Shown: piece by piece, positions 1-64,000 of the stretch | How the letters are laid out: the number at the start of each line of letters is the position of its first letter | Numbering within the stretch: the first letter of the stretch is position 1 | From: Candidatus Obscuribacteraceae bacterium | GTDB lineage: Bacteria; Cyanobacteriota; Vampirovibrionia; Obscuribacterales; Obscuribacteraceae | Assembly: GCA_044226015.1 (NCBI GenBank) | Contig: JBGAHS010000007.1 | Location: 224,001 to 288,000 of the forward strand | DNA: 64,000 nt | Reading direction: 5' to 3' | Made by a program: the position numbers and the translations under genes | The notes under the pieces: model-generated | Databases searched by the model: none | What the model saw: only the letters and a program-made list of their open reading frames with translations | Told to the model about the DNA's origin: nothing

Positions 1-396
1 GTTATATTCATCTACAAGTACGGAACCAACTCCACCTGTGCTAATTGATAGTCCTGCTTCCATAGCATCTTCAGGAAATGTTTGTCGTGAGGGTTTCTTT
101 ATCACCTCATTTCTGGAAAGAGATTGTTCCCCCTCTCCGTCTGGAAACTTGACGCTATCAGCATCGAGAAGCAGCGCGCGTTTGCCGTTGTTGCTTACGC
201 TTAGTTTCAATATATGCGTTCCTTCAACAATACTGGCTGTTGCTGCCAGTTCCTCCATTTTTAGCGTTGCCGTCATTTGCGGGTTTGTCTGGTTTGAAGT
301 CTCTTTTAGCGGATCGCCAAGCTGAGCGTGTGCACAGTAAGCTGAACTCGTGAGGGTAATCAAAGTGAGAGATACAACGATGTTTGTCCTGAGCAT
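1..396 (-). CDS. Hypothetical exported protein, 3'-truncated by the window edge (MLRTNIVVSLTLITLTSSAYCAHAQLGDPLKE...)
   Basis: Hand-translated open frame from ATG at 396 to the window edge. It has a signal-peptide-like N-terminus and starts 1 nt after the ABC ATPase stop. Missing from the ORF track because the stop lies outside the window. Confidence 0.75.
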   Translation of the reverse strand, partial: MLRTNIVVSLTLITLTSSAYCAHAQLGDPLKETSNQTNPQMTATLKMEELAATASIVEGTHILKLSVSNNGKRALLLDADSVKFPDGEGEQSLSRNEVIKKPSRQTFPEDAMEAGLSISTGGVGSVLVDEYN

Positions 397-397
397 T

Positions 398-1102
398 CTA
401 GCGACCTCCATTCGTGGACCCGATTAGATGGTCACCGAGAATTTTTCCATCTCTTACTTTGATGACCCGCTGTGCATGACCGGCCGTTTCGGGGTCATGT
501 GTCACCAGAATTACTGTAATTCCTGCCTCGACGAGACGGTTAAAAACGCCCATGATTTCCTGCGCGGTGTTGCTATCGAGTGCCCCTGTTGGCTCGTCTG
601 CCAGTATTATTTGTGGATGATTTACAATTGCTCGGGCAATTGCAACACGTTGTTGCTGCCCACCAGATAGCTGATTTGGACGGTGATCCATTCTGTCTGC
701 CAGTCCTAGTTCCGTCAGTGCTTTCTGCGCTAGTTCATTTCGTTGTTGTTTTGGCACTCCAGCGTAAACCAGCGGTAGCATGACGTTTTCCAGTGCGCTC
801 ATGCGAGGAAGAAGATTGAATTGTTGAAACACGAAGCCAATGGTCTTGTTTCTCAACTCTGCTAATTCGTCGTCTGATCTGTTTGAAATGTCTTCGCCGT
901 GAAGAATGTATTGTCCAGATGTAGGTTTGTCGAGGCAGCCCACGATGTTCATCAAAGTGGATTTGCCTGAACCCGATGTGCCCATGATTGCAACATATTC
1001 GCCCTTCCCTATGGTCAAATCCAACCCTTGAAGAGCATGCACTGGCTCAGACCCAAGTTCATAAGTGCGCCATAAATTTTTCAGCTCTATGATGTTCTCC
1101 AT
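398..1102 (-). CDS. ABC transporter ATP-binding protein (MacB/LolD-like)
   Basis: Walker A GTSGSGKST, signature LSGGQQQR, Walker B ILADEPT, H-loop VTHD. Start moved to ATG 1102 (MENIIELK), which overlaps the permease stop (TGATG). Confidence 0.95.
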   Translation of the reverse strand: MENIIELKNLWRTYELGSEPVHALQGLDLTIGKGEYVAIMGTSGSGKSTLMNIVGCLDKPTSGQYILHGEDISNRSDDELAELRNKTIGFVFQQFNLLPRMSALENVMLPLVYAGVPKQQRNELAQKALTELGLADRMDHRPNQLSGGQQQRVAIARAIVNHPQIILADEPTGALDSNTAQEIMGVFNRLVEAGITVILVTHDPETAGHAQRVIKVRDGKILGDHLIGSTNGGR

Positions 1103-2325
1103 CAGTCTGACCTCAATGCCATAATTGGGTCGAGTTTTGCTGCTTTCCTTGCCGGATAGATTCCAAAGAACAATCCGATGGCTAGTGAAACGCAAAACGA
1201 TAGTACTACAGACAGTGGCGTCACTACGGTTGTCCATTTTGCAAAACTGCTTATAGCATATGAGCCACCAATTCCGAGTAGAATTCCGAGTAAGCCACCC
1301 GTTAGTGACATAAGCAGTGCTTCAAGGACAAATTGTGAGAGTATATCGCCGTACTTTGCACCTATGGCTTTCCGGATGCCAATTTCGCGAGTTCTTTCCG
1401 TAACGGAAACTAGCATGATATTCATAATTCCGATGCCACCAACCAGGAGTGAGATGCCTGCGGTTGCACCCAGAAGAAGGGAGAAGACACCCGTAATTGA
1501 TTGCGCTGTTTGCATGATGTCCAGCTGTGTGCGCAGCGTGAAGTCGTCATCCTCAGTTTTTAACTCGTGTCGAAGTCTGAGCAGGTTTGTGATCTGAAAG
1601 TTCGCTTGCAAATCTTGATCTTTATGTGCCTGTACGAGAATGGCTCTTACTGAGCGTCCTGTCACCTGGCTTAAACCAAAAAGCGTTGCATAACCTGTCG
1701 TAAGAGGAATGAAGACCTGGTCATCCATATCCATTCCCTGGGCAACACCTTTGTGTTCCATTTCGCCGATGACAGTGAAAATTTCTCCCCTGATCAAGAT
1801 GCGTTTGCCCATCGGGTTGTCGCCCGCGAAAAGACTGTCAGTTATGGCGTCGCCGATAACCGCTACTCTTGCGCCATCGTTCATCTCAGTGTCGTTAAAA
1901 AATCTTCCCCGTTTGGTGTAGAAGTTGCGAATACCTGGATAGGAAGGCTCTGTTGCTACTACCGACGTTAGAGTGTTATTCTCTCCGAACTGAACCTGAA
2001 AGTTGGATGTGTACTGTGCCGCCACTGCTTCCACGGCGGGGCAGTTGTCTTTTATTGCCAGAGCATCATCGTATGTCAGAGTTGGTGCGGTTCCTTGCCC
2101 TTGAGAAATGTGTGAACTACTGATTGAGCCCGGTCGAATGTAAATAAGATTGACACCAAGAGCGGTGACTTGTTTTTCTGCTTCAGCTTTGGCACCCTCT
2201 CCGATGCCCAGTAGCGTAATTACTGATGCAATGCCAATTATGATTCCTAAAACAGTAAGCCCGCTGCGAAGCTTATTGCTGAACAGCCCCTGCCAGGCTA
2301 TCGAAAGTAATTGAAAAATGTTCAC
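1102..2325 (-). CDS. ABC transporter permease (MacB/FtsX family)
   Basis: N-terminal RSGLTVLGIIIGIASV helix, large periplasmic domain, GGIGIMNIMLVSVTERTREIGIRKAIGA and YPARKAAKLDP motifs. Confidence 0.95.
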   Translation of the reverse strand: MNIFQLLSIAWQGLFSNKLRSGLTVLGIIIGIASVITLLGIGEGAKAEAEKQVTALGVNLIYIRPGSISSSHISQGQGTAPTLTYDDALAIKDNCPAVEAVAAQYTSNFQVQFGENNTLTSVVATEPSYPGIRNFYTKRGRFFNDTEMNDGARVAVIGDAITDSLFAGDNPMGKRILIRGEIFTVIGEMEHKGVAQGMDMDDQVFIPLTTGYATLFGLSQVTGRSVRAILVQAHKDQDLQANFQITNLLRLRHELKTEDDDFTLRTQLDIMQTAQSITGVFSLLLGATAGISLLVGGIGIMNIMLVSVTERTREIGIRKAIGAKYGDILSQFVLEALLMSLTGGLLGILLGIGGSYAISSFAKWTTVVTPLSVVLSFCVSLAIGLFFGIYPARKAAKLDPIMALRSD

Positions 2326-2340
2326 GTCGACTTGAAATGC

Positions 2341-3876
2341 CTACCTGATGCCACCACCGCCGCCGCCGCGTCCTCTACCTCCTCTTCCGCCGCCGCCGCT
2401 CATGAATGGTAATGGTCCATTGCCAGGTCCGCCAGGTCCCATGCCTCCGCCATAACCCTGCTTTGTTAGCTCTTCGCGCGAGAGCCCAAGGAAAATCTTA
2501 TCCCCTTCTTTCAAGCCGCGCTCGACAACAATTCTGCGGCCAACCGTAGCGCCAGTTTGAATTTCTTTGAATTCAGGCTTTCCTTCCTTTCCAGGTACAA
2601 AGACACCAGTTTGGCCTTTTTTGGAGACTACTGCAACCGTGGGAATCAGCAACGCGTCGTTGATCTTTCCGACCAGGAATTTTGCACCCACATTCATGCC
2701 AGAAAGCAGTTCTTTTGAAGCATCACCGATGAGATCTGCGTGAACTTCAAATGTAGTGACGTTTTGTGTGACTATTGCTGCGGGTGCAATTTGAGTGACT
2801 TTGCCTTGAAATGTTCTGTTTTGATATGAGGTCGCAGTAATATCGACTGCTTGTCCCACTTTTATTTTGGTGATACTCGATTCTGATACTTGTGCCACCA
2901 TTTCGAGTTCACCTGCCAGGGCTACAATCGAACTCGACGTTGCGGAAGTTGTAGCCGCTGAGGTTGTTGGTGTGACGAAGGCACCTTCATCTGCATATTT
3001 TTGAGTTATCACACCATCAAATGGAGCTTTTACTCGCATGTCCGCAAGCAAACTCTCCATCTTGTGCAGATTTCCATGTGCCTGCTCGGAAGCGTGTTTT
3101 GCTGCTTCGATTTCTTCTTGTCTAAAACCAGCATTCATCAGCTTCTGTTGTTCGAGAACTGTATTCAATTCTTCCTGGCTTTGCGCCATTGCGATTTCAG
3201 CTTGTGCTCGTTCTTTTACCGCAGCATTTAGCTGTGAACTAACAACCTCTTGTTGGGTTGCCGCATCAATTTGTGCTTGATCAGAGACTGCGCCAGCCTT
3301 GGCTAACATGGCTTGTCTTGCCGCAAACGTCTCTTCTCGCTTCAACTGTGCACGGGTTGCTTCCAATTGAGAGTCCAATCTCATGATGTTTTGCTTTGCT
3401 TGCAAGACTGCCTTTTGAGCACGCATCGCCTGATATTTTGAGGCCGCGATTTCTTGTGGACGATTTCCATGCTGCAATTTCTCGTAATTGGAAAGCGCGG
3501 TCAAATAAGCTCCGCGTGCCGATTCGATATCGCCCAGCAAATTGCTGTCGTCCATAATCGCTAAGATATCGCCTTCGTGAACATAGTCTCCTTGTTTTAC
3601 TATCAATTGCTTCAGCAAGCCAGACTGTTTGGGGCTGATCTTTACTTCTTTTTTGGGACGAATTGTGCCAGTCGCGAGAATGGCAATCTCGGCCGGACCC
3701 CTTTTAACTTGCGTAGTATTGGAAGCATCCGCCTCCGTAGTTTTATTCTGTTGCGACCACCAGTAATATCCCCCGGCTCCCGCCAGCGTAAGCAGAACGA
3801 GAGCAACAGCAGACCATTTCAGCAGTCGTGATTTCTGCTGTCTTGTTTTGTTTGATCGAACAATCTGTTGGGTCAT
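2341..3876 (-). CDS. Efflux periplasmic adaptor subunit (MacA/HlyD family)
   Basis: N-terminal TM helix, lipoyl half-motifs (VKQGDYVHEGD; APFDGVIT), long coiled coil, Gly/Arg-rich tail; in an operon with the ABC genes. Confidence 0.92.
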   Translation of the reverse strand: MTQQIVRSNKTRQQKSRLLKWSAVALVLLTLAGAGGYYWWSQQNKTTEADASNTTQVKRGPAEIAILATGTIRPKKEVKISPKQSGLLKQLIVKQGDYVHEGDILAIMDDSNLLGDIESARGAYLTALSNYEKLQHGNRPQEIAASKYQAMRAQKAVLQAKQNIMRLDSQLEATRAQLKREETFAARQAMLAKAGAVSDQAQIDAATQQEVVSSQLNAAVKERAQAEIAMAQSQEELNTVLEQQKLMNAGFRQEEIEAAKHASEQAHGNLHKMESLLADMRVKAPFDGVITQKYADEGAFVTPTTSAATTSATSSSIVALAGELEMVAQVSESSITKIKVGQAVDITATSYQNRTFQGKVTQIAPAAIVTQNVTTFEVHADLIGDASKELLSGMNVGAKFLVGKINDALLIPTVAVVSKKGQTGVFVPGKEGKPEFKEIQTGATVGRRIVVERGLKEGDKIFLGLSREELTKQGYGGGMGPGGPGNGPLPFMSGGGGRGGRGRGGGGGGIR

Positions 3877-3999
3877 AGGAAGATACCGCCGCAGCTCAGC
3901 AGTTTTAGTGCGCTGAAATCAACGCATTTGCTAGCAATATTAAATCTGGACGCTGCGCATTCCTCCATGTTCCCCTGGTATTCTAATCGATATACATGC

Positions 4000-5793
4000 T
4001 TAACGCACATTTTGCAAGTCTTTCACTCCAATTGGGCGAGCATATTCACGAGTCAAGCTGGCTATGGAAATCAAGCCAGTATCGCGCAATAACTGTGCCT
4101 GCGAGACGTTAAATGCAATGATGGCTTGCACATGATTTGTCAGAGCTGTTACATAGTCTCTTTGAGCTTGTATCAGCTCGAGGTTAATGCCCTGTCCATA
4201 GGTGACCCGGAGGTTAGCGAGCCTGAGCTGCTCTGCTGCTGAAACCAGGGCTTCAGCGGCAACGTCGACCTGCTCTTTTGCTGTGAGCATATTTAGATAT
4301 GAACTGCGAACTTCGAACTCCACATTCAACAGGGTCTGATTTGATTGCAAAAGTGCCTGGCGAGCAAGAGCCTGCGCCGAAAGTGTATTTGCTACGTCTG
4401 GAATTCCCATCGATGAGAGATTCCAGCTCAGGTCGAAGCCAGCGCTGACAGATCTGCCCCCGCTTCCACTGACCCCTATGCCACCACTACCGGTGCCTGT
4501 GGGGATAATTACGGTTGACCCCGCAAGAGAATTCGCATTGTTATTACTGTTGTTATTGCTGTTGGCACTCGAAGATGAAGACCCGTTTTGAGCCTTCACC
4601 GTGCTTAAGACGTTGTTTTGAAAGGTCTGAGTAAAATTACTCTTGAATGACTCTGTGTTTGTTGTCGATGCAAAAAATTGAAATGTCGGATAGAGGTTCG
4701 CTTGTTGAACTTGAACATTTCTGCGAGCCGCTAAGCGAAGAGCCTCGTATTGTTTTAGCTCAGGGCGTAATTTCATGGTCGTGCTCATTAGATCTTTAAT
4801 GTCGACCGTTTGCGGAATGAGCCTGACCTCCCTGACTTTTGATTCTCTGGGAATGAGGTTAATCGCCATACTTGTATTAAGAATGCGCGCAAGCTGCAAT
4901 GATGCCTGGCGAACCAGAACTTGCTGTTGCAACAATGCTTGCTTATCGAGAGCTAACTGCGTGCGTGATTGATAAACAGCAAAAGTTGTTCCTACTCCGG
5001 CATCTTTTAATTGTTGGTTGAGAGATAGCTGCGTGCGAGACAATTCAACCGATTTTACGCGAATCTGCAAAAGAGACTGCTGCAGCAAGAGGTCAAAATA
5101 ACGGCGGTATGAATCTAACAAAACATCATTTATTGATGCGTGATAACTGTTTTTTGCTGCCTTCGCTCTGAAGTAATTCACCGCGGCACCATATACGATG
5201 CGCCCACCTTGAAAAACGGGGAATCTCACAGTTGTTGAATCCGTGAATATTTGCGAAGGAAAGCTACCGAGACTTTGTAAGCGTTGCCCTCTATAGCCTA
5301 TGGTGAAATCGGGTAAAAATCTGCCTAAAGACCCCCAGAACAAGTATTTTTGAGAGTCATAAGAGGCTTGAGAAATTCGAATCGCTAGATTGTTGTTCAA
5401 AGCGACGCGCAGTACATCTTCCAATCCCACAGGCTCATTGAAGCTAGCTTCCAATTTAATTGGAGGGAGCTTTCCTCCGCCGATTGGTAACAACTCGGCA
5501 GCCGGAATTGGAGTGAGCTCAACTGTTCCAGCCTCCTCCTTTTGTTGGGCTGTCAGACCGGGATCTTTCTTTTCTTCTGTAAATGGAACTGCAGGATTGT
5601 TCGGAAGCGGGTAGAGCTGCTCCAGGCTGGAATCAGCCGCAGGGTGAGGTACTGTGCCATTCTGTTTATTTGAAATTTTGCTTGACGGAATTGTTTGTTG
5701 AAGCTGCGCTTCCGCAGGCATTTGCGCCAGAAGAATCAGGGCCAGAAGGGAAATATGTTTATGACGCAAGAAGCTACTCACTCTGGTTGACAA
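4000..5793 (-). CDS. TolC-family outer membrane efflux protein
   Basis: Signal peptide and two OEP-like repeats (ALNNNLAI; RPELKQ; G.GINLELIQAQ); lies upstream of the adaptor and ABC genes. Start uncertain (TTG 5793 or GTG 5781). Confidence 0.9.
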   Translation of the reverse strand: MSTRVSSFLRHKHISLLALILLAQMPAEAQLQQTIPSSKISNKQNGTVPHPAADSSLEQLYPLPNNPAVPFTEEKKDPGLTAQQKEEAGTVELTPIPAAELLPIGGGKLPPIKLEASFNEPVGLEDVLRVALNNNLAIRISQASYDSQKYLFWGSLGRFLPDFTIGYRGQRLQSLGSFPSQIFTDSTTVRFPVFQGGRIVYGAAVNYFRAKAAKNSYHASINDVLLDSYRRYFDLLLQQSLLQIRVKSVELSRTQLSLNQQLKDAGVGTTFAVYQSRTQLALDKQALLQQQVLVRQASLQLARILNTSMAINLIPRESKVREVRLIPQTVDIKDLMSTTMKLRPELKQYEALRLAARRNVQVQQANLYPTFQFFASTTNTESFKSNFTQTFQNNVLSTVKAQNGSSSSSANSNNNSNNNANSLAGSTVIIPTGTGSGGIGVSGSGGRSVSAGFDLSWNLSSMGIPDVANTLSAQALARQALLQSNQTLLNVEFEVRSSYLNMLTAKEQVDVAAEALVSAAEQLRLANLRVTYGQGINLELIQAQRDYVTALTNHVQAIIAFNVSQAQLLRDTGLISIASLTREYARPIGVKDLQNVR

Positions 5794-5908
5794 TAATAAG
5801 GATCTGATGCATCTCCATTGTCTCCTGAGCTGCGAACCGGCACATTAGTGGACTCCAAGCCTTTGTATTATATAAGCGCAGTTATTAATTGAGAGCTGCA
5901 AACTATGT

Positions 5909-6505
5909 TTATTGGCTATGAACTGGTGTTAGCAATGGACATTTTTCGAGAAAATCAGCTTCGCGAGTGATGGCTGAATCTTCCGTATGACAGAAGGGGG
6001 TTCTCTTTAGCCGTCCTGTAAAAAGGTCATCTAAGCCATATGGAGCATATATTTCAATGCTCTCGTCTTTACTTAATCTGACACCGATAGCAGTGGCTGT
6101 ATGCAAGAAGTGCTTGATGCCATCTTTACTGTTGCTGAATGAAAAATGCCAGTCCCTCCAGTGTCCGAAGCTCGACTGGTTTTTTACGTCGAAGACCCAT
6201 TGGCCATGGAGGCTCTCCAGGAAGGCTTTCTTGCTGCGCTCAAAGGGTCTTTCCGTGTCAAGGTCGAAAAAAAGAACATCGAGATCTTTGATTTTCAATT
6301 TGCAATCGTTTCCGTAGATATTTTGCCAGACGGTGTTGCGAATTGCGCCCCCAGCTAACCAGCAATCAGGCAAATCTAAATCACGAATGGAGTAAAGTGT
6401 TTCGAACCATTCACAGTCGCGAATTATTTGCCGTAGTCGTTCTTCCGGTTCGAGCCTAGCCGCGCATCCATTTCTCTTGGACTCATCACCAGGGTGCGCC
6501 ATCAA
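5909..6505 (-). CDS. Nucleotidyltransferase family protein (DUF925-like)
   Basis: WLAGGAIRNTVW, KDLDVLFFD, VKNQ, TATAIGVR and APYGLDDLF motifs. Confidence 0.85.
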   Translation of the reverse strand: MMAHPGDESKRNGCAARLEPEERLRQIIRDCEWFETLYSIRDLDLPDCWLAGGAIRNTVWQNIYGNDCKLKIKDLDVLFFDLDTERPFERSKKAFLESLHGQWVFDVKNQSSFGHWRDWHFSFSNSKDGIKHFLHTATAIGVRLSKDESIEIYAPYGLDDLFTGRLKRTPFCHTEDSAITREADFLEKCPLLTPVHSQ

Positions 6506-6611
6506 TTTGATTCTCCGCTCTGCTCAGGCTTTTTAGACGCTTAATTATAGTTGAATCGACTAAAAAGTTTATGACGGGGAATTATGTTAATGCTAGAGAG
6601 GGTGAATTTTA

Positions 6612-7169
6612 ATGCTATTAGCAGACACAATGGCGATCTTTTTTGTGATCATAGGGTTGCTCATAACCTTCCCCAGTCTGTGGTTGTTTTGTGAGGCGCT
6701 CTTTCCTGCGTGGGTTGACGAGAGCAGCAGCGCCGTGAAACATGGATTTATTAAATCGCTACTTTGCGGTATACCGGTAGTTCTGGCTGCGGTCTTCATT
6801 GTTGCCATACTGGGAAAGCTACCAGGCTCAGTAGGGCAAATCGCCGGAATTCTTAGTTTTTGCTTGCTCATGCTTTTTGCACAACTAGGAGTAGCAGGCT
6901 TCGCTCGCGTTTTGGGTATGCGTCTGAAAAATTCAGAAAAAGACACAACAATCAGAGTTACTCTTCGTGGTGGCGCAGTTCTTGTGCTAACGTTTTTGTT
7001 GCCTATTCTCGGTTGGTTCTTAATTCTGCCCGGCTCTATTGTAATAGGCGCTGGCTCTTCTATCAGGGTCTTCTGTTCAAGAATCAGAGCAACGATGAGA
7101 AGTTCAAAAAAGGCGAAGGCGCCAGCTGTTGTATTGTCCGGCTCTGAGGCAGGCTTGCAAGAGCCATGA
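6612..7169 (+). CDS. Multi-pass membrane protein, first gene of the DUF1800/DUF1501 operon
   Basis: About 5 hydrophobic segments; ATGA overlap with the next gene. Confidence 0.8.
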   Translation: MLLADTMAIFFVIIGLLITFPSLWLFCEALFPAWVDESSSAVKHGFIKSLLCGIPVVLAAVFIVAILGKLPGSVGQIAGILSFCLLMLFAQLGVAGFARVLGMRLKNSEKDTTIRVTLRGGAVLVLTFLLPILGWFLILPGSIVIGAGSSIRVFCSRIRATMRSSKKAKAPAVVLSGSEAGLQEP

Positions 7170-8656
7170 AGCTAAGTCGGAGAAAAGCACTGGAGGCTGC
7201 AGCTGCCATAGCCGCATGTTCATCGCTAAGTTCTTGCGAGTCAATTTACAGCGAAGTAAGCAAAAATCTCGGAACTCGAATCCCGGAAAAAGTTGCAGTG
7301 CCTGCTGGAGAGGCAATAGACCCCTTCTTTCATTTTCTTTCCCGAGCTTCCTACGGTCCCTGGGTCGGCGATGTACAAAAGTTGCGTGAAAAAGGAATAG
7401 AGAAGTGGTTAGAAGAGCAGTTAGAGCCAGAGAAAATAAATGATATCGCCTGCGAAGTTCGAGCCAGAAGATTTGAAACCATACACTTGAATGAAGGCGC
7501 TTGTTTCGATTTTAAGCGTGAATCTTTGCGTCAGGATATATTGCGCCACACACTTTTGCGTGCTATTTACAGCCAACGGCAATTACTAGAAGTGATGAGC
7601 GGTTTTTGGACCGACCATTTGAACATCAGTCTGGATAAGGGCGATTGCATCTATTACAAAGCTTCAGATGATCGGCGCGTCGTTCGGCAGAATGCTTTGC
7701 GGCATTTTAAGCCAATGATACTGTCTTCTGCCAAATCACCTGCGATGCTTGAATATCTTGATGGCAAAGAAAATAAGATCAAACCATCGGGTGTACCAAA
7801 TGAAAACTATGCACGTGAATTGCTCGAGTTGCATACGCTCGGTGTTCACGGTGGCTATTGCCAGAAAGATGTTTACGAGCTGGCTCGCTGTCTCACCGGC
7901 TGGACTTTGCCTGGTGAATCTGAGCGGGGTAAGGTACAGTTTGTTGCAGACTTACATGACAATGGGGAAAAGCACTTGCTGGGCAAGACCGTTCCGGCTG
8001 GCGGCGGTGAAAAGGATCTTGCCACTGCTGTTGATATCATTTTTTCTCATCCAAACTGCGCTCGTTATGTCGCAGGAAAAATTACCAATCATTTTGTCAG
8101 TCAACCAAGTGATAATCTATTGAAAGCCGCAGTCTCTTCGTTCGAAAAACATCCTGACGGCGACATTCAGGCAACTCTGAAAACTGTTTTGCTATCACCT
8201 GAGTTTATGGCAGATCGAGGCACGAAAATAAAGCGTCCGTTCAACTTTATTGTTTCGCTTCTACGCTCATTAGGGGCTGATACTCACGCTCATAATGATT
8301 TGCTTGAATATCTTCAGCGCATGGGGCAGATGCCCTTCCAATACCCGACTCCCGATGGTTACCCTGAAGATCCTGATTTCTGGATGGGCACTCTTTTGTG
8401 GCGCTGGAAGTTTGCACTTGCCTGTTGTTCGGCTGAGATTGAATCAGTAAGCCTGGACTTTGAGTCCTTTTTCTCATCATTGGGATTCAGCGAAAATGAC
8501 AAGGCAATTGCCTCTAAGGCTTTTGCTCATTTTATTGGTCGAGACCCTGATGCTACGGAGTTGTCTGCTCTGAATTCATACAGTGCTGATAGACGGGTTC
8601 AAAGAAAAGATCTCATAAGCCTCGTGCTTTGTTCGCCTGCTTTTCAGAGGTACTAG
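7166..8656 (+). CDS. DUF1800 family protein with Tat/lipoprotein-like signal
   Basis: FWTDHLN, SPAMLEYLD, PNENYARELLELHTLG and PTPDGY motifs; N-terminal SRRKAL...LSSC. Confidence 0.92.
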   Translation: MKLSRRKALEAAAAIAACSSLSSCESIYSEVSKNLGTRIPEKVAVPAGEAIDPFFHFLSRASYGPWVGDVQKLREKGIEKWLEEQLEPEKINDIACEVRARRFETIHLNEGACFDFKRESLRQDILRHTLLRAIYSQRQLLEVMSGFWTDHLNISLDKGDCIYYKASDDRRVVRQNALRHFKPMILSSAKSPAMLEYLDGKENKIKPSGVPNENYARELLELHTLGVHGGYCQKDVYELARCLTGWTLPGESERGKVQFVADLHDNGEKHLLGKTVPAGGGEKDLATAVDIIFSHPNCARYVAGKITNHFVSQPSDNLLKAAVSSFEKHPDGDIQATLKTVLLSPEFMADRGTKIKRPFNFIVSLLRSLGADTHAHNDLLEYLQRMGQMPFQYPTPDGYPEDPDFWMGTLLWRWKFALACCSAEIESVSLDFESFFSSLGFSENDKAIASKAFAHFIGRDPDATELSALNSYSADRRVQRKDLISLVLCSPAFQRY

Positions 8657-8659
8657 AAG

Positions 8660-9886
8660 ATGGGAGAGTCCAGGCGATCATTTTTGAAGAAACTGTTCTT
8701 GGCTGATAACAGTGCCGGCAATGAAGCTAAAGATACGCTGGTTTGCATCTTTTTGCGCGGTGGTGCTGACACTCTGAATATGTTTTATCCCTTTGCTGAT
8801 GATGATTATTATAAGGTTCGCCCGACCTTAGCCATTTCAAAACCTGGAAGCAATAAGGCAAATTGTGGTACACGGTTGAACGACATGCTAGCTCTTCATC
8901 CCAAGTTAAGCCCAATATATCCCATGTTTGCTGAAGGTGAATTGGCTCTGATTCAAGCTGTGGGAACTGATAACCCATCAGGTTCTCATTTCGAAGTGCA
9001 GGATCAAATGGAACATGGTGAAGCCTACGGTCACACCATTGGTGGTGGCTGGCTTGGACGTTATCTTCGCTCAAGAGCCACGGAACAGTTGACGCCGTTG
9101 TCCGCAGTAGCGATAGGTGTAGCCGTTCCGGAGTCCTTTCGAGGTGCGCCGGTTCTCAGCGTGATAAGAAAGGTAGAGGAAATTAGCATTAATAGTCCGT
9201 CTGCTTGTACAGACGAACTCTGCAAGGCTTTATCATCGATGTATGGGCATTCAGATCTTCGTGTTTTGAGCTCTGCGGGCGTTACCAATTTAGATTTGCT
9301 GAAGCGCGTTGATAAGATTCGCAAGCAGCAGTATAAGCCCTCGTCTGGTGCTGATTATGCAGATGATGAATTTTCAGACGGGCTAAAAGAGTTGGCTCGC
9401 TTGATTAAAGCAGATGTCGGGTTGGAGGTCGCATGTATTGACCTGAACGGCTGGGATACGCATTTCGTACAAGGAGCTATTGAAGGATTGCAACCATCTC
9501 TGATTGAATCACTGGGAAAAGGTCTCGCCGCTTTTCATAGTGATTTACGTAAGTGCAAGCGCAAAGTCAACACAATCGTGATGACAGAATTTGGACGCAG
9601 AACCTACGAGAATGGCTCTTTAGGAACTGACCACGGACGTGGTTTTACTCTAATGGTCTTTGGCAGTTCGATAAATGGTGGCAAAATCTACGGACATTAT
9701 CCCGGGCTTGAAGATGATCAGTACGCGCTCGGTCCTGGTGGACTGCGAATAACTACGGACTATCGAGCTATTTTGGCAGAGCTTCTCTCAGCCCATAAAG
9801 TTTCAACTGATCTCGTCTTTCCGGGCTTTAAGTACTCAAAAATGGGCTTCATAAAAGAGCCTGAACAAAAACGAGAGGCGGTTTAG
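8660..9886 (+). CDS. DUF1501 family protein
   Basis: IFLRGGADTLN, SHFEVQD, GWLGR, GWDTH and TEFGR...ENGSLGTDHG motifs; the usual partner of DUF1800. Confidence 0.93.
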   Translation: MGESRRSFLKKLFLADNSAGNEAKDTLVCIFLRGGADTLNMFYPFADDDYYKVRPTLAISKPGSNKANCGTRLNDMLALHPKLSPIYPMFAEGELALIQAVGTDNPSGSHFEVQDQMEHGEAYGHTIGGGWLGRYLRSRATEQLTPLSAVAIGVAVPESFRGAPVLSVIRKVEEISINSPSACTDELCKALSSMYGHSDLRVLSSAGVTNLDLLKRVDKIRKQQYKPSSGADYADDEFSDGLKELARLIKADVGLEVACIDLNGWDTHFVQGAIEGLQPSLIESLGKGLAAFHSDLRKCKRKVNTIVMTEFGRRTYENGSLGTDHGRGFTLMVFGSSINGGKIYGHYPGLEDDQYALGPGGLRITTDYRAILAELLSAHKVSTDLVFPGFKYSKMGFIKEPEQKREAV

Positions 9887-9896
9887 CCTCTCGTTT
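9869..9896. terminator. Hairpin between convergent genes (probable intrinsic terminator)
   Basis: AAACGAGAGGC-ggttta-GCCTCTCGTTT, a perfect 11-bp stem; the U-tract is best on the minus strand. Confidence 0.75.
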
Positions 9897-9918
9897 CTGC
9901 AGCAATTTTTCGGTCGTC

Positions 9919-11082
9919 CTATCTGGCTCGATCGAGAATTTTGTCTGCTGCTTCAACAAGCGGATTCAACTTGTCGTGGCGCAGTACATAACCATGGTTT
10001 CCAATGGCTCTGGAAAATGCATCGTTCATTCTTTCCTGGAAGCACATCATTGAGTTGAAGCTCTGCAAAACCTGGTCATGTGAAAGTGAGTACGGAATGT
10101 GATCTTTTCTTCCAACGTACACCACAAAGAACGGGCGGTTTGCTTTCTGTTGTGTAGTTCCGTGCACTATGATTTCTGCCCATGCTTTGTAAGCGTCAAA
10201 ATCGTTTGCATAGTTAAACATGTCTAGAGTGAATCCGCCTGGAGGACGCATGTTTACTTCCAGTGGAATAACCTTTCCGTCATCTTTCATGAAGTATTCG
10301 AAATGGAAGAAACGCTCTCGCACATCGAACGCGCGAAGAGTGGCTTTCCCTGCGTCTTCTAGAGACTTCTCTATGTCGCGCACTCCATAATAATAGATAT
10401 CGGAGTCTTCGTTTACCGCATCCATTACGCCTTTGCTGTACCTGTGCGATGCCGAGAACACCAGGTTTCCGCCGCTGTCAGTCAAGCCATCATAAGTTAC
10501 GATGGTGCCGGAAACGAACTCCTCGACGATATAGTCCATATCTGGTTTCTCTTCCAGATAGCGTTTTACATCCTCTTCATTCTTGATTTTATAGGTTGCA
10601 CCAGCGCCAACTCCAATGTCTGGTTTAGCTACAACTGGATAACCAACTTCCTTAATGAAGTTGACCAGTTCTTTTTCGGTATTGCAAACCTTACCGCGAG
10701 CAGGTGTAAGACCAGCCTGTTCGAATACCCGCTTCATTTCAGATTTGCGTTTGATCTTGTAAATGCTATCGAGTTTGATACCAGGAATATTGAAATCGGT
10801 TCTTAGCCTTGCTTCGGTTTCCAGCCAATACTCATTTTGAGAATCTATGCGATCCATCTTTCCATGTCGGTAAGTGAAATAACCGATCGCGCGAATCAGT
10901 TCATCATAGTTGTGCATGTCAGAGACGCGATAATACTCGGTCAGAGCGTGACGTAAATCATGACGAAGCAAATCAAATGGATGGTCGCCAATTCCAAAAA
11001 CATTGGCACCTTGCTCTCTTAGTCTGACGCAGAAGTTGTAAAAGTTCGGTGGAAAATGAGGTGACAGAAAGACGATATTCAT
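9919..11082 (-). CDS. ATP-grasp domain protein
   Basis: GYPVVAKPDIGVGA, YIVEEFV, FFHFEYF and LEVNMRPPGG; start placed at MNIVFLSPHFP. Confidence 0.9.
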   Translation of the reverse strand: MNIVFLSPHFPPNFYNFCVRLREQGANVFGIGDHPFDLLRHDLRHALTEYYRVSDMHNYDELIRAIGYFTYRHGKMDRIDSQNEYWLETEARLRTDFNIPGIKLDSIYKIKRKSEMKRVFEQAGLTPARGKVCNTEKELVNFIKEVGYPVVAKPDIGVGAGATYKIKNEEDVKRYLEEKPDMDYIVEEFVSGTIVTYDGLTDSGGNLVFSASHRYSKGVMDAVNEDSDIYYYGVRDIEKSLEDAGKATLRAFDVRERFFHFEYFMKDDGKVIPLEVNMRPPGGFTLDMFNYANDFDAYKAWAEIIVHGTTQQKANRPFFVVYVGRKDHIPYSLSHDQVLQSFNSMMCFQERMNDAFSRAIGNHGYVLRHDKLNPLVEAADKILDRAR

Positions 11083-11262
11083 GAAGCGCAAGCCCTATTT
11101 GAACTGAATATTCGCCCGCCTCTCTATGAGGGGGCTCCCGGATATGCCAGAGTATCACAGGTTTGCGGATTCTGTTGCAAATCTGCATCTTGGATCTAAA
11201 ATAATCGCAAACTTTTACAGGCTAAGGCTTTGCAAGAGATCACTCAGCAAAATTATAGACGC

Positions 11263-11784
11263 TTAAAGTTCGACGAAAATAGGTTCGGGAAACTCTGCTA
11301 TGACGCAATCATCAGCTCCGTCGTCTTCAAAGACTAAACAGGAAAAGTCTATCTGTTCATAAAGTGCTGTCATGGGATAGTGCCAGACCCCTGGGTAATA
11401 ACTGACTCCCTGAGAACCTTCAACGAGGAAAGCTCTCAGTGTGGACAAATCTGGCTTGTCTTTTCCCAGGCAAACAATTGCAAGATAGGTAGATTTGTCT
11501 GCCATCGGCATGAAAACCTGGGTTGAATACTCGTGTTTCTCGAGCAGCCTCAGCTCAAGCGGAAGCGCCTTCAGCGGACTGCATCGAAAAACGCAAAGGT
11601 TAAGCTTTGCTTTATCGGAACGCAAGTTTTCCAGCTGGCAGAGTTTGTTGAAACGCTTTGCCGTCCCCATGTTTGCGAACTTGAATGGAAGGCTCTCGTC
11701 AGCTGCAATCACTGTGCCATATTTCTCGTAAGCCTCGCGGCTCAGTCGAATTGCCTTGATGCTCTGTTGCTTCTCTGGGCTCAT
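11263..11784 (-). CDS. allA: Ureidoglycolate lyase/hydrolase
   Basis: LLEKHEYSTQVFMP and QGVSYYPGVWHYP motifs typical of AllA. Confidence 0.88.
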   Translation of the reverse strand: MSPEKQQSIKAIRLSREAYEKYGTVIAADESLPFKFANMGTAKRFNKLCQLENLRSDKAKLNLCVFRCSPLKALPLELRLLEKHEYSTQVFMPMADKSTYLAIVCLGKDKPDLSTLRAFLVEGSQGVSYYPGVWHYPMTALYEQIDFSCLVFEDDGADDCVIAEFPEPIFVEL

Positions 11785-11858
11785 GAATTTTGGGCTCTTA
11801 CATACTACAATGGCGAATTCGTTAGTCTAGCACGGCTGCGCACACTTGCTTCTGAGGA

Positions 11859-13448
11859 ATGATTATGGCTACAACTTTAGACCGCGTGAAAATTGTTGGT
11901 GATGTCAGTAAAGAGTTCGCCGAAATCTTAACTGATGATGCTCTCAATTTCTTGCTTGATCTGCATCAGCAATTCAATTCGCTAAGGTTGTCTTTGCTTG
12001 AGAAAAGAAAAGAACGTCAAAAAAGAATCGATGCCGGTGAGAAACCGTCATTCTTGAAAGAGACAGAGTCCGTTAGAACTGCTGAGTGGTCCGTGGCTGC
12101 GTGTCCGAAGGATTTGGAGGATCGCCGGGTAGAAATTACTGGACCGGTCGATGCGAAGATGATCATCAACGCGCTTAACTGCGGTGCCAATGTGTTCATG
12201 GCTGATTTCGAGGATGCTAATTCACCAACATGGACAAACTGCATTGAAGGGCAGATTAACTTGAAAAATGCTGTTCGGCGCACCCTGTCGTTTCAGAGTG
12301 CAGAAGGCAAATCATACTCATTGAAAGACAAGCTTGCGACTCTGGTTGTTCGTCCCAGGGGCTGGCATTTGGAAGAGAAACACGTCACCATTGATGGTGT
12401 CTGTATTTCTGCCAGCCTTTTTGATTTTGGACTCTATTTCTTTCACAACGCTGCAGAGTTGCTTCGACGCGAGAGTGGACCGTATTTCTATCTGCCCAAA
12501 ATGGAGAATCATCTAGAAGCTCGTCTCTGGTCTGATGTGTTTAAGTTTGCTGAGAGTAAGTTGCAGATAGCCTCAGGTAGCATCAAATGCACGGTTTTGA
12601 TCGAGACAATTCTTGCGTCTATGGAAATGGATGAAATACTTTATGAGCTGAAGGATTTTATCGTGGCATTGAACGCTGGTCGTTGGGACTACATGTTCAG
12701 TATGATCAAGAAGTTAAATCGCCATTCTGATTTCATGCTGCCTGATCGAGCACAGGTTACGATGAATGTGCCGTTCATGAAGTCGTATTGCGACCTTCTG
12801 GTCAAAACATGCCATAAGAGAAAAGCACATGCGATGGGCGGTATGGCTGCATTCATTCCGAGTCGCCGTGACAAGGAATTGAATGAGAAGGCTATGGCTA
12901 AGGTGCACGAAGACAAACAAAGAGAGGCTTCACAAGGTTTTGACGGAACATGGGTGGCGCACCCTGACCTCGTTGCGATCGCAAAAGAAGAATTTGATAA
13001 GGTCTTGGGCACTAAGCCAAATCAGAAAGAAAAAATGCGTAGTGAAGTCTGCGTAACAGCTGAGCAATTGCTCAACGCGTCCGTCGACGGCGGCAAGATC
13101 ACCGAAGCCGGGCTGATCAACAATATCTCAGTTGCGATTCAATACATGGATAACTGGCTGAGAGGAATTGGCGCTGCGGCAATTTACAATTTGATGGAAG
13201 ATGCTGCCACCGCGGAGATTTCGCGAGCTCAAATCTGGTTGTGGATTCAAAGGCAGAGCAAGCTTGAGGATGGTCGGGTTGTCAGCGCTGAACTCTACAA
13301 AACTCTGAAAGAGAAAGAACTACAGCGCTTAAAAGAAAGTGGAAACCCTGGTCGGCTAGACGATGCTGCAACTTTGCTCGATCAGCTGGTTTTGAGCCAG
13401 GAATTCATCGAGTTCCTAACTTTGCCTGCATATTCTTGCTTGCCATAG
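11859..13448 (+). CDS. aceB: Malate synthase A
   Basis: [43 protein letters not shown] and [15 protein letters not shown]. Confidence 0.97.
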
Positions 13449-13510
13449 TTGCGATTTACATCTTCTCGGCGCCTGCACCACCGCGATGGGGTTCACCAAA
13501 TAGCAATGGA

Positions 13511-13534
13511 AAAGGAGAGCGCAAGCTCTCCTTT
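13511..13534. terminator. Bidirectional intrinsic terminator
   Basis: AAAGGAGAGC-GCAA-GCTCTCCTTT with a GNRA loop, between convergent genes. Confidence 0.8.
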
Positions 13535-13560
13535 GTCTCTTATACGTTGTTGTAGAGTTA

Positions 13561-13968
13561 CTATTGGTGGTGCCATCCGTGGTGACGGTTCCAGTTGCGG
13601 TTCCAGTTATTGTTGTTATAACGTCCACCGCGATTGCTGAACCGTGTATCAGCATCGTTCAGTTGTCGGGTGATGTCGCGATTCAATTCAGTTAATTCGT
13701 AGCTCAATTTGTTTCGTTCACTCATTGAGAAGCGAAATCCAGAACTACGCATTCGACTCTCGATGGAGTTGATTCTGTTGAGTTTGTTTTGCAGTGATGT
13801 GAATTCAGATCGTGTTAACCTTCCAGAGTTAAATCCTACGTTGATGCGTTGTTGAAGCTGCGCTTGGGTTGCATCAATGTTCATATTCATGCCGTATTGA
13901 GCATTTGCAGCTGGAGCTACTGATAAAGCAATTAGACCTACTGCGATGAAAGAAAGAAGACGGTTCAT
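13561..13968 (-). CDS. Secreted hypothetical protein with helical repeat (GRLTRSE-like) and Asn/Trp/His-rich tail
   Basis: AGGAG Shine-Dalgarno before ATG 13968; signal peptide ending ANA-Q. Confidence 0.85.
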   Translation of the reverse strand: MNRLLSFIAVGLIALSVAPAANAQYGMNMNIDATQAQLQQRINVGFNSGRLTRSEFTSLQNKLNRINSIESRMRSSGFRFSMSERNKLSYELTELNRDITRQLNDADTRFSNRGGRYNNNNWNRNWNRHHGWHHQ

Positions 13969-14040
13969 GGTATCACTCCTATTCGTATTCTGTGGGATCA
14001 AGATCATTTCAGCCGAGCTCAGGCATTTCTTATGAATAAC

Positions 14041-14068
14041 TAGACGCAGGATCGTTCATAAAGATTCC
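14041..14068 (-). promoter_or_regulatory. Candidate ECF sigma promoter GGAATC-N16-CGTCTA
   Basis: Minus strand reads GGAATC tttatgaacgatcctg CGTCTA, matching the general ECF GGAA../CGT pattern, about 70 nt upstream of the secreted-protein gene. Confidence 0.5.
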
Positions 14069-14438
14069 AGTCTGGCGAAAAAAAAACTGGATATAAGCAG
14101 GACTGTCTTAGCACTTTGATTGGCGGCTACTTTGGACTTTTGTTCCCGACTAATTCTTGTGTCTGTTTTAGCGTGCGATGGAAAATTGTTCCTATAAATA
14201 TAGATGGCAAATAGTTTTTATCGAGAAGAACTCTGGCTGGAGACTGCCTGCTGATAATACCTGCTGCCGCTGGAAAGAAAGAAGCCCTTAGTATGCAGGT
14301 TGAAGGACATGAAGCTGTTCGAAGTGTTGAAAGGCTCGGACGTTTGTATTCAGGATATGTGGCTTATCTAAGGCGCAAGAGCCGGAACCAAAATCGAAAG
14401 TCTGAGTCAACCAGCGAGAGTCCTTTTGAGGTTTAGCG

Positions 14439-15485
14439 ATGAGAATCTTTGCTTGGTTCCTCGGAATCGCAGTCATTGCTGCTACTTCTTCAGCCTCCGT
14501 TTATGCTGATGAGACTGAGCCTGTCAATGCGAAGTTGCAGGCTGATTTTCCTGCACCTACGTCCGAGCTAAATAGCCGGGTCTCACAAGAGCTTGTACGA
14601 CGTCCAAAAGTCGGTTTGGCTCTGGGTGGAGGCGGTACGCGAGGTGCCGCCCATATAGGTGTTCTCAAAGTACTTGAGGAAAACCACATTCCGATTGATT
14701 ACATTTGCGGTACATCGATAGGCTCAGTAGTAGGTGGTTTTTATGCCTCTGGTGTGCCCGTTTCGCGGATGCAGCAGATTATTCGAGATCAGTCGCTGGT
14801 GCATGCGTACATGCGCACTCCTATCGCTTTGCAGATCGCCACTATGCCACTGGACCTCTTGCCCAGGGGGTTTGGCAAGCACTCTTTGATCGGAATTGCG
14901 TCGGGGAAAAGCTTTCAACGTTTCATCGAAAAACAACTTCCGGAAAATCGAAAACGAATAGAAGACACGCAAATTCCATTTGCTGCAGTTGCTACCGATT
15001 TGCAAACTGGAAATCCTTTTGTGTTAAAAAGTGGCTCGTTGTCAAAAGCGCTTGAGGCATCATCTGCGGTGCCATTTCTCAAGCGACCTGTAAAGTTAGA
15101 TGGAAGAATTTTGAATGATGGCTTTGTGTGCGGAAGCAATTTGCCTGCGAAGGAATGCCGCGAAATGGGAGCCGATGTGGTCATCTGTGTCAACATTGAT
15201 GGTCCACTCCAAGAGATTTCAGAACAACGCTTGCATCACTATCGTACATACAGGCATCGAATTGCGACAATCATTCTTTCGCGTCTTGATGCGGAAAATG
15301 CAAAAGATGCCGATGTGATGATAAGCCCAGATGTAACAGATGTTGGATTATTGAGTAAGCGTTGCTCCGAAATGGATGCTGCTATTCAGGCAGGTATCAA
15401 AGCCGCGCAAGACGCGATGCCGTCAATTCAAGCATTGTTAAAGAATGAGCGTTCGTTGAGAGCCAATATCCAATCTCAAGATTAG
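14439..15485 (+). CDS. Patatin-like phospholipase with signal peptide
   Basis: LALGGGGTRGAAHIG, GTSIG nucleophile elbow, DGF in place of DGG. Confidence 0.93.
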   Translation: MRIFAWFLGIAVIAATSSASVYADETEPVNAKLQADFPAPTSELNSRVSQELVRRPKVGLALGGGGTRGAAHIGVLKVLEENHIPIDYICGTSIGSVVGGFYASGVPVSRMQQIIRDQSLVHAYMRTPIALQIATMPLDLLPRGFGKHSLIGIASGKSFQRFIEKQLPENRKRIEDTQIPFAAVATDLQTGNPFVLKSGSLSKALEASSAVPFLKRPVKLDGRILNDGFVCGSNLPAKECREMGADVVICVNIDGPLQEISEQRLHHYRTYRHRIATIILSRLDAENAKDADVMISPDVTDVGLLSKRCSEMDAAIQAGIKAAQDAMPSIQALLKNERSLRANIQSQD

Positions 15486-15522
15486 GAAACTGGGCAACTG
15501 TGTAGCGCTGCTGCTTCGCAGC

Positions 15523-16086
15523 TTATTCGCAGGACGCACCATGTTTTATGAAGTAGTCTTGATGATATTCCTCTGCATCAAAGAATGGAGTCGCATCTTG
15601 AATCACAGTAACAATTGGAGATTTGAATTTATGATCTTTCGTCAATTGTTCTTTGTAGGCAAGCGCTTCTTTCTTTTGTTGAGCATTTGTGCAGAATATA
15701 ACTGAACGGTATTGCGTTCCGTGATCAGGACCTTGTCGATTAAGTGTTGTAGGGTCGTGATTGGCAAAAAATACTGTAAGCAGTTTTTGATAGCTGACTT
15801 TAGCAGGGTCGTATTCTACCTGAACGGTTTCAGCGTGACCCGTGGAGTTGCTGCAAACTTCCTTATAGGTAGGGTTATCGGTTGAGCCACCGGTGTATCC
15901 TACTCGTGTTTTGATTACGCCAGGTACTTTGCTGAAGACGTATTGAACCTTCCAGAAGCAACCTGCTCCAAAATAAGCTTTTTCCATTTTAGTCTTCCCA
16001 TCTGACTTGCGTTCGGCTCCACTTGCTGATGTCATTGCAAATATCAGAGCGGAGACGCTGAGCAAAAATGATCTTCTTGTGTTCAT
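15523..16086 (-). CDS. msrA: Peptide methionine sulfoxide reductase MsrA with twin-arginine signal
   Basis: GCFW, TGHAETVQV, DPTTLNRQGPD.GTQYRS and AEEYHQDY; N-terminal TRRSFL. Confidence 0.96.
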   Translation of the reverse strand: MNTRRSFLLSVSALIFAMTSASGAERKSDGKTKMEKAYFGAGCFWKVQYVFSKVPGVIKTRVGYTGGSTDNPTYKEVCSNSTGHAETVQVEYDPAKVSYQKLLTVFFANHDPTTLNRQGPDHGTQYRSVIFCTNAQQKKEALAYKEQLTKDHKFKSPIVTVIQDATPFFDAEEYHQDYFIKHGASCE

Positions 16087-16158
16087 GGTATTTCCAATTC
16101 ACGCCACAATTAGATTCTAGCAGTCAAAGCAGACTCAATTTATTTTGTAACCGTGTGA

Positions 16159-16542
16159 TTAACCTGACCAGCATCCGGTGCGAAAAAACTTTATGGAACC
16201 GTCTGCGTAGTAGGCGATAATAGTTCCGTTTGGTCGAATTTCTGATCTCGAACCGTCTTCATTGAAGGTGATAACTGTTCCATTTGGTCGAATCTGTACA
16301 GCTGAGTTTTCCTTCTGAACAATTGAATTTCCATCCGGCTTTACGATGCTGAGTGTATTTTTCTTGTCATTGTAGATGCGAGTGCCATCCGCCTTGCGGA
16401 CATGTACCGAACCGTCCGGGTTGTGAATTGTGACATCGCGTCCTTCAGCTTTTGATTCCTCTACATTCTTCTGCAAATCCAGAGGGTGCACCATCTTCAT
16501 TAATCTGGCGCGTTTTGGAAAATTATGCTCTGCAGTGTTCAT
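16159..16542 (-). CDS. Hypothetical beta-hairpin repeat protein (xxPDG/PNG repeats)
   Basis: Repeating I-x-x-P-D/N-G-S/T units; IRPNGT occurs twice. Confidence 0.7.
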   Translation of the reverse strand: MNTAEHNFPKRARLMKMVHPLDLQKNVEESKAEGRDVTIHNPDGSVHVRKADGTRIYNDKKNTLSIVKPDGNSIVQKENSAVQIRPNGTVITFNEDGSRSEIRPNGTIIAYYADGSIKFFRTGCWSG

Positions 16543-16610
16543 TTAACTAACCCCTAGCTCGCCCGTTGTATGTTGACAGCCAGTGCCGAAAAATTAGGGA
16601 GGGTTAATTT

Positions 16611-18218
16611 TTGTATTCATATCTAAGGAGAAAATGCCGTAGAATATTGTTTGAACTTGTTTTAGAGGGTTTTGTGTCAGGCAGGTATAAGTCTGCGGAA
16701 AGCAGGCGCAAGTTTAATTTTGCAGCGCCTGTCGCTTATGGTCGACGCTCCTTTCTGCTCGGCTGCGTATTGCTTCTTTGCTTGTCTGCAGTGTGCGGGC
16801 TGGCTTCGCTAGCTTCAGATTCATCGTCGGGCGGCAGCTCCCAAGACGTTAAAGTTGCCAGCAAAGAAGGCGACGAACCTGATGATGACGATAAAGAGTC
16901 AGAGAATTTCAGTGTCCCGAAAGAACGGAAGTACGTACGCATACCGATTCTTTATATGACAGATCGCTCCTTGAATGAGGATGAGTCTCATAGCTTTGGT
17001 AATCAGCGCAATCCAGAGACAGATTCACTTTATGAGGTTTTTTGCGGCAACGCCAGCGTTAGTTTGGAGAACCATCGGGATAAGAGCCCAAACGAAGTTC
17101 GTGATGCATTGGGTTGGACCTTTCAGGAAAAGGACGAAGAGCCAAGTCATACATTTCTTGATGGAAAAATAAGCGCCTGGAGCAACCTTGATCGATTTGC
17201 TGACGAAATTAAGAAGGTCTGCCAGCAAACTGGAAAAAATGAAATCTGCATTTTTGTCCATGGCTTTAAGAATACTTTCGACGGTGCTGCCACGAAGGCC
17301 GCTCGCCTATCGTATGCCATGGAAATGCCCGTGCTTTTGTACAGCTGGCCTTCCAGGGCAAAACTTTTTCAATATATTGTTGACACTGGCAATAATGAAT
17401 GGAGCCAGGAACATTTCAATCGCTTGGAAGAGAAATTATATGAGTTAAAAACCAATCATGGATTGAAGGTCATTCTGGTTGCTCATAGTATGGGCAACAG
17501 GCTCGTGATGAGATCTGCTCCAATACTTGAAGACAAGCAACTATTCGACCAGGTGTTTCTGGTTGATCCCGATCTCGATTCCCAGACTTTTTTGCATTAC
17601 GTAGCTCGCTATGTGCATAAAAAAGTTCTTGTGAGCCATGGCAAAATGAGAATACTCTACTCCACTAAGGACAATGCTTTGCCTTTTGCGCAGAAGTTGT
17701 TTGGTGGTTATACAAGGCTTGGTCAGGGCGCTGATACGATCCTCGAGTCGTTTTTCAATCCTAAGAATATGTTGCCCGCTCTCATCGACTGTGGAAAGAG
17801 TGTTCTTGATACCGATAACTTAAACTTTCGTTGGTTGCTGGGTGCTGATAACAAGGATGGCACAGCGGCAAATCTTTTCTTGAAGGATATTGACTGGATC
17901 GATTTTTCTATATTGGATCACGGAATAATCGGACATAGTGTGCCATTTCGTCTAATCGCCAATCTTGCAAAGACCTCAAAACCTGGAGAAGGATTAGAGC
18001 TGGTTGATGAAGAAGTTGCCGTCGCAAACTTCAAAAGCAAAATGTTCAAAAAGATGTTTGGCAAAGATGCTTTTACAAACAAAAATCCATGGAATCTCGG
18101 CATTTGCAAGAAGGTTCAATTCATTGACGATTCTCTAAAATCAGCCAAAGATGGGGGGATTATTATGGACAAGCAAGCCCATGAGCAGTTGAAAAAGAAA
18201 GAGTCACAAAATAACTAA
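16611..18218 (+). CDS. Alpha/beta hydrolase (DUF900-like)
   Basis: YMTDR, IFVHGFKN, YSWPS, AHSMGNR, PDLD, TRLG. Start uncertain (GTG 16674 possible). Confidence 0.87.
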   Translation: MYSYLRRKCRRILFELVLEGFVSGRYKSAESRRKFNFAAPVAYGRRSFLLGCVLLLCLSAVCGLASLASDSSSGGSSQDVKVASKEGDEPDDDDKESENFSVPKERKYVRIPILYMTDRSLNEDESHSFGNQRNPETDSLYEVFCGNASVSLENHRDKSPNEVRDALGWTFQEKDEEPSHTFLDGKISAWSNLDRFADEIKKVCQQTGKNEICIFVHGFKNTFDGAATKAARLSYAMEMPVLLYSWPSRAKLFQYIVDTGNNEWSQEHFNRLEEKLYELKTNHGLKVILVAHSMGNRLVMRSAPILEDKQLFDQVFLVDPDLDSQTFLHYVARYVHKKVLVSHGKMRILYSTKDNALPFAQKLFGGYTRLGQGADTILESFFNPKNMLPALIDCGKSVLDTDNLNFRWLLGADNKDGTAANLFLKDIDWIDFSILDHGIIGHSVPFRLIANLAKTSKPGEGLELVDEEVAVANFKSKMFKKMFGKDAFTNKNPWNLGICKKVQFIDDSLKSAKDGGIIMDKQAHEQLKKKESQNN

Positions 18219-19234
18219 TCGCCAATGTCTCGAACGGAATTGTTGATGTTCTGCGCAGACCCAGCTCGTTTGTAAAGAGAGCCTCCTCTGGTGCCAGCTA
18301 TTGCCGCACTGTTATCGACTCCGGCAGCATTGCCGCCTTGTGCTGAACCTGATGAGCTTGCGTTGAGTTTTGATTTGATATCGTCCACTCTTCCTTCTTC
18401 GGCGATTGCTTCGGTTTTTCTGTTTAGCTTTCTCAAAATTTCAGCATGTGAATTTAAGGCATCTGCATACTGCCTACTGACAGTTCCATACTTGCTTTTG
18501 TTCATTTCGGCGCAGCGTTTAGCCACAGCTTCGGCCTGGGCCGTTTTGTTTTCTGCATCATAGACAAGTGTTAGCAGTTTTAAGGCTGGTATCGTATACG
18601 ATGCTTCGCCTGCTTCTTCTGCCAGTTTAAGTGCTTTCTGCCCGCTTTGCTCAGCTAAAGTAAGTTGCTTGCCGTTCAATTCACGATTTCCGTCGGCGAG
18701 ATTTTGTTGTGCCTCCTGCAGCATCTTCGTTCGTTTTTCCTGTGCCTCTTTTTTTGCAGCGGCTGCCAGCTCTTCCTGGCTTGGTTCTTTAGCTTTACTA
18801 GCTGCGTCATTTGCTAGTGTATAGTCGTTTTCAAGCTTGCTGGCGTCGTCTGTTCGTTTGAGCTGGCGCAGCAGGGTGGCATAGTCTTTCAGCACTGCTC
18901 TCAAATCTTCGGTGCTTGACTCTGGCTTTGAACTTTCAAGAACCGCTTTGTATAGGGTTTCCGCCTCGGCGGTTTTGCCCTGTTCAGTGAGTGACTTAGC
19001 TAGCCCTCCCATGCTCTGAATATAGCGCGGACCGCTCTTGTCCTGGCATGAGTCCATCGCTTTTTGCCAGAACCGATCTGCCTCGTCATATCTTTTGGCA
19101 GATTGAGCCTCCATTGCAGCACTCTTTAATTGTCCAAATGATTGAGCTGACGCCTGTGCTTGTAATAGCAAAACAGAAGAGCAAGTGAGAATGATAGCTC
19201 TCATTGTTGTTTTCATGCCTGAACTGGCCTCCAC
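18215..19234 (-). CDS. Exported tetratricopeptide-repeat protein
   Basis: Signal peptide and TPR-like helices (LAKSLTEQGKTAEAETLYKAVL). Confidence 0.8.
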   Translation of the reverse strand: MEASSGMKTTMRAIILTCSSVLLLQAQASAQSFGQLKSAAMEAQSAKRYDEADRFWQKAMDSCQDKSGPRYIQSMGGLAKSLTEQGKTAEAETLYKAVLESSKPESSTEDLRAVLKDYATLLRQLKRTDDASKLENDYTLANDAASKAKEPSQEELAAAAKKEAQEKRTKMLQEAQQNLADGNRELNGKQLTLAEQSGQKALKLAEEAGEASYTIPALKLLTLVYDAENKTAQAEAVAKRCAEMNKSKYGTVSRQYADALNSHAEILRKLNRKTEAIAEEGRVDDIKSKLNASSSGSAQGGNAAGVDNSAAIAGTRGGSLYKRAGSAQNINNSVRDIGD

Positions 19235-19236
19235 TT

Positions 19237-20355
19237 CTAATTGTTGCTTTTATGCTTGAGCACAAAATGATTTTTCTGGTCCTCTATAAACTCATAGCCC
19301 TGATTTTTCACATCTATACCATTGCTGAGGTCAGAAACAACCCAAAATGCAATTTCGTGCCCCATCGCCGCAGCTGTTATGTCTATCATACTCTGATTGT
19401 TAGTCTTGCAAAGCATATTGAGCAATGGTCCGGGTCTTCCTAATCGAGGATAGCCACCATGAGCAGTGGCTGATGCTTCCAAGCGTCCATCCATCGCGTT
19501 ATAGAATATCTCTGTCTTTTCTGATTGGCTTGCAATGTCATCATTGTGATTGATGAAATAGCGTGCATCGGAATCTGGCTGACAGAAAATAGTCTCTGAG
19601 AACTTCTCGTATGGCAGATTTAATCGGGCTCGTTCAGCTCTTCGCAGCAGCCCTTCTTCCATAATTCTCGTGCCCATGCTGTGACCCAGCAGAATGATTT
19701 CGTGAGGTTTAATCTTCTTTTCTACAGCGTTCATGAAATTGTAAAAACGATCATAGTTTTGCTCAGCTAGAGTTTCATTCTGCAGATATTTTGTGAATCC
19801 TTTTGGGGACGCCCAGTCGAATACAACAAGTGGTCGTTGCATGTGCGACTCTAGCTTTGCTGCTCGCTCTAGCGAAGTTGGAAAAGTAGCGCAACATCCG
19901 TGCACGAAAATGACAATTTTCTCTATTCCGCTTTCATCCTGATATTTGTCGAAAAACTCAGCTAGCTCTTCCTTGGAGAAATCCCGATCTGCAATTTTGC
20001 AATCTGTCGGAACGTCTGGCTTTTGCCCGTTTTCCAGGGGCTTGTCCAGATGAATTAATCGCCAGCCGAGTTTGTCTATGTTCTCTTTGCGCAGGCTGAT
20101 TTTGGTGGGCGCTGGAACAACGACGTTTCTCACGCCAAAACGAAACATGTCATAGGACGGTTCTTCGCCAAACTGAAGCTTTGCGTCGGGTTTTCTTGTT
20201 GTAGCAAAGAACACCGGGCAGACAATCCAGTCTCTGACTTTGGAAGTATCTTCATGTACAGGCGCAAGGTCTGTCATAAGTTTGCAAGCGCAGATCAGGC
20301 TACAAAAAACAATGATTACGACTAAGCCAAAAGCAGCTTTAATGAACTTTTCCAT
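19237..20355 (-). CDS. Alpha/beta hydrolase (DUF900-like), membrane-anchored
   Basis: VFFATTR, IFVHG, FDWAS, GHSMG, PDSD, RLG. Confidence 0.87.
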   Translation of the reverse strand: MEKFIKAAFGLVVIIVFCSLICACKLMTDLAPVHEDTSKVRDWIVCPVFFATTRKPDAKLQFGEEPSYDMFRFGVRNVVVPAPTKISLRKENIDKLGWRLIHLDKPLENGQKPDVPTDCKIADRDFSKEELAEFFDKYQDESGIEKIVIFVHGCCATFPTSLERAAKLESHMQRPLVVFDWASPKGFTKYLQNETLAEQNYDRFYNFMNAVEKKIKPHEIILLGHSMGTRIMEEGLLRRAERARLNLPYEKFSETIFCQPDSDARYFINHNDDIASQSEKTEIFYNAMDGRLEASATAHGGYPRLGRPGPLLNMLCKTNNQSMIDITAAAMGHEIAFWVVSDLSNGIDVKNQGYEFIEDQKNHFVLKHKSNN

Positions 20356-20453
20356 CTAGATGAGTCTCTTCCAGATTAATGCAGGTCTTTTACAGGGAAT
20401 AAGTATATCGCGCTGCGGGAATCATTTTGGAGAATCGGTGGAGGAAACAGCCA

Positions 20454-20909
20454 ATGATCATTGACAGGAAGCTGCGGGAATCTGTTGCTAGCATCATGTT
20501 ACAGGAAATGTTGAGCCTGAATGGTGAAAGAGGCATTCCAAACCCTACAGCGGAAAACACGAGAGTCTCCGGCATGGATAGTCAACTTCTGGCTAAGCTT
20601 ATTGAATCAAATTTTGCCCGGCTGGATGAAAATGGCGACGGACTTACAAAGAAGGAATTGGCTGCTGCCATGAGCACGCCACACAAGTTCAATGCAGATG
20701 AGTGGACAATGCTGCGGTTGATCACGAAGTATTTTGATAGCATCGCAGCTATTTGTGACGATCAGATGGAAGGTGAAAAGGTTCGCATAACACACATGGA
20801 CAAAGAGGTTCTCATCCAGTTTCTGAAGTATTCAAACATGTCACTTCAAGATATTCATGATTGGCTGAGCCGTAACGAGAGATCCGTCGCTCCGCCACCG
20901 AAATCGTAA
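20454..20909 (+). CDS. Hypothetical protein with EF-hand-like loop
   Basis: GGAGG SD before ATG 20454; FARLDENGDGLTKKEL. Confidence 0.75.
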   Translation: MIIDRKLRESVASIMLQEMLSLNGERGIPNPTAENTRVSGMDSQLLAKLIESNFARLDENGDGLTKKELAAAMSTPHKFNADEWTMLRLITKYFDSIAAICDDQMEGEKVRITHMDKEVLIQFLKYSNMSLQDIHDWLSRNERSVAPPPKS

Positions 20910-20911
20910 GG

Positions 20912-21925
20912 TCATTTTGTAATCAAGTCGCCAAGTCCATGCTCTTCCAAATATTGGTTCAGCGAATCTTTTAAATCGATGCCATTGAGTGACGCTACAG
21001 CTTGAAAGGGACCCACCCTGTTGTACTGACTTCTGAGCTGACCATCTCGAACTGGCTGTCCTTCGTAGGTGAAGACTCGATTCGTACTTATGTTCGTGAA
21101 AGTTTCTGGCGTTTCACTTAGCACATAGTGGTTCAAAGACTCCTGTTGAAACATTTCAATGGGTGGTCCATTCCAAAAATTTGATTCGCTCACAACGTAT
21201 TGCGTCCGAGTTACTAACGACGATGGAGATGTTTTTTCGCACCTCTGTTGAACTGTCAAAAAGCGAACTGCCTTGCCATCTGAGTTTCCATCCCTTTCTG
21301 AAGGAAGGAAGTTGACGTGCCAGTAGTTTCCTGCAGCATCCATTTGATGACCCCAGGTTGCGTCCATTTTGTTATCGACCCAATGATTCTGATTTATTTG
21401 CTGACCAGTATTTAGATCGGTGACGCTTACGGTAAGGTCACCTTGTTTGAACCACTTTCCCGCTAACCATTTGGGAATCATGAACCACTCAGCTGATGCT
21501 TTGTGAACTTCCGCGCTAAGATTCTTGCTCGTAGTGTCATTGTGCGGTTGCCCTACACCCACGAGGGGGAGATATGCTTGTTTTTTTGAATTGTCTTCAG
21601 CTTCTGCTTGGAGTGTTGGAGCGGTACTGCTTGTATTACTTGTGATGTTGGTATCAAGGGTGGCAGTCGAAGAACTCAACTTCACTTTATGACGGTGCTT
21701 GTCTATGACATCGCTGACGTGCGGGAGTTGGTCGCTGTGGCTCACACCGCCATGAAGTGTGAAGCCCGGCGCTGCGCTATTCGAATCTTGGGGCGATGCA
21801 GCTGATGCATTCGTGGATTGTATCGTCGACGCATCCTGTCTGCCAGTTTCTGCCCCCGCACGGCAGAAGCTCCAACTGATTGCTATTCCGATGCTGACAC
21901 AAAAAGCTGATCTAACGTGACGCAT
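20912..21925 (-). CDS. Exported hypothetical protein
   Basis: Long ORF with a signal-like N-terminus, low-complexity linker and a beta-rich C-terminal domain. Confidence 0.8.
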   Translation of the reverse strand: MRHVRSAFCVSIGIAISWSFCRAGAETGRQDASTIQSTNASAASPQDSNSAAPGFTLHGGVSHSDQLPHVSDVIDKHRHKVKLSSSTATLDTNITSNTSSTAPTLQAEAEDNSKKQAYLPLVGVGQPHNDTTSKNLSAEVHKASAEWFMIPKWLAGKWFKQGDLTVSVTDLNTGQQINQNHWVDNKMDATWGHQMDAAGNYWHVNFLPSERDGNSDGKAVRFLTVQQRCEKTSPSSLVTRTQYVVSESNFWNGPPIEMFQQESLNHYVLSETPETFTNISTNRVFTYEGQPVRDGQLRSQYNRVGPFQAVASLNGIDLKDSLNQYLEEHGLGDLITK

Positions 21926-22179
21926 TGCCTGCCCAACCTGCCAATTTCACTATTGTACCCGAGAGTCTGCGTTAGTAAAGAGGTCAGAGCAAACTCGCGA
22001 AATCTAGCTCTGGGTTTGATGAGCGCTGTTGCTTTGATTCTCTGGCTATTTATCGATTTTTGACAGCTGTTACGCAAGTCTTCCAAAAATGGTATCAAAT
22101 GTAGTGTCATACCAGTTGTGGAATTCTTCCTCTCGACTGATTTTGCGCAGGGTTTTAATCTTGTTTGCCAAATGGCATC

Positions 22180-22212
22180 TGAAAGACTAATGAAAGGTTA
22201 TGCGGCTATCAT
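22180..22212 (+). promoter_or_regulatory. Candidate OmpR-family direct-repeat box plus -10 element
   Basis: TGAAAG at 22180 and 22191 (11-bp period), then TATCAT 10 bp downstream, upstream of an OmpR-family regulator. Confidence 0.45.
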
Positions 22213-22425
22213 TTGCTCAAAGGGTTCTGCATTACTTGAGTCTCTCTGGACAAGACGACCCCTCGGCGTGCAAACCCTTTCCATTTTGAAAAGCACAACA
22301 AGTCACACAGCCATACCTTTTGAATTGTTCACCCTAGACAGTTACAGGTTAATTACTGATGTACAATTTAAGCTGCAGCATAGAACAATTGCCATGCTGC
22401 ACTCAGAGAAAGCGAGGCGAAAGAT

Positions 22426-23094
22426 ATGAGAATCCTTCTAGCCGAAGATGACAATTACCTTTCCGATGCCATTTCACTGGCTTTGCGCGATGGCGGCTAT
22501 TCTGTCGACAGAGTTGCTGCAGGTGACGAAGCCGACCATGCAACTAAGACATGTACTTATGACCTGGTTATTCTCGATTTAGGACTGCCTGGACTTGACG
22601 GACTTGAAGTGCTGAAGCGGATTCGAAGTCGCGGGCAGTCTTTGCCCATTCTTATTCTTACAGCAAGAGATTCACTCCAAGACCGCGTGCGCGGGTTAGA
22701 TTTCGGCGCAAATGACTATTTAACCAAACCGTTTGATTTGCCAGAACTTGAGGCTAGAATTCGCGCACTTTTGCGCAAAGACTTGTGGAATAACCGAACA
22801 ATCGTCAAGCATGGCTCTCTGGAGTTTGACACCGTTGATCGTCATTTAACTATCAATGGTGAACTAGTTGAACTGTCAGCCAGAGAGCTAGCAACTCTGG
22901 AAATATTGCTTCAGCGTGTTGGTATGATAGTTACCAAACCTCAATTGGCAGAACACCTGTCTAACTGGGAGATGGAAATAACGCACAATGCTATAGAGAT
23001 TATTATTCACCGCTTACGCAAGAAATTGGAAAACACCGACCTCACTTTGCGCACAATAAGAGGACTGGGATACCTAGTTGAAAAAGCAAAATAA
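22426..23094 (+). CDS. OmpR-family response regulator (TctD/QseB-like)
   Basis: Receiver domain (AEDD, ILDLGLPGLDG, LTAR, DYLTKPF) and winged helix (IHRLRKKL, TIRGLGY). Confidence 0.95.
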   Translation: MRILLAEDDNYLSDAISLALRDGGYSVDRVAAGDEADHATKTCTYDLVILDLGLPGLDGLEVLKRIRSRGQSLPILILTARDSLQDRVRGLDFGANDYLTKPFDLPELEARIRALLRKDLWNNRTIVKHGSLEFDTVDRHLTINGELVELSARELATLEILLQRVGMIVTKPQLAEHLSNWEMEITHNAIEIIIHRLRKKLENTDLTLRTIRGLGYLVEKAK

Positions 23095-24544
23095 CAGGTC
23101 TGTTAGAAAGCAGCTGCTGCTCTGGCTTTTGATTCCACTGAGCTGTCTATGGGTCCTTAGCGCGGTGATAACTTATCTTCTTGCTGAGTCATATGCAGAA
23201 GAACTTTACGATAATCAACTTCTAAATTCGGCTGACTCTGTTATTGGTCGTCTTCGCTTGCACGAAAACGGGGTGGATGTTGACTTGCCACCAGCAGCAG
23301 TGGCGATTTTGCGCAATAACTTTAAAGATCGAGTTTACTTTCAAGTCTTATCTTCAACCGGAAAGTTGATTGATGGAGACAAAGACTTGCCGATGCCGAA
23401 AGATCTCTCGCCAGACATCTATGAACGCCTTCCGATGTTTAATTACAGCAAGGCAAATGGTGCCGTAGTTCGGACAGTTCTTTTGGAAGCCTTCATTGCT
23501 GAAGCTCCACAAAATAGAGCCTTTGTTCAGCTGGCTGAGACATTGGGCACACGAAAAGCGCTTGCTACTCACATATTTTTCAATACCGCAATTTCGGGGC
23601 TGACTGTAATTCTTTTTGGTGCAGTTATAATTTGGCTAGGCGTAAGTCGAGGACTTTTGCAACTTGATGAATTGATTCGAGCACTTTCAAGTCGTTCTCA
23701 GTTCGACCTGCGCCCAATTGATGAGAGCACGGCACCACAGGAGGTGCGGTCCTTAGTTCATTCATTAAACAATTTGCTCGCCCAGCTACGAGAAGATATC
23801 GAGTCAAAGCAGAGGTTTGTTGCTAACGCCGCTCATCAATTGCGAACTCCGCTCGCCGGGCTGAAAACATACATTGGAATCTTGCAGAAAATAGTATCAG
23901 AGCCGTCTGCAAAAGAAGTTCTCCAACAGCTCGATACTGGTGCAGATCGAACTACCCATCTTGTGAATCGCTTGCTCGCGCTCTCAAAATTTGAGCCCAG
24001 CGCTGAAGGTCAGGCGAAACACTCGGTTGTCGACCTCAATGCTGTAGCAGCGGCTGCCGCTTCGAATCTTGTCGTTGAAGCCGTGTCCAAAAATATTGAA
24101 CTCTCGTTTGAGTCCTCTGCTTCACAAGCCTGGGTTCTGGGTGATGAACCAAGCCTTCTGGAGATGATTACGAATCTGGTGGAGAATGCGGTTCGTTACA
24201 CACCAGCTAACGGCAATGTTTCGGTCTCGATAAGCAATGAAGAGATGGTCAAATTGCAAGTCGATGATACAGGTCCAGGCATTCCAGTGCACGAAAGAGA
24301 GCGCGTGTTTGAGCGCTTTTACCGAATACTCGGTAGTGACGTTAATGGCAGCGGTATTGGTCTTGCAATTGTCCATGAGGTTGCCCGTTCGCATAATGCG
24401 CGAGTTTTGATAGATGATGTGCCAGGGCAGCTCACTGGCACTAGAATTACAGTAGAGTTCTTGAAAGCTGAAAAACCAGGAATTATCGAGACAAAAAGTC
24501 CGCTTTTGCGGGTAGAACCACAACATGACAGAAAAAATAGCTGA
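23078..24544 (+). CDS. Sensor histidine kinase (TctE-like)
   Basis: Two TM helices, HAMP, H-box AAHQLRTPL, NLVENAVRY, DTGPGI, FERFYR and GSGIGL. Confidence 0.95.
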   Translation: MKKQNNRSVRKQLLLWLLIPLSCLWVLSAVITYLLAESYAEELYDNQLLNSADSVIGRLRLHENGVDVDLPPAAVAILRNNFKDRVYFQVLSSTGKLIDGDKDLPMPKDLSPDIYERLPMFNYSKANGAVVRTVLLEAFIAEAPQNRAFVQLAETLGTRKALATHIFFNTAISGLTVILFGAVIIWLGVSRGLLQLDELIRALSSRSQFDLRPIDESTAPQEVRSLVHSLNNLLAQLREDIESKQRFVANAAHQLRTPLAGLKTYIGILQKIVSEPSAKEVLQQLDTGADRTTHLVNRLLALSKFEPSAEGQAKHSVVDLNAVAAAAASNLVVEAVSKNIELSFESSASQAWVLGDEPSLLEMITNLVENAVRYTPANGNVSVSISNEEMVKLQVDDTGPGIPVHERERVFERFYRILGSDVNGSGIGLAIVHEVARSHNARVLIDDVPGQLTGTRITVEFLKAEKPGIIETKSPLLRVEPQHDRKNS

Positions 24545-25154
24545 AGTTCCATTGAAAATCCTCTTGATAGCTCAAGAGGAAGCTCGTCGACTTGGAGATA
24601 CTACGGCCGGAACTGAGCATGTGCTTCTAGCTTTATCGAGTCTTGAAAATCCGGCAGCCAGTGCGTTGAACGGATTTGGTATCACTTATGCCGATGTAAA
24701 AACTGAATTGGAAGGGCTTCGTTCGCAACAAAACGCTCTGGGGGTTGAAGTCGAGATTGAACTGAGCGAGAGAAGTAAGCAATGCCTCGAGCTGTCATAT
24801 CTTGAAGCCAGTACCCTCAAACACCAGGTAGTAGGCGCCGAGCACATGCTGCTTGCAATCATTCGCCTGGGCGAGGGCGTCGCAATTGGTATTCTGTCTA
24901 AGTTTGGCATAAGCGTTGCAGACCTCGAAATTGCTTTGCTTTACCAATGTTCGAGCGCACTTGCAGCCCCCTTGAGTGATGTTGGAAAAGAACTCGAAAC
25001 TCAAATCGAAGTTTGGAACAGGTTGTCAGTTATAGCTCGCGAACAAGACTATCAAGATCTTGTGCAGGAGGCCGCCAGGCATACCAAGATGTACAAAGAC
25101 GCGCTTCACGAGCTGAAGAATGCGTCAGACGCTGACGTGAGAGTCACCTTTTGA
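24525..25154 (+). CDS. Stand-alone Clp N-terminal (repeat) domain protein
   Basis: Two ClpN repeats (AQEEARRL..GTEHVLLAL; EASTL..VGAEHMLLAI); no AAA+ domain. Confidence 0.88.
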   Translation: MTEKIAEVPLKILLIAQEEARRLGDTTAGTEHVLLALSSLENPAASALNGFGITYADVKTELEGLRSQQNALGVEVEIELSERSKQCLELSYLEASTLKHQVVGAEHMLLAIIRLGEGVAIGILSKFGISVADLEIALLYQCSSALAAPLSDVGKELETQIEVWNRLSVIAREQDYQDLVQEAARHTKMYKDALHELKNASDADVRVTF

Positions 25155-25216
25155 TTGCCAATCCCGAAATTGGTGCTTGAAGCCAGAGATCTCTTAATTT
25201 AAGATTCTAATGCTGA

Positions 25217-26182
25217 ATGGCCGGAGTTTCCATGGCAGACGACATCACTCGCCCACCAAATGTGATTTGCTTGACCACCAAAGTGCGAGTGGCTGGCAAC
25301 GTTGATATTGCTCCGGTAACGGAGTCGCTCACGCACATTATGATGGCAGGCGCGAAATTCCCGGGCTTTTACAGTGCAGAAATCATTCCACCTTCGATTG
25401 CAAGGGCTGAATGGACGCTTGTCGAGCGGTTTTCGCAGTACGAACAGGCAAATGGCTGGATGCATTCCAGCACAAGAAATGAACTGATCGAATCGATGCG
25501 AAACGTGGTGCCAGGGCGTATCCTTTCTTCTGAAGAAATGCTGGATGACAAGGGTGTCTCAGGTATGGCGGCGACCGCCATTGTCACCTATGTTAAGCCA
25601 GGTATGGAGGCTGATTATTGGGGCTGGGAGTCCCGCATACAGGCGGCTCAAGCGCGATCTCCCGGGTACCGAGGCACCTATATTCAACCGCCACCTGCTG
25701 ATAGCCCCGGAAAATGGACGACGATGCTGCGCTTTGATGAGCCCGAGTCTCTTGAGTTGTGGTTGGCTTCCGGCGAGCGTAAAGAGCTGCTAATTGAAGC
25801 GGAACGTCTTGTGAATGCAACCCTGTATCAGGACATGAGTTCATCTTTTCCAGGATGGTTTCAGGCGGACAAGAGGGGGCAGAGCCCAGATACATGGAAG
25901 ACCGCTTGTCTGGTGCTTGTGGCGCTGTTTCCATTCATGCACCTTTTTCGACTTGTCTTGGGTCCCTATCTGGTAGAGCTGCCCGATGGTGTTTCAAGCT
26001 TGCTCATACTCACATTTAGCGTTGGAATGTTGAGCTGGGGCTGCATGCCGTTGCTTGTAAAGTCAATGCGCTGGTGGCTTTTGCCAGATCATCCCAATCC
26101 ATCAGAGCTAAATTTGAAAGGCGCCGCAGTCGTAACTGTGGCACTACTGGTGGAGCTATTTCTTTTCTGGAATTTGAAGTAA
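25217..26182 (+). CDS. Antibiotic biosynthesis monooxygenase-like (double ABM) membrane protein
   Basis: Two ABM-like repeats (FPGFY...W..S..R; PGYRG...WLASGER), FPGWF, and C-terminal TM helices. Confidence 0.8.
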   Translation: MAGVSMADDITRPPNVICLTTKVRVAGNVDIAPVTESLTHIMMAGAKFPGFYSAEIIPPSIARAEWTLVERFSQYEQANGWMHSSTRNELIESMRNVVPGRILSSEEMLDDKGVSGMAATAIVTYVKPGMEADYWGWESRIQAAQARSPGYRGTYIQPPPADSPGKWTTMLRFDEPESLELWLASGERKELLIEAERLVNATLYQDMSSSFPGWFQADKRGQSPDTWKTACLVLVALFPFMHLFRLVLGPYLVELPDGVSSLLILTFSVGMLSWGCMPLLVKSMRWWLLPDHPNPSELNLKGAAVVTVALLVELFLFWNLK

Positions 26183-28411
26183 TCAGAGATTTGCTTTGAT
26201 TCTTTCAATTGCTTTCTGGCAGTTCGTGACGCCCTTTGAATGCGCCTGCTCATAGTGAATTAGAGCTTGATTTATATCACGAGCTACCCCGATACCATTT
26301 TCATGACAGATACCCATCCAGAAAAATGCGTGTCTGTTGCCCAGCTGCATGAGAGATTTGAACGCAGCGATGGCTTCTTCAAACTTCAAGCCAGCCGGTT
26401 TCCACAATTCATCAAAGCCCTGCGGAAAACCTGCATCAGCAGCTTTTTGGAACCAGGATTCGGCGCCACGAGTATCTTTCATTACTCCAATGCCGTTTCT
26501 ACAACAAAGTGCTAGTTTCCATTTTGCATATCCATCGTCGGACTCTGCTACTGATTTAAGCAAAGCAATACCACGTGGAATATTGCGTCCGATGCCGTCA
26601 CCCAATAGAAGTGCGCAGGCAAGCATCGCCTGGGCAAGTGGATATTTTCTAGCTTCTGATGCCAGATCTTCAAGCATCTGCTGAGAGCGTTTGCTGTCTT
26701 GTTTGACACCAATACCGTTTCTCAAGCAAGCTGCATATATCAATGTAGCTTTTTCATCATTGGTAGAAATTGCCTTTTCTAGCCAGATAATTGCTTCATC
26801 AATTGCATCAGCATGGCAATCAGAAGTGAGGCACAAGCTGATGAAAGCTAGCTGTGCGGAGTCATGACCAAATAAAGCTGCGCGCTTGAATAAAGTCATA
26901 GCTTTGACGATTTCCTCTGGCTTTCTCGAATCTCTTGCCTTGCATCCGAGTGAGAAAAGCACCTCAGGGTCATTGCTTTCTACTTCTATTTTTTGTATCA
27001 CTGGAACCAGCGATGTAGCTGCTTCAGCTTCGATTATTTTTCCGAGTTGGTCGGCGCAAATCTTCAGGCGCTCGCTTGCTTGCTCGTTGCCCTGCTTCGA
27101 TGCTTTTCCATACCAGAGCGCAGCTTTGTTGAAGTCTTGTGTAATGCCCAGTCCGAATTCATAGCACCATCCCAGGCTGAACTGTGCCAGGTCATACCCC
27201 TGTTCCGCTGACCTGCTCAGCCACATCGCTGCCTCGGCTGGGTTTGCTTCAAATCCGGCTTCTCCGCGTAAATAGTGGTCGCCGATGCGCCACTGCGCTT
27301 CTTTCATTCCCTTCTGTGCTGCGTAAAGAAGCCATCTTCGCGCCTCTTCGGGGTTCGGTTTGCAGCCCTGACCATACTCAAGACGCAAAACCAATTCATA
27401 CTGTGCGATAACATCGCCACCCACAGCTCTTTCGCGCAGCCCATCCAGATTCGTTGAGAAGATTTTTCGCTCCAACGTGGACTCTGGATTGTCCTGAGCT
27501 GCAGTAGCCTTTTCCTGACCTGCCAGAGCTTGTGTTGCAACTCTTGCAAAAGCCTCATTCAGCTCGGCTCGAAATTCGGCCATACTGGCTTGCCTTTCGT
27601 CGGGATCTTTTGAAAGCCCTTTGAAAATGACTCTCTGAATTTCTTTTGGCACCATGATGTGTTTGCAAGCTTTTTCAAACGGCAACGGTACCTGGTGAAT
27701 CTGGTTGTTCATAATCTCACCGATGCTGTTGCCCAAAATCGGATTGGAGCCGGTGATCATTCTGTAAAGTACACTACAAAGAGAGTAGACGTCGGTGCGT
27801 GCATCGACTTTCTTTCCGAGGCATTGCTCTGGGCTCATGTATTGAGGTGTTCCCACCACATATCCTTCAAGTGTCAATCCCTCGGAAACAGCTTCATTCG
27901 TTCCATCTTTGGCAATTCCGAAGTCAACCAGTTTGACGAAGTCTGTGATGTCCTCTTCGTTAATGACCATCACGTTTCTTGGTTTTAAGTCTCTATGGAT
28001 GACACCGCGCTTGTGGGCGTGATGTAGTGCCGAGCAAACCTGAGTAATAATGCGTAAGCAACGTGTAACTGGCAGCCGTCCCTCTTCGCCCATTAAATCT
28101 TGAAGGTCCATACCTTCGATGTAGTCCATTACGAGGAATGGTCGTTCGTTTCGCCAGTTGCCGACGTCGAACACTGTTACTATGTTTGGATGGTTGAGAC
28201 GCCCGATTGAGCGGGCTTCTCGTTCAAAACGCATGAAAGCAGTTTTGTCCGACATGTTTTCAGGCGTCAACAATTTGACCGCCACGAATCGTTCGAGCTG
28301 ACGGTGTCTTGCTTTGAACACCATACCGCCTTGACCCTGTCCTAAGACAGAGGTCAGCTCGTACCTGTCAGCAAGGACTATTCCAATGAATGCTTCAGCC
28401 GGTTCGGCCAT
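26183..28411 (-). CDS. Hanks-type Ser/Thr kinase fused to Sel1-like repeats
   Basis: LGQGQGG, VAVK, HRDLKPRN, DFG, GTPQYMSPEQ; multiple Sel1 repeats (AQFSLGWCYEFGLGITQD). Confidence 0.95.
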   Translation of the reverse strand: MAEPAEAFIGIVLADRYELTSVLGQGQGGMVFKARHRQLERFVAVKLLTPENMSDKTAFMRFEREARSIGRLNHPNIVTVFDVGNWRNERPFLVMDYIEGMDLQDLMGEEGRLPVTRCLRIITQVCSALHHAHKRGVIHRDLKPRNVMVINEEDITDFVKLVDFGIAKDGTNEAVSEGLTLEGYVVGTPQYMSPEQCLGKKVDARTDVYSLCSVLYRMITGSNPILGNSIGEIMNNQIHQVPLPFEKACKHIMVPKEIQRVIFKGLSKDPDERQASMAEFRAELNEAFARVATQALAGQEKATAAQDNPESTLERKIFSTNLDGLRERAVGGDVIAQYELVLRLEYGQGCKPNPEEARRWLLYAAQKGMKEAQWRIGDHYLRGEAGFEANPAEAAMWLSRSAEQGYDLAQFSLGWCYEFGLGITQDFNKAALWYGKASKQGNEQASERLKICADQLGKIIEAEAATSLVPVIQKIEVESNDPEVLFSLGCKARDSRKPEEIVKAMTLFKRAALFGHDSAQLAFISLCLTSDCHADAIDEAIIWLEKAISTNDEKATLIYAACLRNGIGVKQDSKRSQQMLEDLASEARKYPLAQAMLACALLLGDGIGRNIPRGIALLKSVAESDDGYAKWKLALCCRNGIGVMKDTRGAESWFQKAADAGFPQGFDELWKPAGLKFEEAIAAFKSLMQLGNRHAFFWMGICHENGIGVARDINQALIHYEQAHSKGVTNCQKAIERIKANL

Positions 28412-28502
28412 TTGCTGCTACCGTATAAATACAAGGTCTAATATTCCACACATGAAGGCAATTGTCTCTACCTTTTGTTGAACTTGTGTAACCGCGAGGA
28501 AT

Positions 28503-29192
28503 TTGATGCCAGCACCTTTTTACAACTCCAGGTCAGGCTGCGCTGCCAGTATCTACCATGTTCTTGCGGGGAGAGGAGCGAAGCAAAACGCGCTTGTCAA
28601 GTGCGTGCGGTGTTCAAGGTTTCGCATAAAATTTCTGACTTTCTTCCTGGTGACGATTCTGAGCCTGTGCGTTTCAGGCATAGTTCTGGCTGAAGATGCG
28701 AATTCGGTTAACAAGCAGAGTGAAGCAATTTACAAAGCCGCCGCCTCCTGCCAGGGCAAAAGAATGTGGACGGGGTTTGGCTTGACAGAAGGTACCTTAG
28801 GATGTGCCGCAGCCATGTCTAACGTGTTGAATATTGCTGGAATCAGAGATGCTCACTCGGCAGCGGTTGTTCCGCTCAGAAAGCAAATACTCAAAGGCTC
28901 GCACGAAGTGGTGGAGATTAAGATCAAAAATGGCGAAACCGCCTGTATCGAGAACGAGCTAGTCCTCAATTCCGCTCGACCTGGCGATCTTCTGTTTGCA
29001 TTTTCAGAGCCGCCCAGTAAGCCGAATCTTGGTGGACATGCGCACTGCGGAATAATGTCATTTGGTATGTTTGTGTTCACAAATGACTGGAACGATGGAA
29101 TCTGGAAGAGAGTCGATATTCATTCTATGTTTGACGGTTACCGCTATGTCAGGCTAGTTCGAGTCATGCCAGCAAAGCGCAAAACTAAATGA
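28503..29192 (+). CDS. Exported NlpC/P60- or CHAP-like cysteine hydrolase (putative)
   Basis: GCAAAMSNVL, PGDLLF and HAHCGI give a Cys/His arrangement typical of this fold. Start uncertain. Confidence 0.6.
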   Translation: MMPAPFYNSRSGCAASIYHVLAGRGAKQNALVKCVRCSRFRIKFLTFFLVTILSLCVSGIVLAEDANSVNKQSEAIYKAAASCQGKRMWTGFGLTEGTLGCAAAMSNVLNIAGIRDAHSAAVVPLRKQILKGSHEVVEIKIKNGETACIENELVLNSARPGDLLFAFSEPPSKPNLGGHAHCGIMSFGMFVFTNDWNDGIWKRVDIHSMFDGYRYVRLVRVMPAKRKTK

Positions 29193-29428
29193 ATTCATTT
29201 ATGAGCACGCTCTTCGACAATCGGGCAGGCAGATGCTTGCCACTGAATATAGTGTCATTCTTTAGCTTGTCTGCAAACAGCATATTATTTGCTCTTGCCT
29301 TAAACTGTGATTAAGTCTTAAACATACGCTTAAAGCTTGCTGAACATCAATCGTTTTTTGCAAACAATGCTCTAGCATTGACATCGCGTGCTTTAGCGCG
29401 TACTAAATCGCCTCAACGGAGAAGAAAA

Positions 29429-31063
29429 ATGTCGCAGAGTCCAAGCAGTGTTTTTCAATTAGGGAAGGATGAGACAAAATATCGTCTCCTTGGCAAGGAA
29501 GGCGTAAGCGTTGAGACTTTCAACGGCAAGAAGATTTTGCGTGTAGAAGCGAAAGCCCTGAGTCAGTTGGCAAAGGCTGCGTTCACTGACGTGTCACATT
29601 TGCTCAGAACCAGTCATTTGGAAATGTTGGCAAGCATTCTCAAAGATAACGAGGCTTCTGCCAACGACAAATTTGTCGCCCTTGAACTTTTGAAAAATGC
29701 TGCCATCGCTGCTGGTGGCACCTTGCCCATGTGTCAAGACACCGGAACAGCTATAGTGATGGGTCATAAAGGTCAACAAGTGTGGACCGATTGTGATGAT
29801 GCCAGCGCCATTTCTGAAGGAGTGAAAAAGACTTACAACGAATGTAATCTCCGCTACAGTCAGATGGCTCCTCTCGATATGTACAAGGAAGCAAATACGG
29901 GAAGTAACTTGCCTGCTCAGATTGAAATTTACGCCGACCCTGGTGATGTTTACGAGTTTCTTTTCATAGCCAAGGGGGGCGGCTCGGCAAATAAGACCTT
30001 CCTTCTGCAGGAGACAAAATCTGTTCTCAATCCTGATGGCTTGACTAAGTTGCTGACTGAGAAAATAGCCAGCCTTGGAACATCTGCTTGTCCTCCATAC
30101 CATCTAGCTGTGGTTATCGGTGGACTGTCCGCAGAGATGACTTTGAAAACAGTAAAGCTAGCTAGCTGCCATTATCTCGATACACTGCCCACAGAGGGCG
30201 ATAAGACTGGTCGCGCTTTCCGCGATGTAGAGTTCGAGAAAAAGGTCCTTGAGATAACACGCAATCTCGGAATAGGTGCTCAGTTTGGTGGTAAGTATTT
30301 CTGCCACGATGTGAGAGTTGTCAGACTTCCACGCCATGGTGCCAGTCTGCCAGTCGGTATAGGTGTATCGTGCAGCGCGGACAGGCAAATTCTTGGAAGA
30401 ATAGATGAAAACGGAATTTGGCTTGAACAGCTTGAAACTGACCCGGCGCGTTTTCTACCTGAAGTTGAATCGAAGGATCTGACTTCCGAAACTATTCTAG
30501 TTGACTTAAATAGACCCATGGAAGAAATAAGAGCTTCGCTCAGTGGGAAGCCCCCAGGCACAAGATTGATGCTTACTGGCACTATGCTTGTCGCAAGAGA
30601 TATTGCTCATGCAAGATGGAAAGAAATGATCGAAGAAGGAAAGGAACTTCCTGAATATATACGCAAGCACCCGATCTATTACGCGGGTCCAGCTAAGACA
30701 CCTAGCGGTTATGCATCTGGTTCTTTTGGACCAACAACAGCTGGAAGAATGGACTCTTATGCCGATCTTCTCATGTCTCGCGGCGCCAGCCTGATCACTC
30801 TTGCTAAGGGCAATCGCGGCAAGAATGTAAGAGAAGCCTGCCAGAAATGGAAAGGCTTTTACCTTGGCACCATAGGCGGTGCGGCTGCTCGATTGGCTCA
30901 GGACTCCATCAAAAAGGTCGAGACAATAGACTTTGCCGAACTAGGCATGGAAGCGGTGTTCAGGATTGAAATCGAGAACTTCCCCGCATTCATTGTAGTC
31001 AATGATAGTGGTGAGGACTTCTTTGCTCAGGTTCTTGAGCAGAGATTACAGCTGAGCAAATAG
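29429..31063 (+). CDS. Class I (Fe-S) fumarate hydratase
   Basis: [52 protein letters not shown] before ATG 29429. Confidence 0.97.
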
Positions 31064-31080
31064 AAAAAAATCGCGAATCA

Positions 31081-31121
31081 AAAAATAGAGGGAACTCGTT
31101 TTGCGGGTTCCCTCTATTTTT
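31081..31121. terminator. Bidirectional intrinsic terminator
   Basis: AAAAATAGAGGGAAC...GTTCCCTCTATTTTT inverted repeat between convergent fumarase and ovoA. Confidence 0.88.
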
Positions 31122-31144
31122 ATGCAGCTGAAGTGGTTTTTACA

Positions 31145-33547
31145 CTATGACTTACGTTGCCAGACCATTGCCTGGGAAACTATATACTGGAATTTACGCC
31201 TGTGCTCTCTAATTATCAATGGCATATCTTCTACATGAAGGAGCTCGAAGTGGTCGCCCAGCATCTTGCGCAATCCATCTTCTGAATAGCACTCTTTCCC
31301 GCTGTCATCCTTATAGCCACCCAGCCAGACATCAGATGGGGTGAACTTATCCATCCATGTATACGGCGACACTGTAACTAAAATTCCACCGACTCTCACT
31401 ATACCTCTGGCTCCCCACATACGTGATAGGCATGCTGACGGGCTGGGCAAGCGACAGAGTAAGTTAGCCATCAAAACTGCGTCGAAATCCAGATATTCCG
31501 CGGGTAAAGCACATGCATCGGCCTGTCTGAAATTAGCGCGAGCAGCAACATCTTCATTGATTTTGGCCGTAGCTTTTCCGTAGATGTTTGCTTCAATTTT
31601 GTAGTTATAATCTAGCGCCTTTTTGAGTTTCAGCTCCTTTGCAGCATCGATGAAACGCTCTGAAAGGTCGACGCCTGTAACTTCATCAAATCTCTCAGCT
31701 AGTTTGAACGAAGCTCCACCAACTGCGCAGCCGATGTCGAGCGCTTTGCCCGTCTTAATCTGCAACTTATTGCACCAGCTTGTCACCATTTCAGCGCAAC
31801 GCTGAGGGAATGAGCTGGCTGCTTTTGGACCAAACTGATATGGCATCTGAATGTCTGGCTCTGCAAAATGCAGTGTCATGTACTCGTTAAAGATGTCTTG
31901 AGTTTCATAAGGATTGGTAGTGTCTGTGGTGTCACCAATTCTACCTACGCAACCATTGCTGCCATCTGGACTGTGCACCATTCTAAAACCTGCATGTTGA
32001 AAAAAGTGAGGACGGAAATGGAATCTAGCCCACGGTGTTGCTTCGTCTCCAGTGCTTACGAAAGACCCACCGAGAATCATCTGGTGTTGTCCGTCATAGC
32101 ACGGAGTGCTGAAATCATCATAGTAACGATGCACGCGCGAACCGTTTAGTGGGTTGAAATGGTCTTCACACCATTGCCACACATTGCCAAAGAGGTCGCT
32201 GATTTCTTCTTCATTTGTGTGTAATTCTACCGAAGACTCGGACCCATAGGAAAGATTATTGTTGAACTTTCCAGTTGCGATAAGTTGCGTTTGGCTTGTA
32301 TTGTCGAATTTGTTTGCGTGACGCAAAGCTTGATGCTCGGCTTCTGTCATCAGTCGATAGTCCAGATTATCTTGTGTCGATTTCCATTTGCAATAAGCCT
32401 GAGCCTCATGGAAATTTACCACTGCGGGCCAATCCCACTGCATGGAAATAATCTCAAAGCAAGTTCGTAATTTGAACTGATTGCTTCCGGCAGGACCATC
32501 TGGATACCAGAACGATGGCGCTTTTACATTTCGGAATGAGCGCCATTTCCAGCCATCTTCAGACCAGAATTGCTTATCGAGATAGCCGCCCTCTGCGACA
32601 AAATTCCAGAATTCTCCATTACTAATGAGTAGTTGTGTTGCTTGAAAACGGCTCAGGCGAGAACTTCTGCTGCCGTATTCGTTGTCCCAACCGTAACAAG
32701 GCCAGTCAGCATCTTTGCCGAAATAGACGGTGCTTGCCTGAATCTCTATAAGTTTGTTGCTTGGGTAGTCGCGCTTCAACTGCGGTGCTTGTGCTACATC
32801 TTCTTTGTGAGGTGCTAACGCAGGCCACTCAGCAGGAGGTTTCAGCAATTGAATTGGAAGCTCTCTCATCAAAACGGAGGAAGTTTCGAGGTGTATTCTT
32901 TCGTGTTCGAAACCCATAAAAAGCGCCCATAGTTTGTTGTCTTGCAAAATGGGAGCGTGGCCATCATTCAAGAGTTCTGAACCTTCGATTAGATGCTTGA
33001 TGATTCCATAAACTTTCGAGCGATAATTCAAACACAAATCAATGCTCGGCCATTCCAGCTCATTTTTGGCCATATCATCCCAGCTCATTTCATCAACGCC
33101 AGTTTCGAAAAGGCTTTCAAAATGTGGATCGACAGGGCTATCTAGAAGTCCTGCCAGACGCAGTTTATTGACGTAAAGAACAGCAGGATGAACATAGTAA
33201 AAAATCAGGGGATGTCGTAATGAATGATAAGGCGGACGATAGAACGGTTCATCGCCTTGAAGGGCGGAGAACAGTAGCTCTGTTAGCGTCCAGCTGTTAT
33301 TGAAATAGTTCAAGACATCTTGTCTGCTACAGCTTGCTAAATTAGGAATTGGCAGAGAATGCAGCTTTCGGCTTTCCCCGCAAAAGCCGGGGCAATTCTC
33401 GGGTGACAGCCCTGTCCACCAACTGTCATGGCGAGGAGTGCCAAGATACAGAGTCGATTGACCAAGGTTAAGCTGCCAGCGTTCGCCGAGAGATTCTTTC
33501 GGTGGTGCCAGGGTTATGCCGAGGTTGGGATTTCTGGAGCTGGTCAT
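31145..33547 (-). CDS. ovoA: 5-histidylcysteine sulfoxide synthase/methyltransferase (ovothiol biosynthesis)
   Basis: LRHPLIFYY, GVDEMSWDD, iron-binding HERIHLETSSVL, FGE-like YGWDNEYG and YDDFSTP, FRPHFFQHAGFR, and a C-terminal SAM methyltransferase (ALDIGCAVG). Confidence 0.93.
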   Translation of the reverse strand: MTSSRNPNLGITLAPPKESLGERWQLNLGQSTLYLGTPRHDSWWTGLSPENCPGFCGESRKLHSLPIPNLASCSRQDVLNYFNNSWTLTELLFSALQGDEPFYRPPYHSLRHPLIFYYVHPAVLYVNKLRLAGLLDSPVDPHFESLFETGVDEMSWDDMAKNELEWPSIDLCLNYRSKVYGIIKHLIEGSELLNDGHAPILQDNKLWALFMGFEHERIHLETSSVLMRELPIQLLKPPAEWPALAPHKEDVAQAPQLKRDYPSNKLIEIQASTVYFGKDADWPCYGWDNEYGSRSSRLSRFQATQLLISNGEFWNFVAEGGYLDKQFWSEDGWKWRSFRNVKAPSFWYPDGPAGSNQFKLRTCFEIISMQWDWPAVVNFHEAQAYCKWKSTQDNLDYRLMTEAEHQALRHANKFDNTSQTQLIATGKFNNNLSYGSESSVELHTNEEEISDLFGNVWQWCEDHFNPLNGSRVHRYYDDFSTPCYDGQHQMILGGSFVSTGDEATPWARFHFRPHFFQHAGFRMVHSPDGSNGCVGRIGDTTDTTNPYETQDIFNEYMTLHFAEPDIQMPYQFGPKAASSFPQRCAEMVTSWCNKLQIKTGKALDIGCAVGGASFKLAERFDEVTGVDLSERFIDAAKELKLKKALDYNYKIEANIYGKATAKINEDVAARANFRQADACALPAEYLDFDAVLMANLLCRLPSPSACLSRMWGARGIVRVGGILVTVSPYTWMDKFTPSDVWLGGYKDDSGKECYSEDGLRKMLGDHFELLHVEDMPLIIREHRRKFQYIVSQAMVWQRKS

Positions 33548-33784
33548 TTTTGTTCCTCTGTGACAACCTGAATCATATATGATGACTACTTTCTTTGCAT
33601 AAATGCATACATTTTCCGAATAATTAAGCTATCTCTGCTGCCCTGTTGGCGCTCTGCTTTTGGGCAGGAATGGCTAGTCATGCGGTTTTAACAAATCACC
33701 ACGCGCTTGATGTTGCCAAGGTAGCATTGCAGGTTGGAACTATGCGTGAACGATATTGAAGGATACTGGGTATCTCTGATGGCA

Positions 33785-35308
33785 CTATCGCCGACGCTCA
33801 TCCTTTATCTCTCGAATGATTCTCTCAACTGTCTCAGTGTCTGAGTACGGAACTCTAATATTGCCGATGGTTCTGAATTTTTCATGACCCAGACCTGCGA
33901 TGAGGACTGTGTCGCCTTTAACCGTCTCTCGAATTGCAACATCAATTGCGCTTTCTCGATTTGCAATATTGTATGCTCTGGGTGCTCCCTCGATTATTTG
34001 TGCGCGAATGTTATCTGGGTCTTCGCTGCGTGGGTGTGCATCTGTCACTATCACCTGGTCTGCGAGTTTGGAAGCTATTATTCCCATGTCGAGTCGTTTC
34101 CCAGAATCTCTTTCTCCGTTGCAACCGAAAACAACTAATAGTTTTCCTGCGGTAAAGCTTCGACAAGCTTCCAGTGCGGCTCTTATGCCATCAGGGGAAT
34201 GCGCATAGTCGACCACGATTTTGCCTCCGCTGGGGCTTTCAGCCACCACATTCAATCTTCCTTCAACGGGAGTTAGTTTCTCCAGAAGCGCTACAGCTTT
34301 GTCAGGGGCGACTCCAGTAGCGATCACTATGCCCAGGGCGCAGATGGCATTGGAAGCTTGAAAGTAGCCGTGTAAGCCAATCTGAACCTCATAATCTTTT
34401 CCAAGAACGTTTAAGTGCAGCTTCTGTCCATCTCTGTTTCTTTCTATTGAAAGCAGTTTTATTGCCCCACCATTTTGTCCGTATGTAATCAAATGGTGCT
34501 TTCGTTGCTTGCATATCTCGATTGCTTTTTCGGACCATGCGCCATCTGCATTTATCACCGCAAAACTGCCCTGAGCAAGAACCTCTGTGAAAAGCAACAT
34601 CTTCACACGGAAGTACTCTTCCATTGTGCCATGGAAATCTAGGTGGTCTCTCGTTAGATTTGAGAATGCGCCCACCGTGGCCGGTAATCCGTGCAGGCGG
34701 AAATCGAACAATGCGTGGCTTGTTGCTTCCATTGCAATGTGATTAATTCCACGTCGTTTTAGCGTGCGCAGCATCTCGTGCATAAATACTGTTTCCGGCA
34801 CAGAAAGAGTTGGGTCTCGCGGCCAAACAATTGATCCATCACTGCACACTCCGCCCAGATTGCCTACAGAACAGCTTTTCCAGTTAACTGCTGCCCACAT
34901 CATGCGAGCGAAATTTACCGTGGAGGTCTTTCCGTTTGTCCCAGTTACAAGCGCAATTTGATCGGGTCGTTCACAATAAAAATTGGAGCATATTTTACCA
35001 AGTATTGATAAAGGTTCTTGATGCCGAAGAAGTAGAATTCGTTTCTTCGTTCCCCGGGGAATTACTGCACCGCTGTTTGTAATTACTGTGCTTGCACCGT
35101 TCTCTGCTGCATTAGCTATGTACTTTCGCCCATCAAGCCTGACTCCATATCTAGTGCTATCGACAGTCTCAGATTCTGCGGCAAGATAAAGAAAGCCCGG
35201 TCGGCACAAATTGGGGTCTGTGCTGATGCCTGTAATTACATTTGCTGACTCAGCCTCTGAAAGAGGGGGGAGTCCTTCAATGTCTTTTAGTAAGTAGTCT
35301 AATCGCAT
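33785..35308 (-). CDS. murE: MurE-family Mur ligase (divergent)
   Basis: VTGTNGKTS, MEATSHAL, FSNLTRDHLDFHGTMEEYF, VDYAHSPD; specificity motif altered. An upstream TTG at 35353 is an alternative start. Confidence 0.85.
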   Translation of the reverse strand: MRLDYLLKDIEGLPPLSEAESANVITGISTDPNLCRPGFLYLAAESETVDSTRYGVRLDGRKYIANAAENGASTVITNSGAVIPRGTKKRILLLRHQEPLSILGKICSNFYCERPDQIALVTGTNGKTSTVNFARMMWAAVNWKSCSVGNLGGVCSDGSIVWPRDPTLSVPETVFMHEMLRTLKRRGINHIAMEATSHALFDFRLHGLPATVGAFSNLTRDHLDFHGTMEEYFRVKMLLFTEVLAQGSFAVINADGAWSEKAIEICKQRKHHLITYGQNGGAIKLLSIERNRDGQKLHLNVLGKDYEVQIGLHGYFQASNAICALGIVIATGVAPDKAVALLEKLTPVEGRLNVVAESPSGGKIVVDYAHSPDGIRAALEACRSFTAGKLLVVFGCNGERDSGKRLDMGIIASKLADQVIVTDAHPRSEDPDNIRAQIIEGAPRAYNIANRESAIDVAIRETVKGDTVLIAGLGHEKFRTIGNIRVPYSDTETVERIIREIKDERRR

Positions 35309-35379
35309 GTAATTTTTGTGGTCGATTAGTGAATATCGACCGGTTGAGGGCAAGACAGTTCGCCTTTACTAATTGTACG

Positions 35380-36333
35380 TTATTTCGCTGAAATCAAACT
35401 CACGCCGGAAATTTTCTCTTTCAGAAGCGGGCTATCTTTGCCTTTCAGGTATTTGTTTAGGAACGCTACGCTGTACTTTTCAATAGGCTCGTCGAGACTA
35501 TTGTTTCGCTTGAAATTTGTCCAGGAAAAATGACTACCGTTTTGAAACTCGACAAAATAAGCGGGCGAATTGGCTTGTTCAAATGCTCCGCCTTTTCGTT
35601 TTATGCTGGGCGTGATGCCCAGGTCTTTGGTTCCTCCCTGAAACATAACTGGCACGCTGACTTTATTCATTGTTTTATGCACCAAGTAGGGAGCACAATA
35701 TGGCGATAATGCCAGCACGGCTTTTACTCCAGGCATCTTCCACTCTGGCCACGCCCCGGCGAGTCCAAGCACTGTGTAACCACCAAGTGAATGTCCAGCC
35801 AGAGCGAACTTCGACCAGTCAATTTTTCCATTCCATTCGGCGCTTGTATGAAGGGCTTTTACTAAGCGTTCGATATCGGTTTTTCTGTCAGCGTAGGTTG
35901 TCGAAGACCATTCGTTCGTTTTTGCAAAACTAGCTTGAGCATCTGCGTAACCTTTGTTGAGAGCATCGCGATGCGAGGGGGCGACGACCAGGTACCCAGC
36001 GGCAGCCAGAGCCTTCATCAAAAAGATACTCTGATTGTCGCTGCCGTGAAAGCCGTGAGAGAAGATGACCAGAGGGTAGGGCGCGCTAGTTTTCGGAAAC
36101 CAGATTGCTGCCGTTATGCCCCCTAATTCTGTTCTTTCAAAACTCTTGTCTTTTGCTCCTTGCCCACCCAATTTGTCTTGAGCTGGAGTCTGAGCTCGCT
36201 CCTGGACCCGCTCCTGAATGCGTTCTTTTATTCTCTCTCTGATATTGCCTGGCGGTTCTGCCAGGGCGATGTTTGGAACAACTGCGTTAATGCTTGCAAT
36301 CGATAGGCATAGTATTAAGCGTAGGTCTTTCAT
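35380..36333 (-). CDS. Exported alpha/beta hydrolase (PAF-AH/dienelactone hydrolase-like)
   Basis: Signal peptide, PLVIFSHG, GHSLGG, GGTKD, SHFSW. Confidence 0.88.
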   Translation of the reverse strand: MKDLRLILCLSIASINAVVPNIALAEPPGNIRERIKERIQERVQERAQTPAQDKLGGQGAKDKSFERTELGGITAAIWFPKTSAPYPLVIFSHGFHGSDNQSIFLMKALAAAGYLVVAPSHRDALNKGYADAQASFAKTNEWSSTTYADRKTDIERLVKALHTSAEWNGKIDWSKFALAGHSLGGYTVLGLAGAWPEWKMPGVKAVLALSPYCAPYLVHKTMNKVSVPVMFQGGTKDLGITPSIKRKGGAFEQANSPAYFVEFQNGSHFSWTNFKRNNSLDEPIEKYSVAFLNKYLKGKDSPLLKEKISGVSLISAK

Positions 36334-36390
36334 TTACGCACCCTGTTGGCATTGTTTCCGGAACCAGAGAGAGTTGCTCTCAATGAGGAA

Positions 36391-36750
36391 CTATTTTTTG
36401 AGCAATACTTTTACGTTTTCTGTTGGGCGGCCGAGAACAGCTTTGTCACCTTTTTCTACTATAGGACGTTGCATTAGTTCTGGATGCTTGACCATCAAAT
36501 CGACTAATTCATCATCATTGTGTTTTGAATTTGCCAGACCAAGTTCTTTGTATGTAGCTTCCGATGAGCGCAATAGTTCTCTAGCAGTTATTCCCATTTT
36601 TGAGAGCAATTGTTTGATCTTTGTCTTAGACAGAGCTTGTACATAGTAATTTATCTTTTCGTAGTCAACTCCGCTTTCTCTCAAAAGCTTGTCCATTTCT
36701 CTGCATTTTGAGCAGGTCGGTTTTTCATACACAGTAATCTTCTCAGACAT
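36391..36750 (-). CDS. arsC: ArsC/Spx-family reductase
   Basis: YEKPTCSKCR and HPELMQRPIV...GRP. Confidence 0.85.
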   Translation of the reverse strand: MSEKITVYEKPTCSKCREMDKLLRESGVDYEKINYYVQALSKTKIKQLLSKMGITARELLRSSEATYKELGLANSKHNDDELVDLMVKHPELMQRPIVEKGDKAVLGRPTENVKVLLKK

Positions 36751-36858
36751 TTCGAACCTCCGGGAAAGCGCTTATTTTAACACTCCAGTTCTTCATGACA
36801 GTGGAAAATTGTTTGAGGCTTATGTATCGTTATCACAACTTGATGAGGACACCTTGGC

Positions 36859-38418
36859 ATGAATAGAACACAGATGCTAGAACGCTTGCAATCTCGGCAA
36901 ACGCCCTGGGATATGTTGATTATCGGTGGGGGTGCTACTGGTGTTGGCGTAGCTCTGGATGCAGCTTCTCGAGGCTATGAGGTATTGCTGCTAGAGGAAA
37001 ATGATTTTGGTAAAGGAACATCGAGCCGCAGTACAAAGCTGGTGCATGGTGGCGTGCGTTATCTTGAGCAGGGCAATATTCCGCTTGTGATGGAAGCCCT
37101 CAAAGAGCGTGGGCTGTTGAGGCAAAATGCACCGCACCTTGTGCATGACCTTCCATTTGTTGTTCCGAATTATGATTGGTGGGAAGCACCATTCTACGGC
37201 ATGGGGCTGAAGGTCTACGATTTGCTTGCTGGCAAATTTGGTTTTGGCAAATCTAGATTATTGTCTAAAGCAGAAATTCTCGAAGAGATACCCACCATTA
37301 AGCAGGAAGGTCTGCGTGGTGGTGTGCTTTATTACGATGGACAGTTTGATGATTCGCGTTTACTGATAAATCTTGTCAGTACAGCTGCCGAGCAAGGGGC
37401 GACGGTTTTGAACTATGCTCCCGTGATAGGCATCTTAAAAGATGGCGATGGTTTTGTTTCCGGAGTGCTTGCAAAAGATCTTGAATCAGACACAGAGTTT
37501 AAAATCGAAGCTAAGGTAGTAATCAACGCGACTGGTGCTTTTACAGATCGTGTTCGCAGGCTGGCGGATCCTTCTGTACAGAATATGATTTCTCCAAGCC
37601 AGGGTATCCACCTTGTTTTTGAGAGATCTGTTCTGCCCGGAAAATCGGCGATTATGGTTCCTCATACCAGTGATGGAAGAGTCATGTTTGCGATTCCATG
37701 GCATGATCATGTAGTGGTTGGCACCACTGATACCGCCATTGAAGAGGCTAGCTTTGAGCCAATTCCTTTTGAGCATGAAATCGAATTCGTATTGGAAACA
37801 GCAGGGAAATATCTCAGTCGACCACCAGCACGCTCCGACGTCTTAAGTGTGTTTGTGGGAATTCGTCCTCTGGTGAAGGCTGGCGGAGGAAGTACTGCAG
37901 CGCTATCCCGAGACCACACGATTCATATCGATAATAGTGGCTTGCTCACCATATGCGGTGGCAAGTGGACTACTTACAGGCATATGTCTGAAGAGGCAGT
38001 TGATCATGCTATTACCTTAGCAAAGCTTGATGAGCGTGACTGTGTTACGAAAAACTTGCGGATACATGGGTTCCAAGAGTTCTCGCCTCAGTTGGGTCAT
38101 ATGTATGTCTATGGCTCCGATTGCTCCAAAATCGAGGAGCTAAAAGCAAAAGAGAAGTTAGAAGCCGTTTTGCATGAGCGTCTTCCGTTCACAAAAGCGG
38201 AGCTTATCTGGTCGGTAAGGTTCGAGATGTGCCGAACAGTGGAGGACTTTCTCGCACGCCGGACAAGGGCTTTGTTTCTCGATGCCGCAGCGGCGTCTGA
38301 TATGGCAAAGACAGTTGCAGAGCTTATGGCGAAAGAACTCAAAAAAGACAATTCGTGGATCGATATGCAGGTCAAGACCTTCCAAACCATGGCCAATCAG
38401 TACTTAGTCAGTTCGTAA
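36859..38418 (+). CDS. glpD: FAD-dependent glycerol-3-phosphate dehydrogenase/oxidase
   Basis: IIGGGATG, GTSSRSTKLVHGGVRYL, DGQFDD, GGKWTTYR. Confidence 0.96.
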   Translation: MNRTQMLERLQSRQTPWDMLIIGGGATGVGVALDAASRGYEVLLLEENDFGKGTSSRSTKLVHGGVRYLEQGNIPLVMEALKERGLLRQNAPHLVHDLPFVVPNYDWWEAPFYGMGLKVYDLLAGKFGFGKSRLLSKAEILEEIPTIKQEGLRGGVLYYDGQFDDSRLLINLVSTAAEQGATVLNYAPVIGILKDGDGFVSGVLAKDLESDTEFKIEAKVVINATGAFTDRVRRLADPSVQNMISPSQGIHLVFERSVLPGKSAIMVPHTSDGRVMFAIPWHDHVVVGTTDTAIEEASFEPIPFEHEIEFVLETAGKYLSRPPARSDVLSVFVGIRPLVKAGGGSTAALSRDHTIHIDNSGLLTICGGKWTTYRHMSEEAVDHAITLAKLDERDCVTKNLRIHGFQEFSPQLGHMYVYGSDCSKIEELKAKEKLEAVLHERLPFTKAELIWSVRFEMCRTVEDFLARRTRALFLDAAAASDMAKTVAELMAKELKKDNSWIDMQVKTFQTMANQYLVSS

Positions 38419-38434
38419 GCCGAAGAAGTTCAGG

Positions 38435-39115
38435 TCAGTGATAGATTTTTCCATCGGGCGTTGCGCAGATTTTGGTTTGCGTGAAACCTGCCGAGACCTG
38501 TCCCGTGAGATAGCCGTGTTCTCTTGGTTGAAGATCGACCTTGCTTACCGAGAGCGTAAAGAACCCTGAACTGACTGTGACACCAGATACATTGTCCAAT
38601 TTCACCGCGCCCCCTTGGGGAAGCGATGAAAACGACACTTTCTTTTGAATGTCGATTGTGCCGGAGTCGTCTCCAAAATGCAGAGGGTTTGCTAGCGAAA
38701 TTGAAATCGCCGAGCCCATGCGCGTGATGTCTGTTATTCCTAGCTCTGCCATTTTAGTTGCGACAGCATCGCCATAGACTTTCTCAAACTGGTTCGCTTT
38801 GGTCGTTCCTTTCGGAGTCAGAACTGCCATTTCGTACATTCGATTTAGAATTGAGTCGCCTTCTTTTGTTGCCGCAAGCGAGTCCTTCTGATTTGTGGTA
38901 ACACGATTTGTGTCACACGCGCCAACTGATGATTCATCAAGTTGGAACAGTTTCGAGTTTAGAGAACCTGCTAATTGCGCGTCGAAGACTGGGTCGCCAA
39001 ACAATTCCGCGAAGGACAGTTTTTGCTTGCCTTCCGGATGTGGGTAAGCCTCCGCTGCCCAATCTGGGCTCTTTGCTGAGTCTGTTTGCGGGCCAGACTC
39101 CATCTCAAATCTCAT
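38435..39115 (-). CDS. Hypothetical protein
   Basis: 226-aa ORF with a strong GGAGG SD; disordered N-terminus and beta-rich C-terminus. Confidence 0.75.
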   Translation of the reverse strand: MRFEMESGPQTDSAKSPDWAAEAYPHPEGKQKLSFAELFGDPVFDAQLAGSLNSKLFQLDESSVGACDTNRVTTNQKDSLAATKEGDSILNRMYEMAVLTPKGTTKANQFEKVYGDAVATKMAELGITDITRMGSAISISLANPLHFGDDSGTIDIQKKVSFSSLPQGGAVKLDNVSGVTVSSGFFTLSVSKVDLQPREHGYLTGQVSAGFTQTKICATPDGKIYH

Positions 39116-39255
39116 ATACCAACCTCCGATCTTGCCTCAAATTTATGAGAGCGAGGCGAATTTGTCACTGTGGAAAACCGCAAGAACGTCCGACAGAGCT
39201 AGCTGTTTGGACTTTTGTCTAATAAAGTATTCGTTCGGCAAAGTTTCGAAAGGCC

Positions 39256-39514
39256 GGGATTCGCGTATTGGGATCCGCGTATTGGGATTCGCCTATTGGG
39301 ATTGGGATTCGCGTATTGGGATCCGCGTATTGGGATCCGCGTATTGGGATCCGCGTATGGGATTCGCGTATTGGGATCCGCGTATTGGGATCCGCGTATT
39401 GGGATCCGCGTATTTGGATTCTGGTATTGAGATTCGGGTATTGGGATCCGCGTATTTGGATTCTGGTATTGAGTTTCTCGTATTGGGATTCTCGTATTGG
39501 GATCCGCGTATTGG
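39256..39514. repeat. Tandem array of about 18 copies of a 14-bp unit (GGGATCCGCGTATT)
   Basis: Directly visible; near-perfect copies in the first two thirds, degenerate copies (GGATTCTGGTATT etc.) towards the end. Confidence 0.97.
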
Positions 39515-39560
39515 TTTGTGGCTGCTCGTCTTAAGGATTGTTGGAGTTCCTGTAAACATG

Positions 39561-39593
39561 CCTAAATAAGTGATTCTGGATCACTTATTTAGG
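39561..39593. repeat. Perfect 14-bp inverted repeat
   Basis: CCTAAATAAGTGAT-tctgg-ATCACTTATTTAGG. Confidence 0.9.
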
Positions 39594-39774
39594 GAGCGCT
39601 GGGGGAGCCGCCATCCTGGTGGCATCAGCGTTTCAGGACGAGACACCGGTATCCGCCTGCGCGTAACTCATACATTGCTGCTGCGTTGCTCTCCTCACGC
39701 TGGCTGCCAGGCGGTTTGATTCCACAGTCCAAAGGGCATATCGTCGGGGAGATTATGTATTAACGGGGTGTCTA

Positions 39775-40734
39775 GTGAACCAATCTGCTACTGCCAGGCC
39801 GTCCAGCAATTTGAACCTGAGTGCCAAAGCTCAGGCTCTTCTGAAAAACATGAACAGCGTCCTTGTAGGACAAGATCGCGCTGCCAGGCTCGTCGCAATC
39901 TCGCTTCTAGCTGGCGGGCATCTGATTATTGAAGACGTTCCTGGTGTGGGAAAAACGCTCCTGGCAAAAAGTCTTGCAATGTCTATTCATGCAACTTTCA
40001 AGCGTTTGCAATGTACGCCTGATTTGCTCCCCGCTGACGTTTCCGGTGTTAACATCTACGACCAGAAAGAGGGAGTTTTCCGTTTTGTACCGGGTCCGGT
40101 GTTCAGCCACATATTTCTTGCGGATGAAATCAATAGAGCAAGTCCACGAACTCAGTCTAGCTTGCTGGAGTCCATGGAGGAAAGGCAGGTCACCACAGAC
40201 GGTGTCACTCGTGCGCTTCCTGATTTGTTTTTCGTAATTGCAACAGCCAATCCTATTGAACAACTCGGGACATTCCCATTGCCAGAAGCTCAGCTAGATC
40301 GCTTCATGGTTGCACTCAGTTTGGGCTATCCAAATGCTAAAGAAGAAGCCCATATCTTGATGAAAACAATGGAAGCTGATTCTTTCGTATGCCAACCTGT
40401 CTTGAGTGTCGAGGATGTTCTTGAAGCAAGACAGGCTGTCAAAGCTGTGCGCGTACACGAGGCGATCGTCAAATATATTATCGATATTTCCACTGCAACG
40501 AGAGCTCATCATTCCGTGATTCTCGGCGTCAGCCCACGGGGCAGCCAACAACTTCTGAGGGCGGCGCAAGCTCTGGCATTCCTTGAGGGCAGGGACTATG
40601 TTACTCCAGACGATGTGAAACGCTTAGCCCCGCCAGTATTTGGTCATCGCATTATTCCTAAAGTCAAATCGCAGAGAATCAGTTATGCCGACATCATTGA
40701 ACGAGTCCTGGAGACAGTTCCCGTCCCGAAATGA
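39775..40734 (+). CDS. moxR: MoxR-family AAA+ ATPase
   Basis: EDVPGVGKT, RLQCTPDLLPAD, LADEINRASPRTQS, ATANPIE, PLPEAQLDRF, GVSPR. Confidence 0.96.
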   Translation: MNQSATARPSSNLNLSAKAQALLKNMNSVLVGQDRAARLVAISLLAGGHLIIEDVPGVGKTLLAKSLAMSIHATFKRLQCTPDLLPADVSGVNIYDQKEGVFRFVPGPVFSHIFLADEINRASPRTQSSLLESMEERQVTTDGVTRALPDLFFVIATANPIEQLGTFPLPEAQLDRFMVALSLGYPNAKEEAHILMKTMEADSFVCQPVLSVEDVLEARQAVKAVRVHEAIVKYIIDISTATRAHHSVILGVSPRGSQQLLRAAQALAFLEGRDYVTPDDVKRLAPPVFGHRIIPKVKSQRISYADIIERVLETVPVPK

Positions 40735-42049
40735 TCGAGGCGGCTTCCGCCAAGAACCAGCCTCAATTTCGAACGAAATTATCGATTCTCGCACTGCAAA
40801 ACCGGGAGGATTGCGCGTTGATTTGCCACCCTTCGGGTTGACATTGCTCATTGAAATGCGTTCATTTGTGCTCTTCCTCCTTGCTGTACCACTCTATGCT
40901 GTTGCCGCATTTGTTGGAAACGACTGGGGGTACATGCTTCCGTCGGCAATGATCGCCACTTTGATTATTGGGTTTACTTTGCCGTTGATAGAAGTATTGA
41001 GTCTCTCTGCGAGCTGTCACGTTTCTTCGCGCGGAGCAAATAACGAACAGGAAATTGTTGTGAGAGCAAAGCGGCTTCCTTTCTTTGGGCTACTTTCTCG
41101 TTGGATTCCGAGTGGATACATGAGTGCGAACCTGCAATTAAAACGAATTGGGTGGTCTAGCTCTCGTAAAGAAACTGCCGTGTTGCCACTACCCATAGTG
41201 CTCGAAGCGTTGATGCAGGGAGTCGAGGTTCGCTTGAAAGCCCCAGCTCTTGGGCGTGGTTGTTATGAAGTCGAGAGTCTGGAAGTTGCTACATGTTTTC
41301 CTTTCTCTATGGCTTGGTGGGTTCGAGATATTAAGTTTGCCGAAAACGTAGAGAATGCAAGAATAATTGTGCATCCATCCGTAAAACAGTTGTCGGGAAA
41401 CTTTCATTCGCGTTTGACCCTCAAACCAAATTCAACTGGAAGGGCTGCAAGTAATCTGTTGATGCAAAAATCTGTCAACCTGAAAGGGCTGCGGGAATTC
41501 ACAGAAAGAGACAGCCTCAACCAGATTCACTGGGCTTCCAGTGCTCGTTCGGGAAAATTTCTGGTAAGAGAATATGAACCCGAATCATTAGCAGATTACG
41601 ACATATTGTTTGACCTCACTCAAGTTTGGTCTAAAGAACAATTCGAGTTAGCTTGCACAACAGCAAATGCCATGGCGCGATATGGATATCGAATGGGGTT
41701 CACTCCGCGTCTGGTTTTGAACCCATCTGTAGATTGGGAGCCGATGGCAATGCTGCTGGAAGACCTGCCTACGGGAATGATTGGTGAAGAGCTGATAAGC
41801 GAACTGCTGGCGCGAATTTCTCCGATGCCTAATGAACTTAGAAATGAGTTCAAGAGTTTCGAAAAGAACCATCAAAGAGATGCTGTAAAAGCACTCAGTA
41901 GCGACGCAATGAGCAGTCAGCGCGTGCTCGTGTCGCTTCGTCCGGGGGCTCGCAGTGGCATAGATGTTTCTGAACTGCAATCTGCTGAGACAAAAGCTAC
42001 TGGCTCAATATCTCACATAGAAAGCGATGTGGAGCTGGGAAGGCTATGA
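40640..42049 (+). CDS. DUF58 domain protein
   Basis: LREFTERDSLNQIHWASSARSGKFLVREYE motif and N-terminal TM helices. The true start is probably downstream of 40640. Confidence 0.88.
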   Translation: MVIALFLKSNRRESVMPTSLNESWRQFPSRNDRGGFRQEPASISNEIIDSRTAKPGGLRVDLPPFGLTLLIEMRSFVLFLLAVPLYAVAAFVGNDWGYMLPSAMIATLIIGFTLPLIEVLSLSASCHVSSRGANNEQEIVVRAKRLPFFGLLSRWIPSGYMSANLQLKRIGWSSSRKETAVLPLPIVLEALMQGVEVRLKAPALGRGCYEVESLEVATCFPFSMAWWVRDIKFAENVENARIIVHPSVKQLSGNFHSRLTLKPNSTGRAASNLLMQKSVNLKGLREFTERDSLNQIHWASSARSGKFLVREYEPESLADYDILFDLTQVWSKEQFELACTTANAMARYGYRMGFTPRLVLNPSVDWEPMAMLLEDLPTGMIGEELISELLARISPMPNELRNEFKSFEKNHQRDAVKALSSDAMSSQRVLVSLRPGARSGIDVSELQSAETKATGSISHIESDVELGRL

Positions 42050-45000
42050 ATCTTGATTGGTTGAACAATTTGGATTTGATAAAGCGTATTAAAGAACGCG
42101 CTCCAGCAGAGAATTCTCAATTTCTACGTTTTCTCTGGATTGCGCAGACGTTTACTTGTTTCTTCCTTATTGCTCTGGTTGATCCGAATGTTGCAAGTGT
42201 CGATTTTGTCGGTTTGAAAATACCGCTCTTGTTCATTTATTTTTGGACTGCCGTAATCGGGTCGTATTTGAGTTATCACTTCCGTCACGAAACTGTGAAG
42301 TGGCTTGAGTATGTGGGACTCATCACAATAGCCATAACTTGCATGTGGTTTATTGATGTAATGCGTGCCCAATTGATTGGTTACACCGGCGAGATAGACT
42401 TGCTACTTCCAACACTGCATCTTTTTGCAGGACTTTATGTCAGCCACAGTTTTGAGCTGCGCTCTCGCTTTGATTTCAATTTTTCGCAAGGCGTTAGTCT
42501 TCTTATCGTCTGTTTCGCAGGAGCCCTGGGCAAGGGGGGCTTATTTGGTGTTGGACTTTTGCTCTATCTGGTTCTTGCTGCAATCATGCTTTTACTTGAT
42601 TGTGAGTCGCGTACTTTTGGTCAAGTTCAAGCCCGACGAATAGACGGAAGCGGTGCTTATGGTGCCAAATCTGGTGCCCGCGTTTCCGAAAAAACAGCTA
42701 ACTTGATTTTTCCAACATCGGTATTGGTATTACTCAGTATTGGACTCTTCCTTGTAATTCCCCGGGCCGAGTCATTCGTTGATGTTATCACGGCACAGTT
42801 CTATTCACTGCTCAAGCACGACGGTATGAATATGCCTAATGAAAAGAACATGAATATGCCAAAGCGAACTCGCAGTCCATTCCATGTCAAAAAGCCTGGA
42901 GAAGCGCCCAAGAAACATCGTGACCTGACTGCAGATCAAAAAAAGGATGATAACACTGCTTCTGGCAAAGACAAGAACGACAAGAACGATGACGCTCAAA
43001 CTTCGAACTCGGGCAAGGGCACCGGGCGCGGTGCAGGGAAAGCTGTAAAAGCAGGGCAGGGTGCTCCTGAACGTGGTGTTAACTTCTCTCGTACCAATGA
43101 GAAGAAGAAGCAAGAAAAGCAGCGAAAGAGACTAGAGGAAATAAATCGCTTTCTTGACTCAAACCGATCGCATAATCAAGATTCTCAGTCAGGTAAGGGT
43201 GAAGAAGAGCAATCATCTGATGCCTCGCAGAGCAAGTCGCAAAGTCCTGATAAAACAAAAACAGGAAAGAAGATCCCAAAAGACAAATCGCTTCCGGACA
43301 ATAATCAAAAGAATAAAACAGGAGATGAGCAAGGGCAGGGTCAATCTCAACCTGATCTAAATCAGCCTGCTTCAGACCAGACTAATGGTGAAAAGGGCGT
43401 GAGCAAGAATGGTTCTGCCTCTGGATCAGCTGCTGATAAGGATAAGAAGGGTGAAGGTAAAACGGGAGAATCAGGAGATCCGAAATCTGGAGACCCCGCG
43501 GAATCCTCCCGAAAAGGATCTAAAGGAAAGGGCGGTTTGGAATCTGAAAAAGACGCATCGCAAAAGGAGGCGTCCAGCGACCCCTCCGAAAAAGATGCAT
43601 CAGGTGAACCTACCGGAAAAAATGGCGCTGGTGAACCGTCTGGAAAGAATGCAAAAAAATCCAATGCAAAGAAAGGAAAAAAACAGGGCAGAGATCCTTC
43701 ACGTCCACCAGTGTTTTATATGCCTGATACCATGGACTCATCTATGGCTGCTGATCAAGATGACATCGTATTATTCAGAGTCTCTTGTAACCGCACCATG
43801 TTTTTTCGACAGGGTGCTTTTGATCACTTCGACGGGCTTAACTGGTCTATCTCGGATGAGATAAGTAAAGCCAAACTGCAGAGATCGTCTTCAGGAACTT
43901 ACTACTTAAATGAAGTCAATCCGCTTTCACTATCTGCAGAAGTTCCCGCTATCAAAGTTACTCAGAAATTCCATATGATGAAAAATATGGGTTCAAAGCT
44001 AATATTTGCCGGTTATCCCACTGTTATCAATTACCCATGCACCGGGTTGACCCTAGACTCTTGTGGAAATCTAAGAGGAAGCGGCAATCTGATTGAAAAT
44101 TTGGATTATAGCGTTATCTCTGATGATCCACTTTTCGATATCAAGAAAATGATTGCTGAACCCGTTCCGTCAGATGAGCAGGAGAAAAATATTCGCACCA
44201 ATCTGTCTCTATTTCTCCAAATGCCGGATAACCTGTCCGACGAGTTCTTTGAACTCTCCAAGTCAATCGCCGGTCTTGACGACAATTGGTTCTTACAGGC
44301 ACATAGAATCACTAACTATGTCAAAACTAATTACAAATACAGCACAGATCCCAAATATAAGACCAAGAGCAAGAATACGGTTGAGCGATTTTTGTTTGAT
44401 ACCCAAAGTGGTGACTGCAAAGACTTCGCGTCAGCTGTAGTTATGTTGTGCCGCGGCAGCGGCATTCCCGCGCGGCTCGTTGTAGGGTTTACACCAGGAG
44501 ACTTCGACTCACTAACAGGCACGCGCCAGGTCAAGTTGAAAAATGCACATGCCTGGGCTGAAGTATATTGCCCCGGAGTGGGATGGGTTCCCTTCGATGC
44601 GACACCTGTTAGTGAGATGCCAGCTCGAGCTGGCGAGGGAGAGCGAATCTTTTCTTCGCTTACCCAACAGATGACCGCTTCTACCGAATCGGCTGCAGTT
44701 CAAGGTCATGAACCCAACTCTGTGACCATCGAGCTGCCTGTTCCTATCGGAAACACAAAGACGATCACTTTGACATGGTTTGACCTGATCAAGCTTATTC
44801 CGGTGCTCCTGTTCTTGATCATTATTCCAGGACCTCTTGCTTTGATGACAAAATCATTCTTCTCCAAGAAGTTTGATTTCCTTGTGACAATGCACCCCGC
44901 GAGTAAGGTCTATTGCGGTTTGCAGAGAGACTTGAAAAAGCTTGGAATTAGTCAAAGCGAAAGCCAAACGCCAGGTGAGTTTTTGCAAAAGCTTGAAGAC

Positions 45001-45162
45001 ACTGTGTCTGCCTGGGACGACCAGGCAAAATCTCAAGCACTTGTTGATGCAGTCGAAGACTTCGTCGTCAGTTACAATGAAACTTTCTTTGGTGGCATGG
45101 GCAGCGCCAAAGATTTGCAGATAAAAAGACAGCAAATCAAGAATATGCTCAAAAAGAGCTAA
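42046..45162 (+). CDS. Membrane transglutaminase-like protein (TgpA/DUF3488 type)
   Basis: N-terminal TM bundle; catalytic GDCKDFA, HAWAEVY and WVPFDATP; long low-complexity insert. Confidence 0.92.
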   Translation: MNLDWLNNLDLIKRIKERAPAENSQFLRFLWIAQTFTCFFLIALVDPNVASVDFVGLKIPLLFIYFWTAVIGSYLSYHFRHETVKWLEYVGLITIAITCMWFIDVMRAQLIGYTGEIDLLLPTLHLFAGLYVSHSFELRSRFDFNFSQGVSLLIVCFAGALGKGGLFGVGLLLYLVLAAIMLLLDCESRTFGQVQARRIDGSGAYGAKSGARVSEKTANLIFPTSVLVLLSIGLFLVIPRAESFVDVITAQFYSLLKHDGMNMPNEKNMNMPKRTRSPFHVKKPGEAPKKHRDLTADQKKDDNTASGKDKNDKNDDAQTSNSGKGTGRGAGKAVKAGQGAPERGVNFSRTNEKKKQEKQRKRLEEINRFLDSNRSHNQDSQSGKGEEEQSSDASQSKSQSPDKTKTGKKIPKDKSLPDNNQKNKTGDEQGQGQSQPDLNQPASDQTNGEKGVSKNGSASGSAADKDKKGEGKTGESGDPKSGDPAESSRKGSKGKGGLESEKDASQKEASSDPSEKDASGEPTGKNGAGEPSGKNAKKSNAKKGKKQGRDPSRPPVFYMPDTMDSSMAADQDDIVLFRVSCNRTMFFRQGAFDHFDGLNWSISDEISKAKLQRSSSGTYYLNEVNPLSLSAEVPAIKVTQKFHMMKNMGSKLIFAGYPTVINYPCTGLTLDSCGNLRGSGNLIENLDYSVISDDPLFDIKKMIAEPVPSDEQEKNIRTNLSLFLQMPDNLSDEFFELSKSIAGLDDNWFLQAHRITNYVKTNYKYSTDPKYKTKSKNTVERFLFDTQSGDCKDFASAVVMLCRGSGIPARLVVGFTPGDFDSLTGTRQVKLKNAHAWAEVYCPGVGWVPFDATPVSEMPARAGEGERIFSSLTQQMTASTESAAVQGHEPNSVTIELPVPIGNTKTITLTWFDLIKLIPVLLFLIIIPGPLALMTKSFFSKKFDFLVTMHPASKVYCGLQRDLKKLGISQSESQTPGEFLQKLEDTVSAWDDQAKSQALVDAVEDFVVSYNETFFGGMGSAKDLQIKRQQIKNMLKKS

Positions 45163-45210
45163 GCAACTTCTAAATGCTACAGCAAAGAGTTAGTGCGCTG
45201 ACAAAGAACA

Positions 45211-45236
45211 CGAGAGAGAACTTTCGTTCTCTCTTG
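45211..45236. terminator. Hairpin between convergent genes
   Basis: CGAGAGAGAAC-tttc-GTTCTCTCTTG. Confidence 0.65.
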
Positions 45237-45258
45237 CTCTGCTAGTGACTTTGATGGA

Positions 45259-46500
45259 CTATTTTGAGGGCACCAGTTCTTTTTCAAGCGGCCGCAAAAT
45301 GGGACCGTTTCGGTCATCCTGATCTTGTAGTGTGGACGTATCAGCCGGTTTTTTCGGAGTGAGGAAGTCTAGAGCACCTGCTTTCGGCTTAACGCCGACT
45401 GCAGCCCAGGCTTCTTCTAGTTTCTGCACATCCTTGGCGTAACCCAGCCTGCGTGCCGCCTCCACCGTTTGGTGAGCAAATGATGCGAAGCTAGGGAATC
45501 TTCCTATGTTCTGCGTTGCTTCATACCAGATTTTTCCTGGTTCTTCCCATGCGTTTCCGCCTACTGCTTTTGCAAATAGCGCAAAGGCTCGATTGGGAAT
45601 GCCCGAGTTGTAATGCACGCCTCCCATATCTTTCCAGGTTGAAACGTAATCTTTCATATGCCCCGGTTGTGGGTCTTTTCCGATTTTGGGATCGTCAAAC
45701 GCTGTGCCTGGATTCAACATATCGCGAATACCACGCCCGTTAATGCCGTCTTTCCAGATACCGTCTCCAATCACCCAGTCAGCTTTGTCTGCAGTAATTC
45801 CTTGCTGTTTCTGTTGAATCAGCTCGCCAAAAACGTCGGAGATGTGCTCATTGAGCGCTCCTGACTGTCCCCAGTAAAAGACACCACCAGTGTTTTGCGT
45901 GATACCATGCGTGATTTCGTGCCCGGTAACATCTAAAAGCACAAATGTCTTGAACGGACTTTTCTCACTGGGATGACCATAAGTCATTTGTTTTCCGTTC
46001 CAAAAAGCATTTTGATAGTTGTCACCGTAGTTAACGGTTGATAGCATCTTCATGCCTTTTCCATCGATTGAATCTTTGTTGAAAACCTGTTTGTAGAAGT
46101 CTCTGACAGTGCCGGTGTAGTCGTATACTTTATCGACTTCATCGTTATTGGTTGGCTTTTCTCCCTCGAATCTTGCTCTGTCTCCTGGATGAACTTCTTT
46201 GCCTTTTGCGTCGTAGACTTCTCTAGCCCCATTAGCGTTTGAACTTACGCGAGGCTGAAATTTACCCTGTTGCTCGAGGTCTTTGTTGGTCTCAAGCGTG
46301 TCCAAATACATTTTGTCATTGCTGCGTTTTGCAAGTTCTTCCAGAATGTATGGTGGAAGTGCAGAACGCCCTATTTCTGAACCCTGTTGAGCAACCCTGG
46401 GTTGGAACGCTCCCTGCCCCGCTGCTTGAGCCTCTTCGGAGAGCTTGTTGCTTGCGTCCTGTTTAGTTTCTTGCGCCTTGTCTTTCTCGACCTTGTCCAT
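45259..46500 (-). CDS. M4 family metalloprotease, protealysin-like
   Basis: Propeptide PPYIL motif, NAFWNG, HEITHG, GALNEHISD, GGVHYNSGIPN; no signal peptide. Confidence 0.93.
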   Translation of the reverse strand: MDKVEKDKAQETKQDASNKLSEEAQAAGQGAFQPRVAQQGSEIGRSALPPYILEELAKRSNDKMYLDTLETNKDLEQQGKFQPRVSSNANGAREVYDAKGKEVHPGDRARFEGEKPTNNDEVDKVYDYTGTVRDFYKQVFNKDSIDGKGMKMLSTVNYGDNYQNAFWNGKQMTYGHPSEKSPFKTFVLLDVTGHEITHGITQNTGGVFYWGQSGALNEHISDVFGELIQQKQQGITADKADWVIGDGIWKDGINGRGIRDMLNPGTAFDDPKIGKDPQPGHMKDYVSTWKDMGGVHYNSGIPNRAFALFAKAVGGNAWEEPGKIWYEATQNIGRFPSFASFAHQTVEAARRLGYAKDVQKLEEAWAAVGVKPKAGALDFLTPKKPADTSTLQDQDDRNGPILRPLEKELVPSK

Positions 46501-46717
46501 GCGTTAATCCTGCTCGGTGAATTTGCCTCGTCCAATCCCAATCTAATTTTTGTGATCTGCACCGACAATCGTATTTATCCCAATCAGCACGTTGGTTCTT
46601 GCGATGAGCAGGGCTTTTGCCGCTTGCATCATGCTTTTGCGACTGATTAATTGCGCTAAATACAAAGCCTGAAATGGCTCTTTATTAGAGGATTTTGAGG
46701 CTGACCCAATATCGCAG

Positions 46718-47932
46718 TTAATGGAAAAATCGCATCAATTTCTTTTTCTCGTCCACCGTGAAACGCCAGCCCTGGAGAAAATCTTGACCAACGCAGCTTC
46801 CGGCGTGACCGCCTACATAGACTTGAAATTCTCTGTAAACAATTGGTCCCATGCGTAAGTCGACAGTTACTGCTCGATAAGGCGAAGTGCCACCAACTCC
46901 TCCCATCATTGCTACTGGTGCATCTGATGGAATCTCAATATTCGCTGCAGCGGCAGTTTCTGCGTTGATGATAGTGTTGGATGCACCGGTGTCGATGAAG
47001 ACTGGAATTTTCCTTCCTCCAATCTCAAGTGGGACGATTGGCTTGGTGCCTATGATGTTGCATGGAAGGTCATAGAGATTGTTCACAGCTTGCTGCGATT
47101 CGTGTGGCTTTTTCAAGGTCAGGCACTTCGCTTTCTGGTCAACTTCGTACTGAAATCCTTTTACGAAGGCATAGCCAATTAGTGGTGGCATATCGAATTC
47201 TTCTTGTATCGTCGCATTCAAGGTGCGCTCGACGTTGCCTAATTTAACCGTCAATGGCATGTTCCACGCAGGCAGGCGCACTCCGGCCCAGCCTGAAACT
47301 GATGTGGTAGCGGCGCCGCGAGGTGCTGCGATTCCTAACTGTTGTAAGTGATTTTTTCCGAACAATAAGCCGGGGGCACCAGTGTCAAACATGCATTTGC
47401 AAGGACGTCCGTTTATAATCGCATCGACAAGCATGTGTCCGTTAGAGCCTGGCGTGAAATATATTCTTGCCATATCAGGTAACTTATCTATTTCGCTGGT
47501 CTCTGAATCTTCCTCAACGGGCGGTGTGGCCAGTCGCGAACTGCTCACTCTAGATGAGCTAGGCTGGACAGCAGCTGGACTCGTCGAAGCAGGAGTACCC
47601 ATTGTTGGGCTCAATGCAGCCGAGCTGGTCCACGCAGGGTCAAGACGCTTCAAAAAATCAGTGGCTAATTTAGCTTCTGATGACCGGGGGAAATTCTCGG
47701 CTACGTAGGCAAAAAGTTTCTTGGCGTCGGCTTCCCGTTTTAGCTGGTAGTAGCAGTAAGCCTGATAGTAAAAATTGCTGGCATTTTGAGGACAACTGCG
47801 AAGTATCTGAACTGCTTCCTGGTACTTTCCCTGCCGTGCCAGTTGTATGCCTTTTTCTAGAGAATCTGCGGCTGAAGCAGTGAGAAGCGAGCAAAGAAGC
47901 AAAAGAACCGTCGAGGCAATGATTTTTTTCAT
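46718..47932 (-). CDS. Exported TPR protein with two retropepsin-like aspartic protease domains
   Basis: Signal peptide, TPRs, FDTGA...LIG and IDTGAS...VGQDF. Confidence 0.88.
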   Translation of the reverse strand: MKKIIASTVLLLLCSLLTASAADSLEKGIQLARQGKYQEAVQILRSCPQNASNFYYQAYCYYQLKREADAKKLFAYVAENFPRSSEAKLATDFLKRLDPAWTSSAALSPTMGTPASTSPAAVQPSSSRVSSSRLATPPVEEDSETSEIDKLPDMARIYFTPGSNGHMLVDAIINGRPCKCMFDTGAPGLLFGKNHLQQLGIAAPRGAATTSVSGWAGVRLPAWNMPLTVKLGNVERTLNATIQEEFDMPPLIGYAFVKGFQYEVDQKAKCLTLKKPHESQQAVNNLYDLPCNIIGTKPIVPLEIGGRKIPVFIDTGASNTIINAETAAAANIEIPSDAPVAMMGGVGGTSPYRAVTVDLRMGPIVYREFQVYVGGHAGSCVGQDFLQGWRFTVDEKKKLMRFFH

Positions 47933-48112
47933 TCCGGTAGCCAGCCTCTCGCCTGAGCTCAAAAAATAGATTCCCGAACTGATCATACCTCATTAGAAAT
48001 CAGCAAAAACTTCTTTTGTTGATTTCAATCAGCTCACAAAGTCTTCCCAAATTTTGAAGTACAAATTTCTGCTAGCTTGCTTACATCGGTGACAGCTGTG
48101 GCATCTCAGAAG

Positions 48113-48967
48113 CTATGAAATTGCATTATATTTGCCAAAGGTCTTAATTCCCTGAACCGATGTCTCCATGTCGTTGGCATGTTTTCTGCCTTTCTCATTT
48201 GCGATGCGGAAATCTAGAAAAACTCTAAATTGAAAGGGACGTTCAGGCACTGGAAGTGGCTCGAGCTTTATCAAATCACATCCGTCGCCGAGAAATTGCG
48301 AAAACTCTGTAATTTTGTTCAAATTCTCCTGTCCTTCGAACGCGACAGTAAATTTGAAAGGCGCTGCTACTGTGTCTGATGAAAGCTTCAAATTCTTCTT
48401 TCCCAGTAAGGCAAAACGGGTCTGATTGTGCGCGTAATCTTCAATGTCCGGAGCGATTATTTCCAGTCCATATTCTTCAGCGGCTTGCTTTGCTGCAATG
48501 GCGGCTGCATTTCTCTTCTTCTCGTCCTTGATCATTTTTGCAGATGCACCAGTGTCAAAGTAAATGTGTGGATGCATCCAGCCATGCTCTTTAAAGATTT
48601 TCTTGCATTGATCAAGAGCGACAGGGTGCGAATAAACTTCGATAACGTCCTCCATTCTTGTGCCTGGAAGAGCCATTAACTGATGGTGAATCTGCAATGT
48701 GTATTCAGAGTAGGTATGTAAATTGGTAGCCCAGAGCAATTGATAATTCTGTATTATCGAACCTACAGTTGAATTCTCGAAGGGAATGCAGGACAGAGCA
48801 TTCTCCTCATGCTCTGCAAACTCGAAGGCTTCTTCAAAGCTGCTTTTAGGAACGAACTCTAGCTTGGCTGAGTTCAGAAATGAACTAGCAAATTTCTGAG
48901 CAGCTAGATGGCTAAATGCCCCTGCTGCTCCTTGAAACGCAATTCTGTATGGAGATGATTCAACCAT
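48113..48967 (-). CDS. pheA: Prephenate dehydratase
   Basis: AFQGAAGAFSH, PFENSTVGSI, VYSHPVALDQC, NQTRF; divergent C-terminal ACT-like domain. Confidence 0.92.
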   Translation of the reverse strand: MVESSPYRIAFQGAAGAFSHLAAQKFASSFLNSAKLEFVPKSSFEEAFEFAEHEENALSCIPFENSTVGSIIQNYQLLWATNLHTYSEYTLQIHHQLMALPGTRMEDVIEVYSHPVALDQCKKIFKEHGWMHPHIYFDTGASAKMIKDEKKRNAAAIAAKQAAEEYGLEIIAPDIEDYAHNQTRFALLGKKNLKLSSDTVAAPFKFTVAFEGQENLNKITEFSQFLGDGCDLIKLEPLPVPERPFQFRVFLDFRIANEKGRKHANDMETSVQGIKTFGKYNAIS

Positions 48968-50120
48968 TTTTTCTAATGAATTCCGCAAGTTCATCTACTG
49001 CAAGTTCTTGATCTATCGAGACCTGGCCAGCCTCTTTTTCGGGCAGCACGTATTTGATGTTTTTGCCCGCGCGTTTCTTATCATAGGCGACGGCTTCGGC
49101 TATTTTGTTTAGATCAAGCTCTGCTGGCACTTTGTAAGGAAGCCCGAGTTTACTGAGCGTTTGTTCAACTTCCAGGAAAATCGAATTATCTATCAGTCCT
49201 CGTGCTGCAGCTAGCTTAAATGCAAAAGCTGTTCCTATGGCAACTGCTTCTCCGTGGCTAACCTGATATTGGCTTACTTTCTCAACGCCGTGTCCCAGTG
49301 TATGTCCCAGGTTGAGGCTTCGTCTCAGTCTGGCTTCGAAAGGGTCTTTCAAAACCACCGCGAGTTTCATTCTGATGCAGAGTGCTATAGCTTGCGGTAG
49401 AAAAGGATTGTCTGCACTGATACCGTTTGCAAAATTCTCGGGTATTGTTTTTCTTAGCGGGCGAGGACCTGCCTTGTATTCTGCATTTGCTGCAACTGTA
49501 TCTTCGATGTAGGCATATTTTATGATTTCACCCATGCCGGACTTGAGTTCACGCTCGGGAAGACTTTGCAAAAATTCGGGGTCGACAATTACAGAGCTTG
49601 GAAAATAGAAACTACCAGCAAGATTTTTACCTGATGAGAGGTTTATTGCGGTCTTTCCACCAATGCTGGCGTCAACCTGTGCCAGAAGTGTCGTCGGCAG
49701 CAATACCAACCTTACGCCGCGCAAATAGGTCGATGCACAAAAGCCTGCCAGGTCAGTAAGCGCACCGCCACCTATAGCTAAGATTGTGTCATTTCGAGTG
49801 AATGATGCCTTCTGCATCGATTCCCAGCAAGACTCAAGTTGGGAGAGTGTCTTTGCGGACTCTCCGTCAGGCAGGCTCATCGCTGTTACTGTGAAACCAT
49901 CCTTCTCGAGTGCTTGCTTTTGCTCCTCTGCGTAATCTGGCGGAAGTGATGCTTGACTGAGCAGCAGCACATTCGTTCCGCACCCTAGCTGCTTGAGAAT
50001 CTGAGCACTGCGTTTGCGAAATCCTACTCCAAAATCAACACGTGATGAAATCGGTATCTCCGAGTTGAGCATGATCGTATAAGCTTCGCCTTTGCGACCA
50101 ACACGAGATGAATTCATCAT
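48960..50120 (-). CDS. aroB: 3-dehydroquinate synthase
   Basis: GGGALTDLAGF, PTTLLAQVDASIGGKT, LNLGHTLGH, HGEAVAIG. Confidence 0.96.
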   Translation of the reverse strand: MMNSSRVGRKGEAYTIMLNSEIPISSRVDFGVGFRKRSAQILKQLGCGTNVLLLSQASLPPDYAEEQKQALEKDGFTVTAMSLPDGESAKTLSQLESCWESMQKASFTRNDTILAIGGGALTDLAGFCASTYLRGVRLVLLPTTLLAQVDASIGGKTAINLSSGKNLAGSFYFPSSVIVDPEFLQSLPERELKSGMGEIIKYAYIEDTVAANAEYKAGPRPLRKTIPENFANGISADNPFLPQAIALCIRMKLAVVLKDPFEARLRRSLNLGHTLGHGVEKVSQYQVSHGEAVAIGTAFAFKLAAARGLIDNSIFLEVEQTLSKLGLPYKVPAELDLNKIAEAVAYDKKRAGKNIKYVLPEKEAGQVSIDQELAVDELAEFIRKNG

Positions 50121-51376
50121 TCCATCTCCATCTCAGGGCTTTCACTCGAATTAGCACTGTGCTTGCTGGCTTTGCTTCCCTGTGCTTTGCACCAGATGCG
50201 ATGCCTGCTAAGTGCTGCTTCTATATCTTCGAAATTGTCTGAACCAAATTTTTCAAGAACAGCTCTAGCCAGAACAAAAGCAGTCATAGCTTTTGCAACA
50301 ATAGATGCGGCTGGAACGGCGCAAACATCAGAACGCTCGTAGTGCGCTGTTTCTGCTTCATATTCAGGAAATGAAAGAGAAGGAAGTCCCTTGCGTAGTG
50401 TGGGAATTGGTTTCATATATGCTCTTATACGAAGGCGAGAACCGTTCGTCATGCCCCCTTCGATGCCGCCAGCATGATTTGTTTTGCGCGTGAATGGCAG
50501 CGCTGCATCAGGCTCAGCTTCGAAAAGAGCATCATGAACTTGTGAGCCCGGACGTGAGGCGCTTTCAAAACCGTCTCCGATTTCGACTGCTTTTATGGCT
50601 TGAATGCTCACTAAAGCTTGCGCCAGTTGCGCATCAATTTTTGCATCCCACTGAGTGTAACTGCCCAATCCGACTGGAAGCCCTTCGGCAATTACTTCTA
50701 CTACACCGCCGACACTGTCGCCGTCTTGCCAGGCTTGTTTAATATAGTCCTTCATTTTTTCTGCAGCATCTTTATCTGCGCAGAACATTTCCGAATTCTG
50801 AATCTGGGCTTCCAATTCTGTAAGCGACTGCGTTTCAGTGTCTAATTGACTTCTGACTGGTCCTACTGAAATTACGTGGCATAACAATCTGACGCCGAGA
50901 TGTTCAAGCAATTGCAAGCAGACCGCACCGGCTGCCACTCGCGAAGCCGTTTCTCTCGCGCTTGCTCGCTCAAGAACATCGCGAATGTCCTTTTGCTTGA
51001 ATTTTACTGAACCCGCCAAATCTGCGTGTCCTGGGCGAAAACGCCCAATCTTCTTTTTGCCTTCTTGTTCGAGAACTTCTGCTGAGCTTTCATCAACTGC
51101 ATGGCTAGACATAACGTGTTGCCAGTTGTCGAAATCGCGATTCTTGATCAGTAAACTTATTGGGGCACCAGTGGTGATACCATGACGGACGCCACCGATA
51201 GGCTCGGCCTTGTCAGTTTCAATTTTTTGACGGTTGCCCCTACCATAGCCCTGTTGCCTGAGCTGCAACTCTTTGTTAAGTAGCTCAATATCTAACTTCA
51301 TTCCTGAGGGGAAACCATCAAGCACAGCCACAAGAGCCTGTCCGTGTGATTCCCCAGTGCTTAGAAAGCGCAGCAT
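50117..51376 (-). CDS. aroC: Chorismate synthase
   Basis: GESHG, RPGHAD, ERASARETA, GGIEGGMTNG, ERSD. Confidence 0.97.
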   Translation of the reverse strand: MLRFLSTGESHGQALVAVLDGFPSGMKLDIELLNKELQLRQQGYGRGNRQKIETDKAEPIGGVRHGITTGAPISLLIKNRDFDNWQHVMSSHAVDESSAEVLEQEGKKKIGRFRPGHADLAGSVKFKQKDIRDVLERASARETASRVAAGAVCLQLLEHLGVRLLCHVISVGPVRSQLDTETQSLTELEAQIQNSEMFCADKDAAEKMKDYIKQAWQDGDSVGGVVEVIAEGLPVGLGSYTQWDAKIDAQLAQALVSIQAIKAVEIGDGFESASRPGSQVHDALFEAEPDAALPFTRKTNHAGGIEGGMTNGSRLRIRAYMKPIPTLRKGLPSLSFPEYEAETAHYERSDVCAVPAASIVAKAMTAFVLARAVLEKFGSDNFEDIEAALSRHRIWCKAQGSKASKHSANSSESPEMEME

Positions 51377-51482
51377 TTGTATTATCCAACTACCCTAATG
51401 TGGGGATTAATCTTACAATAAGTCCGCGGTTTGCTTGCGATTTGGGATGCCAAGATTGCGAGCCTGTAATTGTGAGTGAAGA

Positions 51483-52781
51483 ATGAGTGTATTGAAGGGC
51501 GCTTTACAAGTGCCGGGTGACAAGTCCATTTCGCACCGAGCGCTGATTTTTGCGGCGTTGTCAAAGGGGACTAGCAAGGTCTATGGACTTTCACCAGCTT
51601 ACGACTGCCTGAGCAGCGCCGATTGTCTCAAGCAGCTTGGTTTAAAGTTCGAACGACAGACTGCCTCTGGGAACGGCCGGAGGGAAGCCGCGCTGTTGGT
51701 TCACAGCCCTGGAATTGAATCACTTTCGGCTCCAGAAGCGGCTCTGTTTGCTGGAAACTCTGGTACAACAATTCGTCTGATGTCGGGGCTCGTTGCAGGA
51801 AAGAGTTTCAAGACCGAATTCGATGGCGATGAATCGCTCAGAAAGAGACCAATGGCACGTGTGCTTAAACAACTTCAGCTCATGGGGGCTTCGGTAGAGT
51901 ACTTAGATCGCGAAAACTATCCACCCTTTATAGTCCAAGGTGGAGAACTGAAAGGGCGCGAGTTCAAGCTGCAAGAAGCATCGGCTCAGGTTCAAACAGC
52001 ACTTCTTTTGGCCGGATTGCAAGCTGATGGTCGCACTCTTGTTGAATTGCCAAAAGCAGTCAGAGACCACACTGCTCGCATGTTCAAATATATTGGCGTG
52101 CCATTCGAACAGATTGGCGACACGGTAACTGCAGTGAGCCGCCTGCAAGAATCTGTTTCTCCGTACACAATCGATGTGCCTGCCGATATCTCTTCTGCTG
52201 CCTTTTTTATGGTAGCTGCAGCATGTTTGCCTGGCTCAGAACTGCTTCTCACCAATGTTTCTTTGAATCCAGGAAGAGATCTCGTGTACAAAGTTTTGAA
52301 AGAGCTTGGTGCAGATATTTCGATTGAAGATGAGCGTGAACTTTGTGGAGAGCCGATTGCAAATATTCTTGTAAAAGGGAAGAAACTAACTGGCAGCTCA
52401 AGAATTGACGCGGAAACCCTTGCCGCCGGCATTGATGAGATACCAATTCTGGCACTGGCTGCCGCGATGAGCGAAGCGAGTTTGGAAGTCAGCGATGCCA
52501 GTGAATTAAGAGTCAAGGAATCAGATAGGCTTGCAGCAATCGTCACAAATATGAAAGCCGCTGGAGCTGACATAAAAGAATATGATGATGGTTTTGCTAT
52601 TACAGGACGTGGTTTGATCAAAGGCGGGTGCACCTGGCATTCCTATGATGATCACCGAATGGCAATGACAGGACTCATCGCTGGATTGGTCGCGGAACAG
52701 GCTCTGGAAGTTGATAACGAGTCCTGTGTAGCGATTTCGTATCCAGATTTCTTGCAGGATCTTAAACGTCTAACTAAATGA
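51483..52781 (+). CDS. aroA: EPSP synthase
   Basis: PGDKSISHR, GNSGTT, SAQV, ELRVKESDR, DDHRMAM. Confidence 0.97.
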   Translation: MSVLKGALQVPGDKSISHRALIFAALSKGTSKVYGLSPAYDCLSSADCLKQLGLKFERQTASGNGRREAALLVHSPGIESLSAPEAALFAGNSGTTIRLMSGLVAGKSFKTEFDGDESLRKRPMARVLKQLQLMGASVEYLDRENYPPFIVQGGELKGREFKLQEASAQVQTALLLAGLQADGRTLVELPKAVRDHTARMFKYIGVPFEQIGDTVTAVSRLQESVSPYTIDVPADISSAAFFMVAAACLPGSELLLTNVSLNPGRDLVYKVLKELGADISIEDERELCGEPIANILVKGKKLTGSSRIDAETLAAGIDEIPILALAAAMSEASLEVSDASELRVKESDRLAAIVTNMKAAGADIKEYDDGFAITGRGLIKGGCTWHSYDDHRMAMTGLIAGLVAEQALEVDNESCVAISYPDFLQDLKRLTK

Positions 52782-52788
52782 GATAACC

Positions 52789-53655
52789 ATGAAGTCAGGA
52801 CGAAAATACTGGCTCAGCATACTGTTAGGCATTGTGCTTGCCTCGGCTGGTTTGTATCTTTTCCTGCCCGCACTGATCTCAAACAATACGATGGATTTGT
52901 CTCGCGCTGATGAAATGCCGGACTTTAAACAGACGAATAATGCCTTTGCATTTCCAGGTAAAGGTCTCAAGTACTGCGCACCAGTAGTGGTGCTCGATGC
53001 CTTTGTCTATTTGCAAAGGCATGGATATGCGGCACTCATTGCGTCCCAAGGAAAAGAGTCGCTCGCCGCTCAGTCTGTCACGCGAATTGCAGAATGCATG
53101 GGCACAAGTGACTCCACGGGAACCAGCACCGAACAGTTCCTGGAAGGCGTGCAGACTTACATAAAGAAGTTTACTCCCTATCGTATTGCTTCTTTGAGAT
53201 ACGCGGGCTGGAACCGACATCAGAAGGAGTTTGACGCAAAAAAGCAAGTTCCTGATTTGCAATGGCTCAAGGATGGCATTAAGGGTGATAGAGCTGAGTG
53301 GCTGAATATTGGCTGGTATAAGTTCGACCCAAAGAATAAAGACTATATTCGAGAAGACGGACATTGGGTCGTGCTTGCCGGATATGGAATGAATTTCAGT
53401 GGCGCTGCCGACGAACAAACTCTAATAGTCAAAGATCCGAATCCTGTAGCGGGTAATGTTTCAAGAAAAATCTTTATTGAATTGCAAGCACTGCAGGAAG
53501 GCAGTCTGAAAGGTCCTCATGAAGGTTTACCTCGCGATGCAAGTGGATACCTTTTCATAAAATCACAGAGTGATCCAATGGACACTCAGAAGAGAATCGG
53601 CATCATTGATGGTGCGGTCGTATTGGAGCTGATGCCAGCTTTTGTTAAGCGCTGA
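52789..53655 (+). CDS. Membrane-anchored papain-like (C39-like) cysteine peptidase, putative
   Basis: Q...YCAP, GHWVVLAGYG and KDP give a plausible Cys-His-Asp triad. Confidence 0.65.
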   Translation: MKSGRKYWLSILLGIVLASAGLYLFLPALISNNTMDLSRADEMPDFKQTNNAFAFPGKGLKYCAPVVVLDAFVYLQRHGYAALIASQGKESLAAQSVTRIAECMGTSDSTGTSTEQFLEGVQTYIKKFTPYRIASLRYAGWNRHQKEFDAKKQVPDLQWLKDGIKGDRAEWLNIGWYKFDPKNKDYIREDGHWVVLAGYGMNFSGAADEQTLIVKDPNPVAGNVSRKIFIELQALQEGSLKGPHEGLPRDASGYLFIKSQSDPMDTQKRIGIIDGAVVLELMPAFVKR

Positions 53656-53662
53656 ATCAGTG

Positions 53663-54439
53663 CTAACGCTTCTTCGTTCGACTGGAACTCGGTTTTGATT
53701 TACTCTGTGTGCTGCTTGGTTTCTTTGTGCTGGTCTTTGCCGCCGCGGCTTTAGTTGTTTTTTTCTTGCCATTGCGTTCGCCACTTGTATGAACTATCAC
53801 TCCGTGTGCGCCTTTTCTCAAGGGAACTGTTTTGACAAGTTCGCCATGATCTTTATACTTTGTTGTGCGCCCGAAGTCACTGGCTTTTACTTCGATGATA
53901 TCGAGCGGTTCGCGGCAGTAAATACAAAAATGGCAGGCAGCTTCAAGAGAGAGTCTTACTAATTCTCCCGCATCGTCAACAGTGTCGTAAAGCGCATATA
54001 AGCAGCCAAGCGAGTAATCTGACCCTGCACCTTTGGCTACGTATTGTGGGTATTCAGTGACTGTCATGTTGTTGGAAATGCCATAAATGGCTTTATCCGT
54101 CACTACAAGAAAGACGTTGTAGATGCCAGCGTAGGTGTCTTTTCCAGTATCCGTTAAAGTGTATTGTTTTTTCAGCTCTGTATACAGCTCAAGAAAAAAT
54201 TGGAATACGTCAGAGCGGCTTGCAAATTTATTGTCCATAACCTTGTGATTATTTGCATGCATATGTTCCAAGACATTGTCCAGCAGCGTGTATCCGCTGG
54301 TTGCTAGATAGGCATGCTTCAATTTGATGATCTTGCCGCCATTGACCAGGTTAGTGAAATACTCCTGCCCAAACGTGGTGATTCTGTCAGCTCCCAGAAA
54401 CACCCGTCCATTTTTTTTGACGGCTACGAGAATGGTCAT
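53663..54439 (-). CDS. Proteasome-beta/HslV-like Ntn hydrolase with a basic C-terminal tail
   Basis: GGAGG SD before ATG 54439; MTILVAVKKNGRVFLGAD (Thr1, Asp17), KII, GAGSDYSLG. Confidence 0.8.
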   Translation of the reverse strand: MTILVAVKKNGRVFLGADRITTFGQEYFTNLVNGGKIIKLKHAYLATSGYTLLDNVLEHMHANNHKVMDNKFASRSDVFQFFLELYTELKKQYTLTDTGKDTYAGIYNVFLVVTDKAIYGISNNMTVTEYPQYVAKGAGSDYSLGCLYALYDTVDDAGELVRLSLEAACHFCIYCREPLDIIEVKASDFGRTTKYKDHGELVKTVPLRKGAHGVIVHTSGERNGKKKTTKAAAAKTSTKKPSSTQSKSKPSSSRTKKR

Positions 54440-54596
54440 GAAAAAATTGCCTCCGCTGGCGTCTCTCCAAAGTAAATTTTGCCTCGCCATCGCGGGCTGT
54501 TAACACCGTTTCTTCCCTATATTAAAGTAGTAATGCTGTCCTGCATGCATTAATGGGCTAGTCAAAGTAGAATAATAGGTGACTGGAGACTTCAAA

Positions 54597-55301
54597 ATGC
54601 AAATGCTTGCGAAATTATCGACCCACCTGATTCTGTTGTTGATCTGCTCTCAAGCGGCGCTGGCACAGCAGCCTCAGTCTAATTTCTCGCAACCCGGCAA
54701 CCCACCGGGCAATGAGTCGCCGTTTCCGCCAGTAGAGGTCGAGGGAAATTATGGTGGTGGTCAGCCCATGATGCCAGTTCAGGGAGCAAATCCGCAGTCT
54801 TACGGCTATGCGCCCCAGCCTTCGATGGCAGCCAAACCTAATCCGCAAGCAGCGGCTAAAGTTTTTCAGTGGTTTCTCAAATATGACGAAATAAGACGAC
54901 GGTCACAGATGAACCCAATAGAGAAACAGCAGGCAGATGCCTTGTTGGCTCGGGGATTTGGACTATTTATGCCAGCTCAGGATAAGGCAGCCGCTCGTCA
55001 ACTTTTAGGTGATCTCATAAATCGTTATAACCTTGCGACCCAATCATTGCGAGCGTTGCCGGCTCTCCCAGAGACTAAGGTTCTGAAAGATGAATACCTG
55101 GGATATTTTGAAAACGCAAAGCAGCTATTCATTGACTATTTGAAAGTGCAAGACAATTTGTTTGCTGTTGATAACAACGGTCAGTCAATTGCAAAGCAGC
55201 TTATTCAAAGAAAAATGTTGCTGGAAAACATTGAACGCAGTAGCAAGGACATTGATTATCAGATGCGACAGGCTTATGGTATAGCGCCTTATCAGTATTA
55301 G
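54597..55301 (+). CDS. Exported hypothetical helical protein
   Basis: GGAG SD, signal peptide ending ALA-Q, Pro/Gln-rich linker. Confidence 0.8.
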   Translation: MQMLAKLSTHLILLLICSQAALAQQPQSNFSQPGNPPGNESPFPPVEVEGNYGGGQPMMPVQGANPQSYGYAPQPSMAAKPNPQAAAKVFQWFLKYDEIRRRSQMNPIEKQQADALLARGFGLFMPAQDKAAARQLLGDLINRYNLATQSLRALPALPETKVLKDEYLGYFENAKQLFIDYLKVQDNLFAVDNNGQSIAKQLIQRKMLLENIERSSKDIDYQMRQAYGIAPYQY

Positions 55302-55571
55302 CCCTCATCAGTATTAGCCTCTTACCGGTATTAACCTCTATTGCCAATCGTATATACGATGCGCCTGTGATGAGCTCGGGCGTAATCGAACTGGCAAATT
55401 TTTTCAAGATAATTTCAGATCTTATCTGTCATTATGAAAGAGTACTGATTGATTTCCAAATAGTTCTTGCTTCCCAGCACGCAGCGCAACTTAATACATA
55501 ACGAGAGAAACAGTTCGTTTTCAGATTTGAAAACGCTGTGTCTATGTATTGCACAAACAGGAGAACACGAG

Positions 55572-55796
55572 ATGGCTGAGAATTTTTCTGCCGACATTTT
55601 CACGCTGAGTAAGCGCGAACTCGAGGTTATAAGACTTCTGGTGAAGGGATACGGCAACAAAGAGATTGCCATGGAACTTGGACTTAGCATTGATACAATC
55701 AAGACTCACCTTAAAAGTATTTTTCTCAAGTTGCAGGTAAAAGGTCGAACACAGGCCGCAGTCAAGGTCGTTGAATCGGGGTTCTTGCTCGGTTAA
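55572..55796 (+). CDS. Stand-alone LuxR/GerE-type HTH regulator
   Basis: LSKRELEVIRLLVKGYGNKEIAMELGLSIDTIKTHLKSIFLKL; AGGAG SD before ATG 55572. Confidence 0.92.
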   Translation: MAENFSADIFTLSKRELEVIRLLVKGYGNKEIAMELGLSIDTIKTHLKSIFLKLQVKGRTQAAVKVVESGFLLG

Positions 55797-55835
55797 GAAT
55801 AATCTCGTTGGAAGCGGTCGCGCTTTTACGCACTT

Positions 55836-56498
55836 TTACTGCGCGCCTTCATGATCGCGCTTCCAAATTTGCTCTGAGATTGTGCCCTGCTTTGCCTCAT
55901 CTTCCATAAAATGAAACAACATTCGCTGCTCTTCATCGTGAGCAATCGTCAGACCTGAGTCCGCTGGTAAAGTTTGCAGGTTGCCCGCAGCTCGCCACCA
56001 CAGCTCGTTTGCATCTTGAACTGACTCGTGCGCCCAGAGCACTTTGTATTTGCCTTCTTGCTTGCTAAATTCCGCCGAGTTTTCTTTCCACCAACTAAAA
56101 GCGAAATCTACTCTTTTTGAGTATGGAACATATGATTTGAAGTTGGATACCAGATCTTCATTGAACTGAACCATCCAATTGTGATACGCGATTGCGAAAT
56201 CAGCCTTTTGAGAGGGGCTTATTTTGCGGTAGAACGACTTTAGAATTCTCGGTTCTTGCCCAAAATACCAGCCATCCTCGACGGTGTTGTCGGCAGCCGC
56301 AGCCAGCTTAGCAATTTGCTCGTGATACTTTTCGCTTTCTGCGCCTACCAGTTTGCTGCCGTGTTCAGTAGCAGACGCTTGTTTTGATTCCGTCTTTGTC
56401 TGCGTCTGCGATTTTGTCTGCTCATCAGCCGCTTTCTCGCTGCAAGCAGAGAGGACAAGCGCGCTGACTACAAATATGGAAAGGATGCGAAAGGTCAT
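55836..56498 (-). CDS. Hypothetical lipoprotein
   Basis: Lipobox LSAC after a hydrophobic signal. Confidence 0.8.
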   Translation of the reverse strand: MTFRILSIFVVSALVLSACSEKAADEQTKSQTQTKTESKQASATEHGSKLVGAESEKYHEQIAKLAAAADNTVEDGWYFGQEPRILKSFYRKISPSQKADFAIAYHNWMVQFNEDLVSNFKSYVPYSKRVDFAFSWWKENSAEFSKQEGKYKVLWAHESVQDANELWWRAAGNLQTLPADSGLTIAHDEEQRMLFHFMEDEAKQGTISEQIWKRDHEGAQ

Positions 56499-56649
56499 GC
56501 AATAAGTCTCAATCTTCCTCTAAGTTTAGCAGGACTGCATTTAATCTTTTTGACCGAAACTTAATTCTTTTGTCTGTGTAATGGATATCGTGGACGGAAT
56601 ATTGCCGCTTCACCCAAACAACAACTAATGCAGAAAAGGAGCTTTTGAA

Positions 56650-57183
56650 ATGACATTTACAAAGAAAAAGAAGTGGCTGTTGGCTGTTTCAATGATTGTA
56701 TCCGTACCCCTACTGGTGGGATTCGCAGCGCCGACCCTTGCTGGAAATGCCACAGCGGCGCCGCTAATCGATAAAGACTTTGAAACTGCTTTGCGGAAAT
56801 TTGTTAGCAAGAGATTTTTCAGCAGAATAAATGCAAGCGATGAACAGCGCGACAAATTATCGAAGATCATGACAGAAACAGCGGATGAAACACGACCTGC
56901 TAGAGAAGAGTTGCGCCAGGGACTTTTGTCTCTGAATAACATGATGTCAGACGAAAAGAGCTCTGACGAAATGATTAAAGCAAAGGTTCAGGAATTAAGA
57001 GCTCTTCGAGAAAAAGTGCAAGACAAGAGAATGTCAGCCCTTTTGGAGGCCAGAAAAATACTCAGCTCTGAACAAAAACAGCAAATACATTCTCGCATCA
57101 ACGATTTGCTCACAGGCAATATCAAAGCTCGGAGACTAGGACTTCTCATGCAAGGCGGAGATATGGTTGCTCTCGATCAATAA
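56650..57183 (+). CDS. Spy/CpxP-family periplasmic protein
   Basis: Signal peptide and LTxxQ-like motifs (ASDEQRDKL; LSSEQKQ). Confidence 0.85.
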   Translation: MTFTKKKKWLLAVSMIVSVPLLVGFAAPTLAGNATAAPLIDKDFETALRKFVSKRFFSRINASDEQRDKLSKIMTETADETRPAREELRQGLLSLNNMMSDEKSSDEMIKAKVQELRALREKVQDKRMSALLEARKILSSEQKQQIHSRINDLLTGNIKARRLGLLMQGGDMVALDQ

Positions 57184-57234
57184 TTTTTGAGTACGACTTC
57201 TGCTTGGAATTTCACTCTTTGTGGGAAATTATTT

Positions 57235-57870
57235 ATGCACGGGCCCGCTAGCATAACAACTTTGCTTAATGGAGAAAAAGGCTTGGCCGCCGCTGATATC
57301 GACAAGCTAACTGATAATGATTTGATTGCTCGAACTCTGTCCGGGCAGAAGAAAGCTTTTGAAGTTATTGTTCGCCGTTATCAGAAACTGGTTTACAACG
57401 TAATTTATCAAATGGTTCAGTCTCATGAAAGTACTGCCGACCTGACGCAAGATACCTTCTACAAGGCTTACAAGAATCTAGGCGGCTTTCGAAACAATGC
57501 AAACCTGAAGCCATGGTTGCTGAAAATTGCATCCAACACGACTTTAAACTTTATTCGAGATAGCAAAAGCAGATATTTTGATTCGCTCGAAGAACTACTG
57601 GAGGAAAGTCCACAGGCAGAGCCCTCTAGTAAAGAATCTCTTGAGGAAGAAGTCGAGCAGCGCTTTTCACAGCTCATGCTCACCGAGGCTCTGAACCATC
57701 TATCACCTCGACATCGGCAGATTTTTGTTCTGCGATATCAACATGACCTTTCCTATCAGGATATAGCGTCTGTGGTGGATGAGAGCGAGAGTGCCATAAA
57801 ATCAATTCTGTTTCGAATCAGAGAAAAGTTGCGGAAGATTTTGGTTGATACACAAAAAGTACAGAGTTAG
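57235..57870 (+). CDS. ECF RNA polymerase sigma factor
   Basis: Region 2 (AFEVIVRRYQ, DLTQDTF, WLLKIASN) and region 4 (LSYQDIA, IKSILFRIREKL). Start uncertain (TTG 57283 possible). Confidence 0.93.
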   Translation: MHGPASITTLLNGEKGLAAADIDKLTDNDLIARTLSGQKKAFEVIVRRYQKLVYNVIYQMVQSHESTADLTQDTFYKAYKNLGGFRNNANLKPWLLKIASNTTLNFIRDSKSRYFDSLEELLEESPQAEPSSKESLEEEVEQRFSQLMLTEALNHLSPRHRQIFVLRYQHDLSYQDIASVVDESESAIKSILFRIREKLRKILVDTQKVQS

Positions 57871-57876
57871 AATTCG

Positions 57877-58317
57877 GTGAGGGTGGAACTAATGGAAGCC
57901 AATGACAAATTTGATTGCTCTTGTTTTTTAGAGCTATTTGAAAAGCAAGAAATCGGACTGACTCTTAACAGTAGCCAGAAAGCAATGTTCGACCAACACA
58001 GTCAGGAATGTAAGTCTTGCCTGGCTATTTTGACTCAGCACTCGAATATTATAGAAATGGCTTCCTCCCTGCCTCAGTTCGATGTGTCGGAAGGGCTAAC
58101 CCAGAAGATTTTGGAAAAGGTTGAGAAACAATCAACTCCTGGAATTGAAACGTCACTATTGCCAATTGGAGTCTTCGCAGCGTTTCTCTATTTTATTCTT
58201 CTTCCTTTTGATTCTTTGCAAAGCGTATTGGGATGGGGCGCCAGTCTGGTTGGTCTTTTCGGTCTACAAATGCTGATGCAGTCGGCTAATTCACAGGAAA
58301 CGATCAGCTTAAAATGA
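57877..58317 (+). CDS. Zinc-binding (ZAS) anti-sigma factor with two TM helices
   Basis: HSQECKSC (HxxxCxxC), directly downstream of the ECF sigma. Confidence 0.85.
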   Translation: MRVELMEANDKFDCSCFLELFEKQEIGLTLNSSQKAMFDQHSQECKSCLAILTQHSNIIEMASSLPQFDVSEGLTQKILEKVEKQSTPGIETSLLPIGVFAAFLYFILLPFDSLQSVLGWGASLVGLFGLQMLMQSANSQETISLK

Positions 58318-59141
58318 GGAAAGACTTGCATCAACTAAGGTTTTTTTTCGTGGCATTTGCACTTCTTAGCTGCCAGTTTTTCTTGACACCTGATATGGTG
58401 CATGCGCAAGGAGCCCCAAGCGAGTTGACGCCAAATACCTCTTCTTCCGATCAGGCTGCTGGGTCAGATCAACAGGGATTATTTTTCGCATTTTTGAGTG
58501 AGGATAAGCAGGTCCTTGATGGACCACTTGTTCAAATCCTGAAAGACAAGCCTGTAATCAGAGACATGATATCTCCACGTGATAAGGTCGCAAGAAAGTA
58601 CAGACCCATGCTTCAGTGGAAACGCTGGGCTGATAAAACGCAAAGGCTAATACCATCCTTATTCTTAATTGGTATAGTGAGCTTTTTTTGCTGGTCTCTT
58701 TTCCCCGTCAAGTTTCTGTCAGCTGTGAGTGAGTCAAAAACTAGTTATTGGCGATGTTTTGGAACTGGCGTACTGATTCTTGCATTCTCTTCTATGTTTG
58801 CTCGCGCTGTATTCATTACTGAGATTGGATGGCCGTTGGGTATTCTAATTACTGGTCTAACTCAGGGGATTTTACTTGCTGGATTGTCGGTTGTTGTGTA
58901 CAACCTTGGGCATTCAACCTTGCTTTTAACTCGACTATCGAAGCTGAGTTTGTTTTCAGAAAATCCCTCCAGAGCAAGGGTTTGTGAGCTTTTACTAGGT
59001 ACCCTGCTGGCAGCCTTGATTCTTAAAATACCTGAACTAGGTCCGCTGCCTCAGTTGGGAACCAGACTGATCTCTTTCTTTGCCCTGCTTGGGGCAGGGG
59101 CTCTTTTTAGAATTTGGAAGAAAGAAACGAGTAAGTCCTGA
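58314..59141 (+). CDS. Multi-pass membrane protein
   Basis: Signal-like N-terminus plus about 5 TM segments; ATGA overlap with the anti-sigma gene. Confidence 0.8.
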   Translation: MRKDLHQLRFFFVAFALLSCQFFLTPDMVHAQGAPSELTPNTSSSDQAAGSDQQGLFFAFLSEDKQVLDGPLVQILKDKPVIRDMISPRDKVARKYRPMLQWKRWADKTQRLIPSLFLIGIVSFFCWSLFPVKFLSAVSESKTSYWRCFGTGVLILAFSSMFARAVFITEIGWPLGILITGLTQGILLAGLSVVVYNLGHSTLLLTRLSKLSLFSENPSRARVCELLLGTLLAALILKIPELGPLPQLGTRLISFFALLGAGALFRIWKKETSKS

Positions 59142-59222
59142 GCAAAATTATTCTTCTCCTGTTGTACGATAGGAGGGTAGACAGATTTCGTTGCCAAGAT
59201 TTTGGTTGGGGGCTTTTCGAAA

Positions 59223-60131
59223 ATGAATCAGAAGAAGTTTTCTGGTCTAAGCAGAATTCTTGCGTCTATTTCCATCAGCGGATTACTTTCTGCTTGTGGG
59301 GGGTCTTCGGAATCGGGAAACAACCTTCTGGATATAGGTTTTAACAGTAAGGCTCCAGAAAAAGTAAGTATTACTGTTAATGGTTTGATGAGCTACAACG
59401 GCAGAACTGTGGATGATTTGAGTTCTCACAGAGTGAAGTTTGTATCTGAGCACCCTGAATTGTTGAAGTCGCCGTACAAGCAGACTGCGGAGGTTTTTTC
59501 CTTTGATGGAAAGAGCCCCTGGTGGGGAATTAAGGGACACATGTTTCAGGGCGCAGGTATAGACAAAACAGAGGGACCATCAAGAGAATCTGTGTATTAC
59601 GGCAATCCACTTCTATTGGTTAGTCCAGAATGGTATGGAAGCAACATGCACTGGTCGGGCAACCGTTTTCCAAATCAGAAAGCATTTGCGGATGTCTTTC
59701 CTACTTATTTGCCACCAGTAAGTGCAACTTTCTATCCGAAGGAAAAGAGAGAAGAAATAGTTTACGACTGTATGAAATACTACAACGATGTCAAAGCCTT
59801 ACTAAACGGAAACTGGCCAATGTCAGAAATCACTTTCGATGTTCGCGCCTACAATGCCCGAGACTTTGGTTACAACTACATTTATGTTGATGCAAATAAA
59901 TGCACAAACCTCGCTAAGCTTCCACCAAACATCATTACTATAAATCAGCAAATCACAACAAAGACAAGAAATACTTGTGGTCCATCCTGCAACGACATGG
60001 ATACGCCGGACGAATTGACAGGATTTAAGCTGAAGGCATTACCTGCAAAATGCAGCTTTGCATTGTGGAAAAAGAAGCCTGATACTTACCTGCAATCACC
60101 AGATCTCAGAGTTGATTTCATCTGTAATTGA
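59223..60131 (+). CDS. Hypothetical lipoprotein
   Basis: Lipobox LSAC-GG. Confidence 0.8.
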   Translation: MNQKKFSGLSRILASISISGLLSACGGSSESGNNLLDIGFNSKAPEKVSITVNGLMSYNGRTVDDLSSHRVKFVSEHPELLKSPYKQTAEVFSFDGKSPWWGIKGHMFQGAGIDKTEGPSRESVYYGNPLLLVSPEWYGSNMHWSGNRFPNQKAFADVFPTYLPPVSATFYPKEKREEIVYDCMKYYNDVKALLNGNWPMSEITFDVRAYNARDFGYNYIYVDANKCTNLAKLPPNIITINQQITTKTRNTCGPSCNDMDTPDELTGFKLKALPAKCSFALWKKKPDTYLQSPDLRVDFICN

Positions 60132-60145
60132 TTATCATATCGAAA

Positions 60146-60197
60146 CTTAGCGACTCTAAGCTCAGCACATCGGGCTTAGCGACTCGGGCTTAGCGAC
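60146..60197. repeat. Short direct repeats (TCGGGCTTAGCGAC x2, CTTAGCGAC x3)
   Basis: Directly visible between convergent genes. Confidence 0.8.
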
Positions 60198-60203
60198 AGT
60201 TTC

Positions 60204-60551
60204 CTATTCCAGGTCGGGCTTCTTAAGAATCTCTCCGGTTCGCTTTTCGCCGGAAGCGATACGCACCGTGTATTCGATGTCTTGCACAAAAATAAGCCCA
60301 TCACCAGGTTTTCCTGTTGAAACGGTTTTTTGAACCAGGCGCACAATTTCGTCGCATTTGTCATCAGTGGAGACAATTTCTACGCGAGTTTTCTCACTGA
60401 GTTCACCGCTGAGGTCCCAGTCTGATTCAGCTGTCTCTGTGCCAAAACCTCTGGCGGCGCATGCTGTTAGACCAGATATTCCTGCACGTCTTATGGCACT
60501 GGCTAAATAGTCCAATTTTCTCGGTTGGATAATGGCAACGATTAATTTCAT
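60204..60551 (-). CDS. PII-family signal protein (non-canonical T-loop)
   Basis: MKLIVAIIQP, GISGLT, RGFG, K.RVEIV, TGKPGDGLIFV, VRIASGE. Confidence 0.9.
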   Translation of the reverse strand: MKLIVAIIQPRKLDYLASAIRRAGISGLTACAARGFGTETAESDWDLSGELSEKTRVEIVSTDDKCDEIVRLVQKTVSTGKPGDGLIFVQDIEYTVRIASGEKRTGEILKKPDLE

Positions 60552-60605
60552 CTCTGCAACGCGGATTAAGTAATACTCGTCCGATTATCTCACAAAAAAA
60601 CAAGA

Positions 60606-60932
60606 TTATCGTTTTTGCACCTTGCAGCTCTCGCTGAGTATAGCCGAATATAGCGCTAAAACGTTTTCTAGCAAGGCTGAGTTCGGCAGTTCTCTTCTTA
60701 TTCCTTCAAGAACACGCTTTTCCCTCTCCTCGTCTTTAATTGGAATTCCCATCTCGTGTTTCCAATTACCCAGTGTTTGAGCTAGCTCTAACCTTCTCTC
60801 CAGGAGGAAGCTCAGTTCTCGATCAATCAAATCTATTTCTTTTCTGATGTGTTCGATGCGCTTGAGTGGAAGTGAGGCTGGAACCTGATTTAGCGCTGTC
60901 TTGTTCTGCTCGTTTTTCGGTTTTGGCAGCAT
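60606..60932 (-). CDS. Monofunctional chorismate mutase (AroQ type)
   Basis: IRKEIDLIDREL..LLERR...G.WK...IKDEERE...S..VQ. Confidence 0.9.
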   Translation of the reverse strand: MLPKPKNEQNKTALNQVPASLPLKRIEHIRKEIDLIDRELSFLLERRLELAQTLGNWKHEMGIPIKDEEREKRVLEGIRRELPNSALLENVLALYSAILSESCKVQKR

Positions 60933-60936
60933 TGTT

Positions 60937-61842
60937 TTATCCTCTCGAAACGCAAGAACGTTGAATTCTGTTTGGGTGAATTGAGATTATTTGGGAGTTG
61001 TTCATAGCACTGTATTTTTCGTGCATTGAACGACCCAATGCGGCTGCCAACGGTTTTAGTGATCTGACAAGGGCTTCCATTTCATCCAGCGATAACGCTT
61101 GTCTTGCGTCAGAAACTGACTTGGAAGGTTCTGGATGGCATTCGATTATGAGTCCATCGGCACCGCTGGCGATGGCAGCTTTGGATAAGCCTGCAACCAA
61201 TTCGCTTTTGCCGCATGCATGGCTGGGGTCTACAATAACTGGAAGGTGAGTGATTTGTTTGAGTGCGACGACAGCGCCTAAATCGAGAACATTTCTTGTG
61301 TAATTATCGAAGCTTCTTATACCGCGTTCGCACAAGATTACATCCGGATTGCCGTGGCTTACGATGTATTCTGCCGCGAGAACGAACTCTTCGATGCTGG
61401 CACAAAGTCCGCGTTTCAATAGAACCGGTTTTCCTGCTTGTCCTAAAGCTTTTAGCAAATCGAAGTTTTGCATGTTTCTACTTCCAATTTGCAATATGTC
61501 AGCTGTTTTTACAAGGCTGCTGATTTGATCTTGAGACATGACTTCCGTAATGACAGGAATTCCATAGTCATCTTTGATTTTCTGCAGAATGCTGATGCCT
61601 TCTTCTCCGAGTCCCTGAAAGCTGTAAGGCGAAGTGCGAGGCTTGTACACACCACCACGAATCATCTGCACGGTTTGATGGAGGCGATTTGCCACTGCAT
61701 CCATTTGCTCTTGATTTTCGACGGCACACGGACCCCCGATGATTAGTAATTTATTGGAACCTACGGAAACTTTCTCGGAAATTTTTATTACTGTTGTTTG
61801 CTGCTCTGCAGACTGTTTTCTGACCAATTTTGCATCTAACAT
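60937..61842 (-). CDS. aroF: DAHP synthase, type I-beta, without an N-terminal regulatory domain
   Basis: GGPCAVE, RGGVYKPRTSPYSFQGLG, QIGSRNMQNF, LCERGIRSF, VDPSH, SDARQ; AAGGAG SD. Confidence 0.96.
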   Translation of the reverse strand: MLDAKLVRKQSAEQQTTVIKISEKVSVGSNKLLIIGGPCAVENQEQMDAVANRLHQTVQMIRGGVYKPRTSPYSFQGLGEEGISILQKIKDDYGIPVITEVMSQDQISSLVKTADILQIGSRNMQNFDLLKALGQAGKPVLLKRGLCASIEEFVLAAEYIVSHGNPDVILCERGIRSFDNYTRNVLDLGAVVALKQITHLPVIVDPSHACGKSELVAGLSKAAIASGADGLIIECHPEPSKSVSDARQALSLDEMEALVRSLKPLAAALGRSMHEKYSAMNNSQIISIHPNRIQRSCVSRG

Positions 61843-61923
61843 GACGACTCCTTAGAACAATGTGAATCTTGCGAGGTCCCTGATACTCATGACCCCGCGT
61901 TGCCGATTTGTGCCTGAAATCAA

Positions 61924-61980
61924 CTAAGCTAGGGGAACCTGGCTAAAGAAAAATTCGAAGCTAAAAAACTGTTTTTGCAT
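61924..61980 (-). CDS. Phe-rich leader peptide 2 (MQKQFFSFEFFFSQVPLA)
   Basis: Hand-translated ATG CAA AAA CAG TTT TTT AGC TTC GAA TTT TTC TTT AGC CAG GTT CCC CTA GCT TAG; 6 of 18 residues are Phe; AGGGA SD upstream. Confidence 0.8.
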   Translation of the reverse strand: MQKQFFSFEFFFSQVPLA

Positions 61981-61992
61981 AACATCCCTATT

Positions 61993-62024
61993 AAACGAAA
62001 AGACCGCAGCTAACGACTGCGGTC
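61993..62024 (-). terminator. Attenuator terminator hairpin
   Basis: GACCGCAG-tcgttag-CTGCGGTC followed by TTTTCGTTT on the minus strand. Confidence 0.88.
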
Positions 62025-62048
62025 CACCTGGTGCCTTGAGTTGCTAAC

Positions 62049-62102
62049 TCAGTCCAAGTGAACCTCAATAAAGAAAAAGAAAAAAGGAATTGGGCGTTTC
62101 AT
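62049..62102 (-). CDS. Phe-rich leader peptide 1 (MKRPIPFFFFFIEVHLD), pheL-like
   Basis: Hand-translated ATG AAA CGC CCA ATT CCT TTT TTC TTT TTC TTT ATT GAG GTT CAC TTG GAC TGA; five consecutive Phe codons. Confidence 0.85.
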   Translation of the reverse strand: MKRPIPFFFFFIEVHLD

Positions 62103-62129
62103 TCGTTTTACTGGTGTAGTGATGCAACC

Positions 62130-62158
62130 ATGCTAATTCTAGAATGCCTTATGGTCAA
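62130..62158 (-). promoter_or_regulatory. Sigma70-type promoter TTGACC-N17-TAGCAT for the leader/aroF transcript
   Basis: Hexamers at 62158-62153 and 62135-62130 with a 17-bp spacer; the predicted start lies about 20 nt before leader 1. Confidence 0.65.
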
Positions 62159-62425
62159 GCAATTGTTAAGGAAAGGTGAACGGGTGCCCGAATGTATTGC
62201 AGGAGAGGCGATATGGGGATCGCTGTCTGGGTGACCAGCCTCTCTGTTCACGCATATAATTGATGAACTCAAATCGCAAATCAATCTTTGCTTACTGAAG
62301 GCTCACTGTTAGTCAATCTTGTCCAAACCAAATCTTGCTACTTCACCTAAGCTGTAGCCTATCTTAAGAGCAAGTTGAATTTTAGGACTTATAATTTGTA
62401 CAGATACTGAAGAAGAGGAAGTTCG

Positions 62426-62884
62426 ATGAAAGTAATGCTTGCCGTCGATGATTCTGACCACTCGGAATATGCGCTTGAATCAGTGTTGAAACGCCCCTGG
62501 AGTCCAGGCACGCAGTTCCTGGTTTTTATGGTCTGCGAACCCTATCATCCCGATTTTGCTGGATGGGACGAGCATGCTGTTGAACAAGCAAAACAATATG
62601 CTAAGCGTTTAGAATCCACAGCAACGTCTTACGTGACAAAGTGCGCCGACCGCATCAAGCAAACGATCACTGATTGCTCGGTTGAGTCAGAGGTGGTTGA
62701 AAGTGGGCGAATCAAAGAGACGATCATTCAAACAGCGAGCAATTGGTCGGCAGATTTGATAGTAATGGGTTCTCACGGACGAACAGGGCTTGAGCGCTTC
62801 CTTTTAGGCAGCGTGTCTCAGGCAGTGGTGTCACATGCACCATGCTCGGTCGAAATAGTTAAGCGGTCTGGCGGGTCTGTCTGA
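62426..62884 (+). CDS. Universal stress protein (UspA family)
   Basis: VMLAVDDS, ADLIVMGSHGRTGLERFLLGSVS, APCSV. Confidence 0.95.
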   Translation: MKVMLAVDDSDHSEYALESVLKRPWSPGTQFLVFMVCEPYHPDFAGWDEHAVEQAKQYAKRLESTATSYVTKCADRIKQTITDCSVESEVVESGRIKETIIQTASNWSADLIVMGSHGRTGLERFLLGSVSQAVVSHAPCSVEIVKRSGGSV

Positions 62885-62886
62885 AC

Positions 62887-63078
62887 CTACTCTTCAAATT
62901 GACTTTGTTGTTCAGCATCAAAGAAAATTGCTTTTGCTCCAAGACCGAGCGAAGCTACAACCCAAATACCCATTACAAATACTAGCCAGTATGGGCTACC
63001 AATCGTTGTTGCGGTTTCGTGCATTTCCTGAGCTCCAAAAAAGACTGCCACCAGGGTTATTCCCTTTATCGACTTCAA
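62887..63078 (-). CDS. Small membrane protein (tentative)
   Basis: Two hydrophobic segments; TTG start with AGGA upstream; fills the gap between genes. Confidence 0.5.
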   Translation of the reverse strand: MKSIKGITLVAVFFGAQEMHETATTIGSPYWLVFVMGIWVVASLGLGAKAIFFDAEQQSQFEE

Positions 63079-63135
63079 TTTATCCTGTATCAGGTTAGCT
63101 AACAGCCATTTGTGAAGTAACGATACGCGGATTCA

Positions 63136-63954
63136 CTACTTTCCAGCTATGGAAAGTTCATGAAATCGCTGTTTGAACTCAGCTACTGTCATTGTAAATC
63201 TGCTGTCATTGACGCCGTCTTTTGGGCGACCGTTTGCTAGTGCTGGCTCAGTTGGGAAGGATTTAGTGATAATGGCATCTCCAACGGGTTTGATTGGGTT
63301 CTCTAAGGGTACTTTGCCAGACTTTTCGTCATAACTTACTGCATATGCATGTTTGTTAACCAGACCATTTTGGGTCGCACCGTAGTACCCAGCTGCCATC
63401 GGAGTGTTCTCTCTGGCGGCGGTTTCCAGCGCTGATTGCAAATCGGAGTCTTTTACTATTGGACCAATGTTTTTGTCTTTGAAGTAGAAAGTTTTGTTTT
63501 CTTTACCTGTCAGCAGATGCATCGCAGATTTGATGAGTCCACCGTCTATTTGGCCCACCTCCAATGATGTGTTTGCGTTTTTGTCTATTTCCATGCCCGT
63601 TAGTTCTGACTTGCGTAGAGCCTTTTCTAGTGTCGCTGCTGTCTCGTTGCCACCAAACATAGCCTTTTCTGATTCAGTTGGTTTGTCCACTTCAATTTTT
63701 CCATTGCCACCAGGGAAGGTGACTGTGCTGGTGCCATTCTCATTCTGGTTGATCATGTTCTTGACCGCATCAGGCTTTGTCTTTTGCAAGCTAATGAGAG
63801 GTGCAAGGAAAAAACAGTCACCGGCATGACCTTGTGATACTTTATTCGATTCCTTGCCTGATTCGTCGAGCTTGTTTTTAGCATGTTCTCTCCTGGCACC
63901 AAGTGCATTCATTGCACCTAGTTCTGGTGAAACCTTGCCTTGAATTTCGCTCAA
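63136..63954 (-). CDS. Calpain-like (peptidase C2) cysteine protease domain protein
   Basis: QGHAGDCFFLA, LEKA, HAYAV and ENP give a Cys-His-Asn triad. Confidence 0.8.
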   Translation of the reverse strand: MSEIQGKVSPELGAMNALGARREHAKNKLDESGKESNKVSQGHAGDCFFLAPLISLQKTKPDAVKNMINQNENGTSTVTFPGGNGKIEVDKPTESEKAMFGGNETAATLEKALRKSELTGMEIDKNANTSLEVGQIDGGLIKSAMHLLTGKENKTFYFKDKNIGPIVKDSDLQSALETAARENTPMAAGYYGATQNGLVNKHAYAVSYDEKSGKVPLENPIKPVGDAIITKSFPTEPALANGRPKDGVNDSRFTMTVAEFKQRFHELSIAGK

Positions 63955-64000
63955 TTTGAGTGAAGCCGCGCATATAGGTTTGCGGCTGCAGTTTTGTCAG

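Follow-up and report, generated by a model that had tools for sequence, protein, structure and literature searches.

A putative tandem leader-peptide attenuator before aroF in an Obscuribacteraceae bacterium, with a predicted Phe-reading first gate and a probably weakened second gate

We analysed the region upstream of aroF on the minus strand of the window (the whole stretch of 64,000 nucleotides under study) and conclude that this leader probably controls transcription by ribosome-mediated attenuation that reads charged tRNA-Phe, with its first unit as the predicted working gate and its second unit as a weakened relic. This conclusion draws on features that were observed directly, namely the sequence, its conservation, frame bias, covariation and gene context; from these we infer leader translation, ribosome stalling, termination and the response to Phe. 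In the proposed mechanism, when Phe is plentiful, the ribosome would translate leader 1 up to its stop and thereby mask codons 13-16, which form the antiterminator's 5' strand; terminator 1 would then fold, and the transcript would end near 61993. When Phe is short, the ribosome would come to a halt on the first Phe codons and the freed strand would take the emerging 5' arm of the terminator, and the polymerase would continue into aroF, the chorismate mutase gene and perhaps the PII gene.

Results

Layout of the leader and the aroF operon

A sigma-70-type promoter recognised in the sequence (TTGACC-17-TAGCAT, −35 at 62158-62153 and −10 at 62135-62130) has a predicted start at ~62123, shortly before the putative leader peptide 1, MKRPIPFFFFFIEVHLD (17 aa, 62102-62049), which is not preceded by a Shine-Dalgarno sequence and contains five Phe codons in a row (62084-62070). 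The last codons of leader 1 (62064-62054) can pair over 11 bp with 62031-62021 to form antiterminator 1 (62064-62021), which encloses an inner hairpin and sequesters the 5' arm of intrinsic terminator 1 (62025-61993, stem 62025-62001 followed by a U-tract), the latter found by both terminator scan and alignment. The second unit comprises a Shine-Dalgarno sequence, AGGGA (61989-61985), 4 nt 5' of the ATG of the putative leader peptide 2, MQKQFFSFEFFFSQVPLA (18 aa with six Phe, 61980-61924), a weakened antiterminator 2 (61935-61893), in which 61935-61928 pairs with 61898-61893 (6 bp and a 2-nt bulge) around an inner hairpin at 61924-61902, and hairpin 2 (61898-61871), which by alignment is the homologue of terminator 2 in relatives and has no U-tract. 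The earlier note had described this minus-strand succession of promoter, leader, terminator, second leader with its own Shine-Dalgarno sequence, hairpins and aroF, and every element was found in place.

The first gene of the operon, aroF (61842-60937, Shine-Dalgarno 61853-61848), is assigned by its sequence to the type I-beta DAHP synthases that have no N-terminal regulatory domain: its product consists of the catalytic barrel only, with neither a ferredoxin-like nor a chorismate mutase domain. The long DAHP synthase copy of the same genome (contig C3) does have the PF18152 ferredoxin-like regulatory domain, and no such leader was seen before it. Because the window enzyme has no feedback domain, control appears to have shifted to the RNA. 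Domain matches identify the next two minus-strand genes as a stand-alone chorismate mutase (PF01817, 60932-60606, 4 nt past aroF) and a PII-family protein (PF00543, 60551-60204), and the spacing suggests that the PII gene is co-transcribed with aroF. Among the 7 loci of the Phe clade, 4 have a PII-family gene 3' of aroF or of aroF-chorismate mutase in the flanks that were fetched. Further pathway genes (pheA, aroB, aroC and aroA) are found inside the window, 9-14 kb from aroF; aroC-aroB-pheA, aroA and an ECF sigma/anti-sigma cluster occupy positions 48113-52781 and 56650-59141, and two other genera share the gene order USP, aroF, sigma cluster, pheA-aroB-aroC.

Unit 1 has the features of a classical leader-peptide attenuator

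Coding selection on leader 1 is well supported by a frame test on aligned sequences of 75 distinct loci (three without an anchor were dropped). In the sensing window, 407 of 600 codons were aromatic in frame vs 112 and 173 in the other two frames; TTN triplets encoded Phe in 194/197 cases in frame vs 106/170 and 120/232 out of frame, and in-frame TAN triplets encoded Tyr in 155/155 cases (76 TAT and 79 TAC). An in-frame start was present in 72 of the 75 loci (vs 16 and 6 in the other frames) and the stop stood exactly four codons past the Val codon, again in 72 of 75. U-rich chance as a source of the Phe codons is ruled out by this test. Upstream of leader 1, a promoter match was found in 79 of 84 distinct family loci vs 3.2% of shuffles.

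The two alternative helices of unit 1 are both conserved and covarying in a 60-row alignment. The antiterminator 1 helix was paired in 96.7% of 660 cells with two-sided changes at 8 of 11 pairs, a covariation figure that is inflated because 36 of the 60 rows were selected on that helix, through a pattern scan that encodes its pairing. The terminator 1 helix was paired in 98.7% of 540 cells with two-sided changes at 5 of 9 pairs, its 3' arm and U-tract lying outside the selecting pattern, and its stem was followed by at least 6 T in 9 nt in 58 of 60 rows. The fold of the unit-1 region was also unusually stable (z = −3.6; 0 of 200 shuffles equally stable). When a ribosome footprint was included in the folding, the probability of the basal terminator 1 pair rose from 0.03 to ~0.85 once the A site was beyond the last Phe codon. 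At equilibrium, most of terminator 1 formed despite a stalled ribosome (mean pair probability 0.88 vs 0.98) and the full-length states were ~1.3 kcal/mol apart. Because terminator 1 mostly forms at equilibrium in both states, the predicted switch must be kinetic, a mode that is accepted for classical attenuators. No conserved 1:2 pause helix stood out on inspection of the alignment and the folding.

At the genome level, 489 aromatic-rich short ORFs were counted and five of these were followed by a strict terminator, two of the five being the first leaders of both aroF copies (see below; the paralogue's second leader escaped this strict scan). RNA evidence came as contigs from the 1 RNA run among 22 listed: a contig spans 61938-62108 with one difference and bridges terminator 1, weak evidence that says nothing of strand, ends or level, and that run contained no near-identical contig over aroF, which is equally uninformative on these three points.

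Altogether, unit 1 combines an ORF of end-product codons, a terminator, a mutually exclusive antiterminator, a promoter and a pathway gene; every testable property of a classical leader-peptide attenuator is thus predicted here from alignment and folding, and this assignment is well supported. The frame bias and the exclusive, covarying helices support the proposal of the earlier note that aroF is attenuated by ribosomes on a Phe-codon leader. Its suggestion of kinship with E. coli pheL fails: the opening residues of leader 1 are not kept in four same-genus orthologues, and homology with pheL is therefore rejected. An Rfam covariance search, which covers the comparison with Phe leader models that the note had proposed, returned five matches at E values of 10 or less, each well short of the gathering score and none of them from leader families (Phe, Trp, others), T-boxes or riboswitches.

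It could be argued that the leaders are conserved for another reason, as a nascent-peptide sensor (through an EVHL motif), as small functional peptides or as protein-bound RNA, and do not read tRNA charge. The C-terminal EVHL of leader 1 is indeed strongly conserved and many paired positions of unit 1 are nearly invariant; however, the EVHL codons are the antiterminator strand itself, many loci of the family have Arg in place of His, with a corresponding change in the pairing strand, and the aromatic residues of the paralogues differ as their neighbouring enzymes do, which makes this explanation extremely improbable in our judgement.

Unit 2 is probably weakened in this copy

In relatives, unit 2 follows the design of unit 1 with a different sequence. 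Its terminator was paired in 90.8% of 349 cells, 39 of them changed on both sides, and its antiterminator in 80.9% of 346 cells, with a count of two-sided-change pairs that was equalled by 110 of 500 shuffles. In the window copy, the 9 nt past hairpin 2 include 2 T, compared with a median of 6 across 73 distinct homologues: at least 5 T follow the hairpin in 53 of the 73 and at most 3 in 8, the window copy and seven other loci. A minus-strand terminator scan of the leader listed one terminator, that of unit 1, and not hairpin 2. The unit-2 region fold gave z = −1.95 (7 of 200 shuffles equally stable), and the antiterminator 2 duplex was estimated at −8.5 vs a median of −16.2 kcal/mol, with 8 other loci as weak or weaker. 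Antiterminator 2 still forms in nascent-length folding (−13.0 kcal/mol) and loses at equilibrium, where hairpin 2 has a probability of 0.94-1.0 at all ribosome positions. Four same-genus orthologues all keep an open, Phe-rich second frame despite diverged sequence, and their unit 2 ranges from intact to a weak stem or a weak tail.

The sequence at hairpin 2 recurs in other contigs: contigs from two DNA runs match the whole leader with zero differences (either run being possibly the source of the window DNA), and a contig from a third study spans 61794-61970, also with zero differences. Since these contigs agree, the absent U-tract is no assembly slip, and an assembly error at hairpin 2 is ruled out. 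A search for Rho factor found no match above cut-off in the genome, which is 92% complete, and this absence rules against Rho-dependent termination at unit 2.

Unit 2 of the window therefore presents an end-product-codon ORF with a ribosome-binding site and no U-tract terminator. Because hairpin 2 lacks a U-tract and the search for Rho found none, two working gates in this copy are unsupported, and unit 2 is likely what remains, in weakened form, of a tandem gate that most relatives keep intact. The earlier note had read the leader as two Phe sensors in series: the tandem layout that it described proved to be conserved, but a working second gate finds no support in this copy.

The main rival for unit 2 is a working terminator or pause without U-tract, perhaps assisted by NusA/NusG, so that both units gate and two Phe gates stand in series. 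Assistance of termination or pausing by NusA/NusG is known from other bacteria. Leader 2 retains its Shine-Dalgarno sequence, its ATG, its six Phe codons and the pairing topology, which argues against a mere relic, and this rival can also appeal to the nascent-RNA energy of antiterminator 2, to the second frame kept in 4 of 4 same-genus orthologues and to the seven other T-poor loci. Nevertheless, the two T past the hairpin 2 stem, the missing Rho and the indifference of hairpin 2 to ribosome position at equilibrium all count against it, and we consider two working gates unlikely here. A turn of unit 2 to translational control, where it would open or hide the aroF ribosome-binding site or feed ribosomes to aroF, is suggested by the fact that hairpin 2 ends 17 nt 5' of the aroF Shine-Dalgarno, a site predicted to be weakly paired. 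Yet wherever the ribosome was placed, opening this site cost 5.3-6.8 kcal/mol, and stalling at Phe brought no relief; a translational switch at the site thus gave no signal in folding with a modelled ribosome and we regard it as very unlikely. We retain the weakened relic as the preferred reading of unit 2.

The tandem layout is conserved across the phylum

A protein search for the short aroF gave 103 matches in 75 of 104 family genomes. Leader units were found at 90 of these 103 loci, 12 had none and 1 had too little upstream DNA; two leaders, including a homologue of leader 2, were present at 82 of the 90 (four Trp-type loci were judged by eye, and the profile alignments include 24 of the counted loci). 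In-frame aromatic codons and covarying stems are kept at related aroF loci, where the earlier note had proposed to test for Phe-rich frames and such stems. Outside the class, a unit-1 covariance model matched 20 of 150 further genomes in the phylum, and the best 10 of these 20 matches had unit 2 and a short aroF in 10 of 10; within the class, it matched 0 of 50 genomes of one other family. The tandem leader is also present in oxygenic cyanobacteria, the named carriers including Stenomitos, Oculatella, Leptolyngbya, Lyngbya and Trichodesmium. Among the matches listed, those named records whose leaders are most alike carry the label Obscuribacterales (Melainabacteria). Sequence comparison thus supports conservation of the two-leader tandem layout far outside this genome. 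In a pattern scan, 80 loci with long flanks among the matches listed included 30 with aroF downstream and 2 more with a leader and a terminator but no aroF match, the rest being chance.

Several loci depart from this layout. One (L014, G008:C6) has a tandem of two unit-1 copies where other loci pair unit 1 with unit 2, and 8 other loci are single-unit. A well-supported clade of short aroF (L190, L199, L202 and L204-L211) lacks leader units and has a promoter-like −10 near the start codon, and its mRNAs are perhaps nearly leaderless. In L006, L183, L178 and L167-L182, leader 2 is lengthened to 40-54 codons with a fixed distance from the aromatic run to the stop, and in L008, L013, L017, L089 and kin a chorismate mutase is fused to the C-terminus of the short aroF product.

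Leader codons differ between aroF paralogues

The earlier note had taken the leader for a Phe sensor by type, and this does not extend to the homologues. Of 56 genomes with one leader-bearing copy, 50 combine Phe with Tyr codons, in most cases together with Trp; because most homologues mix these codons, the leader family is not a Phe sensor by type, and the Phe-only leader is a derived state that marks this paralogue clade. The genome under study has a second short aroF (L036, contig C9, 287073-285858, minus strand), whose Tyr/Trp leaders form an intact tandem and which precedes a gene for a chorismate mutase/prephenate dehydrogenase fusion (tyrA). The window aroF leaders hold 11 Phe, 0 Tyr and 0 Trp codons and those of the C9 copy 0 Phe, 8 Tyr and 2 Trp; since the C9 copy has the same layout with Tyr/Trp codons, the two copies appear to divide amino-acid sensing.

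Across the 17 two-copy genomes, 11 had a complementary pair (one Tyr-poor and one Phe-poor copy), 3 opposed a Trp-rich to a Phe/Tyr copy, 2 were partly split and 1 was ambiguous; the pairs fall in about three lineages, and kin are not independent. Four genomes carry one specialised copy alone (loss or incomplete assembly). A prephenate dehydrogenase was found within the ~1.5 kb fetched for 0 of 15 Tyr-poor copies vs 8 of 15 Tyr-rich partners. In a quick tree of 54 rows, a single origin was rejected for the Tyr-poor copies (p-AU 0.002, with groups named after the first tree had been seen) and was not rejected for the Tyr-rich copies (p-AU 0.90); the free search missed a tree that was 29 log-likelihood units better and the branching order is thus provisional. 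Because a single origin of the Tyr-poor copies was rejected, resident copies likely lost their Tyr codons on at least two occasions. These losses possibly followed the arrival of a Tyr-tuned copy, an order that we infer.

For the phylum as a whole, we lean towards a broader reading. Cyanobacteriota would possess an undescribed tandem attenuator before a feedback-less DAHP synthase, and duplicates would have repeatedly split the three aromatics via leader codons (Phe here and Tyr/Trp in the tyrA-linked copy; Phe/Trp vs Tyr, and Trp vs Phe/Tyr, in other genera), thereby rebuilding the three-isozyme logic of E. coli purely in RNA leaders, with a second gate that decays or changes mechanism in the Phe lineage.

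Other leaders in the genome

A Trp-codon leader and a terminator resembling terminator 1 stand before trpE-trpG (L241, contig C7, ~767280-767130, minus strand), and an Arg-codon-rich leader with a U-tract terminator stands before argJ (L252, contig C1, ~405540-405400, minus strand), where the antiterminator is very strong (duplex of −27 kcal/mol). Trp leaders precede trpE at 14 of 17 loci in the family and 0 of 9 outside it, and Arg leaders precede argJ at 8 of 13 family loci (counted by script) and 0 of 6 outside. Codon identity therefore follows the pathway at three operons (aroF, trpE and argJ), as attenuation predicts. The genome-wide scan for further attenuators returned mostly noise and missed the trpE leader. 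On contig C1 (~1231810-1231770, minus strand), another terminator-1-like terminator has a Trp-containing short frame upstream and no long ORF behind it.

Discussion

The leader family, together with the Trp and Arg leaders of the same genome, indicates ribosome-coupled attenuation in this phylum, for which a 2016 paper, in the part available to us, states that there were no reliable data on attenuation in cyanobacteria (PMC4833913). No description of this tandem leader was found in the literature searched, whose coverage left out subscription papers and most supplements, and one supplementary file of PMC8632094 contained no match to the element. With two like attenuators in series that each have a terminator of their own, one can test whether tandem gates sharpen a response, and the cultured cyanobacterial carriers permit direct tests. 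The paralogue pairs indicate that sensor specificity can shift by a few codon swaps after duplication, and the leaders are of relevance for raising aromatic-pathway flux in engineered strains.

Among known systems, an aromatic-codon leader before a DAHP synthase is shared with the aroR-aroF attenuator of C. glutamicum (Neshat et al. 2014, as reported in PMC11802643), where expression goes up under Phe limitation; that system belongs to the Actinobacteria and has one leader (Phe-Tyr-Phe), and the accessible part of PMC11802643 describes neither a tandem nor a paralogue split. The Acholeplasma element uORFC-13-1 is likewise a predicted Phe-codon uORF beside an intrinsic terminator before aroF, but it is a single unit, known in the portion of PMC8632094 at hand from 24 sequences in Acholeplasma only, and the likeness is one of description. 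E. coli pheL-pheA, as far as the available text of PMC3082878 goes, likewise has a run of Phe codons and opposes an antiterminator to a terminator with U-tract; pheA has one leader only, which includes a pause hairpin of its own. In the present leader, by contrast, the antiterminator strand is formed by the last codons of the leader itself and no conserved pause hairpin was identified. Two short ORFs that each act as an attenuator in one leader occur in Salmonella mgtCBR (mgtM and mgtP), a virulence operon that, in the excerpt of PMC3641672 available, responds to two signals (ATP and Pro-tRNA) and has no intrinsic terminators, whereas both units here read aromatic codons and each has its own intrinsic terminator in most relatives.

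The mechanism proposed here is textbook; its novelty lies in two like sensors being placed in tandem, in the phylum where they occur and in the way copies appear to have repeatedly divided Phe, Tyr and Trp sensing among themselves. In E. coli, aromatic sensing is divided between AroF, AroG and AroH by allosteric feedback and repressors. Their transcriptional repression is described in the accessible part of PMC11802643. Compared with these isozymes, the division in the present genome appears to lie in the leader codons, before an enzyme without an N-terminal feedback domain.
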